This document shows, piece by piece, positions 1 through 64,000 of a stretch of 64,000 nt of DNA. The stretch is taken from the NCBI GenBank assembly GCA_964187785.1, contig OZ076409.1:46626001-46690000 (forward strand). The letters run 5' to 3'. Position 1 is the stretch's first letter. Each line of letters starts with the position of its first letter. The notes beneath the pieces were generated by a model. That model searched no databases, was not told where the DNA came from, and saw only the letters and a program-made list of their open reading frames with translations. Made by a program: the position numbers and the translations under genes. Origin of the DNA: Amphiscolops sp. MND2022 (Eukaryota).

Positions 1-34
1 GTATCAATCTCAAATTTACCTCCTGCAATGAAAA

Positions 35-1005
35 TATCACTGAAGTGACTCATAACTTCACTAAACTGAAGTGACTCATAAACTCATAAATACTACTTTT
101 TGACTTTCACATAATTGTGTTCTTACTGAGAATGGGAACCGTTGATAATGATAATATAAGGATGAAAGACTTTCTCATATGTTTGGCGCTCCTGGGTTAT
201 TCATCCTTCTCAGCTGAAGTTATCCCGGGAATTCGGAACGAACGCCTTTTTATTTTTGTATCTTCAGCTTTGAACAACAGCCTTACGAGCCTGGTGGTAG
301 CAGTTAAAAGCGCCCTTCTAGTGGGCTTTCGAGTGTATATTTGAGCTCTTCCTGGACGTTCTGGTGAGCTTCTTTTGGGCGTCCTGGGCTTTTTTGACGT
401 TCTTCTAGGCTCCTTTTAGGGCGTACTTCTGGGGTCTTTTTGGGCGTCCTTCTGGGTTCTTTTTGGACATTGTTTTGGGCTCTTTTTGGGCGTTCTTCTG
501 GATGTTGTTCCGAAACTGCTAATTCCACTTTACATTAGCTGCATTTAGGAACGTTAGGGGATGTTTGCCCGGTTTTTTGAGTTTTCTGAGCATCTTTGAT
601 TCAAAAACGCGCCTGTCAAAAAATAGGTACGTTCGGTGAAAAAAAGATACGCTTGGTGTCTCTGATTAGAGACTTCTTCAAAAACTCACGACACTAAGCG
701 TACGACGTTTACGCACTGTGCTCCTTAGCGCTTTGCGTCTTCCATTGTAAACGTCCAGTCCCGCCCTAGCTTTTGCAGCTTCCTCCTGATTAGGTAAGTA
801 CCAAAAGTAAATCTATTTCGGAATGGCCATCTAAAGATTCCGCATTTATCACCGCCATCGTCTTGCTTGTCGATCGTTCGGATTAGGTAAATAATACGCA
901 CCGTTTCCTTTTCACTTCATTGATCACTGTGTTCTTCGCCGTTTCTAACGTATCCGTTCGATCTCTGAACGTTCCGTAGATTATTTATCAACAACTACAG
1001 CAACG
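35..1005 (+). repeat. 5' LTR of the BEL/Pao element (right boundary approximate)
   Basis: 35-180 (tatcactgaa..gtgactcata..gataatgataatataag.atgaaagacttt) aligns with 7556-7697. A TGGTC.. PBS-like start follows at ~1007. Confidence 0.6.
345..505. repeat. Degenerate ~24-bp tandem repeat (ctttttgggcgttcttctggg-like) inside the 5' LTR
   Basis: About six imperfect copies are visible. They explain the repetitive antisense ORF 304..528. Confidence 0.75.
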
Positions 1006-4000
1006 ATGGTCAACCCGAAGATTGCAACACTCACCAACCAGTTCAAACTACATGAATTCCAGAACGCATCCAAATACCTGGCGTCTAAAATGGACTGCGA
1101 CCAGAATCCTGCTCGTCTGCGTCAAAATCTTGCCATTTGCAATCTTTTGCATGCAGACTTGAAGAACTGGCTGAAAAGATGTCGGCACATCTGCCTCTTA
1201 CAGAATTGGAGCTATTTCTCCAGATTTCAGACGACATCTTGCTTCAAATTCTACAATTTACCGACCAAATTGAAGACCTAACAGTAACGGATCTCACACA
1301 TGCCTGTCACAGCCAATCTTCGCCAGCATTTTCCACAGTCCAACTTAGATGCGACGAAATCACAACATCACCAGGAGCCACAGCACCCGCAATTTTGACA
1401 CAAACGGACAGCAGCAGATCCAACAGTCAACAACCTGTTTACAGTTGCCACTCTTCGGGAAACCACTCACATTCTGGACATGACCGGAGACGAGCTCTTT
1501 CGTCATCTAGCCACCGTCGAAGACAACACTCCCAATGATACCCGACCGCCAGCAACACAACAAGGAGTTCACAACCAACAGAAAACTCAACTACCGTCAC
1601 CGACCATGACAACATACTTCAAGAACAAGCCTCAAGCATTGGAAACAGCCTTCAACAAGAACACTGCACCAGCACAACCGGAAGCAGCTTAATGCCACTT
1701 CAGCAGTAAGCGAATGTGCAAACCATACCTCCACAGTTACCACCTCTTCTACATCAACAAACTTTCAACAACCATTCGAAACAGCGTCAGATCTCCATCA
1801 GCAGCCAGCATCTACAGCCTACACTCTACAACATGCTTCCACAATTGGTCTATTTATCTAGCTACCATCAACCAACCTTTGACACCGTTGTTACCCCCAA
1901 TCCTGCATACCTGCAAACCGCATGTGAGATCTGGTCATGCGAACCTTACCACTCAACGCCTGCACAGCCACCTCCCAGCCACTTGCAAGAACAACTACCG
2001 TTCACCCAACCCACTGGGTATTTAACTAACCGCATGCACAACCTCGACAGTTTTTTGGCGCCCAGTACAGATGTACTTCACTCAAACCAATCACTGCCAA
2101 CTTGAGCTACTACGATTCCGACAGCTGTACCTCATCGTGCGATGGACCCGTCACATCAACTATTAGCACACGCCGCTAACTATTCCACACCACCACTGAT
2201 CCCACAACCTACAACTGTTGCACCTCAGATGCCACCTCATAATCGAATATACATGAACGAGTTCCCACCACAACTGATACACCCAACCAGTTTCTGACGA
2301 ACAGCCAACGCTGTGCAGCAGTGTTTTGGCACACCAGCACGCCGCCAGTGCTTTGATTCACAACACGCCCCCAGGAAGTTACTTATATACCGACAGAAAA
2401 CAGCCCCGCAACACAGATAGAACCAACAAATACAGCAATTGCAAACAACCGCCCACTGATTCAACTGTTTTTCGCACAAACTCCTACCTCAACCGCAGAT
2501 GCCAACTATTCCCCTGCACGTATCTAATAACCAACAACTCAAACTCCCTAGTTCAACTGTGATCCATTGTCATTTCACGATTGGATCAACATCTTGAAAT
2601 CCCCTGTTCACAGTTATCACACCAACACACCGCGTCACCTACCTCCAAAATCAAAATCCAGTGACCGGCCGAGCCAAGGACCTAATTCGTAGATACTCAT
2701 GTGACCCTGCATTCTATGATGTAGGTCTCGCCGAGCTCCAATCTCACTTTGGCTTACCACAGCATGTCGTTAATGCTTATAACAAACGCTTGGAGTCTTG
2801 GTCACGCGTCACGTCACAGAATCCGCACACTCTTTTGTCTTTCACCACTTCCCTGAAGTGAATGGTACAGTTTTTTAACGATCTTCACTGCACCGCAGAC
2901 CTGATATTTTCTACAGTTTCTTCTTCAGCGAAAGCAAACTGCCACACAGCCTTCTCACAAATTGGACTGAGTACATCGTAAAGTGTGCCATTGAAGTACC
3001 GACCCACCCTACTTCATTTCCAACAATTGTCGGAGATTCAAGCCGAAGTTTTTGAAGAACTTCAGCATCTCCTCTCAAGCGATACCTCACACCAACCAGA
3101 TATCACTGAACGAGACTTACAACGTCCAAAGCCATCTACTTCAACCACGAAAGAACAACGTTGCTGCCCTTGTGCAACAAGTCACACTTCATTGCTGTCT
3201 GCCCGCATGACCTCGAAGCATTTACTTCCGACAAACTTGCGCTCGTCCGAAAACACCAACTTTGCTTCAACTGTTACAGTAGTAGTCACCAGAAAAGTGA
3301 CTACCCGTCTCGCAATCACTTTTGCCTGGATGCAGCGCATTGCACCATACTTCGCCTCATTCCGTAGATAAAACCGCACGCTGCTCCTTACCAATCGTTC
3401 GCAGCGCCGACACAAGTAAACCCTTCTCAAATCCTGGGCGCAATAGCGACACGAATCAACCCAGCATTCACACTCAAAATTTACCCCATCAAACGACCTT
3501 ATAGCCGCCGTTCAGAATAACGAACAGAATAGGTTAAAGAACAGAATAGCCGCCGTTGTCAACAGTTGAACCTCACGAAAAGTCCCCATTTCAACGCCAC
3601 CTCTATGAATCACGATAACTCCAAACTACCGATCGATCTTTTGTCAGTTTCGTAAGTCATTCCCGTTTCACTTATGAAAGGCAACCGGATCGTCGACACT
3701 GACGCCCTCATTGATCCCGGTAGCACTGGAACATACAACGTTGAGAACATTGCAAAAGCTATAGATGAGAAGACCGTTTTGAAATTCTATTTGAACGTTC
3801 AATTCTTGAGTGGCTCTAACTCACTAACTGTTTTTCTTACAAACTTCACAAATGCCCCATACGCTGACAACGTAAAGACATTTTCGAATCAGGAAGCATT
3901 CTGTACTGTCAAAATCATTTTTCCCCAGCTGACATTGACGAGCTTAACACAGTTTGCCAATCCTCACCCCACTTACGTCACATCAATTTCCCTAACATCA

Positions 4001-7000
4001 ATACCGGATACATCAGAGTTTTTCTCGGAACTGACTGTATTGCCTTCAGCAATGCCCTCGAACGGATCGAGGCCTTACAATCACCCTTCTGGAATCCGAA
4101 CCGAACTTGGATGAACCATTTCTGACGAGTTCTATGTTTCCAGAAGAAAGAAGAGCCGTCAAATAAATTCCCTAATTTTTTACGCCTCCGCTAATCTTAG
4201 TCCCGGAATACCACTCTCCACCCCTCTCGTCGTCGATTTTTTTTACAACGTTTCTGGAACATAGAAAAAACTGCCGCTGAACCGCCAGTTCATCATACAT
4301 TGAACGAAAAAGAGCAGCAAACTCTGCGAACCCTCATACACGATTCGCCTTGAGAAAACCTGAGGCCTTCCTCTAAAACAATTATTTCGCTGCCAAGAGC
4401 CAGCTTCGTGGCATGCAAAAGTGCTTGAACGAAAAATCAGGGACACTACAGAAATTCAATTCGACAATCGAACGCGATTTTCCAGAAAAACTACATCGCA
4501 CCAGTTATCACCACTAATCCACCACCCGAACACATTTGGTACCTTCTAACCCATCCCCCGAAAACCCCAACAATCCGGTAGAAGTTCGCTGCGTAGCCAA
4601 CACAGCATCGATGGTCAAAGGAACATCCCTAAATGACAATCGCCTCACCGGACCAGACCTGCTCACAGATGCAGACCTGCTCCTTGAGCTCATTCTTCGT
4701 TTCCGCGAACACGCAATTGACCTTAGGAGATATCGAAGGCATGTTTATGCAAATCGCCATCCGACCAGCTGATCAATCAGCTTTGCGCTTCCTTTGACTG
4801 GAAGACGACTTGGTCCGCCAATTAATATCAATACAACCGATTGATGTTTGGTCGAATTGTTCCCCATGTTGTGCCATTTTCGCCCTCCGGGAATGTTCCT
4901 TTGACAATTGCGACAGGACATACTAGTGTACTGAAAGATTTTTACATGGATGAATTCTTCATTAGGTCATTTCGAGCAGTTACGGACGCCCGACAACTTA
5001 CATTCGACCTACGCACGAACCATCTTGGCTAGAGGTGGCTTCCGCCTCACTGAGGTCGCAGCCAACAATTCTGCAGCCCTAGATCACCTTCCTCAAATTG
5101 AAAAATGAGCAGCGGTTGAGACGAAACGAGTCCTTGATCGAAAGTGGTCTTGAAAGTTGACACCTACAAGGCACCGCCACCAAAACCCGCTACGACACCG
5201 TCAACGTTATGCCAGCTGTTCAGTCACGTTTCCTCTATTTTCGACCCGATTGGCCTACTCGCACTTTCCGTCATCAAACTCAAGATACAAATTGAGTCAC
5301 TCGGTGAACGTGGCCAGAATTGGGAACCAAATTTTCAGAAGACATTCAGCCGATTGTTGACAAAATCGGCGCACGGTACCGTCAAGTTCCTCACTTCTCC
5401 GTGCCTTGGCGCATTTTTCGATCAACGACACCAGTTAATCTGCGCAATTTATGGATTCCGTTTTTTGCTGTCATCATTTTTGCTTGTCAACTGGATGCCT
5501 CCGGCGAGACCGCTAATCTCACTTTCGTCCTAGGAAAGAGCCGTGTCGCTCCCATCAAACAACAAAGTGTTCCAAAGCCGGAACTTCAAGCCGCCGTTCT
5601 GGGAGTCCGTTTACTCTAAACAGTACGTAAAGCTTTCGCCACACAGTTTCGACCAGTTACGCCTTGGTCCGACAGTTGTGTTGTTCTCGACTGGATCCAA
5701 TCGCCCAACAAAGTTTGTTTTGCCGCCAACATGAACTGTTTGAACATTTTGTTTTGCGACGGAATCAGACAATCGACATCTGCAGTTGACTGGATATACG
5801 TACCCACCGATTCAAACCCAGCCGACTATGGCACAAGAGGTTTAAAACCAGACGCTATCGAACAACTTTGGACTCTCTCCATTTTTGACCCAATCACCTC
5901 ATCAATGGCCGCACCGCCGCCATCTCCCGCGCGCTAATAGTATTTGCGCCACCGCTAAAACTGAACCACAATCCGCTGTTTTGAATTTCAATCGTTTTTC
6001 TTTTTGGTTTCGTCTACTTCGCTCATCCGCTCAAGTCTGCCGCTTCGTCCGCCTTCTCCGAAACCGCTCGTCTGACCGCAGTCTCGCCACTGACGACTAT
6101 CAACATGACCAGCACCTGCTTTTCCGACAGTCGCAATTTGAGTCTTTTTCCACCACGGTATCTCAATTGCATAGCAAAAAACCCTTCGTTGGAAGTCAAG
6201 CGTTTACCACACAGTCCCGTTTTGGACGAACACGCCGTTCTGCGTTCCGCCGGTTGCCTCCAGTACGCTTCTCTACCCTCCTTGACACGAATTCCGATCG
6301 TTTTAGACACCCGCAAGTGCATCTTACAACATTGTCACGCCCTCTGTCATCACGCTGGAGCAGATTACGTAAAAGCGTTTCTGAAACAGCGTTTTCTGAT
6401 TTTCGGAGTCCGTTCTGCGGTGCGGACTCATTCACAGATGCTTCACTTGTCGCCGTTTCCGCGCGCAAAACGTAGAACCCGAAATGGTAACACGAGTTTG
6501 CCATTTAGAAGCGTGTACCTCCCTCACTAGCGACAGTTTTTGTAACGCCTGTCGACGATTCCTCGCTAGACGGGGACAACCACGCCGTTCGCGTTCCGAC
6601 AATGGAACCAACTTCAACTTTATTGGTGTCCGTCGTACCCTCCAGGACAGCTTGAACGAAGGTATTCGTTATTCCAAAGAAAAAATCGTGCAAGCTGCCG
6701 ATATACAATGGAATTTCAACCCACCAACAGTTCTCTAGTTCGGTGGAGCATGGGAGAGGATAATCCAGACAGCCAAGCGAGCCCTTTTGATCAACCAGGG
6801 ATCGCAGAAGCTCACTTTGAATTTCTTCACTAATTTATCAGAAACAGAGCTGATGCTAAATTCCCGCCCACTCACTCATGCTGCCGATCAGTCGGAGAAT
6901 GAAGAGCCACTGACGCCCAACCACTTCCTACTGAATCGATCGTACGTTATGTTACCTCCCTGAGTTTTTAACAGCCCTGACCAGTCACTTTTGTTTAAAT

Positions 7001-7470
7001 TATTGGAAAAAATTCAGAAAGTTACCAACCACATATGGAAGGGGATGCTGAAAGATTACCTCCCTACTCTTCATCCTCGCGGGAAGTTGTCGACTGCCCA
7101 ACTTCACCTACGTTCTGAGGTTACGAAGTCTTTAAGAGCTCTGACCAGTCACTTTCGTGTAAATTAGTGAAAGAAAGTCAGAAAGTGACAAACCACAAAT
7201 GGAAGAGGTTGCTAAAAATACCTCCCTACTCCCTCGTCCTCGCGGTAAGTTGTCGACTGCCCAACCTCAGCTACTTTCTCAGGTTACGAAGTTCGAGGAA
7301 GTGATCTTGTTTGGCTCCTCCGCCATTTTACACCTCGTGGAATATGGCCTCTTGGACGAATCATAGTTACCCACCCTGAGCGAGATGTATTTGTCCGCGT
7401 CTGCACTATTACGAGAGCCTATGGAACCTTCGATTGGCCCGCCGTTTTGCTGTCTCGCGTTTTTGCTCCG
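1006..7470 (+). pseudogene. BEL/Pao gag-pol polyprotein, multiply frameshifted, with stops and internal deletions
   Basis: Motifs are spread over many short ORFs in different frames. The RT catalytic motif is degenerate (YMDE) and the integrase lacks the segment carrying the first catalytic Asp. Confidence 0.9.
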
Positions 7471-7542
7471 TGACGATTCGCTCCGCAACGCTACGCATCA
7501 TCTTTTCCACCTTAGTTGCTACGCGCCCCCTTCTTTGCAGCT

Positions 7543-7555
7543 AAGGGGTGGAGCA
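7543..7555 (+). other. Polypurine tract of the BEL element
   Basis: aaggggtggagca lies immediately before the TGTCA start of the 3' LTR at 7556. Confidence 0.75.
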
Positions 7556-7697
7556 TGTCACTGAATGATTCAACTTTATTGAACTAAAGTGACTCATAGA
7601 CTCATAGATACTACTTTTTGACTTCGCTGAGTTGTGTTTTCACTGAGAATGAGAACCATTGATAATGATAATATAAGAATGAAAGACTTTTTCCTTA
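7556..7697 (+). repeat. Truncated 3' LTR of the BEL element
   Basis: Starts with TGTCAC and matches 35-180 with many substitutions. Similarity stops at ~7697. Confidence 0.85.
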
Positions 7698-7877
7698 TAG
7701 GAAACGCTTTCTCTGAAAATTGTATGAAAAACCCAGTGTTTACTGTGGAAAAAGAAAAGCCTGACGTTCCATGGAAATGGCTGGGTACAAACCACTCCAA
7801 AGTATGGCTGTTGGCTCATCGCTTTAGGAATTGGCCAAGTTTTCAAAAGTTACCGAGAAGAGTCGGACAGAGCCGAT

Positions 7878-8283
7878 TTTAGTGAGTGCATACGTTCAAA
7901 AAGGCAGCCTATTGTAGTGCATTTTCAAAAAAACGTAACTGACATGTTGTCTATTCTACAAACTTGATTTCGTTTCGTTTCCACGACACTTGGACTAGTG
8001 GATAGATTTCCTTCGTCGTTTCGCTAGTCTTTTCGTTAGTTGTTTCATATAGTCGTTGATCAAGTCTAAAATGGATGTAGAACCATACTATAGAGCTAGA
8101 CGGTAGCAAAAGGCCCTTCCTGAGGAATTTTCGGCGTTCTGCGGCTTTTCGAAATTGTTATATTGTACCAAATTGTCTTTGTTTTTTTTGTTTCCAGTTG
8201 AAGAAAATCCTTTTAGAAGAAATTATTAGTTGCACTCTTCAGCCTTGAGCGGGGCGCCGACTTGAACCGTACCCGGCTCGTTT
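7878..8283 (+). mobile_element. HINE/DINE-1-like non-autonomous Helentron, family 1 (degenerate copy)
   Basis: Ends ggcgccgactt-gaaccgtacccggc-tcgttt (subTIR, stem-loop, terminus), as in the other family-1 copies. The left end is approximate. Confidence 0.6.
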
Positions 8284-9269
8284 CTCAGTAAGTTGACAAG
8301 GAATCTCCGCTCTAGCGCCAGTGATTTATGTAGTTTCAGTAGTTGGAAGACAACAACGTCGCATTTGCGCTTTCTCTTGGAACTTTTTCAACTTGATTGA
8401 TCAAAATGCTAAATTATCTCAGTCCTTTCATATTGTTGGTAAGACCCAATCTTTGGCAACACAGAACAGCTGACAAACAATTAGTGTTGTAGAGTATTGT
8501 TTTCAGTTGTTCCAAAGAACAGTGTTTGTTTATTGTCTAACTTGTGTCTCGTCTCTGTCTTGTTGATGACGTCGTGCCACTGGAAGAAACCTTTTGAAAA
8601 TCCAACACGTTCACGAGTGACATACGAGAATTTTGCTATTCTTCATTGAAATGAGATTCAAAGAGTCCGTGTTTTAAAGAGAAAGATTATAGGGCATAGA
8701 ATACAGTGTTAAATGCTCGCCCGTGCTGAGAACCCAGGGCAACCCACCGGTGGCCACAGCATTTCCCATCGCAGCCCCACCGGTGGCCATGACACATTTT
8801 GTGGTGGTCAAGAGTGGACAGGACTGTTAAATTTTGTATTGCAATATAATATTTCTTCGGAAATAATATATTGTTGAAGAAAAAGCGGTCCTCCACAATA
8901 ACTGCAATATATTGCTAATAAATTGTAAAACGAATTTGTTAAACTATAAACTTTCTAAATACGCAAAAACTATCAATTTAAACAATTTTGTTAACCAAAT
9001 TTACATCCTAAAATTTCTCATTTGCCATGAGAATGAGCTGAGACTCAAGATGCATAGGCAAATTGACTTCCGATATGAGTTGAGATAGTCTTTCACCTGA
9101 CTGAAAAAACGCTCCGCAACATTTGAGGTCGTTGGAATCCAGAACTAGTCCGCACAATAATTGACAGAATTTACAATAATATTTTTCGTTGATTTTTTGC
9201 CTTCCACAATAATTGGTACCAATACTATAGCAATTATTGTTGCCCATAATTTTTTTATACAGCCCTGGT

Positions 9270-10109
9270 CAGGGGCGGTGAAAAATTGATTGCGCATCCA
9301 AAACTTCAATTGCAATTAAGTGGAATAGTGAAAATCAATTATCAATTAATTGATACAACCCAAAATTGAATTGCAATTAATTGCAATTGATTGCAAAGGG
9401 AAAATATCAATTTTCAGCATCAACTTTGAACACGAGTTCATTATCCCAGTACTTTTTGTTGATTTTCAGAAATAGCGGCATTTCCAAATTTTGCGGCAAC
9501 AAATTCTGCCGCCGCTCAGAATAGGCATATTCCGCAGTACTAAAAAATCTCTCAAGCAAATTCGAAGTGGGAAGTAGGAAAAGCGAGTCCATATATAGGG
9601 GTTGTTACCGCGAAACCCCAGTGGCAATTTTTGGTTTCTTTATAATACTTGCTGCAAAGTCGCTCGCATTTTCAGGATTATGTGTTTCTTCTCGGCCGGA
9701 TGTCACTGGATACTGAAAGTTGTTCTTTTTTTTCCTCTGAGAGGGTGTCAGTTGTACAGTTCTGAATTTTGCTTATGGCATTCTCAAAATGAGCGTTCCC
9801 ACAAGAGCATGTCCGTTTTCCAGTTTGTGAATCAGTTTCCGCAAAATATCGCTTGACTATAGCTTCAACGTCTTGCTGTGACATTTTCAAAAAACTGAAG
9901 TGCAAAAGTCAACATGGCCTTTTCTAAGAAATATGGACTTGATTTCTAAGAAATGCACATAATAACTGTAAGAACTAAGATTTGCAATTAATTGCAATTA
10001 ATTAGTAAGAGCGCAATCAATTAATTGTAATTGCACACGTGAAGCAATCAATTAATTCGAATGAAAAATTGCAATTACTTGCAATGACAATTAATTTTGA
10101 CCTCCCCTG
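9270..10109 (-). mobile_element. Internally deleted hAT DNA transposon
   Basis: TIRs are caggggcggtgaaaaattgattg and (rc) caggggaggtcaaaattaattg. The 8-bp TSD is gccctggt / gccctagg (6/8 match). Subterminal ttgcaattaattg repeats are present. It retains a hAT C-terminal dimerisation motif. Confidence 0.85.
9407..9592 (-). pseudogene. hAT transposase C-terminal dimerisation domain remnant
   Basis: LPTSNLLERFFSTA...RRQNLLPQNLEMPLFLKIN matches the hAT PxTS..ERxFS.....R..L....LE..LFLK.N pattern. Confidence 0.8.
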
Positions 10110-11789
10110 GCCCTAGGAGTGGACCACCGGTGGGGGAAAATTTCATGTTGCATACAAAATATTGCAAAAATCGTGGCGCGAACCTGTATTAACTTTGTTG
10201 ACACTCCTGCATTTACCTCTGTACTATCAGCTTTTGTAATTTGTTTGTTTTGCCTTAGCAATATTTGTTCTACAGCATTGCCTACATCGCACGTGGCGTA
10301 CAAGTGGTGCCAAAATAGTCTTATTTGCTGCAGCACTTCATGAGTGTAGAAGTAAATTTTTGAAAATTTAAAAATTCAATAATGAAATAATAATTTTCAA
10401 TACTTTTCCATAATTCATAATTCATTTTTTTTTAAAATATTCCACCGGTGGTTTGCGGTGGAGCGCCAATACGGGCGGTCAAAGGAACTAGCACCGACGA
10501 GGAAAACTAAACAGAAAGAACCAATAGTTTAAGTTTGTACGATTTGTTACAGTCAGAAGAGTGGTCCAGTATTGATCCAGATTCGTGAAGTGCTTTGGAG
10601 TCAGTAGTGATCTACTCTAACGGGCGTCCTTAATGCCGCTACTTTGATGGTGCATAATGTTGATGGTAGGCTTTAGTACAACCTCGTCCCATTTCATAAT
10701 AAAAAATTTTCCTTCGGTTCGTAAGTATAGGTTCCATCTGAAGACACTGCGGGATTCAAATGCAGCTAGTTTTTTAGTTCTCCTCACTCTGCCTATCCAA
10801 GTAACAAAAGCGGGGAAATCTTAGTCAATAAACAAAGACAGGCGAGACGGCATGTCGCTCTTGGCTTCAAGCAGAAACTTTCAATGGTCTGAAGAAGGTG
10901 CTACGGTATGTGTATATTCCAGGGCCCAAAGTTTGAACTTTTGATCTAACCTCAGATCAGGAATTTTTGATGAAAGAACTTGAAAGAAACGTATTTTTGG
11001 TAGAAACACGAAGGCGTCTAACTTCATGGAGGAAATTTCTGGTATGAAAAGAAACCTACAGCCTTGCTGTTGTTTCTAAGGTATAAAAGGATGGTTTCAG
11101 TATCTATTTTCAGTTCTGAGAAGTATCAGCTACAAATTTTTTTTTGATCGCTTTCTTTGCCCAAAAAAACCGAAAAAAAATTGACGTCAGTTTTGGGCTA
11201 AAGTGTAGCCTACGGAACTCTTGTAAAATCTTTGAACCATGGAATCCGTCTTTGGCCCGGTCCTAGGATATAAAAGCCTAAGAATAAAAGAACTAGGGAA
11301 AAAACGAAAAAATCATGTGTTTTTGGCAGAAAAACGAAGGCGTCATACTTGATGACGGAAACTTTGTTAGTAAAATGTGGCCTAGAAAACCTTCGAACAA
11401 TTCACGACACCATGGAATTTGTAATTCGTCTCGGTTCTGAGATATAAGGATTTAGTGATGAGAAACAGTCAAAGATTGTGTTTTTTCAAAAACTTCTACG
11501 CAAAAAAGCCAAGAAGTCGAAACTTTTTTGCAACTGTAGCCTAGGATTTCGCGCAACTTTTAGTGAAAACATGGTATTCATATCTATTCTCAGTTTTGAG
11601 AAACTTGCCTTTCAAGTTTCAAAATTAGGCACATGTCACGAAATATGCGAAAAAAATTCGACCATATTGGGTATCTCGAAGCCTCAATATTTAATTGACG
11701 AAATAATTAGAAAGGCTGAAGAATCAAAAACTTGCTCATCAACGAAATCAAACTTAAGGAAGCGTTTGTTAAATCGAATTTGATTCTAG

Positions 11790-12073
11790 CCAGGTTGAAA
11801 AAAAAAGTTTTCTCTGCAAGGATCTTGTTAGAATATTTCGAGATCTTGCAAGACAGTCCTTTCTCCTCGGATTCATCTGAAGAATGTTACAAGATCCTTT
11901 CGTAAAAAGAATACCTTGAAAGATCCTACAAGTACCTTGCAAGGAATCGAAAGAGTTTACTTTAAATATATTGCAAGGATTACATTTCCTTTTGAATTGC
12001 TCGAAAGGAAAGATCTTTGAAACAACAATAAAATTGAGGATCTTGCAAGAGTTTGCAATGTTTTTCAACCAGG
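11790..12073. mobile_element. MITE with ccwggttgaaaaa TIRs and internal tcttgcaaga motifs (relative at ~34795-35006)
   Basis: Ends are ccaggttgaaaaa ... tttttcaaccagg. The interior contains repeated gatcttgcaaga-type palindromes. Confidence 0.55.
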
Positions 12074-12559
12074 ATCCTAAAGAACTAATTACAAACTCTT
12101 TACTTAAAATGGACAATTAGCGTCGGCAACAAAAGGTTTTGGTCTTGAATTGTGTTTTCGGAAAAATATTGGAAATTTTTTGTTCGAAAGAACTAATATT
12201 CTAACATATTTGTGCCATGTAACTCATTTCGGAATCTTTAGAATCCACAATGGGTTTTTAATTGAGTAGAAAATTAGAGCATGAGAAAATTTGGAGAAAA
12301 CGTAGCTGAGAGCGATGCAAGTTCATCTGAAGCGCGGAAAAATAATATCAATTATAACGGGAAAAAAACTTCACTTTCGGACACCAATAGATGTGAGGAA
12401 AACATCCAACTGATATACATCAATTCTGGAAAAGCTAAGGAAAATTTGTTGACTCATACAAAACAAATTTGTACAAATTACATTCGTCACATTCAAATAA
12501 AGTAGGAAAGAGAAGCACCTATTTAAAAAAACATTGAACACAATGGACAGCTGTGATAG

Positions 12560-12850
12560 CTATCTGGCATATTTTGTAGATCGGGCACTACTGGATGAGG
12601 GTTGTAATTCAGGTGCATGGAACGTAATTTCTTGGTACTGAGGCTTGTTCAGTGATACTGTTGAGTTGTTGTATCTTGAGGTAGATCCATTTGTACCCCC
12701 TACCCTGGTTGCTCCCACATCTACCCCCAAACCCAACCCCCCTAGCTCTCCCGTGGGAGCCTCACACTCGAATTTTCCCGCTTCTTCTATGAGGTCCAAG
12801 CCAAAATAGAGTTCCAGTTTGTGAGTAATTGCGGCAACGTCTGCCTGTTT
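12560..12850 (-). CDS. GABBR2: GABA-B receptor 2-like, terminal coding exon (second half of the coiled coil plus low-complexity tail)
   Basis: Acceptor atttcag|, phase 0, 97 codons KQADVAAITHKLELYFG...STKYAR* with TAG at 12560-12562. It continues the heptad pattern of the previous exon. Confidence 0.75.
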   Translation of the reverse strand, partial: KQADVAAITHKLELYFGLDLIEEAGKFECEAPTGELGGLGLGVDVGATRVGGTNGSTSRYNNSTVSLNKPQYQEITFHAPELQPSSSSARSTKYAR

Positions 12851-13223
12851 CTGAAATTCGCAAAATAGTTTTTTTGTAACACAACGCTCTAAAAATAAGG
12901 CGTTTACGTTTTGATACATTTTTGAAGCTACGTGATAGTTTTGATTGAATAAGATTTCTAAAGGTACAGTTTTCAGTTTTTAAATTGAAAAGTTGTTGCA
13001 AAAATATATTTGAAAATATGATTGATTATATTATTTTACAAAATACCAAGTTTTTTTATTGCATCGATTATCTATTTATTTCAATGCATTGACAAATTTG
13101 TTACATTCTGCCTTCTTTTTAGTCAGCACTTCAAGTTAAGAACTAAATTGCTCGATTATTACAGATATATTTTTTTCAAAAACAGACACGATTGGCTAAT
13201 AAATGGATATGACCCCCGGTCCA

Positions 13224-13430
13224 GTTGACCTTGTTCAGTTTTTCCAGTCATGCCAGTTGGCCTTGTGCTTACACTGTTAGCTTCAAAGCAAGATAACGGG
13301 GTTCGGTTCCAGCTTGACTCCATTTTTTACAATTTCCACAAGCTGGAATCGAAACCCGTCTTCTTGCTTTGAAGCTAACAGTGTAAACACAAGGCCAACT
13401 GGCATGACTGGCAAAACTGGACAAGTCAAC
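13224..13430. repeat. Long near-perfect inverted repeat (~90-bp arms, ~20-nt loop), probably a palindromic MITE
   Basis: gttgaccttg..ccagtcatgccagttggccttgtg.ttacactgttagcttcaaagcaaga.. pairs with ..tcttgctttgaagctaacagtgtaaacacaaggccaactggcatgactgg..caagtcaac. Confidence 0.9.
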
Positions 13431-13783
13431 AGTACTGAGCGACTTTAGAGTTTTTCTCATTTCAGCGCTGACTTTGAGTGGTTCACTTTTTCACTTCAGT
13501 CACCCATAGAACAAACTAAGTCATAAGTGGTTCAGGAAACCAATGAAAAGTGAGTTTTTTTCCAAGGAAATGAACATTGTTGTGAATGAACTTTCCGAAT
13601 CATTCTCACTTTTCAGTTTTGAGAGAAAAAAATCTGACAAAGCTAGCTAGAAAACCATCAACTAGCAGCTCCTGTTGACCCATGAAATCAGCTTTATGCA
13701 ATCCTTGATATCAGCGGACTTGTTTCTTGGATCCATATATGGATGTAAGAAACGAGTTCAGATTATATACATTCAGACGGTAC

Positions 13784-13943
13784 CTGATGAAGGCTTTCTC
13801 TGTTTTTGGCGATCTCTAGTTTGATTGCGTCACTGCTCATCTTGGCAGCGGTGACCGCGTCTGCACTGAGTGAAGAAGATGGGATCAGACTCGAATCCTT
13901 TTCATTGTCACTCGGGGTGCAGTTCTGCTGATTGGATAGCGTC
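13784..13943 (-). CDS. GABBR2: GABA-B receptor 2-like exon (C-tail, start of the coiled coil)
   Basis: Splice sites tttttggtgcag| ... cag|gtaccg. Length is 160 nt, entering in phase 2 and leaving in phase 0. Encodes TLSNQQNC...MSSDAIKLEIAKNRESLHQ, and the phases fit both neighbouring exons. Confidence 0.8.
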
Positions 13944-14189
13944 CTGCACCAAAAAACATTTCAGGTCAGAGTTCGAAGGTATACTAAATATTTAGCACAA
14001 ATATCTAGCATTGACAAAAAAACTAAATTTTTCAACTACTGGACATTGAAATAAATCCGTCTGCCATTTTGTGTTGTTAGGATAAAACGTTCGACAGAAT
14101 GAACATTAGAGCGGTGTTGGGTTTCGGCAATTTCATGCAATGAATGTTTCCGCAATACAAGCCAAAAAAATTCGTTACCGATGAACTTT

Positions 14190-14492
14190 AACAAGACGCC
14201 CGCTAAACACCGGGATATTTTTTGCCTTGTCAAAAAAATCGCGCAGGCGAGATTCGAACCAAGTAAATTAAAATAGAACCAAGATAAACAAGTAACTAAA
14301 ATAGGGAACTACCATCCGGGCCATATTAAATTCAAAGATAGTCAAGTAACTAAAATAGTCAAGTAACTATAAAATAGTCAACTAAGTGAAGTGGATGGAG
14401 AAACTGGCAGAAAAGAGGAGGATATTCGGCAGAATTTGTAAGAAAAACAGATTATGATTATCCACCCCCCATATATGTGGGCGGAAAATAAC
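14190..14492 (-). mobile_element. HINE-like element, family 2 (short copy; homologue at 41388-41697)
   Basis: On the + strand it begins aacaagacgcccgctaaacaccgggatatttt and ends ccaccccc-atatatgt-gggcggaaaata. It has ggcggaaaata-type subTIRs and internal 17-bp repeats (caagtaactaaaatagt). Confidence 0.65.
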
Positions 14493-14684
14493 AATTTTAT
14501 TCTAAGCAACTTGATCAAAAAAGCATTTGAACAATGTCTTATACAATGTAAATGGTTGTAAGCCCGCCCGCTTTTTCGAAAGAAATTGCCGGAAGGCAAG
14601 TTTTGAAAACGCCGTGGGAGATTCAAATTTGCATGAATACTGTGAGTGGAAGTCGACCGAAAGAAAGAGGAAGCTCGTACTGAC

Positions 14685-14914
14685 CGGCATGCCTTCTTGG
14701 GGGTGGGGTGCAGAGAGTTAGTGTTGACAACATTGGGTGGCAAGTCATTGCTTAACTTCACCGTCTGCTTGGAGACTTTTGAAATCTGAGAACTTTTGGG
14801 CACGTTGACAGTGCCAGTTTTCTGGGTGGGAGAGAACGCTTTGGGCAATTTGGTTGTAGTGGCCACACTAAACCTCTGGCGCTGGTTAACGTCAACCTTC
14901 TTGAATTGTACAAG
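14685..14914 (-). CDS. GABBR2: GABA-B receptor 2-like exon immediately after TM7
   Basis: Reads ttttcag|LVQFKKVDVNQRQRFSVATT...PKKAC(R)|gtcagt, 230 nt, phase 0 in and phase 2 out. The start resembles the GABBR2 post-TM7 segment (L.....NP....Q.RRF). Confidence 0.8.
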
Positions 14915-15058
14915 CTGAAAAACGTTTTGATGAGTACTGAAAGTAGAAATACATTTGATGTGTGTATTATTACAACTAACACAATATTCAACTCAAACAC
15001 TTTTTGCGATCTTGTCTAAAACCTCACACCGTTCACTCACTCAAAAACAATTTTGATT

Positions 15059-15294
15059 CAGTCGCGATTTTTTGAATGTGTATACATTGCATAAATTCTA
15101 GAAAAACTTGATCGAAAATTTCATATCCAGGCGTCTGTCCACAACTTCGTATGAACGTTTATTAATAAATTAATAAAACATGAACCAGATTAATTTATTC
15201 ATCAATTTTCTGTATACTTCCATTTAAGATTCTGAAAATTTATCGTTTATAAATCACGTATTTAAACCTGTACACATTCAAAAAATTACGAGTG
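15059..15294. mobile_element. Small MITE
   Basis: TIRs are cagtcgcgattttttgaatgtgta and (rc) cactcgtaattttttgaatgtgta. TA flanks the right end. Confidence 0.6.
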
Positions 15295-17764
15295 TATTTC
15301 GGTTATTTGTTGGTACTCTGACAGATCCAACACCTAAATCCAGAGTTCTAAATTCTCCTTAAAAACGATTATTAGTGTAATTGGGCTATTTCAATTTGAA
15401 ATAATAAGTATCTGATGCATCATTTTAAAACGAGACTCATGAAAACAGATACAAAGGAGTTGGGAAAGTTGCTGAAATCGTTTCATCTACTTTATATCAT
15501 CGTTCCAAATAAAGTTCGATAAAGTGTGAAATTTTCCAATTGATGTTCATTTCTATGCAACTCATAAATCACGTATATCTATTGGTCCAATGATAATCGT
15601 TTGACAGAGGATGAATTGGAAGAAAAAGAACATGTCCCAGAAATTGACAGTACCATGGTAAGCAGCAAGAAAGAAAATTCGGAAGACGAAATGAATTTAA
15701 AGCGGATTTAACAATTATAAGCATAGGAAAGACTTGATAGCAGGAAAAGCAACAGGTTTAGGTGTGATGAAAAATGAGAATGAAAGCCGCCAACTAAAAT
15801 TCCAATAAAAAATTTTTAGGGACTAGAGTAGTTTTTGGTGCCTAAAAAGCAAATATTGTAATCCAAAGATCGAGTTAGCTCAGAACAATGCGTAGATTCT
15901 GTGTTTTAGATATCCAATGTCGGAATAATTCCGGGGTTTCAAAGAATCGATCGAGGTTAGATTGATTTCTAGCATAATGATTTTTTTTGCGTATTTGAAA
16001 TTCTTAGTGAGTTTGAAGGATTTTTTCTGGGTTTTTTTATATTCACTGATCACTAAAAATGTCAAGGGCATCTGAGAACTGTTGAAGTTGTAATATTGAC
16101 AGGATCCGCTTTCCGTCTTTTAGAGTCAGTCAGGATTTTTGGATGAGAAATCGTGTTTGTAGAGAATCTTAATCAGTGTAAGATCGTTTTTGAAAAGATG
16201 TTAAGTTTCGATTTGCACAACAGTACTCGAAACTTATGAGAGGAATCAATATTTTGGTTTTAAAGTTTTGAAGGGAAATAGAAATTTTTTCAAACTTGTC
16301 TCAAAAAGCATAGTTCACATTTTGTTGAAGGGCGCAAATTTTGAAACGGTTGTGGAAGATGTGTTCGTATGTATGAATGTATGCGTTTTATGCGTTTCAA
16401 CCATGAATGTATTCGCCAACGATGTTGATTCCCCTTTAAAAGTTAATTTCAAATTTTGCTTCCAAATTTAGAAAGATTTCATTTTTCTTATGTAAAAAAT
16501 GAAAAAACTTAGTTTCGGCAGAAATCTTTCCTCCTAAAATTTTCTGCACGGAAATAATCTTAGCTCAAGATGGAGTTACACTCGACAGTGGCTCAGTTGC
16601 ATATACTCATAAACACCCAGGAATGCAATCTAGTCCATGCCGAACTTTTTTTGTAGTTCCTTTTTAAACATAATTTTCAAAGTGGCTTTAGACCTGTTTT
16701 CTACTTCTGCAAAAAAATGTTTTCGGACTGCTCGGAGATTTTCAGCTACACTTGAGCAATCAATCGAAAGTTTGGAAATTAATTCAACACAATAACTTCA
16801 TTATCAGGAGTCAATTATTTCTCAATTTAACACAGAGTCAATTAATGATATAGCGATTGAAGAAGTGAACTGAAGCATTTTGTACATCTGATCTGCTCTG
16901 TGAGAAAATCAAAATGCATGTTGTCAGTTTCTACACAGGCTAAAACAATCTCCAGTTGTTCATATAGATCTTGTGGATAAAGTTTCGTTGTAAAATTGAT
17001 ATTTACCGAATGTCACCTTAGACCAATACAAGCCTAAATACTAACATTCAGCACAGAAGGTTTCTTCACAGTCACAAACAAGCATTCAACACACTACTTA
17101 GGAAACATATTTTAGTACTACGTTTAGTTACTACTTCTAGTAACATATTTATATTTGCTTTTACTTCAGCTTCTGCAGTTAATGTTGCAGCAACAATAGG
17201 TTATTTCGTTGCCAGCTCACTCACTCGGACATCACCTTAGGTTTCACATAACTACACTAGTACTTTTCATTTGCCAATGTTAACAACTCAATCGTTATCA
17301 CCAAAAGCAATCGAATCAAAAACACAGTCTGACTTTTATTATAGTTTCAATTTGAAATGTTGTTACCATACACATTCCGATAGAATGGACATAAGTCACG
17401 CAACGTAATCTGTTCAATTAGTGAAATAGTCATTCATCCTAAATCAGTCAAGTCGGTCTACTTCTGGAAGTTGTAGCTGTGCCAACGAGTGGAGTGTAAT
17501 GGAAAATAGTGTAAATAGGTTTTTCGTGCGGAATTTCAATTGCGTTCAGTTTGCTTCAGTGACGCTACGGATTTTCACTTCTTCCCGTTCCCATGTACGT
17601 ACAAAGCATTTTATAATTTCCATTACATCCTTTACAACGAATAACGCCGTTCTCTTCCTTCGTTTTGTCGACTCACTACTCTATGCACACGCCACAACAT
17701 TGTTCTATTCTTCCAACTCAACGACCTGAAAATTGAAAGTTGAATTTTCTTGAACATAATTATA

Positions 17765-20700
17765 CAATCATAGTATTGATAGTATTTTAACGTTTAAAAT
17801 GAAAATGTTCAAGAAAGACAGAAAATGAGCCTAATCAGCTCTTCAAGTTTCTGCCCTTAATTATAGGACCAAGATAGGTTTTTCGCTTTCGTTAATTGTG
17901 TTCGGATGAACATTTGAAGACGTCTTCCTATTGTAAAAAATACGACACGATATCTCTACTTTCAGTTGTATACAACCGTGTTAGGTTCTTCAGATATGAT
18001 GTTCTTCATCAAATCCTATTCAATTAACCAATTATAGATCTTGATTAATACATTTTCCGCCGATTTATATTTAGTTCTTGTTCGGTTCATAGATACTGGT
18101 GGAAAACCTTTTTTCCATCGACGAGTTTCATATCTGGGAGTGCTTTTTGACTGTCCTAACCTTATAATAAGATTCGCCTTTTCACCTGAGCGTAGTTGAC
18201 TAAAAATTTCACGAAAAGCATCCACAATGAACAACTCAAAATATGTATTAACGTCAGCGCACGAAGTATAAACAAGACGGGATCGTCTCAAGTCGGCGCC
18301 ATATCTAAGGCTCAAAAATATTCCAAGAACAACTATTGGAAAAATTTGGAAAAAATATTTTAAAAAAAATTTTGAAATTTTTTTTTCGAAAACAAGTATT
18401 TTTTTCAGAAAGTCGCACAATGCCGAAAAACTCAAAAAGAGGCCATTCAGGCTGGCTCATTAAACGTTTTTACAAACCGAAAACTTCAAAAAAATGCAAG
18501 GGGTTACCCTTTGATAGAATCCGATAATTTTCGAAAAAAAAGTCACATAGTGCCAAAAAACCCAAAGGGGGGACCCTTTGGTCTCACCTGCTGTACTTTT
18601 GGAAGCAAAAAACCATTATGGTTTAGTGCGAGAATCGAACCCCCGCTCTCCGGCTTCAGAAATTTAGTCGAAGATGAACAACAGAACAGATGAACAAATT
18701 GTGAAAAGTGGACCATTCAGAGTGAGATTGTAGGCTGAAAAAGAAAAAAAAACTACCCACTGTAATAGTCGGGCGTTTTTCCTTAAGGGAAAAGGCGCCG
18801 ACGAAAAATAGCTCTAATAGTTCTTCCTTGTGCGCTTTCAATATTTTGCAAGCTTCTTTTTGCCGCTCTTCCATAAACTATCAGACCGTAAGTAATTATA
18901 GATTTAGCATATGAATTGTTAAACAATAGCAAAGCCTTTATTGGATACAAGTCTCTAACTCTGTAAATCAATCCACAAAAGTTATTGAGTTTATTCACTA
19001 CATGATTAAGATCGTCCCGAAAAATTAACTCTGGGTCAATGTACAATCCCAGGTATTTACAGCAGTTTTTTTTTCAGAAATCTTTTTCCCTGATAGCTAA
19101 CTGTTTTTGATACCTACGACCAAAGGACATACCTTCACATTTAGATGTGTTATTGACATATTGTTGTAATTGAACCAATCCGTACGTATTTCCAATTCAT
19201 TTTGCATACTGCAGTCAATAAAATTTCCAGCTTTAACAATCGACGTATCATCAGCAAAAGTTGCTACTTCACGTTTTTGGCACATATCTTGCAGATCATT
19301 TATATATACAAGAAAACGAAGGGGACCCAGAATAGAACTCTGGAGAAGTCCAGTTCGAAACTCTCTCGAAGGACTAATTCTTTTCTAATTGACACATATT
19401 GAAACCTCTCAGATGGATAATCAGCTAATATTTTGTGGATTGGTCCTCTATAACCATAGTTTTTCAGCTTTTCCAAGAGTATTTCTTGATTCAGCGAACC
19501 AAACGCATTTGTAAACCAATGAAACATACTTGTCCGGAAAATTTTCGGTCTCATTCTTCACGTATTTATTCAGTAACTTTAGTAATGGCTTGTGCACAGG
19601 GTTTTTAAATCTAAAACCATATTGTTTTGTAGTGAATAGACCATTCTTATTGAAAAAAACTAACCATTCGATTGTATCATAATTTTTTGAACACCTTGTT
19701 CAGAGAGCTTAGTAAACTGATAGTCGATAGTTGCCTGGATCACTGGCATTACATTTTGTAGAGGGGTATAACTTTGGCTGTTTTCAAACTATTCGTGAAA
19801 AACTTTTTTTCAATGCAGTTATTGAAGCAATTTGTTAGAAAGTTTTCAATTACCGGTGAACAACATTTAAGAATTTCGTTACTGATGCCATCGTGACCGC
19901 TGCTTTTTTCTATTTTGCTAGAATTTTTGTATTACTTGTTGGGTTGTATTATTTAAGACCATAGTTTTCTCGAATGTGGGAACAAAAGCTTCTTTGAAAG
20001 GAGCAGCCGAGTCTGCAAAATTCGATCCAATTGTTGTAAAAATTTCGTTGAGAGTTTTCAAATCTGGAGTAACTTCAGCGATTTGATCTTTTCTTTTATG
20101 GCTCTTCAGATTTCGGTTAAGTGTCTTTGGGTTTGGATTATTTCCGATATTTTTTGAATTGCTTTCTCGTTTAGCTTTCTTGATCATTGCAGTATCCTCG
20201 TTTCTCTGATTTCTATACTTTTCTTTATTGTCATCAGTTGATGAAATTGTCCATTCACGAAATAATTTGTTTCTCTTAGTACTTTCATGATTTATTTTAT
20301 TATTGATCCATTCATCGCATTTTTCAGTTTTGGTGATTTCTTTATCAGATGCAACTTTGTCCACGCAGAACATGATAATTTTTTCCGTAATTTTTTAAAT
20401 AATAAGTTTATCCGATTGATTGAGTTTTTAAAACTTTTTGGTCCAGTAAAAACAGAAAATTTAGCGCTTTGTCACCTTTGATACTACGCAAGTCCCGTCT
20501 GTAAGTTTTTTCTTCTGAATTTACGAGTTCGTTAACAATCACGTATTGTTCCCAAAACTGTGAAATGATCACTCATTGTTGTTTGGATAGTATCAGTCTT
20601 AACTTTATAACTTGTAACCACATGATCAAGGCATGTTGAAGATGGCGGGGTTACTCTGGTTGGTTCGAAATTTTGACATTTGAAATCAAAGGCTAGTAGC

Positions 20701-22270
20701 AATGTTACGTAATCTTTTTTCTCCTTGGAGTTTGCGATAGTATCAATGTTGAAATCTCTGCAAATAATGGTATCATTACTCAAACTTCGTAAGAATTCTA
20801 GTAGTTTTTCTTTTTGGTTTAAGAAAAATCTCATTTTGATGCTGTGATGTCTGTATACGACGCAAAAGTTTTTTGTTTTATTGTTACCAAAATTAACACT
20901 CCAAACTAGGCAGTCTAAGTCACAATGGTATTCAATGATTCGGTACTGTAAGCATTCTCTGATGTAAAAGGCAACACCATCACGTGTGTCTCTATTGCGT
21001 GGTTTTGATTCAATAGGTTGATAGTGTTTCAACTCATATCCCTCATCTAGGTTGTCATTTTTAGTTAGTCATGTTTCGGTTAAGGCTACTAGTTTAGGTT
21101 TATTTTTGTATGTTTCCAATTCAATTTTCAGTTCGTCTCGATGACATTTTAACGACTAAAAGTTCAAGCATATAAGAAAGGGTACATTTTTGTGGATAGT
21201 TTTGCCCTCTCTTGGTTCTTTCTACTCATGAGGATTTCAATTTGAAAAACTTCAGTTTGTTCTGCCTGAGTAATGTTGCTCTTGCTTTGGGTATCAGTTG
21301 GTTCTGCCAGAACAATGTTGCTCCTGCTTTGGGTATCAGATTGAATAACTTGTTACGTTCCGTTTGCCAGCTCATTCATCGGTGGTGTAGTTAAATTATT
21401 AATTTTCTTGGTCACTGGAGTCTCTTCATTAGTATCACTTTCTCCTTGCATTGGTTCATCGTTAATGGAAAATTGAACTTTGGGTCGTTTTTTTATTGAG
21501 CTTCCAGCCAATTGTTCCACTGTCTTTACAGATTTCATCTCTTGAGAATAAAACCCTCCATCGGGGTTTTTTGAATAACATCGGGGTGCAGAATTATTTG
21601 TTGTTGTAACAAGCCCCAGTACCTTGCATTTTTGCTTTATATCTAGATCACTTTCCGATAGACGTTCACTGACATAAAGAGTTTTTCCAAGATTTCTGCA
21701 ACCTGCAAGTTGTTTCCGCCTGTTGAAAATTTCATCTTTGTCTGCAAAGTAGATGAATTTGTTGATAATTGGAACATTCTTACAGTGTTTTGTAGGAAAT
21801 ACATGGCATGCTTTGAAGTCCGTTGGCTCCTATGAATATTTAAAGTACCTTTTTATTGCCTCGCACATATATTCTGATGAATTGGGAGAACTGATGTTGA
21901 TAGGGAAATCGTAAAAAATCAAGCAATCTTTACTAGAATAAGGTTCTTGTAATTGCACTCTTTTTTTAATATCCGTAACTTCTATTTCAAGTTCAATAAT
22001 TTTTTGATTTTGATCCTTAATCGTTTTATCAAAAGATGAAAGCTTTTGAGAAAGTAAAAGTAAAACTCGGGAAATAATAGGATCAAAATTGGATAACAAT
22101 TCCGGAGATATTTCAGTCGAATCAGTCATTTCAGCCATGAATTGCTTGTGGAAATTGTTGAAAATTTGGCGATGTAATGAAAGAAGTGAATTTGAGCAAG
22201 CTAAGATTACGTAACAACCGACTTTTCTTTAGCACTGCATTCGTTTTTTGTTTTTGTTCTGTCCTTTATA
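17765..22270 (-). mobile_element. Near-full-length decayed non-LTR retrotransposon (CR1/L2-group LINE), interrupted by a HINE at 18270-18808
   Basis: ORF1 remnant starts at 22138 (coiled coil followed by QEPYSSKDCLIF). APE endonuclease motifs: DGVAFYI, CRDFNID, TRVT..STCLDH, SDH (20532-21032). RT motifs: AFGSLNQEILLEKL..YG, FADDT, GIVHIDPEL-like. The ORF2 C-terminus resumes at 18016-18260. A short-repeat 3' tail (aatactatcaatactat) lies near 17770. Confidence 0.9.
18270..18808 (-). mobile_element. HINE/DINE-1-like non-autonomous Helentron, family 1 (reference copy)
   Basis: On the minus strand the 5' end is ttttt-cgtcggcgcc, with an adjacent partial inverted repeat (cgcccgact). The 3' end is ggcgccgact + agacg-atcc-cgtct stem-loop + tgttt. 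It sits in a T-run of the LINE with no TSD and has internal gtcgcacaatgccgaaaaa..gggggaccctttgg repeats. Confidence 0.75.
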
Positions 22271-22381
22271 GATCGTTTCAAAAAGTTCGCGAGACTAGGT
22301 ACCAGTCTTTTAGCAAGCGATGGTATCGCATCAACTTGTGCAACGACGCGAGGCAAACGCGCATCTGACACCCTTGCAAAA

Positions 22382-22550
22382 TTGATATACCATTTTAAAG
22401 ATGCAAACCCGCATTATGCGAATTCAGCAATTGCTCGGATTTTCTCGATTTCCGAGTCAACACTTAGAGGAACCCTGAAGCGAGGTATTAGGTCTGACAG
22501 AGAAAAAATCAAATTGTGTCGAAAATCTGTACTCGCAAAACGAATCAAGC
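22382..22550 (+). pseudogene. Possible pogo/CENP-B-type helix-turn-helix (transposase N-terminus) remnant
   Basis: NSAIARIFSISESTLRGTLKR resembles HTH_psq/CENP-B N-terminal motifs. No catalytic domain follows. Confidence 0.4.
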
Positions 22551-23250
22551 TTCAGATGGGCATCGATGAGGTTTTTCTAATGATGATGCCATCGATGGGT
22601 CATCGATGGACCATCGATGACCCATCGATGGGAATCGAAATTTTCGGTCAAAAAATTCGTTCGACTCGGCCATGTTCAAAATTTCAACAAAACTTTGGCA
22701 TTTTAAGTTTTTCATTCAGTCAACTTTAACTTTGTTTGTGATTTCGAGGGTGCCCAAATATTTTATTCGGAAATGAAGTTATTCATAGTTATCCATATTA
22801 TTTACCTTTGTGAAAAACCGGATTCTGTTGATTTTCCAAGGAAAAACCCCCAAATTTTTGATACAAAAACCTATTTTAAGAGTCAAATTTCTGCATATTT
22901 CAGATCTTTTTTCTTCTTACAAGCAGATGTTTTTTTCTCAGCAATGGAAGCTCGATTTCGTCGCATTTTCATGCGAATAATTGCAATTTTGCCAGGTTTT
23001 TCACATTTTTTTTCAAACATTTCAGGGACGAGGCTCCGAAATAAGTAGGCTTACTCAGGCTCGAGAAAGCTTACCCAGACTCAAAAGGAAATGAGAGTAG
23101 GTTAAAATTAGATATATTTAACCCTAAAATGCTCCACAAGTGCCCCCATGCGCTGGGCGATAATTCAAATCCCATCGATGGGCCATCGATGCCCATCGGA
23201 AAAAATTGCGATGGCCATCGATGGGATTGAATGGAGTCTCAGTACGGGTA
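22550..23250. mobile_element. Non-autonomous DNA element with clustered ccatcgatgg palindromic subterminal repeats at both ends
   Basis: Multiple catcgatg copies occur at 22555-22632 and 23171-23225 around an AT-rich core. Exact termini and TSD are not resolved. Confidence 0.55.
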
Positions 23251-23378
23251 CGAACTCAATATTCCAAATCTTTAGTTTTTCAAATCTATAGTCCAACAGA
23301 TAAGATTATTCAGACCAATTGATGACGTCATTAGCAAATTAATTAGTTCTAGTATCGCGAACATTTTGAAACGATCTA

Positions 23379-24051
23379 CAGTGGTGTGAAGAAAGAATGC
23401 GACTTAGCTGCTCAAAGGCTAATTTTGCAGTCTCATATCTCCAAAACTATTCGAAATGGTTCAATTTTGCAAAAACAAAAGTTTCGTGAATTTTTGCTAT
23501 GAATACAATGGTTTTTGTTTGAAATTTCAACCATCATTGTTTCCGAAGTTAGAAGAATGTGATTTTAGGAGGAAAATAATTAAAATTGCTAATTTTTGAG
23601 AAAATATCGGTGATCCAATGAATTTTTTTATATAAATTTTGCCTTGCAGATACACTCAAATCTCTCGAAAACGAAGATGAAATTTGATTTTGGATATATT
23701 TGGAAAATGTATACTGGTGGGAGTTTTACCAAGTGTAAGTCTCAAATTCCTATCTTAATACACGTATTTCAAATTTTACTGAACGAAAAAGTGCTCCCAT
23801 TTTCGTTTTCTTGATGATTTCCACAAACAAAAACTATCATGGGATTGAGAAAATCAGAGAAATTTTCTGGTATAATTGTCATGTAAAAATTATCCCCGAA
23901 AGACGGTAAAATATTGAAAATACTGATTTTTGCGAGCGATCGAGGCTCGTTAAACCAATGATATTTGAGCAGCGAGGCTTTGTGAACCAATCAGATTACA
24001 GAATTCTTTGCATTCTGAGCAACTAAGTCGCATTCTTTCTTCACACCACTG
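23379..24051. mobile_element. Tc1/mariner-type MITE
   Basis: 36-bp TIR cagtggtgtgaagaaagaatgcgacttag(c/t)tgctca with one mismatch. TA flanks both sides (23377-78 and 24052-53). Confidence 0.92.
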
Positions 24052-26004
24052 TATAGTTCTCATTGCAATGGCTGCCGTTAACCAAATCACGGTTACAGCT
24101 ACTGCTGTCCTTTTTTATTAAAAAAACAATTTTTTGAAAATGCAAAAGTGATTTGTTTTGTCGCAACACGCTATCAAAAAAAATAGGCTAGGGTTATTCT
24201 CAGTTGTCATTTATTTGAATGGTTGCACTAAATCTGTTACTCAAACAATATTTTTGCCAATTGGAGTTTTTAGTTTTCTTTAAAAAACTGAGCTGAATAA
24301 TTTAATTTTGTTTTTCACGGCAAGTCACACAGAGAAACAATGAACATGACTGGAACGTCTGAAGTCCATGCCCGCAAAGTGCTCCGAACATTTTTAAATG
24401 AATATCTCACATGAAAGTTTCGAAAAACTCAAAGGGGTTTTTGAGCCTCAACATCCTTTTTCTCCGCTTTAGTAAAACGTAATAAAGTTCGGATTCGAGT
24501 TGTGTTGAAAAAAATATTGATTATATTTTACGAAAACCTAATTTTTTGACAAAAAATGAGACTCATGACACAGTCTCATCGTGCCAAAAATGTCAAAGGT
24601 GGAATCCTTGCTTTGATGCTTGACCCGTGCTGATGATGCGTTCCATTTTCAGCGGAAAATATCCCGGTGCTTAGCGGGTGTTTTGTTTAACATCCACTTT
24701 GTTGCACAATATCTGGAAAATTGATTGACCTTTTGAAGACATTTTAAAATTTTCGAAGAAAAGTTTTAGTTGAACAAACTGAACAAACATTTCGTCGCAT
24801 TCGAAACTTGCAGAAAAACAAGAAAGAAAATTTTAGAAAAAAACGTGTGGCTGAAATAGTCGCGCTCTTTTGTTTACGCTGAAAGCGCCGACTAAAAAAC
24901 TTGGGAACACGTTTCTAATATTTTGAGTTCAAGTTCCTATATCAATCAGAAGGACTACTCAAACGTTTTGTTTTTTTTTCTGAAACAACTTCAGTGGCAA
25001 AAACCATGCTAATATTACATTTAATTGGTGTCAACACTCTCACAAATCAATAAAACGTTTTCAAATTTTTACTTTAGTTTGTCATTAGCGCTGTTTCGTG
25101 GTAACTTTTGTTTCATTCTGGCTTTACTGTTTTCTAGTTGTCGCTTTTGCTGTTGAAGCATTCTCTATTCCCAGAAGCGACGCATTCCAAGATGAGGAAC
25201 TCTCTTTCGCGTTTCCAATTCCGCCAAAATTAATTTATAAATAACAATTAACTATGCAGACACTTGTGGTCTTTCAGTTTGAGTTTGGAAGACCAACTCA
25301 GTTAGAGTAGTTTTCCCACCAGTAGTCATTTTTTCACTATTTGATAAAACGTTGACATTGAGAAAAGTTTTCATTGAATAAAACGATGAATCAATGAATG
25401 AACTAATAGTTTGATATCGCAGTGCACCAATGTGTATTTGATGAAATTGAAATTCCGACTGCACGGTTTTTAGGCTTTCTGTTGAAATGGAAGATAGTTT
25501 TGAATCCTAAAGATTTTCATTTTGACAAACAACTTTTACAAAGAACTTGACTACATCCAGATTGGGTGTTTCGTTCATAATTAGAACGTGTTCGGAGATA
25601 CCGCTTGATTCAAAAGTATTTTTTTTGTTAGACTTGGAGACTGAAAACAATGGTTTTTAGCTTTCATTTTAGTATTTAGCAACCTCTCTGTTCTTCTATT
25701 ATGGCAATGTGCCATTTTTAGTAAACTGAGGTCCTAGGAAAGGACGTCGCATAGTAACAAAAAACGTGTTGGCCAAAACGTGGATAAAACGTTTTGAAAC
25801 GTCCTGTATAGCTTTCGGCAAAATGTACATATTTCTGAAGTTTTGAGAGGGATGGGTGTTTCGAGTCTTGTGTGCATACTTTCGGATCTTTTTGGCACTG
25901 TCAATTAGTTAAAAACTTTCACAATAATGTCCCTTTCCATATTGAAATCATTTTGCTCTTTTTGAAACTTGAGCCGGGAGCCAACTTGGGCCGGTCCCTG
26001 GACG

Positions 26005-26760
26005 GTTGACATATGAGTATGAAGTGAAAAATACTTTTTCAAAATGGCATGTGGTATTAAAACGTTATACTCAGTGAAATCGTTTCTATCAGATAAAACA
26101 TGTCTAATGCTACTCAACTCTCTTGTTAATAGCCATATACATTATCCAGCAATAGTAATTTATGGAATTTCACAAAATTTATGTACAACCCTAAAGAAAC
26201 AACTAAATTGGGGTGTAAAAGCTTGTTTCAACCGAAGAAATTTTGATTCCGCTAGTGATATAAAAATAAAGCACAATATTTTTCCTATCAGAATTCTTTC
26301 AGATCTCAAAGCAGTCACGTACTTCTGGAAATATCAGAATAACTTACTACCTGCCTTTAAAAGCTCAAATAACGGACAAAGTCACGGACAAAGGAAATTA
26401 GTTGCGGTTGTCGAGCGAAAAATGCTTTCATGAAAAACAATATCTTCAAGAGATTTATACCCTTGTGGAACAGGCTACCACTAATGTTATCCAAGGAAAA
26501 AGTTTCTATTGAAATCATTCAAAATAAACTGAAGCGATACTTTATAGGTGAAATAGCCGATGAAAAAGAGCATCGAGAATTAAGACAGAAGATTTGGAGA
26601 GATTACCGCTTTAAATGTTACAAAAATTTATAAATGTGTACTTTCATTTCAGCATTAATCTTGTTTTTAGTCTTGCACACTGCCTTTAAAGATTTACCGA
26701 TAGCGTTTCATTTGAAAAGGAAATTCAGTGTTTTTGTTACTGTTCTACAGTTCTACAGAG
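26005..26760 (+). mobile_element. 5'-truncated LINE fragment (ORF2 C-terminus plus 3' UTR, CR1/L2 group)
   Basis: ORFs 26044-26433 and 26430-26633 (LLNSLVNSHIHYPAIVIYG..QLNWGVKACF; FKRFIPLWNRLP) are typical of the post-RT region. Confidence 0.75.
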
Positions 26761-27289
26761 GGTACCGCCTGTTGTGTTGCCTTTAGGACTAAGGCTTTTG
26801 AACGAAGGCAGAACGTTTCCTCAATGAAAGAGTTGTCCAGTACGAAGTCATAACTTTTTCATAAAACTTGAATACTTATTGAGCATTACTTCAGTGTAGC
26901 CAATTGAAATGCATATAAAAGTTTCTTCTATCGGACTTTTTCCAATATGTTTTGCCAATAAAAAAGTGTTTTTTCCGTAAACAGTTCTCAGGAAAAATTT
27001 CGAGAACCCATGACATCAATTTTGCATTTTCTGTTGACAAAGACTACAAGAATGAGTGTTTCTTACATAAGACACTTAGATCGAATCAAATACAAAATAT
27101 GCAGTGGCTCCGGCAAAGGAAACAGTTGAATTGTCTTTTCTTTCCAGTAGCTTGTCCTAAAATGCGAAAAAAATTGGTTCTCCAAATACGTTTTTTCTTT
27201 TTTTATTTGAAACTTTTTTTATTTCAGCCCAAACATTTCAATAACGAAACGTCACACACATATGAACGCGTAGAGTACAGTCGGTTGTT

Positions 27290-30200
27290 TTTGAACATTC
27301 GCTTTTAAAAGAATTATTACGTAATGGCAAAATTAAACTTTGAAACTGCATTGTCTGAAATTGGAGATGACGATACAAAAAACATATCGAGTTCCTGTTA
27401 CAACAAAACGCAGCAGCAACCAAAGAAATTGTTGAACTGGGGAACGAAATGTGCTCCTTAGGACAACGAAGTGCCCTACAAGAACGGTATTCTTCTAAAG
27501 ACTCATTAATTTTTGAGATTTTACCATGGGACGGTAAGCAGTCTTTACCTGAATTTGTTACCAGTTTCCTCGGTGAGTACCTAAATTTTCAAACAAATCC
27601 GGGCAATTTCAAAGCCTGCCAAGTGCTTCTGCGCGGACAATTGAACTACTCTCGTGCAGTCTTTGTCAATTCCATTTACTTCCATGAAAAGAATTAAATT
27701 TATGGCGGAAAAATTCGATTGGTGTGAAAAACTGCATGAATGGAAAACATATATTCATTAAACAGAGACTTCAAACCAAGAGACAAAGAGTTACAAGTAT
27801 ATGCAAATGAACAAAACCTGGTGACCTGAACACAAAACTGCCAGGTTCAGTTATTGGTTGAAAAAGATGGAATTCGCAAGAACATTGATGTAAATAACAG
27901 ACTAACAATTGATGGTAGTCTACCAATTGCGGTGAAAAAGAAACTGAAAGTTTTTCCAGTAGCAAGAAACAATGGTAATGAAAGAACCCCTTAAACCGAT
28001 GATTCAAAAAGGATTAAAAAGTTGGCTACGTGTAGCACGACAGAAAAAAACTTATGGTCGTTGACAAAGTATTTGAAACTTGTAGTCCAGATGCCAAAAA
28101 ACCCGACCTACGATCATTTTCCTCATCCTTGACGTAAAAAGAATGCCAGCCAAAAATGAGTTTAAAACCTTCGTAAAGTGAACGTTCAATTTAAACAACC
28201 TTTTTAAACTGGCATTCACTTGTACGATGAACAACAATCAAAAACTCAATTTTGTGGTAGGAAAGTTCACAATTTTTGTAAAAACATAAGGTCAGTATCA
28301 GCAAACTTGCGTAACGTAGAACTTTTGGTATCTGAATTGAAGCTGTCGAATATTGCCCTCATCGAAACCTGGTTCGAGACCGAAATTGGTGATGAACTAT
28401 TTAGCCTTGGAGGCTATCACCAACCATTTATTAGTACTAGAACTCAAAAGCGAGGCGATGGAGTAGCAATATACGTAACACTAGAACTTGAAGCAAAACT
28501 GTCTCACTCTGATGTTTATCACGAGTCAGTCTCTGTGAAATAAAATGATCCCAAAATTGAAAAGAAAATTACAGTATCTTGTTTTTATTGCGATTCTTCT
28601 AGAAACAAAAACATCTATTTGCAGCACGTTGAAGAGGTGTTTGACAAAATTGGTAATGGCTTACAGATAGTATGTGGTGACTTCAAAACTGATCTGTTAA
28701 ATGAAAATTTCGGAGAGCGTGCAACGTTCTAGAACATGATGAACTCACAAGGATATGATATAGTGAAACGTATGGATCCCACCACAAAAACAGCTACATC
28801 AAGCCCACGTATAGAAGCTATATACAGCAATTTTTTTGTTTAGTGATCTCAGGTACTAAAAACATTTTTTTTCGGATAATTACAGCCTAAGAGTGGATTT
28901 GAAAATAACCTTTGAGTTAGTAGAAAAACATTTCGAGTTTAGATCTTCGCACAAGTTAGAAGATCAACTGTGTTGTGAACATTTCCTCTTTTTTCTGAGT
29001 CATCCTCTGAGTAAAATTATTGAACTTGACACACCTGCAGAAAAATATCTTGATAAGATTGCCAAACGCTTAGAGAGTCAACTGACAAATACTATCCCCT
29101 TGCATAATTAAAAAGACGTGAACCCAAGAAGTCTTGGATTACAAATCCATTTGAGGGACATATCGCTATCAAAGAAAAACTTTATCACAAAAAAATTTTT
29201 TATCCAAAAATCAAAAAAAAGGTATGGATCAAAGCAAAATCCGAACAACACTATGAGAAACTCAAAAAGGAACTATGCGAGGTTAACATGGAAATAAATT
29301 TTGCAAAACGAAATGAATAATCCAAAATAGATCGAAAGAGCCCAAAGAACTTATTCAAATATGATATAAGCATGAAAAGAGAAAATAGCTAAGTGAAATT
29401 TCCAGTAAACTCTTTGCTGATGATATCAACAATTAATTCAACACGGCTTGCGATCAACAAAAAGTCACTCCCGATACCAGCAAATGTGTATATGATCAGG
29501 GGTTTCCACCGCAAACACATTTCTTCTGTCGAGTTACAGAAAATGAAAAAGCTAACTTATTCGCCACATTGAAAAACAAAACTTCTGTAGGATCGGATGG
29601 TATAAGTTCAAAAATTTTGAGGAAGGCTGCCCGTGGATTTTCCTGCTGTGAAAGTCACAAAAACCATCATAAATTCATTTTTGCAAACTGCATTCAGTAA
29701 ATTCATAGCAGAATGCGTTTTTTCAAGAAGTGTAAAAATTGCTAAAGTTGTTCCAGTTTTCAAAGCAGGTGATGAAAAAGGGACCTCGAATTACAGACCA
29801 ATTTCAATTTCGGGAAGTCTGTCAACGATAATTGAGAAAATATTACATAAAAGATTGATAAATTATCTTGAAAACTTTTCTATTCTTTCAGACAACCAGG
29901 ACGGATACAGAAAAAAAGAAAGATTCAATACAATCTGCAACTTTTCTATGGAAACAAATAATAGAAGCGAATTGGAAAGTCAAACTGAAAACAAACTTTG
30001 TTTTTTGGATTTCAAAAAAGCGTTTTACTCAGTAGATCACGAAAGATTATCGTGAAAATTGTACCATATTGGTGTCAGAGGTACTTCCCAAGAACTAGAA
30101 GCAAATTACTTAGATGATAGGTTTCAATATATAAGAGTAGATGATGAAAATTCAGCTATGAAATCATTCAAACGCGGTGTTCCTCAAAGGTCAACTTCAG

Positions 30201-31250
30201 GTCCATTTTTATTTGTTGTTTATAATGATGATCTCAGTGCAGACGACAATTGGCAGAGTGAAATTATAAAAGACGTAGATGATACAGTCTCTATGGAAAA
30301 GGTTGATTATAAATCTGAGGATGGAAAGTTACTTCAGTGTTTGATGTCTCGAAACGGTGTAGATTGTTACTACACGAAAATTACAGTTACCGTTTTTGAG
30401 AAAAAATCAACTAAACATTCAAACATTGTAATTGGTGACGATGGAATTTCCTGCTGTGAAATTTACTAATACTTGGGCTTACATTTCAACAAAAAATGCA
30501 TTGTGTGACCCATGTCAGAAAAATTGTCTCAGAGCTAGCGCAACATTGCGGCACAAGGAACAAACTGAGAGAAACGCTAAACAAAGGATAATTGGTACAG
30601 TATTTTCGATCTTATGTATGACCGATTCATTATGGCGTCCTTTTGCACGGATTGGGAGCGAAAACAAAGCTGCAGAAAATCCTACTAAGTGAAATAAAAT
30701 CCTATTTGAATTGCCTTACGATTTCTTTCTTGGGCCGGAGTTCTGGGAACATTCAATGAACTGAAAATTGGAACTGTATTTGAATATCATTTATGAACTA
30801 TTTAGGTTGTCACAGGCGCGAATCAGAAATTCCTGATTCTTACCAGGAATTCAACAGAGACAAACAAGGAATGTGTTTTATTATTTGAATTTTTCGGACA
30901 AAAATGATAAGCTAGGCTCTCGAGCAATGATACTGATGAACGCACTATGTAAATGGGATGTCTTACCTTCGGATAAATTGATATGTAATATGTATGATAA
31001 GCAGTTTGAAAAGTGGTAAAACCAAACTTCGGATCTCTTTATTTTTGAAAATGGGGAACTTGCGAAGATTATCTACAAGTAACCGGAAACTCTGTGGATT
31101 GTTAACTTTATCACAAGATCCAAGTTTTCAAAACAGAGAATCAATAATTTGTTGCTGACTATGAAAAGGTTCGATAAAACCTCTAAAGGAATTTTTGAAC
31201 TAATTTATACATCTCCACTGCAGCCAATAAAATACTTGTTCTTGTTAACG
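27290..31250 (+). mobile_element. Near-full-length decayed CR1/L2-group LINE
   Basis: ORF1 remnant (QERYSSKDSLIF..FKACQ) is homologous to that of the 17765-22270 LINE. APE motifs: NIRS, IALIETW, RGDGVAIYV, CGDF. RT motifs: AKVVPVFKAG..NYRPIS, FLDFKKAF, GVPQRS..GPFLF, VDDT. AATAAA plus a short tail lie at ~31226-31250. Confidence 0.92.
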
Positions 31251-31279
31251 AAAACTCGATCTCAAACAACTTTAGAGGC

Positions 31280-31737
31280 AAAAAAGCCGGGACTGGCCCA
31301 AGTCGGCGCCACATCCAAGGCTCAAAAATAGCAAAAGGGCATCAAAGTTTCAAAGTATTCTCTTCTACAGCACCATTTTTTTGAAAAAAGTCTCACAACG
31401 CCAAAAAAATTGAAAGAGGGGTCCTTTTGGGATTTTTCTATACCCAGTCTGTCGCAAAACCCAAAAAATTGAAGGGGGTCCCTTTGGGGAATTTTTTTCC
31501 CGAAAAACAGTCTCGCAATGCCAAAAAACTGAAAGGGGGACCCTTTGGTCTCGTCCGGCCCTGTATGTTATGCGGGAAACTTTTTGGTTCAGTTTCCTGG
31601 GCCAACAGGTGAAGTTTGAAATTTTGTAGAACTTTTGGTAGAATTATTTTGGTAAGTTCCGGTGTTCTTAAAGAAAACACTGACGAAAAGCCATGACTAT
31701 AGTCGACTCTTTTCACTAGAAAAGCGCCGATTAAAAA
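31280..31737 (-). mobile_element. HINE family 1 copy
   Basis: On the + strand: aaaaagccgggactggcccaagtcggcgcc ... agtcgactcttttcactagaaaagcgccgattaaaaa. Central repeats read gtctcacaa.gccaaaaaa.tgaaagggggaccctttgg. Confidence 0.75.
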
Positions 31738-34700
31738 TAGGCTCCACATAGAGAAAATTAGACGCTTAGGTTTGTTAGTAGAACCGTTCGTGAAAATTCA
31801 AAAATTGATATTTCCGGCTAGAAAGAACTGATCAATTTCATTACATGTGAATAAAAATTGAGTACTATTTGTGAAATCTCTACCACACACACAAAAAAAA
31901 CAATTATTTTTGATCCAATAATAAGGATCCCTCTTGAAACGCCAAGTGCTTTTAGGGGTATTTTTCAAGGGCTGAGTTGTAAATTCGTTTTGTTCAATCT
32001 AGCAAATTGTCGGTAATTTATGCCCCTGATAATTGGAATTATTTTTATTATGTCTTTAAAATAGTCTCTCCAGGATTGCAAAATCACTTGATTTTAGTTT
32101 TAACTTCTTTCGGTACTTTCAAGTTTCTATTGCTCCAAAGAAATTACTCGTCTTTTCATAAAAGCATTTTGTGCCGAAATACGAAAAAAACCCACAGCTC
32201 CACTAAATTTCATGATGAATTTTAATGTGGACTTGTTTAAATAATATTGATTGAGAGGCGACTTCTTAGGATTATCTTCGTTTTGTTGTTTTCATGCGTC
32301 TGTAGCTTGCTAGTTTAGTGATTATCATTGCAGATGTCCATCTTTGTGGTTGTTCGACATATTTCACAGATGTAAGTAAAAAATAAACGTTATCTTGAGG
32401 GTTTCTTGTTCCTTTGTTATCTCTTCCTCAATTTTGGGATTTTGCTGTTTGCCTTTGAATTTTTCATGAACCAATCGAGGTCACTGACCCTCTGGTCACA
32501 ACCTGTTTCGTTTTATGCTCCATAACTTTTATTTTCATCATCTCTGTTGCTACTTTTTCGCAATCTTGGCCTTTGTGGCAGTTTTATTCTTGTCATAATT
32601 GGTCTCTTGTTAAGATTTTTTGAAATTATGACAGTCTGTCAAATATCTCCCCATGACTATTTGCGTATTTACGTACCACGGTAAGATTTTTCCAAGATCT
32701 TGCCAAGACATCCATGAAAGGTCAGCTGGGGTAGTAGTTTTAGATAAATATGATGATTCCTTTGAGGTTTGAACTATAAATTTGACATGAAATTTGATTT
32801 TTAAAAAGTGCGAGATAATACTGTTCAATCGGGTCAAGAGTATAGCAATTTGCCGCCAACTGAGGACCAAGTAACAAAGGGGCTTATTGAAAATTATCGA
32901 ACAAAATTCAAATGACACATTTCTGGAGCAAGGTCCCCGCTGAACACCGGGATATTTTCCGACCAGAACTACTTATTTAGCGACGCCATACTCTGAGGGC
33001 TCAAGTGTAGCCGAAAACTACAAACTTGCGAAAAAGTCGGAAGTTTTTGACACTTTTTGGTTCAAAAGTGATTTGCCCCAAGATGACAAAGATCTGTTTG
33101 TCGTTGTTCTTTTTATTTTTGTTCCCTCAGCCAAACTAGTTTCCTTTCGTCTTGACCACACCACTGAGTTAGGGATGAAGGACTTGCTTAAAATACAGTC
33201 CTAATGCTCTAACCATTATTTCAATATTCCCGAAAACTGAAAATGTTGACACATTTTAGTTCAGTTCAAAGTTTGTTTGGAAGAAATTCTTGTACAAAAG
33301 TTGCGTAAAACTGTCGAGTTGCATTCAAAAATTGCACAAAACTATCAGTTCATCGTGTACAAAAATTGCATAAAACTGTCTAATTGTGAAACTTTTGTTA
33401 CTTTCGGCATCGTTTCGGACCTAATTTTATGATATCTGACATCTCGGGAAGGAAATCTATCATTTGGGTATAAAATTGGAACATGGGAAAACTGGGAAAC
33501 AAACGTGGCTCACTAATTTTCCTTTTCCATATGTAAATATCGACTGAAAAAATTCAAAACATGGCTATAAGATATGTTCATCACTCACATGAAAAACGAT
33601 GAAAGTTTGGGAAAATGGTTGAATTTCACGAATATCTTTGAACTGATTTCGAACGGCCTCATTTGCGAATTGCATTTCATATTTCGATTACTTTTACGCG
33701 CATATTTTACAGACAAGATTCAACCAAAAACAATCAATCCTAACGTTTTTTCGTCTTGTGTAAAGATGCTGTAGCATTAGCACGTTGTGTGAATTCAAAC
33801 AAAAATTTGTGAGATTGGAATTCAAAACTATATTTCGTTCAATCTTTTTTTGGGAAAAATGAAGGAATTTACTGAGCCAGGACATCCTCGCATTTTCAAT
33901 GCTTCAATCATGACAACCGTGGTTCGCCCACCTTCAAATGACAAAAGAGATTGTAGACATTGGATTTTGTTTTTATAGATTTTAAAGTTTTCTAAATTTT
34001 ATTCTTTGTAGCGAAATATTCTTGGCCAATCCCGGACTCAAAAATAATTGTTTTTATAATACAAAAAATAGTCTGTCGAGTAAAAAACAGAGTTACAATT
34101 AGTTGATGGAGTATAATTATTTTTTGGATCGCATTTATGTTTGTTGTAAATTGTCCAGCACTGAGTTTACCGTCGGATTTCGTAACACAGCCCGAAGTAT
34201 TCGAATTGAAAAGCAATGGTGCTATCAAACATTGCAAGGCTATAAAAGCCGCTGAAATCTAAGAAAGTCATGCAGACTTAATGGTTGAAATAAAAAGCGT
34301 TACAAGATGAAGCTATAAAACAGTTGGTAGAATATTAGTGAAGCATAAATCATCAGTCGCAAGATTTGGCTGCTCAGTCGAGGTCGTTAAACTGCAGAAA
34401 CTATTACTCTTGGATCTGAAAAGCGCTTCTTTTCTTTTTCACTCACAAGTAAAAACTCATCAAAAACCTTGTCCAACGAATCATTTGAGAATTAGGTAAA
34501 CTTGGATGTCAGCATACAACTTATGGCACGATAATGCCAAGATACATCGATTGATAATAAAAAATTTCAAAGTATGCCCTGATGAATCTTGAATGCGGCG
34601 AAAGAGAAAGGAGCTCTTGATAGGAAAGGAGGGGATTTATTTAAAGAAGAGCTGCGGTATCAATCAAACTTACGCTGATATTGGGATGACGTCGGTGAAA

Positions 34701-36561
34701 ATGAAACTAGAGATATAACAACAAACATTTGTGTTATTCACATGACAAACAATCGCTCTGTGAAAAGATTATAAATGCTTTTTGTATAATGTCTCCTGGT
34801 TGTGAAAAATGCTTTCCTTGCCAAAATCTTTCAAGAAAGAATCTTTCAATATCTTGCAATATTATGCACTTTCTAGAAAGCCTTTTGCATATAGTGGATT
34901 TATTGCAAGGTTTTTTTCTGTCGACATATTACAACATTTTTCAAGAAATGCGTTAAGTAAGGAGTTTGCAAGATATTTACGTTTTTGCATTTTTCTCAAC
35001 TTGGGTTTCCTCAATTGACCCAAAAAACTCATAACCGACGATTTAAAAAATAGTGAAACCATCGAAAAAATGGATTACATTGCAGATGTTCTTTTTTGTT
35101 ATTCCATATGTTTTACATATAAACTCAAATATCACTCCAGAAAGCAATTAAAAAAAACAGGCAGGTCGTAATATTTCTAAGAGTCCAAAAACCTTAAGTT
35201 TTACAGCCTTCGTCGTTTTTTGGGTCAAGTTGAGAGGAGGCTAAAAAATTAAGGTTACTGTGCAGTACAGTGCGCATCAATTACGTTTATTGTAAAGAGG
35301 CTGCTCTGATAGCTCCGCATGAAAGTAGCAGCGCTATTCAGGGGCTTTTACGTGTAATTTCAGTGTCTGGTTTCGGTGCGAAACTTCTCAAGAATCATCT
35401 TTCGACCGAAACCAGCATTCAACAGCTTCCAAATTGCTTCCCAAATTTTCCAATTACACGGAAAGTAGAATGATTCGTCGAATCGACGAGGACGGGAAAT
35501 TAGTCACAAACATAGCCGTCGAAGAGTTAATTGTTCAAACTTGTTACATAAAAAACACAACATTATTTTGGTACAAATAGCATATCAGCAAGAATCTTGC
35601 AAATTAATAATTCGCAATAAATAGTAGACTGAAGTACAATAACATTCAAGAAGAACTAGAATGCATTGAACCGTCTTCATAGACTGGTACTTCGTTTTAT
35701 GACAGTCTGGAGTTAATTGAAGCCAGGATTATGTATTTAGGTTGTGATCTGATAAACACTACGCCATGTGATCTTCTTTCTTTTCCGAAACTAAATTATC
35801 AATCTTACAGTTGAAATTGTCGTTCATTTTCTTCCCAAGGTCTCAAGTCTCATGATTATGACCTGTCGCAGTCAGCAATTTCATTGAATCAAGCTCAACG
35901 AAAGGTAGGACACAGCAGAACGAAAAACTTCGCCGACATTGCCCTTTTTAGTGAAGGGACACTAACCAATTAACCGCAGATGACGAATTATGGTGGCCAT
36001 AATTTGATTCATACATCGATTTAACCCAAGATATTGTGATCAACCCATATCTCAAGGTTCTCAAACACTACTGAAAATACAGAAAGTCTGATCTTTTGTT
36101 TAAATGACAAAGCCATAAGCCCAAAAATGAACTTAGCGAGCCAATACTGATTTCAGGTCGTTGCAGTTGGAATGATGAAGCTGCTCATCATGAACGAAAC
36201 CGCTCGTTCATGGCAAAACTTCAGTCATTATTTGTTGGCAGTCATGATCAGAATTTTTGGCTCCTTGCTGCAATCTAAAAACGAAATGTCTGGGTCGCTG
36301 GCTACTATGTTAATGTCAGCGGCAAAATAGGCCCTCCGAACTGTCCTTATGCACTGTCTTATTACGATTTGAGATCGGGATTCGTCTTTTAAAGTCAAAT
36401 ATTTCCGGATACTTCTCTCAGAAAGTATAATTTTTCTAAAACAATTTTCATTTTGGAGACTTTGCTGAACTTCCGTTGTTGGCTATAAATTCTTTCCGTT
36501 TGTCAACTAATGTTTTTGAGACGCATTTAGTTGGGTGTTCGTTGATGTACTGTTTCAGAGA

Positions 36562-38248
36562 AACAAGACGCCCGCTGACCAGCGAGTTATTTTCCGTTCA
36601 AACTGTTCAAGCAACGACATAATTTTCAGGGTCAAGAGCATCCAATGCACTATCAGAACGGATAGAAATTTGAAAAAATGACACTTTTTGATTAATGTCA
36701 TCCCATTTTAAAAGGAAACATTCAGTTCAAGAACTCCCTTAATGAATAAATGTTTGTTGATGAACTGTGCGGAAACCAGTACCTAACTGCTAAATTGTTA
36801 TACTTTTGCACAGAAAATCAATAAAAACGACCAATTTTGGGAACGTTTGATCTTTTTCGGAGAGTTTTTATACTACTTTGGTGTCATTTTGAGTCTTTTT
36901 TAAACGTGAAACTGCAATTGACTATCAAAAAGCCTACTACAAAACGCGTTTGTTTACTGTTAAAAATTTTCATTCTTCTAACAAACCAATTTCCAAGAAA
37001 ATCTGGAACTTAGGAAAAACTTTGGTTTCTTGACTTGTTTGGGTCATTTTAATATTGTTCCACCTGGAAAACTACAAAATTTTCCCTTCAAGACGTACTG
37101 TATTGATTGATAAAGTGTATGGAGCTTTTGGGACCGTCTAACTCAGGAAACGATTCACAAACAATCACTAAAATTGTCAAAAAAAGGAGAATTTCAAAAT
37201 TTTTGTTTTTTCGGGTAAATTTAAGCTTTGACTCAAACAAAAAACTGCAAATTTCTCTTCAAAAATCAACTGGAGATCAACTGCAATCATTGTTGAACTT
37301 TTTAGCATTGTAAACTTCGAAATATGTCAACAACTTCTCAAAACTTCGACAAAAACGTTGAAAGTATCAATTTTTTGTTCTTCTTCGACATGCTGGGATC
37401 ATTCTGAAGTGTTTTTGAAGCAAAACACTGCATATTTTTTTTCATAAAGCGTATGGCATAGCTATTTCGTTCGGTTTTGAACGTTCTGAACCCTCTTACT
37501 AATGAAATTTTCTGTAAATTGTACACAATATCCATGAGTAACGACAAAACTTTGTAACGTTTAGATTTCTCGAAAGGTTCGGTGTCGAATCGAGACATTT
37601 TCCTAGGAAAAAACTATTCTTTCTCACAAAAGCCTTCTCGAAGACGCATTTTTTGTCTAGAACGTTTCAACCATTCTAGTGCTCGAAGTCTATCGAAAAT
37701 TTGACAAAAATTGCATGAAAACCCTAAAAACTGGAAATGCTCCGAATTTTCGTCATTTTCGGTGTCATCTTTATATTGATTAACCGCATTCATCTCTTTA
37801 AAAAAGTATACTAGATAACGTTCATTTCCTGTTTGATCGTTTAAAAAATTTCTAATCCACGAAGTCTATCAAAAATTTGACGAAAATTGCATAAAACCCT
37901 GGAAACTGGAAATTTTCCGAAGTTTCGCCAATCTGAGGCATTTTCTATCAAATAACCAACCGCATTAAATTCTTCCGAAAAGCCCACTGGACAACGAATT
38001 TTATCCTGGATGAAAGTTTTGAACATTTTCATCCACGAAATATATCAAAATTTTGACTAAAAATGCATAAAAACGGTAAAATTGGAAAAAAATTAACACA
38101 TTTTTCCATTTTTGGGTCATTCTGGGGTTTTTTCGGTCAACTAAAGTGTATCCTACTAAGACATATCGCTTCAAACGAAATTTTTGTCAATTGACTTCTA
38201 TTCAATACTTTCCGTCCCCAATAAAAAAATTGGACGCAAAATAGTAAT
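36562..38248 (-). mobile_element. Long HINE family 2 element with ~175-bp internal tandem repeats
   Basis: On the + strand it starts aaacaagacgcccgctgaccagcgagttattttccg and ends tactttccgtcccc..tggacgcaaaata. Repeat units start at ~37684, 37860 and 38034. 37060-37145 matches the reverse complement of 59560-59655. Confidence 0.65.
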
Positions 38249-39881
38249 TCGAATTCGTGCACTCGCTTCCGGATGGCTAACAATGGCAAGATTGAAAGAA
38301 AAAGTGCCAAACTTATCATTTCGAAGGCCGAAATTTATCTGCTATTTTTAATTGACCAGGTTGATTCTAAAATTTTGCTTTAGTCGCATTCACGTGTAGC
38401 GCGAAAACGCGTTTGGTTTTGGCGCTTGAAAATTTGAAGTGGTCTGTTGTGGCCATCAAATTACTTCGATGTCCATAGAGATGTTTAGAAGACGGAGCGT
38501 TTCTAAGTTCGATCAGAGAAGACATGCCTAATAGGTTTATCCACAGTGATTAAAAATTGAAGCTCAAAATTACTCAAAATTTACTTTCGACCCTCTCGTT
38601 TCCTCTGAAAATATAGAGTGGCAGGAAAAAGAATAGAAACAAGCTGCTGAATGTTCATACTTGGACTTCATGAAAAACTTGCCAAAGTCATCTCTAAATT
38701 CAGTCAATTGGTGTACCCAGATGTGAGGGTTTAGCATAGATCTTTGGACTGTTTAAGATCTTCCGATAGAATACAAGTTGTCCAAAATGCCAGAAAGTGG
38801 CTGGTTATGTCAAATTCCTGAGCCACTTTGATGCTGAAATTTGATGACCTCATGGGAAGAAAAATTATTTACAGCTGGAAGAAACCAAAATTTACAATTA
38901 ATCAATGAAACATTTAGAACTTAGAAATGCACAGTCCGTACCAAAGACTTTATGCCCAAAGTTGCAAAACACGCGATTTGGCAAAACTCTGGGTTGTAAA
39001 ATAATTGTGCTGTGTGTTGAAAAAGGGACGTGGGTTTAATTATTTATACCCAGTATGTACAAACCTTGAGACAGATCAACTAGCCCAGTATGAACAATTA
39101 TTATTAAGCTGTCATCTTTCTGTCATTCACAATCTACATTAACAATGGAATGGAAGTGTTCAAAATTTCAAACTTCAGCGTATCTCCTGTCTGATCTCAT
39201 GAGATCTGAAAACCGATTTAACAAGATTAGTTCCAGAAACATGTCATGGCCAATTTTAAAGCGAATGCTTTTAACTTGGTCTCATGAGAAATTTTCAGAG
39301 CCATGGATGCATTTACTATATAATTTTATTGAAAATAATACATATCTTAAGACAGCGGAGATATTTGTCACAAAACGGGTGATGATGCTGTCATGATCCA
39401 TCCAAAAGGAACCGGTTTCTTCTTAACATCATACAGATTCATAACTGAGTGGGTGAAATTGTTTCTTATCTAGTACTAATTTGTTACAAAAAAGTTACAA
39501 AGAAATTAGAAAAAAACTATACCCCAAAGCAGTTAAAATCTTGGGAATGGGCCCGAAGATCAACTAAACTGTTTTCTTAATTTAATCAAAATATAAATGA
39601 ACGAAGTCATGATTTTGCGTTATCAAAAAATGTTACTTTTGATATACGAGGATATAAACGTATTCAAACCCAAGTAAAAATTGAGATTTTGAATATTTAT
39701 TTCCGAGGTTCACCTTGTGAAAGCAAAACACGATAAAATTATGTTCTGTTTTACTCCGCTACATTCCGCACGCAAAGATGTGGATAAACCTCTCTGCCAT
39801 TTTCAAGGATCTCATTTTGAAGTTTATGATCGATTAATGCAAGTTGTGTAAAATTTTTGGATAATTTCGTTGGCCTGTATA

Positions 39882-40438
39882 CCCAGCGTTTGACATCTTG
39901 GATATCTGGCCAAGATCTAGGGAAAATCTTGAATTCTTGAATATCTTGGAAAGATCTTGGATTTTCTCTTGACATCTTGAATTTCTTGGTAAGATCTTTG
40001 ATTTCATCTTGGATATCTGGACAAGATCTTGGATCTTGGAAATCTTGGTAAGATCTTGGATCTTGAATATCTTTGCAAGATCTTGGATTTTGTCTTAACA
40101 TCTTGAATATCTTGAGTCCTGTTACGTGTGTTATAGAAAACCACATTAGCAGAGAGCCTCCACCTCAGAGTAAGGACATTGTTCAGTTTCTGGAAACGTT
40201 GCTTGCAGAAAAACTACATGTTCGACAAATATATTCTTGGAATGTATCTTGGATTTCATGTAAGATCTTGGATTTCATCTTGGATATCTTGTTGACTAGA
40301 TCTTGGATCTCATCTTAAATATCTTGACAAGATCTTGGATTCTCTTTTGGATTTCTTCGAAGATCTTGCCAGAACGTGGAAGATCTGGAAAGAGCTTAGG
40401 AAGGTCTTAGCAAGATATTCAAGATGTCGAACGCTGGG
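39882..40438. mobile_element. TA-flanked foldback-like MITE built from aagatcttgg/atatcttga repeats
   Basis: Termini are TA|cccagcgtttgacatcttggatatct ... agatattcaagatgtcgaacgctggg|TA. The interior carries many ~9-10-bp repeats. Confidence 0.85.
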
Positions 40439-40665
40439 TATCCACATAGTTCAGCAAAACAAGCTTTTAGGCATTTTTTTCATCAAGAAGTCTGAATTTT
40501 CTTAAACAAGATGCCAGCTGAGTTCTGGGACACATTCCGTCCTGAATTACTTTAATAAGGACTTAATTTGAAAAGGCTCGAGGGTAATCGTTAAACGTAT
40601 GCCTGCAAAAACGTTCACATCTTGAGCGAAATTTCAAAAAGCTCACCTTATAGCTTCAATGGCAT

Positions 40666-41385
40666 TTCTAGTCGGCGTTTTTTGGTAAAAAAAGACTCTT
40701 ACAGTGGCAAGTTTTTTCCATGGTCTATGTTACGTCCACTTTCATTATTTTTATAAATTTTGTACGGCCTTTTGGCCTTGCGGTGAAAGCCTATTTTCAG
40801 GCCTGTTGACGGAGCCTGAGAAGCAGGAATACGTGGGTTCAAGGCCACCATTGAACCAAAAACTTTGTGCTTGCAAAGGTACATGAAAGACCAAAGGGCC
40901 CCCTTCATGGTTTTTTAGTCGGAGCTTCATCAAGTGAAACACGACTATTATAGTGAGTCTTTTTTTCAATCCACACGAACTGACCAAAATAGTTCTACAA
41001 AAGTTCTACGACATTCTATGGTGTCAAATTGAAGCATTTGGCCTAGCGAACTGAACCAAAAAGGTTTTTCCTGTTTTTCTGCGTAACATTGTAATGGGCG
41101 ACACTAAAGGGTCCCCCTTTCAATTTTTTGATCTTTTGCAACAATTTTAGGTATGCTCGGAACATTGCGACTCACCGAAATGTTTTGAGACCAAGAGTGA
41201 CCTCCTTGAATATTTTTTGACCTCTTTTAATCCAAAAGTACCATATTTGCAACCAAGTGGTCAGACAATGATCTGCCTACTTGTTTCAAAGTTGTTTCCT
41301 GACTGTTGGTTGTTGCATTTTTTTCAGGATGTCTTTTGCCAAGAGCATTTGTTTTCACTGGGTCTTCAAGCACGCGAAAATATTT
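40666..41385 (+). mobile_element. HINE family 1 copy (3' end lost or interrupted)
   Basis: Starts tctagtcggcgtttttt..cttacagtggcaag like the 44229 copy and contains a gggtccccctttcaattttt repeat. Confidence 0.55.
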
Positions 41386-41387
41386 CA

Positions 41388-41697
41388 AAACAAGACGCCC
41401 ACTATGCACCGGGATATTTTCCGCCTTCAATTGGCTAACAATAGACACTTAATTGAAAATTCACCTCCTTCTTGGTAAAGCACAATTTACTTCGGATATA
41501 ACGTCAAAAATTCGGATATATCCTGCTGGAACAAATGGGAGCGCTTGTTTTCGAACCTCTGCCTCCTCCTTAGTAAAACGCAATATTAAATATGAAAAGG
41601 AGTAAAAAGTGGAGATTTGGCAGAATTTGGAAAAAAAGCAACACAGGTTATAAGCTACCTCCCCTACACTATAAATTGTAGGGGCGAAAATAATAAT
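41388..41697 (-). mobile_element. HINE family 2 short copy
   Basis: aaacaagacgcccactatgcaccgggatattttccgcc ... cctcccctaca..tgtaggggcgaaaataataa, homologous to 14190-14492. Confidence 0.65.
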
Positions 41698-42109
41698 CCA
41701 AAAATAGCTCGAAATTGGTCAAAATAGAGAAAATTTGGACATTTTTGGCTATTTAGTTGGCGTTCGGGTCTTTCTTGCGGAAAATTTCGTCAATTAATAC
41801 TTTCACATATCGCGACAAGTAGATACGCTACTGACTTATTTTCATGTCATTAGATTTCCGTGGATCAATATCTTTCTTTGGGTAGTAAAATTGGAAGATG
41901 TCAAAGTTAAGGATAAAACGTGCCCGTATTGACACGCCAGTAGACTTGAGGACTCCTAAGGCTAATTCCAGTTCTCGACCAATATCAAGCCCTTACCCGT
42001 CTTGCTGCAGTCTCAGACAGAACTTGAAAAACATGATCAATAATCTGCTAATTAGGCTATGCACTCTTGTGAATGTTCATTCATGTACCAATTGAAACCT
42101 GTAAATTTC

Positions 42110-42185
42110 AGTCCCATTTGGTATGGGGGTGACGATGCGAGGCTCCAAAGTCCAGGTTCGATTGCCGGTCCTGGCGAATTTTTCG
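42110..42185 (+). mobile_element. Possible tRNA-derived SINE head
   Basis: An A-box-like tggtatggggg and a B-box-like ggttcgattgc occur at tRNA-like spacing. No convincing cloverleaf. Confidence 0.3.
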
Positions 42186-43937
42186 ACAATTCATTTTCCT
42201 TTTTTATACCAGATTTCCATCACTGGCAAGGACTATTCGAGGAGTTGTGAGAATGAAAGTGGCGTTTTTTATGACTTGTCCAAGACTTCACAAGTCCTTG
42301 CCAGTCATTGGGAAGCCTTGGATGTCTTTGAATTCACAACTTTATCGAAACGAGTGTTTTTCTGACAGTTGAAATATCCCCACTTACAAAGGACTGCACA
42401 AGAACTGGTAAGGACCTGGGATTTTTTCAAAACTAGAGTTAATCTTGGCAGTCCTTGGAGTACTGGAGATATCCTGCCGAGGAATTGAGTTCACTAGAGT
42501 GTCAAAAAAAGGCTCAAGATACGGTCTAAGGGCGGAAATTCAAAATGAATCTATGAGTATATAAATTGAACCAAGAAGAGCTACTAATACCTGTTGTTTT
42601 TTCCAGAAATTTAACCTCTTTGATTGGCTGATATGAAAGAGTTGACTACAAAAAGATGATGTTCTTCACCCTAAATAGCATAGCTTAAAAGGAGCATACA
42701 TTTTTCAAAACTTCTGGTTCGTTTTGCGAGAAACCCATCTTCTTAAGCACAGTTTATATTTAACAATTTATTGGTACCTTGCTTAATACGAATGGCACAA
42801 AGATTAGCAAAAATGAAGTTTTCTCCAACGGTGAGAATATTGGGTTTGTTTTGCGGAAAAGAGTGAAATTTCCAAAATTCCCTTTTTGGCAATTTCCAAT
42901 TTTCTCAAAAGTCTTTGACCCATAAAAAAAGGCAACCCCAAATCCTTTTACGACAAATCCTTGTGCAACAAAACCAAATGATATGTTGTTGTTACTTCAA
43001 GCCCCGCTCAGTAGGCCGCACGATGTGGCGGTACCGGAAAAATAAACAAATTCTGAAGAAAGGGAAGCATGGCAATAGGGGCTCATTAAACCAAGATGAA
43101 AACCCAGTATTGTTCCTTTCTAACGCGTTATGGCTCATTTCTCTGGTATGCATAGTTGGAAAGGATTTAACGTTTGAAAAAATTCCGAAATTTTTGGAAA
43201 TTCATTTGCAAAAATGCCTTTGCTAATTAGGGTTGAAATAAATCAGATCACAAAATATTCCCATGCACTGCAAGTATCTTGTCTGGAATTGAATAGCAGA
43301 TTTTTAGAGGTCTTCAAAGTTCCACAACTAAGTTCCTGAGATGTTTTGAAAACTAGAGTTAATCTTGGCAGTCCTTGGAGTCCTGGAGATATCCTGCTGA
43401 GGAATTGAGTTCACTGGAGTGTCAAAATAAGGGTCGAGATACTGTTTAAGGTAATGATTTCAGCTAAAGGTTTATGGACAATTTTTTTCGGTTGTGTAAG
43501 AACATCGTATACCATAAAACGGAACGTACTTCAGTATCCAAAGTGCCAATTCTTATCTTTTACTAGCATTTCTCATTCGCAAGTCTGAATCTCAAGCCAG
43601 TGCCTGTATCTGTTTCCCTGCAATTTCGTTTCCTAAACTTTTTCTTTGTCTGGAACTTGACAGAAAAAAGGCAATAATAATATGTGACTGCTCAGTCCAG
43701 GATCGCATGTTTAGAAGTGAAAAACGAAAGCGGTTTAATTCATCATTCTCGCTCTTTTAGGATCAATGATAATCATGGCCGGAGCATCGCAATCCTGACA
43801 AATGACGTCACTAGATATGTAATATGAACAAATGAATACGACGAACTAGTCCAATATGACATCAACTAGATAAATATGATAAATCAGGCGAATGCAATGA
43901 ATTAAGAGAATACGACAAACTGAATGAGAGTAGTAAC

Positions 43938-44159
43938 CTTGGGGACGAAGACGAGGCAGAGGGTGATGGTGGTGGCGAATATGATGAGGGTGGAGAGCAA
44001 GATGAAGCTGTGATCTGCGTCATCAATTACTGACGTCACTCCGATGCTGACCAGACATACAAGCATTACTACGTACACGTTGATGCCTATGTACTTTGAA
44101 TCATTCAATGCCGGGATCGTAACTGAACGCGTCTCCCAAGCCAAGAAACACCCAAAGAG
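43938..44159 (-). CDS. GABBR2: GABA-B receptor 2-like exon (end of TM5, ICL3, TM6, TM7)
   Basis: Reads gattttcag|LFGCFLAWETRSVTIPALNDSKYIG...FATTITLCLVFVPK|gttact, 222 nt, phase 0/0. IPALNDSKYIG and TLCLVFVPK are GABA-B2-type rather than GABA-B1-type. Confidence 0.96.
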
Positions 44160-44228
44160 CTGAAAATCAATAAAGCATGATTTGAACTGGATCGCTTTCA
44201 TGCCACTATACTCCTTTTCTTCCCCGTA

Positions 44229-44740
44229 TTTAGTCGGCGTTTTCGGAGAAAATGGACGACTCTTACAGTGGCTAGTTTTTTCCGTCAGTTCAACGCGATC
44301 GGTCCACTTTTTTGTTCATTAGTTCAACATGATCAACTTGAACTTCATTCTCGAAACGCTAGAACCTCGTCCAAAACAAAAACATCGACGTCCAGAACAT
44401 CGAAAACATAGGATCCCCCCCTTGGGTGTTTTTCACTTGGATTGTTTTCGGCACTATGCAACATTTTTTGAAGTCTTTTGGATTGCACCAAAGGGTCTCC
44501 CCTTCATTTGTTTCGAAATTTTGCAACACAATGGATGTCAAAAGATCCCAAAGGATGCCCCTTTTACATTTTTCGGCACTGTGACGCTGTTCAGAAATCT
44601 CATTTTTAATTTTTTTGGAAATTTTTTAAAATCCCACTTTAATTTTCTTCATATTTTGCAACCAACTGGAGTTTCACAAGGCCCAAAGGGTCCCCCCATT
44701 TACAATTTTGAGCATTAGATATAGATAGTGCCGACTTTCA
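44229..44740 (+). mobile_element. HINE family 1 copy
   Basis: The 5' end tttagtcggcgttttcggagaaaatggacgact forms a hairpin and the 3' subTIR remnant is gtgccgactt. Central caaagggtcccc repeats are present. Confidence 0.7.
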
Positions 44741-44796
44741 AAGAGTTACTATTTACTAGTACTACTAATTCATTAACACTTCATTAGCACTGTCTA

Positions 44797-45470
44797 CAGT
44801 AGTGATTTTTCTAAAAGCAACAAAAGGCAAATCTCAAAATCGAATAACTCTAAAACGGCAGCAATTTTTTGAAACTGATAAAAGTGAAAGTTTCTTAGAT
44901 TTTTATCTAGTTTACAAATATGTTTATTTGAAGGTTATGCGATTATGCGGTTATGAAAATTGTAGAAATTAGGATAGGCCATTTTCAACCAAAACTTGGT
45001 CAAAATTGAGGTTTTTCTCACTTTTAGTCAATTTTTGCTTGAAATTTTAGAGAAATTTTATGTGCAATCGACTCCCCTGAATTAACTGAAGCCCATGATA
45101 TGTTTTGATTTAGAAATCATCCTAAAATGGTTTTAAAAATACGCTGTAAAATTAGACCTTTTCGAAAATACATGTATTAAGATACGAGTTCGAAGTTTAA
45201 CAACTTAAAACAAGCTCATACTAATGCAATTTAGAATATTCTTGAGAAGTTATATTGTCAGATTCGAAATGTTTGGGAGAATTTTTCTGTCAAAAATATT
45301 TTGAAACCAAAAAATTGTAGGTTGGTCAAAAATTCAAAAAACTAAAACCTGATCTTTTGGAAATCGCTGTCGACCAATGAAATGAGCGTGTGAGACCTTG
45401 ATTAGCCAATGACATTTAATTATTTGCTTTCTTTCAGCGTGCTATGTTGCTTCTTCTAGAATCACTACTG
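44797..45470. mobile_element. Degenerate Tc1/mariner-type MITE
   Basis: TA|cagtagtgatt...agcaaca matches the reverse complement of the right end, cagtagtgatt...agcaaca. The right flank is tt rather than ta. Confidence 0.6.
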
Positions 45471-45577
45471 TTTTTAATCGTGCTACTAATGTAATACGAT
45501 TGACTGATTGATACTGTGTATGCGAATCAAGCAGTGTAATCATGAATCGGCCTGTGTAGCTCACCAGAACAATGCGT

Positions 45578-45850
45578 AATTATGAGATGCCTAATGAAGG
45601 TAGTCAAATTGCGTACAAACGATGTTTGGTGTAAACTAGTCATTTTATGTAATTTTGGATTGTGTAAACTGGTCAATTTACGAAGCTGTGTCAACTAGTG
45701 TAACGTCCTATCAACGCGTGTAATGTGTGACAAGTGTAAAACTTCCAAAAAAATGTTCGGGCTCTGATTGCACAAAAATCGAATTAGCAGGCTCCTGCTA
45801 GTTCGTTACCGGGAAGTGTCTCGTAATGTTGGCCGTTTCCGGCTTGTTTG
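45578..45850 (+). mobile_element. HINE-like element, family 3 (duplicated at ~47697-47955)
   Basis: SubTIR-like attatgagat / gtctcgtaat pair. It ends gccg-tttc-cggc-ttgttt, the same hairpin and terminus as the family-1 copy at 55488. Confidence 0.5.
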
Positions 45851-48800
45851 TCATTAGACTATTAATAGAGCAAAAGTGATTTTTCTTGTCGGGGCGTATT
45901 CTCGGTGATAGGGGTAACAGATGTCTAGCGCTTCTACAATTGATACAAGTTTTTTTTCAGTGAAACAAAACTGGAATTCTTGTCCGCCATGAGAATCTGG
46001 GTCGAAAACTCATTCGGATAAATATATCAAAATTCATGGATTGAAGAAAAATTTTCTGAGTTTCAGTAAGTAAATCTAACGATATTAAAATAAACAAAAC
46101 GGGAACGTCTCCAGTCGGCACCCCACTTAATGCTAAAAAAGCACAAAGTTTCAAAAATCTGCTCAGATCATCTCAGGACACTTTCAAAAATCAAACAAAT
46201 TAAATTCGAAAGAATTTTAAATACTTTAGTCTTGTCCGGTTTTGTATATTACGTTTAAAAAGTAAAAAATGAAAGGGGGACCCTTTGCAATAACTTCGAT
46301 GCGTTTCCAAGGATTTCGTTGTCAACAAAAAATTTTCCGCATTTGAGTTTGTCTTGAAAAAGAACAAAAAAGAATAAAACCGCCGAAAAAGAGAAAAAAA
46401 TTTACACAAAAGCGCCGACTAAAAATGATCACACAACTGTTGTTGTTAATCCTATACTTGAGTAGACTTGAGTATACTTGAGTATTCAATCCTCTTTGAA
46501 ATCTTGCTAAAAGTTTAAGTTTCTGTGCAAATTTTCACAAAAATCTTGACTAGTTCCCAACGCGACTTTTGCGACATTCTATATTTTCACATAAAAAGTT
46601 CGCTAAGTGGCTAATTGTTTTGCAGTTGAACTTTGCATACTTACGAAAACATTCAAAAATTGTACCATAAAACAGATACATTTTATTTTTATTGCAGTTT
46701 TGGCGAACATTTTAGCCTGTTTTGACACATTTTGGGCAATTTCATTTGAATTTGAGGAAATGTTCTTTCCTGACTTATTTTTGCAGAACAGTTTATTATG
46801 TAGCGTTTGCAAAAGAGAGTAAAAGTGAAATAAAATTAGTGATTTCAAAATTTTGTTTCGAAATCGGGTGAACGGGTGTGACAAAGATCTGTGAAATGTT
46901 TCAGAAGCGCTACCACAAGATCTTCAGAACTTATTTTATTAACCTTGATGAAGTTAAATATCTTGGAAGACTCAAAAAATACTCAGAGCACACTTAATCT
47001 ACAGATCAATAACTATTTTCAGCCCATTTTTTGTTTGGGTAAGAAAAAAGAATAACTCAGCCGCGTTTCCCCCCGAAATTAGCCATGTTCCAAGTTTATA
47101 CCCAACGCATAGATTTAAGAATGCAACCGCAGCAGAATTAGGTTTGTACCATAAGTACGTCAAGATTTTTGGACTTTTCGAAGGAAAAGTGCTTGAAAAT
47201 GCCACAAAATGACTCTTATTTATAATTTTCTACTTTTTGACCATTCTTGGAGATTTTTAAAACATTTCAAAGGATAAAACTCCTGCAGATTTCAACAACA
47301 AAATATCTGACTATCCTGTACGTCTTTGTCGGAGAGCAACTCGAAGTTTCTTTCAGAGAAGTGGCTCAAAATAGAAATCGAAAAATACTGGAAAAATGCC
47401 AAATTTTAACCTACATTCTTTACAAATTTTTAATGTTTCAAAAAGTTAGAACATCCACATCCTCCAAAGACAACAAAACGGATTACTAGAACTTTTAAGA
47501 ACAGCAATCTAGTGTTTTTTGTGGAGAATGTGTCTAAAAAGAACCTCAAAAACAAATCAACGACAAGAAAATTAGCTTTCCTGGGGACATTTTTGGAAAA
47601 AAACAGCTGAAGTTTTTTTAAACGTGCCCCAATATGTCAAAAAAACAAAAGATTCTTTTGACAGTGCCAAGCAATGTTTGAAAGAAATCAAGCTTTGCCT
47701 AGTGTAGGTAGTCATATTGCGTAGAACCGATGTTTTGTGTAAACTAGTCAATTACTGTAATTTCCGATGGTGTAAACTGGTCAATTTACGAAGCTGTTTC
47801 AACTAGTGTAACGTCCTATCAATGCGTGTATTGTGTGACAAGTGTAAAAATTCCAAAACAATTCGCGCTCTGATTTTACAAAAATCGAATTAGCAGGATT
47901 GTGCTAGTTCGTTACCGGGAAGTGTCTCGTAATGTTGGCCGTTTCCAGCTTGTTTGTCATTAGAATAATAATAGAGCCAATGTGATTTTTCTTGTCGGGG
48001 CGTATTCTCGGTGATAGGGGAAACAGATGTCTAGCGCTTCTACAACTGATACAAATTTGTTTCCAGTGAAACGAAGCTGGAATTCTTGTCCCCCATGAGA
48101 ATCTGGAACGAATAATTTTTTCTGATAAATTTATCAAAATTTATCAATTGAAGAAAAATGTTCTAAGTTTCAGTAAGTAAATCTAACGATATTAAAATAA
48201 ACAAAACGGGAACGTCTCCAGTCGGCACCCCACTTAATGCTATAAAAGCGCAAAGTTTTTAAAATCTGCTCAGGAATTTTTTTTGTAAAAAACACACATA
48301 AAAGTGTCGAAACACCCAAAGGTTTCGTGCTGGGACGAATGGGTTCGCTTGTTTTTGAACCTCCGCCTCCTTTTTCTCCGCTTTGGTAAACCGCAATGTA
48401 TTTAGTTATATGTCAAAATTTGTTTAGTTTCAAAAAAAATTATAGTAGACATTCAAAAATTAAAAAAAATTATTCGGAAGAAATTTAAATCCCTTAGTCT
48501 CGTCCGGTTTTGTATGTTACGTTTAAAAAGTTAAAAATGAAACGGGGACCCTTTGAAATAACTTAGATGCGTTTCTAAGGAATTCGTTTAGTTGAACTCA
48601 ACAAACTCAACAAAAATTTTGTCGCGTTTGAGTTCGTCTTGAAGAAAAACAAAAAAGAGAAAAAACCGCCAAAAAAAGAAAAAAAGTTTTCACAAAAGCG
48701 CCGACTAAAAATGATCACAATACTGTTGTTGTCAATCCTATATTTGAGTAGACCACCCTCTTTGAAATCTTGCTAAAAATTTCAGTGTTCGTGCAAATTT

Positions 48801-49990
48801 TCACAAAAATCTTGACTAGTTCCTAACGCGACTTTTGGGACATTTTATATTTTCACCTAAACAGTTTGTTAAATAGCTAATGGTTTTGCCGTTGAACTTT
48901 GCATACTTACGAAAACATTCAAAAATTGTACCATAAAACAGATGCATTTTAATTTTTATTGCAGTTTTGGCGAACATTTTGGCGCGTTTTGACACATATT
49001 TTGGGCAATTTCATTTGAATTTGAGGAAATGTTTGATTTTTTCCTGATTATTTCTGCAGAACAGTTTATGATGTAGCGTTTGCAAAAGAGAGTAAAAGTG
49101 AAATAAATTTAGTGATTTCAAAATTTCGTTTCGAAAACGGGTAAACGGGTGTGGGAGGTGACAAAGATCTGTGAAATGTTTCAGAAGCGCTACCAAAAGA
49201 TCTTCACAACTTACTTTAATAACCTTGATCAAGTTAAATATCTTGAACAGTTAATTTACAGATTGCAGAATTGCGTTAATTTACAGAATTTGCACAATTA
49301 ATTTACAGATCAATAACTATTTTCAACCCATTTTTTTGTATGGGAAAGAAAATAGACTAACTCAGCTGCGTTTTCCCCCAAAATTAGCCATGTTCCAAGT
49401 TTATACCCAACGTATAGATTTCAGAATTCAACCGCACCAGAATTAGGTTCGTACTATAAGTACGTCAAGATTTTTGGACTTTTCGAGGTAAAAGTGTTTG
49501 AAAATGCCCCAAAATGACTCCAAAATACTTTATCTATATATTTTTTTGGAGATTTTAAAAACATTTCAAAGGGTAAAACTCCTGCAGAGTTCAAACTATC
49601 TGGCTATCCTGTACCATTATTAGTCGGAGAGCAACTCGAAGTTTCTTTCAAAGAAGTGCCTCAAAAATGAAATCGAAAAAACCTGAAAAAATGCCGAATT
49701 TTAACCAACATTCTTTACAAATTTTTAATGTTTCAAAAAGTTAGAACATCCACATCCTCCAAAGACAACAAAACTGATTACTAGAACTTTTAAGAACAGC
49801 AATCCAGTGTTTTTTGTGAAGAATGTGTCTAAAAAGAACCTCAAAAACAAATCAAGGACAAAAAAATTAGCTTTCCTGTGGACGTTTTTGGAAAAGATAG
49901 CTGAAGTTTTTTTAACATGCCCCAATAAGTAAAAAAAAACAAAAGATTCTCTCGACAGTGCCAAGCAATGATTGAAAGAAATCAAGCTTT
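45589..49990 (+). repeat. Tandem segmental duplication: copy 1 45589-47696, copy 2 47697-49990
   Basis: Both copies start gcctar..aggtagtca.attgcgta and end gaaagaaatcaagcttt. They are collinear with scattered substitutions and indels, and copy 2 has ~180 extra bp near 48270-48450. Confidence 0.93.
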
Positions 49991-50620
49991 AAAAAGAACT
50001 TCTTTTTGTTTTGGGTACTTTTGGTCCATCATTTGAATGTTTTCGGAACTTGATCTTCCAGTTAAAATCTAAAATAATTTGCTAGTCGCTAAAATCTACG
50101 AAAAAGATATTCAAAGTTTGAACTGAAAAAGACTAAAATGAAGTGAAAAGCATCATTTTTGATCGTTTGTACAATTTTTAGACGCTCTAGTGACTCTTTT
50201 TTCAGTCCATAGAAACTAATCAAAATAGTTTCACAAGTTCAAAAAAAATCAAGACAATTCTAAGATGCTAAATTTGTCACATTTGGCCCAGGGAACTGAA
50301 CTATAATTGTTTTCTAAAGTTTTTTTCGGGACTGTGAGACTTTTTTCTCGAAAATTATTTAATGTCTCCAAAAGGGTCCCCCCTCAATTTGTCGATATTT
50401 TGCTACAAAATGGATGTTGGAAATACGCAAAGGGTCCCGTCTTACAAAATTTCGGCACTATGATACTGTTCAAAAATCCTTTTTCCGTTTATTTTTCGAA
50501 AATTTTTAACAATTCCACAGGGTCCCCCTCCATTTTAAAAACGCACCTATTTTGATATTTTTTGAGGATATGAGTTGTCACAGTATGATTCTAGTCAACA
50601 TCGAAATATTTAGCTACTTA

Positions 50621-52101
50621 TGTAAGGACTTACGTCCTCTGTGTCTCTTAGATCACATCAGACATAGAATCCTTCTTTGAATTAGTTTTCAACCCAGTTG
50701 TTCTCTCTCTATTCTCCTGACTATTTGGGGACGAACTAGCCTCAGTGTCCCTGTTTCCTGATGAAGACATCGAATTCACTATGTTACGTGTTTCTGGAAT
50801 TATTCTATCTGATATAGATGAATTTTTAGCTCTGTTAATCTGAGAATGCATCATCGACATCATGGAATCCATTTCTTGAAAAAGCCTCAAATCAACTTCA
50901 TTTGTTAAAGTGTCCACCGATTCCAAAATTCCCTCAACCCTGGGGTTGTTGTTTCCATAGTTTTGGTTCCTGGATTCATTCCCTAGGGGAAAATCTTTCC
51001 TTGGAGGTAAATTAGATGATTCCTCAATTGCATTAGCTAATTCTCTCTCGATTGGGTTGATATTATCACTTTCTACCATTATGTTTAGGTTATCAAAGTC
51101 AGACATCATGTCCATTGCTCTAGATCTTCTAGCTTTTGCTTTTTGTCTCCTCGTAGAAGGCATCAGAAATGGTTACGAGGGAAGAATCAAGTTGAATCTT
51201 GATCTTGTAAAACAACATTGGTATCGGTTGTATAACTGAACAATTAGTAGTTTCAACTCATTGTGTCGGGACTTAAGTTCCTGGGTATTTATATATTCAT
51301 ATTTGCATGACTAGCAATTTTACTGAAGCGATATTCTGAAAATAGCCTGAAGGGCTTTCTAAAAATAGCAGCGACTATCTTTAGCAACTATGACGTCATG
51401 TACATAGATTAACTTCGAAGCAATTTCACGTCGACACAGAAGATACAATTACACGGCGGCATATATAATATACATGTGTCCCTCAAGGACGAACAACAAT
51501 ATATACAAATAACACTTCATGGAATTTTACATGAAATTATCTAATCCATGGAATATATTATGTGACTATCAGTCTTCTCTACTTTTCAACACAACTCCTT
51601 TATAAACCAAGACGTCTGGCATATAAAGGCTACCATCTAACTATATTGTGAGATTTAATAAACAGCGCCTTTAATCTAAATTGGGACTCACTGTTCAATT
51701 GTCTCGAGTAGCACGCTTGCTAAGATGAATGGCCTTACGCGGCCTTTAATTCAGTAAAGTACAGCACTAATAAATGAACGCGGCTGATTGGCTAAAATGT
51801 GAATTGGACGCGTTCTCCGCGGCCACAGGCAAGGAATCATTTGAACACGTTTCCTTTGCCTGTACGCCTTGGTGTCCAATTATCTTTTCAGTTATCAATA
51901 ATAAAATAACACAACGCTAAGTTTACATGCACATTCGAAACAAAAAATTGAAATCAATAAACTTCCAGATTCAAAGTTTGCAGTTTATTTTTGGACGGTA
52001 TGTCTGTTTTCCTTAATCAAGCGGGATCGTCCCAGGGAGAGTGTTATAGTTATTGTATGAGATGGAATACCAATTTCCATCGGATGCGGCAGCGTGCGAC
52101 A
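50621..52101 (-). mobile_element. Solo LTR (~1.48 kb) carrying an internal ORF
   Basis: TG...CA termini (+ strand TGTAAGG ... GCGACA) with a perfect 5-bp TSD actta (50616-50620 and 52102-52106). A TATA-like tatataaata lies on the minus strand near 51295. Confidence 0.85.
50648..51163 (-). pseudogene. LTR-internal ORF (MPSTRRQKAK...), probably a Gag N-terminus of the parent retrotransposon
   Basis: 171-aa ORF lying wholly inside the solo LTR and ending ~30 nt before the LTR edge. It is homologous to the disrupted ORF starting at 57062. Confidence 0.65.
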
Positions 52102-52969
52102 ACTTAGTATCCTTTTGTATAGTATATTTTTTGTTTCTTCAAAGACAGATATAAAAAATCGAAAAGAAACTTTATTTTCAACTTCTTGTGAGTTTTTTCC
52201 GCAAAATTGTTCTCTATGAGCTAGGCTCGAAACTTAACTATATGTCGTTTGGGGTGGGAAATATTCCTGTGCTTAGCGAGAGTATTGTTAGAAATTAAAC
52301 CTATCATAATAAAATCGAGAATATATGCCCATTATCTCCAAAAAAGACTTAAAAGATAATCAGCACAGGGTTTTCTATTTTTGGTGCTTGTCTCACGATA
52401 TCGCCCTTGCCTTGGATATTGGGTAAATAGGAAAACAAAACGATGTTTGAATGACCACTGCAAGACCAAAAAAAACATGCGAGATGGTGTGAAGGTATGT
52501 CCACATGGCTCTCTTTTATGAACAAATTCCAACTTGAAAGCCCCCAGATTTGATTAACCAGAGGTCATTTGAAATGGGACATGCGTTCGTTCAAAGGCGG
52601 TTTCCTTCGACGCATGACCACATTTCAAAGGTTGAAGTTCTGTTCATTATCCCGACTTATTAGAATTGAAGGATTTCATCATCCCAAGGGAAACGCTGAT
52701 TCTTAGCCCTTATATGTTTCTATGGAATATGGATGGAAATGAACAGCTTTTATCTTTCGGTAATTGTCTCATAATGTAATCTATAAAAATTTGATTGTTC
52801 CTACACTTTGCTATATAGAATGGTCATTACACCAATTCACGAAGTTCATCAGAAAATTAACAATCCGTGAACGGTATAAATCGGCGCCCCGTAAAGGCTC
52901 AAAACAGCGAATGTACTTCAAAGCGTCAAGGGTTCTCTTTTGCTTCTGCTTCTTTTCCCACAACAAATA

Positions 52970-53763
52970 TAAACAAGACGGGAACGTCTAAAGTCGGCGC
53001 TATACCCAGGCTCAAAAAGCCTTTTTAAATGAAAAAGTCTCAGTTTCGAAACACCGTAAAGGTGCCTTTCGTGCTCGGAAAACGCTTCAGAAGTTCGGAT
53101 ATAGCGTGCTGAAACGGATATAGCAAGCCCATTTTTTCGATCGTACGCCTCCTCCTCAGTAAAACGCAAATTATTTCGGATATAACGTCAAAAGTTCGGA
53201 CATAGCGCTTTACTCCGGATATTACGTCAAAATTTCGGAAAGTATTGAAATAAATTATTTGTGAGTTAATGATGAGGAAACCTAATTTCAGGCTAAAAAA
53301 TTATTCAGACTAAATTTTTTTTTGTGGGTATATATTGAGGAAAACTAATTTTGAAACAGTCTCATGGTGCCAAAAAATGCAAAAGGTGAGACCCTTTGCG
53401 CTTTTTGAAACTCCAATTTGTTGCAAAATATCAAAAATTTGAAGGAGGGACTCTTTTGAGACAAAAAAATCGAAAAAAGTCGCACAGTGCCAAAACAAAT
53501 CCAAAGGGGGGCCCTATAGTCTCGTCCGGTTTTGTAGCGTACGTTAAAAATGGAATAAATAAAAGGGGGACTCTTTGCACTAATTTAGATGCGTTTCCGC
53601 TTGCCGGTCCAGTAGTTTAGTTGTTGTGTAAAAAATGTCCACTTCGCATACATTCTGTTATCTGGCGAAAAAAACTAGTCACTTGAAGGAAAATGTGCTG
53701 ACTAAAAAAAACTTGCCACTGCATTAGTCGCGCTCATTTTCTACTAAAATACGCCGACTAAAA
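52970..53763 (-). mobile_element. HINE family 1 copy, apparently nested in an older copy starting ~52858
   Basis: aaacaagacgggaacgtctaaagtcggcgc ... agtcgcgctcattttctactaaaatacgccgactaaaa. Confidence 0.75.
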
Positions 53764-54396
53764 ACAAGGCGTAACCCTTTTATGACAATATCATATAATG
53801 AGTAACAAATAGTCACACAGTGCCGAAAATTCGGAGGAACCCTTTGTTTTGAATTTTTTTTAAACTAGAAGTACCAAGAAATCCAAGGGGGACCTTTTTG
53901 GAAAGGTGAAATTTATTTAGGAATAGTGCCGCATAGTGCCGAAAAAACCAGAAGTGTGTCCCTTTAGCTTTAAAACGCTTTTTTCAAAAAAAATCAAAGA
54001 GGGAACCGTTTTTCCGAAAAAAGTCTCACAATACAAAAAAATAACCCGAAAAATAACCCTCAAATCTTTTCTATTCAAATAATTTTGTCAACTTTTGACT
54101 GAAAATTAGGAAACATGACAATGTCTGAGATATTACCACGGTCCCAAAAATATTGCATTTGAAAAAAATCTTAGAATGCTTTCATTATTCGCAAGATTGA
54201 AATATCTCAATGATAATTGAAGAAGAGTACTGATAATAACGATAATAGTGATACTCTTGATGCTGATAGAAATAACAAAAAAAATTTTGAAATGCATGAA
54301 AAGGATAACATCACAAACTTTTATGTGATACTTGTGACTAGACTAAGCATGCGAGAAGATGAAATGGTATTAGAGAAGAAAAGTTGAGTTCCGTAC

Positions 54397-54501
54397 CATG
54401 GTAAGACCTTTGTACCCGTAGAGCAGAGCGAGCCACCTGGCCATGTATTGACAATGGCACTTGTCCGAAAACAGAACATGATCCTCGTCAGCCGATACCG
54501 A
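54397..54501 (-). CDS. GABBR2: GABA-B receptor 2-like exon (ECL2 and TM5)
   Basis: Reads gcttttag|SVSADEDHVLFSDKCHCQYMARWLALLYGYKGLTM|gtacgg, 105 nt, phase 0/0. It has the conserved C....M..WL...Y.YKGL.M pattern and is not in the ORF track in this frame. Confidence 0.93.
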
Positions 54502-55169
54502 CTAAAAGCAACGCAAAATGAATCAAACATCGTCATTAAATCGAAATTTCGCTAATTTACTACCAAATCCACTTCACATTTCTATTGCAGCGTGAACCAA
54601 ATTTTTGACCGGAGCCACGGTCACTTAGACTTCGCTTATTATCTCTCTTCACCGGTGCTAATTTTGCGGCTCCATGATGACCGCCTATGCTTTTAAGAGA
54701 GAAGGGCCTATGCTCACTATAAGAGAAGGGAAAATAACAATGAGTGAAAAGAAGCATTTTCCGTCTAATTAGAGTAACGAAGGAAATTTATTATTGAGTG
54801 AATGAACTGAAGACAGAAAAAAGGTTTGAAAGGAATCGAGACCAGCTTGGTTACAAAATTTTAACTGTAACAATGAGGTGAAGTTCATGCTTCTAAATAA
54901 AAATCTTTTGCAGGTTTTTGAATTTTAAAAAATGGGCTCTATTGTCTGCTCTTTGAAAAAATGAATCTCGATTAACACTTTCTGCCTAGACCAAAGACTG
55001 GAACTATATATCATAAAACAAAATATTTTCTAATTTTTTTTGTCAAAATGCCCAATAAAATTAAAGCAATTAACTCAAGTCATGTCTTCAATTCGTAAAC
55101 ACATTCGAAGAACATTTCAATGCGTATTCTCATCACTAAGTTAGGACTCATTAAAAAATATATGCTAAC

Positions 55170-55292
55170 CACAGTTGAAGTTTTAGTCCTTTTGATTTTC
55201 ATTGGGTCGAGAAGCTCCCAGCTGATAAGAAGCATGATGTCAACGAAGAGGAAAAATACGATGACAACGAAAAGCTGGTAGTCTTTGATAAC
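55170..55292 (-). CDS. GABBR2: GABA-B receptor 2-like exon (TM4)
   Basis: Reads tttttttcag|VIKDYQLFVVIVFFLFVDIMLLISWELLDPMKIKRTKTSTV|gttagc, 123 nt, phase 0/0. It has the IKD..L.........D...L..W...DP motif. Confidence 0.94.
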
Positions 55293-55628
55293 CTGAAAAA
55301 AACACGATCGAAAGTTAGATTACTTGGGATTCTATCAATTCTGGTTTTTTTGGTAACTGTTAAATATCAAGCTGGTTGATCAGCTGGTTATTGTAATCTA
55401 ATGCGCTTGAGGTAAACAAATAGATAATGAACAAATAAATGAAGAAGTTCTAATACGTCTGCGTGAACTAAATTAATGTTGAAACATGAAACAAGCCGGA
55501 AACGGCATAAGTCGGCGCCCTATTTAAGGCTCAAAATATCAAAAGTACTTCAACGTGTCAAGTACTCTCTTTTGCAATACCCAAAAAACCTAAAAGTTGG
55601 ACCGAATTGGCGCGCCACTGGCACCCTT

Positions 55629-56632
55629 TGGCATTTTTCAACATCCATTCTGTAGCAAAACATCAAAAAATTGATGGCGGACCATTTGTGAAAAAAGTCT
55701 CACAATGCCAAAAAAACTGAAAGGGAGGACCATTTGGGATTTTTCATCCATTCTGTCGCAAAACATCAAAATAATTAAATGGGGATCCTTTGGAGAAAAA
55801 AGTCTTGAAATGTCAAAAAAACTAAAAGAGGGACCTTTTAGTCTAATCGGGTATTGTATGTTACGCTGAATAAAAGGAACAACTTTTATATTTCAGTTCA
55901 TTGTGCCAAATGGTTCAATTTGTGTCGTAACCAAATTCATCATCACTTTGCTGAGAATCCACTGAATTCTCTCTACAGTGATTTGTTTGGTTATTATTAA
56001 TCGATAATAATCTTGGAAACTCATTCTGAGCATCCTGGGCTGATTTATTACCATTTTCTGGATGCAGTCTATTTGACCGAAGGTCCTTCTGAGAATTTTC
56101 TTGGGCCGCATTGTCTTGATGCAGTCCATCTGGCATTTTTCAACATCCATTCTGTAGCAAAACATCAAAAAATTGATGGCGGACCATTTGTGAAAAAAGT
56201 CTCACAATGCCAAAAAAACTGAAAGGGAGGACCATTTGGGATTTTTCATCCATTCTGTCGCAAAACATCAAAATAATTAAATGGGGATCCTTTGGAGAAA
56301 AAAGTCTTGAAATGTCAAAAAAACTAAAAGAGGGACCTTTTAGTCTAATCGGGTATTGTATGTTACGCTGAATAAAAGGAAAAACTTTTATATTTCAGTT
56401 CATTGTGCCAAATGGTTCAATTTGTGTCGTAACCAAATTCATCATCACTTTGCTGAGAATCCACTGAATTCTCTCTACAGTGATTTGTTTGGTTATTATT
56501 AATCGATAATAATCTTGGAAACTCATTCTGAGCATCCTGGGCTGATTTATTACCATTTTCTGGATGCAGTCTATTTGACCGAAGGTCCTTCTGAGAATTT
56601 TCTTGGGCCGCATTGTCTTGATGCAGTCCATC
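55629..56632 (+). repeat. Near-identical 502-bp tandem duplication
   Basis: 55629-56130 matches 56131-56632. I saw only one substitution (aaggaacaac vs aaggaaaaac). The ORF track shows identical peptides 502 nt apart. Confidence 0.95.
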
Positions 56633-57960
56633 TGACCGAAGGGCCAAACTTGTAATTTTTGCTGAATTCTGTCTCCTAGTAGCATTTTTGATACTGGGCA
56701 ACACTCTAGTGTCAATTGCAGTGTTTATAACGTCCAATATCTGGGAATTTAAGCTAGGTTGCAATTCTCCAAAATTCCTTGACATCTGTGAAAAAAATAG
56801 CCTTACTAGTTTCAACAGTCAAACAACTATTTTCACTCAGATTAGTATTCAAGTAAGACCTTTAGTTATTTTCATTTTGATTTGAACTACCTTCTGGTCT
56901 ATTTGACTATGAGCCAATTTCATTTTCACTAGTTCTATCCTGAATTTCACTGTTATCCATTCGATAACTTCCCAACATAACATCAAGATTTACAATATCT
57001 GACATAACGTCAGACTGACGGGAGCGTTTCTCTTTAGCTTTCTGCTTTCTGGTTGAAGGCATATTCAACAGAGGAAATTCAGTTCAACAAAAAATTGGTG
57101 AAAGTTTCAAATGAATAAAGTTGTGTATTGAGTGTATTTCGTTTATCAAAGAATGATCCCTTTCAGATCAAATTCCGCGTATTTATAGCTGTAACAGCAT
57201 GACAAGTATAAATTCGCACGTCATGTTACTAAATTTGGATTGATGTCAGGCTAAATTTATCTCGAACCCAGTCACTACGTCATCTGATTCTAAAAATAGA
57301 CTGGGGGTGGGGACATTGCATCACTTTAGGGGGGGGAGGTTATAAATAATATCAAACTAACAACATATCAATTTACATGAAACTAATCCTACTTCAAAAG
57401 CAACAATTCATGAGGCGGCAACATCAATATTTATCTATACATCAAATCTGACCTAGCGTCAGCATGACTGCAGTGGATATTCCACATTGCGTTCTGATTT
57501 GTTGAAATAAAGGTTTGACTACACGTCGGTTTGACTGCAGTAGTTTACCAGCTAAGTGCGTTTTCACGCTTTCATGCATGTATCGCTGTATTTTAAGGCA
57601 CTTCCAAATTTGTTCGATAGCACAACTATGAAACAATTAAATCAAATAATTTCAGTGCGCCATATGAATAACAAGAGGATTGCAGTATGTTGTATAAAAT
57701 GGTATCAAATCAGCACTTGTCACAGTTCAAATGTGGAGTTGCTGTCCAGTTGACCAATGGTCAACTTGTAGAAAAAACATGATATATAAAATAGTGATTG
57801 TACAGGTTTCAAAGTTGTTAGTTTGCATCAGTTTATTATTGTAAACCTTTTTAGGTAGGCAGAAGAGTTTATATGGGCAAGACCCCCGGTCCTGGGTTAG
57901 TTCGGTCACTTTCAGGCGTTATTTGGTAGAGAAAGCCATCACAGGCGGCAACCTGCCACA
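56425..57960 (-). mobile_element. Solo LTR (~1.54 kb) carrying a disrupted internal ORF
   Basis: On the + strand the termini are TGTCGTAACC ... CTGCCACA, with a perfect 5-bp TSD atttg (56420-56424 and 57961-57965). On the minus strand a TATA (ctataaata, ~57186) precedes an ATG at 57062 (MPSTRKQKAKEKRSRQSDVMSDIVNLDVMLGSY), and the coding-like sequence runs to the LTR edge (..DDEFGYD). Confidence 0.88.
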
Positions 57961-58258
57961 ATTTGGCACCTCAAAGTTTTATAGATTTTTGTAGTGCTAT
58001 TTTTGTCAGTTCGTGTGGATTGAAAAAAGAGTCACTAGTACAGTCGCGTTTCACGTCATGAAGTGCCTAATAAAAATAGTTTGTAGCCGGAATGTCCCAG
58101 TTATTTCAGTTTGACTCAAAGCAAGCTAGCGAAACTCTAATTCGTCTCTTTATTTTTCTACCAACGAGAGGAAGAAAACAAGATGTTGCGGGGTGGCGCT
58201 TTCACTGCTTTCAAAGGAGTGAAATCTAACGGTCTTTGGCGCTGTTCATTATTTGATC

Positions 58259-61036
58259 ATTATTTTCCGTCCATTGTTCATATAAAAATGAAAAAACTTA
58301 AATCAAACGGAATATTTTTACAAAGTTTGCCAAGCACCAAATTTACATCCAACTTAAAGAGCTTCACACATAGAATTCAAGTGACGTAAAATAAGTATCA
58401 TGCGACATGTATTTGTGGAGACTTTGTTGAATGACCCCAAAGCCCCAGAATGACCCAAAACTGACAGAAACGGAAATTATTGCAACAAGGAATGTTTTTG
58501 TCAAATTTTCAGTAAACAAATTTTTGGAAGAGAATGTGAAAAACAATCAAAAAGGAAAGCATTCGATGTCCAGAGGCTCCTTTGAAGAAAGAAATCCTTT
58601 TTTGTTGGGAAAAAGACCTGATATTCAGACCACAACTGATAAAAATTCCAAAAAGTTGGGATTTTTGAGGTTTTTTAGTCCGATGTTCCAAAAAACTTGG
58701 TGGTTTAGAATGTTCGAAACGTTCAACAACGAACCATTTCGCTATTTGAAAGGCTTGTGTGAAGAAATGAATGCAGTTTTTTTATTAAATAAACAGCTCA
58801 AATAGCGACCGAAAATGACAAAATTTCCATAATACTCCCATATTTCAACATGCCAATGTTTCAAATGATTTCTGGGGACACAACATTGAAAACGTTCAAC
58901 AACGAACAAACTCGTTCTCTAACAGGGTTGTTTGGGATGTGAAATGCAGTCTTGAGAGTAAAAAATGCAACAAAATTGTCCAGAAATGGTTGATTTTTTA
59001 CACTTTCTATTTTCCTCACTCAATTTGTCTAAAATTTTCAACGTTTTCAATGAATTAAATTATGAATCCCTTCAACGACAACTGAATTGGTTGTTCGGTA
59101 GGCTTTGCGAAGGTATGAATGCAGTTTGTTGAAGAAAATATGATTTAATTTGACACAAAAACTGTCGAAACATCCAAACATTTATCTAGTTTTTCATGTT
59201 CTTCGAGAACAGTTTTTGGAAAATTTTGTCTATTAGAAGGTTCAAAACAATTCAAAAAGAAAATAATATCTACGTAGTCTTCTTTTTTGTTGAGAGAATA
59301 GGTGCTTTTCTGCAGAAACATTCAAAACGACACTAGTGAGTCGGAAAGTGGAAGTTTTGAATATTTTAAACGTTTTTGTGCAAAATCTGTGAAGTTTTCG
59401 AAACGTTTCGAGAAGAAAAGTAGAATGGTTCATCAACAATTGCAGTTAATATTGAGTTGGCTTTTGTGGGACGTATTCACTGATTTGTGTTTAGATACTA
59501 TTCTAAAAGACCGATAGTTTCCTTTTTTGTCATTTTTAGTAAATATTTGTAAAATTTTTGTACGTTAGACGGTCCTAAAGCTCCAGACAATGTTTAAAGC
59601 TATGTAGCACACCTTTTGAGAGAAAACTTTGTAGTTTTCTACGTGGAACAAAACCTCATATTGAGTAAAAGGAGTCAAAAATCCAAAACGTGATTTTTTG
59701 ACTCCTTTAGTTTTAGTGGAGTTTTAGTGGAACTTTCGTTAATTTCGTTTTTTTATCAGAATGAAAACATTCAGCAGCGGAAAACGCAAAATGGAGTAGA
59801 CTTGTTTAATTATCAAAACCGGTTTCATGTTCGAAAAAGACCCTCAAAATGACCGCAAAATAACAAAAAAGTCAGCAGTTGTACCATTTTTGAATTTTTA
59901 ACGCATTTTTTCCGAAATTTTCGAAGATTTTGTCAATTAGAACTTTGAAACGTGTCAACAAAACTTGAGTATGATGTCCTGTAGGCTTTTTGAAAAAATG
60001 AATGCAAGTTATTGTTAGAAATCTGCCTCAATATCACCTCAAAATATCGAAATCCCAAATATTTTCAGTTAATGGTTCTTCTTGCAGTTTGCGTACAATT
60101 CCCGAATGGTTTTGTAGCTAGAAGTTTCAAACACTGAAAAACGAACAAAGCGACTATGCAGAATGCTATTTGAAGTGAGAGAGTTGCAATGGTTTGCTTC
60201 GAAAAAAACTACCACAATGACCCTGATGACTTTGAAATGGAAAAATCCAAATACAACGTTCCTTATGCAAACTTTCACAGTTTCTTGAGAATTTTCCATA
60301 GTTCAAAGAATGAAAACGTTCAACAACGAACAATTGCGTTGCCGGGTTGGCTTTTTGAAGGTCAATTGCAGTTTCACGTTAGAAAAGAGCCTCAAAATGT
60401 AACCGAAGTAGTAGAAGTAAAATAAAAGTTTGGCGGTGGTTTGACAATTTAGTTGGACTTACCAAACTTTCGTAAAATTCAAAATATCCCAATTTTCCTA
60501 ATAGGCATGCAGGATGTCTCAAAAAAGAAGTTTACAATTTTGTTTGTAAAAATTTCGTCAGAACGACGTAAATAGTCAGTTAATCCAAAGTTTTCTTGTT
60601 TTTTTATACTCTTTGTTGTCAACCTTTCGAGCAATTTCGTAAATCAACAACGACTGAAACCGGTATCCGATAGACGTTGTGAAAAGACAGCTGCAGCCTC
60701 TTAGAAAAGTGCCTCAAATGACCGCAAAGTTATGGAAAAATCAAAAATTTCTGAAATTTCTGACGTTGTTAGCGAAATTCGTGCAAAATTATAAAAAAAT
60801 TGGTCGGTTAGGTTCTGGTATCCACACAGGCCGACAACAAACCAATTAGGTGTTTAGTGGGTTCTTGAAGTGTTTCCTTCTGATAGGATATGGCATTATT
60901 CAAGAAGTGTCAGAACTTTTTTCATCAGTTTTCTATGCTTTTTCATAGAGCAAAAGCTACTCTTGAGCCTCAAAAATGTCGTTTCTAGATTAGTTTGGAC
61001 GGAAAGTATCCTGCTGGTCAGCGGGCGTCTTGTTTT
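58259..61036 (+). mobile_element. Long HINE family 2 element (~2.8 kb) with diverged internal tandem repeats
   Basis: SubTIRs are tattttccgtcc (58261) and ggacggaaagta (60997). The terminus is ..cagcgggcgtcttgtttt. Units of aaacgttcaacaacgaac..aatgcagt..caaaatgacc recur internally. It is homologous to 36562-38248. Confidence 0.7.
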
Positions 61037-61281
61037 GAAAGCAACAGTTTTTTCTTTTTAATTATTTTTGTTCCAGTATGGAAATGGAGGATATTCCGTT
61101 CTGTTCAATATTTTACCTTTTTCTTCAGAAACAAAAAATCTTCGTTTTATTGAGTGACTTTTTCCATTCCTCTACCTGTTTCTGCCAAAGTTTCTGGCTT
61201 TATTATTGCTGGGCTTGATTTTAACTTTTGTTTCATTTGAATTTTCAATATCATAAATTTCGGTTCTAGAACTGAACTTAC

Positions 61282-61365
61282 TTTTTTCTTCATTTTCACA
61301 TTGGTGAAAATCTGATGAACTCGCCAAGTCTTGCTGAACATGGACCCATACGAGAGAGTGAAAGC
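61282..61365 (-). CDS. GABBR2: GABA-B receptor 2-like exon (TM3-ICL2), 5' part hidden in the gap
   Basis: Reads [28 protein letters not shown]|gtaagt. KTWRVH and NVKMKKK are GABA-B2 signatures. Confidence 0.93.
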
Positions 61366-61565
61366 NNNNNNNNNNNNNNNNNNNNNNNNNNNNNNNNNNN
61401 NNNNNNNNNNNNNNNNNNNNNNNNNNNNNNNNNNNNNNNNNNNNNNNNNNNNNNNNNNNNNNNNNNNNNNNNNNNNNNNNNNNNNNNNNNNNNNNNNNNN
61501 NNNNNNNNNNNNNNNNNNNNNNNNNNNNNNNNNNNNNNNNNNNNNNNNNNNNNNNNNNNNNNNNN
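61366..61565. other. Assembly gap (200 N)
   Basis: Run of N. It must contain the acceptor site and the first codons of the TM3 exon. Confidence 0.99.
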
Positions 61566-62507
61566 TATTCGAAACAACGTAAAGTCCTTTTAAGGTAATC
61601 AATTAGATACTCCCCAAGAGGTACAGTAAACCGAGGTCCGAATGTAGTTGATTTTGAAACAAAACATCTCATTAATTTTTAATTTTTAAACTGAGAAAAT
61701 TCAAAATAAGAGATAAGAAACGGCACCAAAATTTCAAAACAGTGCCAGCATCAGTGAAATAGGCCCTTTCAACAAAATCTTTCATCAACTCAGAGTATTA
61801 CCTGTCCTTATAATTTTGTTATTATTGATTTTTGTCAATATGGATTTTGGTTATATTCTTCACTCGAAAAATCGAAGAAAAAAGGAATGAGTTTTGATAT
61901 TTTTGGAAGGCGTCTTTTTTCTTGCAAATGTTCAATTTTTTAACTGAGTTTAGCATGTTACAATTAATAGAAGATTTCAAATAGTTGAGATACTGAGATG
62001 CACTCCAAAAACAATTTAACTCAAGCTTCCTAGAAAACAACTATTACAGGCCAAATTGCTTTTGGGTTAAAAAGATTTTTGGGTTTTCTTGTTTTAAAAA
62101 CAGTTCTCGGTAAACTACATCCGATATGGTTTCCGCTTCATATATTTTGGAAACGTAAAAACAGCGAGCGGCTTCAGTTGTTTTGGCACGATGGCATCGA
62201 GTTTTTGGATTTATCACAAGTACAAATATTGTTATGTCTTTAATTAGTTAATCATAAATTTCTTAATCTTTCTTTTTTTCAAAATTATTTTATGTTTTAT
62301 CTTGTAGTATAAAGCTAGGGTACCAAAAAGCTAGACAAAAAATACCGCTGTAATTTTGATCAAATTTGAGTGACTTTTCAAATGAATGATTCCTGAAATG
62401 GGACATGAGATTTTTTGGTAGAAATAAATATTGATTGAAAAAATATTGCACTTTGAAAATTTCGTTAGTCAAATCTAGTTTTTTGGTACTCTAGAGTATG
62501 TACTAAC

Positions 62508-62803
62508 AGAACATATAGCATGATAGTGTTCGATGTGTAGTACGTGCTGAGCAACGTTACTGTCGAATCCGAGGAGGAACACGGAGGTATAGGAGAGAAG
62601 ACACCCCACGATGATGACGTTGTTGAGGTTGGGTGAGCTCATCTTGATGAAGCGGATGTTGCGGTTCTTGACGTTGAACACGAGGAACACCAACGACAGC
62701 ACCATGCCCCCCGAAGCAATCGCACACAGCCCTGCGTAAAAAGCTGCCGTCACGTGCGTCACTTGGTTCACCACTCGCGGGCTGTCGTTAGGGGGCTTGC
62801 CCG
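62508..62803 (-). CDS. GABBR2: GABA-B receptor 2-like exon (stalk, TM1, ICL1, TM2, ECL1); upstream Venus-flytrap exons lie beyond the window
   Basis: Reads tgtttcag|..GKPPNDSPR...FLVFNVKNRNIRFIKMSSPNLNNVIIVGCLLSYTSVFLLGFD...AICS|gttagt, 296 nt, phase 1 in and phase 0 out. Confidence 0.96.
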
Positions 62804-64000
62804 CTGAAACATGATCACATTCATGAAAGTTGAAACCTCCTGGGTTAAAATCTAAACAAATCAAGTTTTGATTGCACGATCTTCGGCCTGGATTTTGACC
62901 TGGAACATTTTTACCATAACGCTTATCGGGCAATTGGGAAGTGCATTTCGAAAAACGGAAAAACTTGCCTTGTGAATAGAAACTTCTTTAGGGCTATATT
63001 TCTTCTGAACTTTTGACGCTAATTTTGAGGTCAATAGCTGCTCGTTAACGCGAACTATTTTATCCTAAAATGAAATGCTTGCATTTCTTTCAATCGAAAA
63101 TCTCAACTGAAAGTTTCAAAATACAAGTTGAATGATCTTCTGCCAAAATCAATTTTTAAAACATTTTTTCAATTAGTTGAAAGTAAAACATTTTAATTTC
63201 GATTAGTTGCATTACTTTTCATTGAGTGTCGCAATGTCAAATTATTCGGCTGCAATTAATTATTTATTCAATCCTCAGCAGCACTAAGATACTAAGATGC
63301 AGTACAACACGTCCTGAGTTGAGTGAGTTGTTTTGTAAAACGTAAAACGGAAGTTGCACAAATTTTTAAAAATTGTGTTTTTTGACCTCTCATTCATCAA
63401 AAGTGGTGTTTTCTGGATTACAGGTACTGGATATGATTCCGATCAATTACGTTATAAAATTCTTTTCATTCAAAAAGGGAGATGAATATAACACAAGAAT
63501 AGGTCTCCCAGGATCAAGGCGTGGTACACTTAGAAACTGTATCATGTTTTTGGACATTTTAAGATCAATATAATGTATTTTAATTCGAACGCAACTTTCT
63601 AAAACTGACTCAAATTTGCATGTAAAAGTTTTACCCAGAAATAAATTAGGAACATTTTTCGGAGTCTCTTCTTACCAGTATTTTTCGTTTTCGAAATGCA
63701 TCAACTAGAAGCAACTATTGGAAAGTATATCTTGTTTAGAACTGAAACTTCCGTAAGCTTTATCAGCTTGAGTGCAAGAAAAACGAAAAGAAAGTACATA
63801 CATACACGTGTTAATAATCTGTCTTCAAATCTCCCTATACAACGGCCTTACACAGGACATCACAAGCATGTCACAAACATTCAATTCGACGGAACAGCAA
63901 CTTCAACGACAGAACAGGAAACGAAAATGAGAAGCTTTTAACTTGAGTAATGGAACGGAAAGCTATTCACGCAGTGACTAGAAAATTGCATAACGAAGCA

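Follow-up and report, generated by a model that had tools for sequence, protein, structure and literature searches.

The two solo LTRs described below are, with a probability that we place at roughly 0.88, decayed remnants of a Ty3/Gypsy family in which gag starts inside the LTR; the frame that they carry is the first third of Gag, likely working only in the 5' LTR of a full-length element. The features concerned were located as follows in the window, i.e., the whole 64,000-nucleotide stretch of Amphiscolops sp. MND2022 DNA that was analysed:

50621..52101, minus strand: solo LTR 1 (1481 bp), of an old subfamily; closest copy found, 82% identity
50616..50620 (left) and 52102-52106 (right): TSD ACTTA of LTR 1
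52013..52101, minus strand: what is left of the C-terminal tail of ORF3, at the LTR 1 start (28 codons and a stop, without a start codon of its own)
51295-51287, minus strand: TATA-like box of LTR 1, 132 nt upstream of the gag ATG at 51163
50648..51163, minus strand: N-terminal Gag fragment of LTR 1 (171 codons; a 1-nt frameshift leads to a stop at 50650-50648, leaving 27 nt to the LTR edge)
56425..57960, minus strand: solo LTR 2 (1536 bp); closest copies 93-95% identical, several of them within paired-LTR elements
56420..56424 (left) and 57961-57965 (right): TSD ATTTG of LTR 2
57869..57960, minus strand: ORF3 tail remnant at the start of LTR 2
57181..57187, minus strand: TATAAAT of LTR 2, 125 nt upstream of the gag ATG at 57062
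56425..57062, minus strand: broken N-terminal Gag fragment of LTR 2 (stops at 56909-56907, codon 52, and 56864-56862, codon 67; an 11-nt gap beyond)
55629..56634: tandem duplication of 504 bp, 99.8% identical, comprising the last 210 bp of LTR 2 and flank
43902..44315, minus strand: host class C GPCR (7tm_3) exon, downstream of both LTRs
62475..62987, minus strand: host class C GPCR (7tm_3) exon, upstream of both LTRs

Both copies have TG..CA ends and 5-bp TSDs and lie on the minus strand, in agreement with a preliminary description of two ~1.5-kb solo LTRs, each with a TATA box ~125-135 nt before an ATG (132 and 125 nt as measured) and a coding span of ~540-640 nt up to the LTR edge (543 nt from ATG to edge in LTR 1 and 638 nt in LTR 2). 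The proteins begun by the two ATGs are homologous in N-terminus and helix, as that description had proposed, whereas LTR 1 and LTR 2 gave no DNA alignment across most of their length. The orientation shared with the host receptor gene was also borne out by the 7tm_3 exons, which are on the minus strand on both sides, but two sense insertions out of two have a chance of 1 in 4 and are uninformative on orientation bias. On the other hand, the long ORF claimed for both LTRs was found in LTR 1, which is open for 171 codons and then frameshifted, and not in LTR 2, which is stopped at codons 52 and 67. Two upstream ATGs (at -97 and -54) lie between the TATA-like box and the gag ATG of LTR 1. The 504-bp duplication across the end of LTR 2 (55629-56634) is either a recent duplication or an assembly artefact, and a gap of 200 N (61366-61565) falls within a host receptor exon. 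Elsewhere, the window holds decayed gag-pol-like frames on the plus strand (949-6834), which resemble a BEL/Pao element, and several LINE-like RT and endonuclease remnants (18.8-30.5 kb).

The parents of both solo LTRs are Ty3/Gypsy elements of ~15-19 kb, members of a very abundant family. Both DNA searches of the genome (best 40 of 3,237 and best 40 of 1,461 candidates scored) showed LTR pairs on the same strand, 12-16 kb apart, and protein searches returned 14,260 and 16,447 first-look candidates for the Gag head (best 150 of each scored) and 43,936-45,632 for Pol. Full-length elements with these LTRs, the first thing to be checked, do exist: paired LTRs, 88-100% identical, were found around gag-pol. 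For the LTR 1 family, the four stretches read comprised three decayed gag-pol elements and one tandem duplication; for the LTR 2 family, LTRs were paired in 5/5 stretches, one of which has gag-pol deleted. The apparent LTR pair at G000:C4:16.56 Mb was rejected as an element, being the tandem duplication. Young family members carry LTRs that are 99-100% identical, and the elements have direct LTRs, TG..CA ends and 5-bp TSDs.

The domain order of both Pol proteins (2/2) is PR-(dUTPase-like, weak)-RT-RH-IN, which is the gypsy order, and the closest solved structure in the PDB is Ty3 Gag-Pol (E 1.6e-42), followed by foamy virus (4e-32). RT identity to the reference element was 78-92% in the seven other elements compared. 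The 120 RT matches listed bore no names, and the protein-cluster look-up gave names for 0/8 proteins. A GGGGAG-type PPT precedes the 3' LTR in most elements and is weaker in three distant lineages. Several further traits of the family were observed: i) in all intact elements, the overlap of gag and pol falls on an A-AAA-AAC run ahead of the gag stop (L112:3455-3470), consistent with a -1 frameshift; ii) in the copy at G000:C2:6.08 Mb, gag and pol form a single frame of 2292 codons; iii) some tandem elements share one LTR, with the PPT before and the PBS after that same LTR (L104/L105, L090/L091 and L123/L124); iv) a multi-exon antisense gene lies between pol and ORF3 in all lineages viewed (minus strand; L113:623-2964 and L112:8836-9900), with a zinc-finger-like motif and a weak zf-C2H2 match (E 0.002).

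To follow the frame across the LTR edge, we tabulated 12 elements from 11 subfamilies, picked for open gag; near-duplicates, old broken elements and the elements at C3:47.2 Mb (broken gag) and C7:19.57 Mb (split 5' LTR) were left out. In all 12 intact elements the gag ATG is located within the 5' LTR, which holds 114-217 codons, or 24-36% of Gag, and one further base up to its edge. The LTR/PBS junction A|TGGTGACAGG encodes MVTG in one phase (+1) in 12/12, with A|TGG TGA CAG G read as Met-Val-Thr-Gly in each. The PBS, a 12-13 nt match to the 3' end of tRNA-Leu(CAG) in 5/5 ordinary copies, is inside the gag ORF in every tabulated element, a feature of the Ty1 layout. Thus the suggestion that the ORF is a Gag N-terminus reading through the LTR end and PBS was upheld, one frame continuing into capsid and zinc knuckles in 12/12. 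The capsid-like match spans Gag residues 268-443 and starts 85-95 residues past the LTR end; Pfam matches in Gag were to DUF1759 (E 4e-6 and 8e-5) and, weakly, to Retrotrans_gag and zf-CCHC (E 0.02-0.05), and two CCHC motifs are visible after the LTR-encoded part.

The same junction provides another candidate start, the Met formed by the last A of the LTR and the TG of the PBS, at which Gag would mainly be initiated, leaving the LTR-encoded part as an optional longer isoform. We regard this as rather unlikely. The in-frame junction ATG is present in 12/12 elements, but it arises automatically wherever a CA end abuts a TGG primer site; moreover, two blocks of the upstream part are constrained like core gag, and in most subfamilies the first ATG that follows the TATA box in young copies is the one in the LTR.

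Several observations concern the primer tRNA. In L037 (G000:C2:43.01 Mb), L154 and L155, complementarity to tRNA-Leu(CAG) extends for at least 42 bases after the LTR or PBS, likely because reverse transcription read on into the primer tRNA. The L037 copy lacks gag-pol from the tRNA-complementary stretch to the end of integrase. Most of the 739 genomic matches to the tRNA-Leu 3' pattern are in a tandem array with ~296-bp spacing (G000:C8:35.59-35.66 Mb and beyond), in one tile of which (L157) ARAGORN called no tRNA.

A TATAWA motif was found at -120 to -170 from the gag ATG in 8/12 elements, as compared with 11/187 background 50-nt windows, and further upstream (-224 to -286) in the remaining four. 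An A(A/T)TAAA after -170 was absent in 7/12 elements and scattered in the other five. An AATAAA near LTR position 113-124 of the window copies was dropped as a candidate genomic poly(A) site, not being conserved. According to the accessible part of one source (PMC3601003), AATAAA is usually conserved in the LTRs of animal Metaviridae and is relied on in LTR models of animal gypsy elements, and RNA data are required to place the U3/R/U5 borders.

The basic start and helical segment that had been noticed in the head were both recovered, as a basic N-terminus and a predicted helix mid-peptide. The structure prediction for the head consists of one confident helix (residues 75-140; pLDDT over 90 for 45 residues) set in a chain of low confidence (mean 59.7). 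Predicted self-association of the helix (two copies of residues 60-150) scored 0.02, the mark being 0.32. A Foldseek search of the PDB with the head model gave 0 matches, the ESM Atlas no usable match to the head, and Pfam nothing below E 0.08 for the window peptide. The LTR-encoded N-termini of the three distant lineages (RT 78-82% identical) went undetected by the head profile (best E 3.8). These lineages share the head layout of basic start, amphipathic stretch and polar linker, but since the profile misses them a common origin of all heads is not established. The head, with its basic N-terminus, long amphipathic helix and disordered linkers, might tentatively be viewed as a matrix-like targeting or assembly module of Gag.

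Selection was assessed between subfamilies with a GY codon model (8 subfamilies; ranges give log and final fits). The LTR part of gag evolved at an omega of 0.10-0.11, as compared with 0.06-0.07 for core gag, and its conserved blocks at 0.05-0.06 (helix) and 0.04-0.05 (first 32 codons), while the ORF3 tail was at 0.18-0.27. Within groups, omega from pairwise counts was 0.11-0.32 wherever synonymous sites had not reached saturation. Thus purifying selection on the LTR ORF across subfamilies, the absence of which had been named as grounds for refutation, is present (omega ~0.10).

After insertion, the LTR-encoded gag fragment drifts neutrally. Between the 5' and 3' LTRs of 33 elements there were 129 synonymous, 405 non-synonymous and 20 stop differences (omega 1.01), the stop changes making up 3.6% of the differences against 4.5% expected. 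Omega was 0.96 on the 5' side and 0.96 on the 3' side, and 1.03 after two misaligned pairs were dropped. Many of the pairs came from protein searches favouring intact frames, a bias that runs against neutrality.

Furthermore, the LTRs are not the self-contained coding cassettes that they had been taken for: an intact frame has no stop inside the LTR and continues into host flank, by 1-45 codons, in 25/25 of the 3' and solo copies examined. The suggestion that solo or 3' LTRs act as a dominant-negative copy-number control likewise found no support, the fragment being neutral after insertion and devoid of the capsid domain, of a stop of its own and of a conserved poly(A) signal, and both window copies being broken. 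A version freed from selection on single copies, in which young 3' and solo LTRs are expressed and their Gag-head peptides collectively dampen the family by copy number, is also improbable in our judgement. It would draw on the very high copy number (14,260-16,447 first-look head candidates), on the TATA, ATG and whole frame kept in young copies, and on the conserved helix, which could bind Gag partners; moreover, Ty1 is restricted by a truncated Gag (PMC7055915, in the portion available). Set against these are the missing capsid domain, a C-terminus that is random flank, the poly(A) signal that is not conserved (missing after -170 in 7/12 elements) and the neutral decay after insertion. We hold as similarly doubtful the broader proposal of the gypsy LTR as a two-ended coding module, in which both priming sites would be translated, each insertion would bring with it a promoter and an ATG followed by a helical, nuclear-targeting head of 110-220 codons, and the peptides of thousands of young copies would titrate full-length Gag, yielding a self-scaling copy-number control and a supply of chimeric new ORFs.

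Results from old copies and from solo LTRs ran counter to this neutral reading. Private changes pooled over 16 old copies gave an omega of 0.67 (p 0.017), and those in five solo LTRs 0.43 (18 synonymous, 24 non-synonymous and 2 stops; p 0.01; a small sample); a looser set of seven solo LTRs gave 0.49. As controls, omega was 0.66 for paired LTRs when the twin was disregarded and 0.54 for the remaining unpaired copies; solo and paired LTRs did not differ significantly (Fisher p 0.22). A solo LTR has no twin to absorb the changes from its time in the active lineage; therefore lineage history explains the low solo omega, while weak selection may act on some solo LTRs.

The open frame of LTR 1 bears on a further alternative, namely that host selection has kept it open as a new small gene. 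Its 171 codons are the longest among close old relatives, 19/22 of which break by codon 105 (range 5-105), the other three having been picked by protein search; in addition, the TATA is retained and the branch omega is below 1 (0.35-0.43). Yet broken sisters have the same branch omega (0.37-0.49), an unbroken run is not rare with only about 11 private amino-acid changes, LTR 1 was singled out because it is open, and it carries a frameshift near the end and two upstream ATGs. We therefore consider a new gene here very improbable. As decayed remnants of the Ty3/Gypsy family, both window LTRs are ordinary, and likely by-products rather than working genes.

The other end of the LTR is coding as well. 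The conserved ORF3 crosses the PPT and continues within the 3' LTR for 27-31 codons in 10/12 elements and for 14 codons in one lineage, and is frameshifted in one copy; its tail is kept in both window LTRs. Since gag spans the PBS and ORF3 spans the PPT, both priming sites are protein-coding. ORF3 (L113:4077-5078 and homologues, e.g., G000:C2:74.70 Mb) is in sense orientation and about 240-370 codons long, with a conserved His and CxxC in most subfamilies; it found no match in Pfam and no usable match in the ESM Atlas.

In retroelement replication, the U5 of both LTRs is copied from the 5' end of the RNA and the U3 from its 3' end. If transcription begins shortly downstream of the TATA box, the gag head would lie in R/U5 and be inherited from the RNA 5' end, and the ORF3 tail would lie in U3 and be inherited from the 3' end. 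Reverse transcription would then copy both pieces to both LTRs, each being maintained where it is translated and passively carried to the other LTR and to solo copies. LTR-LTR recombination would finally leave a headless-and-tailless passenger.

Among known systems, HIV nef and MMTV sag are retroviral ORFs that overlap U3 and, like the present ORF3, extend across the PPT and on into the 3' LTR; however, these vertebrate retroviruses start gag after the PBS, whereas both LTR ends are coding in the present family. The gag of Ty1 (Ty1/copia) begins in the LTR, upstream of the PBS, as here, but about 14 of its codons lie in the LTR as compared with 114-217, and the distance from start site to PBS here would be 0.5-0.9 kb. 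Ty1 has the order PR-IN-RT and a tRNA-iMet primer, whereas the present family, with gypsy pol order and tRNA-Leu(CAG), falls outside the copia definition. The Ty1 PBS is inside the GAG ORF (RNA nt 94-104), while that of Ty3 is in an untranslated region (PMC4974528, as far as the available text goes). Ty1 p22 is a truncated Gag from internally initiated transcripts that acts on capsid function (PMC7055915, available portion); the fragment here resembles it as a truncated Gag and possible trans-dominant inhibitor, but ends before the capsid domain and is under no post-insertion constraint.

The rotifer elements Juno, Vesta and TelKA and the planarian Burro have a dUTPase located between PR and RT as well as additional ORFs that follow pol (PMC5408684 and PMC6431247, in the sections accessible). 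With these Metaviridae the present family has in common the PR-RT-RH-IN order, a CCHC Gag, a dUTPase-like domain in the PR-RT interval and further ORFs past pol; it differs in that its ORF3 overlaps the PPT and LTR start, and in its gag start inside the LTR, a feature that the same sections do not mention. Nothing on LTR-coded Gag appears in the accessible parts of PMC7175516 and PMC9911081, and our literature search, with Repbase, GyDB, Dfam, subscription journals and supplements outside it, found no description of a long LTR-encoded Gag in a gypsy element. The architecture is an unusual one, a gypsy-type version of the Ty1 layout drawn out to great length, in which both LTR ends code for protein.

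LTRs usually pass for non-coding DNA. In this family, candidate pieces of which number in the tens of thousands, between a quarter and a third of Gag is encoded in the LTR, together with the end of ORF3. Gene callers turn such LTRs into spurious small proteins, as seen in the 1,582 protein clusters (50% identity) that fit the head profile, which is a warning for annotation, and solo LTR counts and dating must allow for the coding constraint between subfamilies. Moreover, from the layout one would expect a strong-stop DNA of great length and translation of the primer site, and the family thus offers a natural test of translation and priming sharing one RNA.
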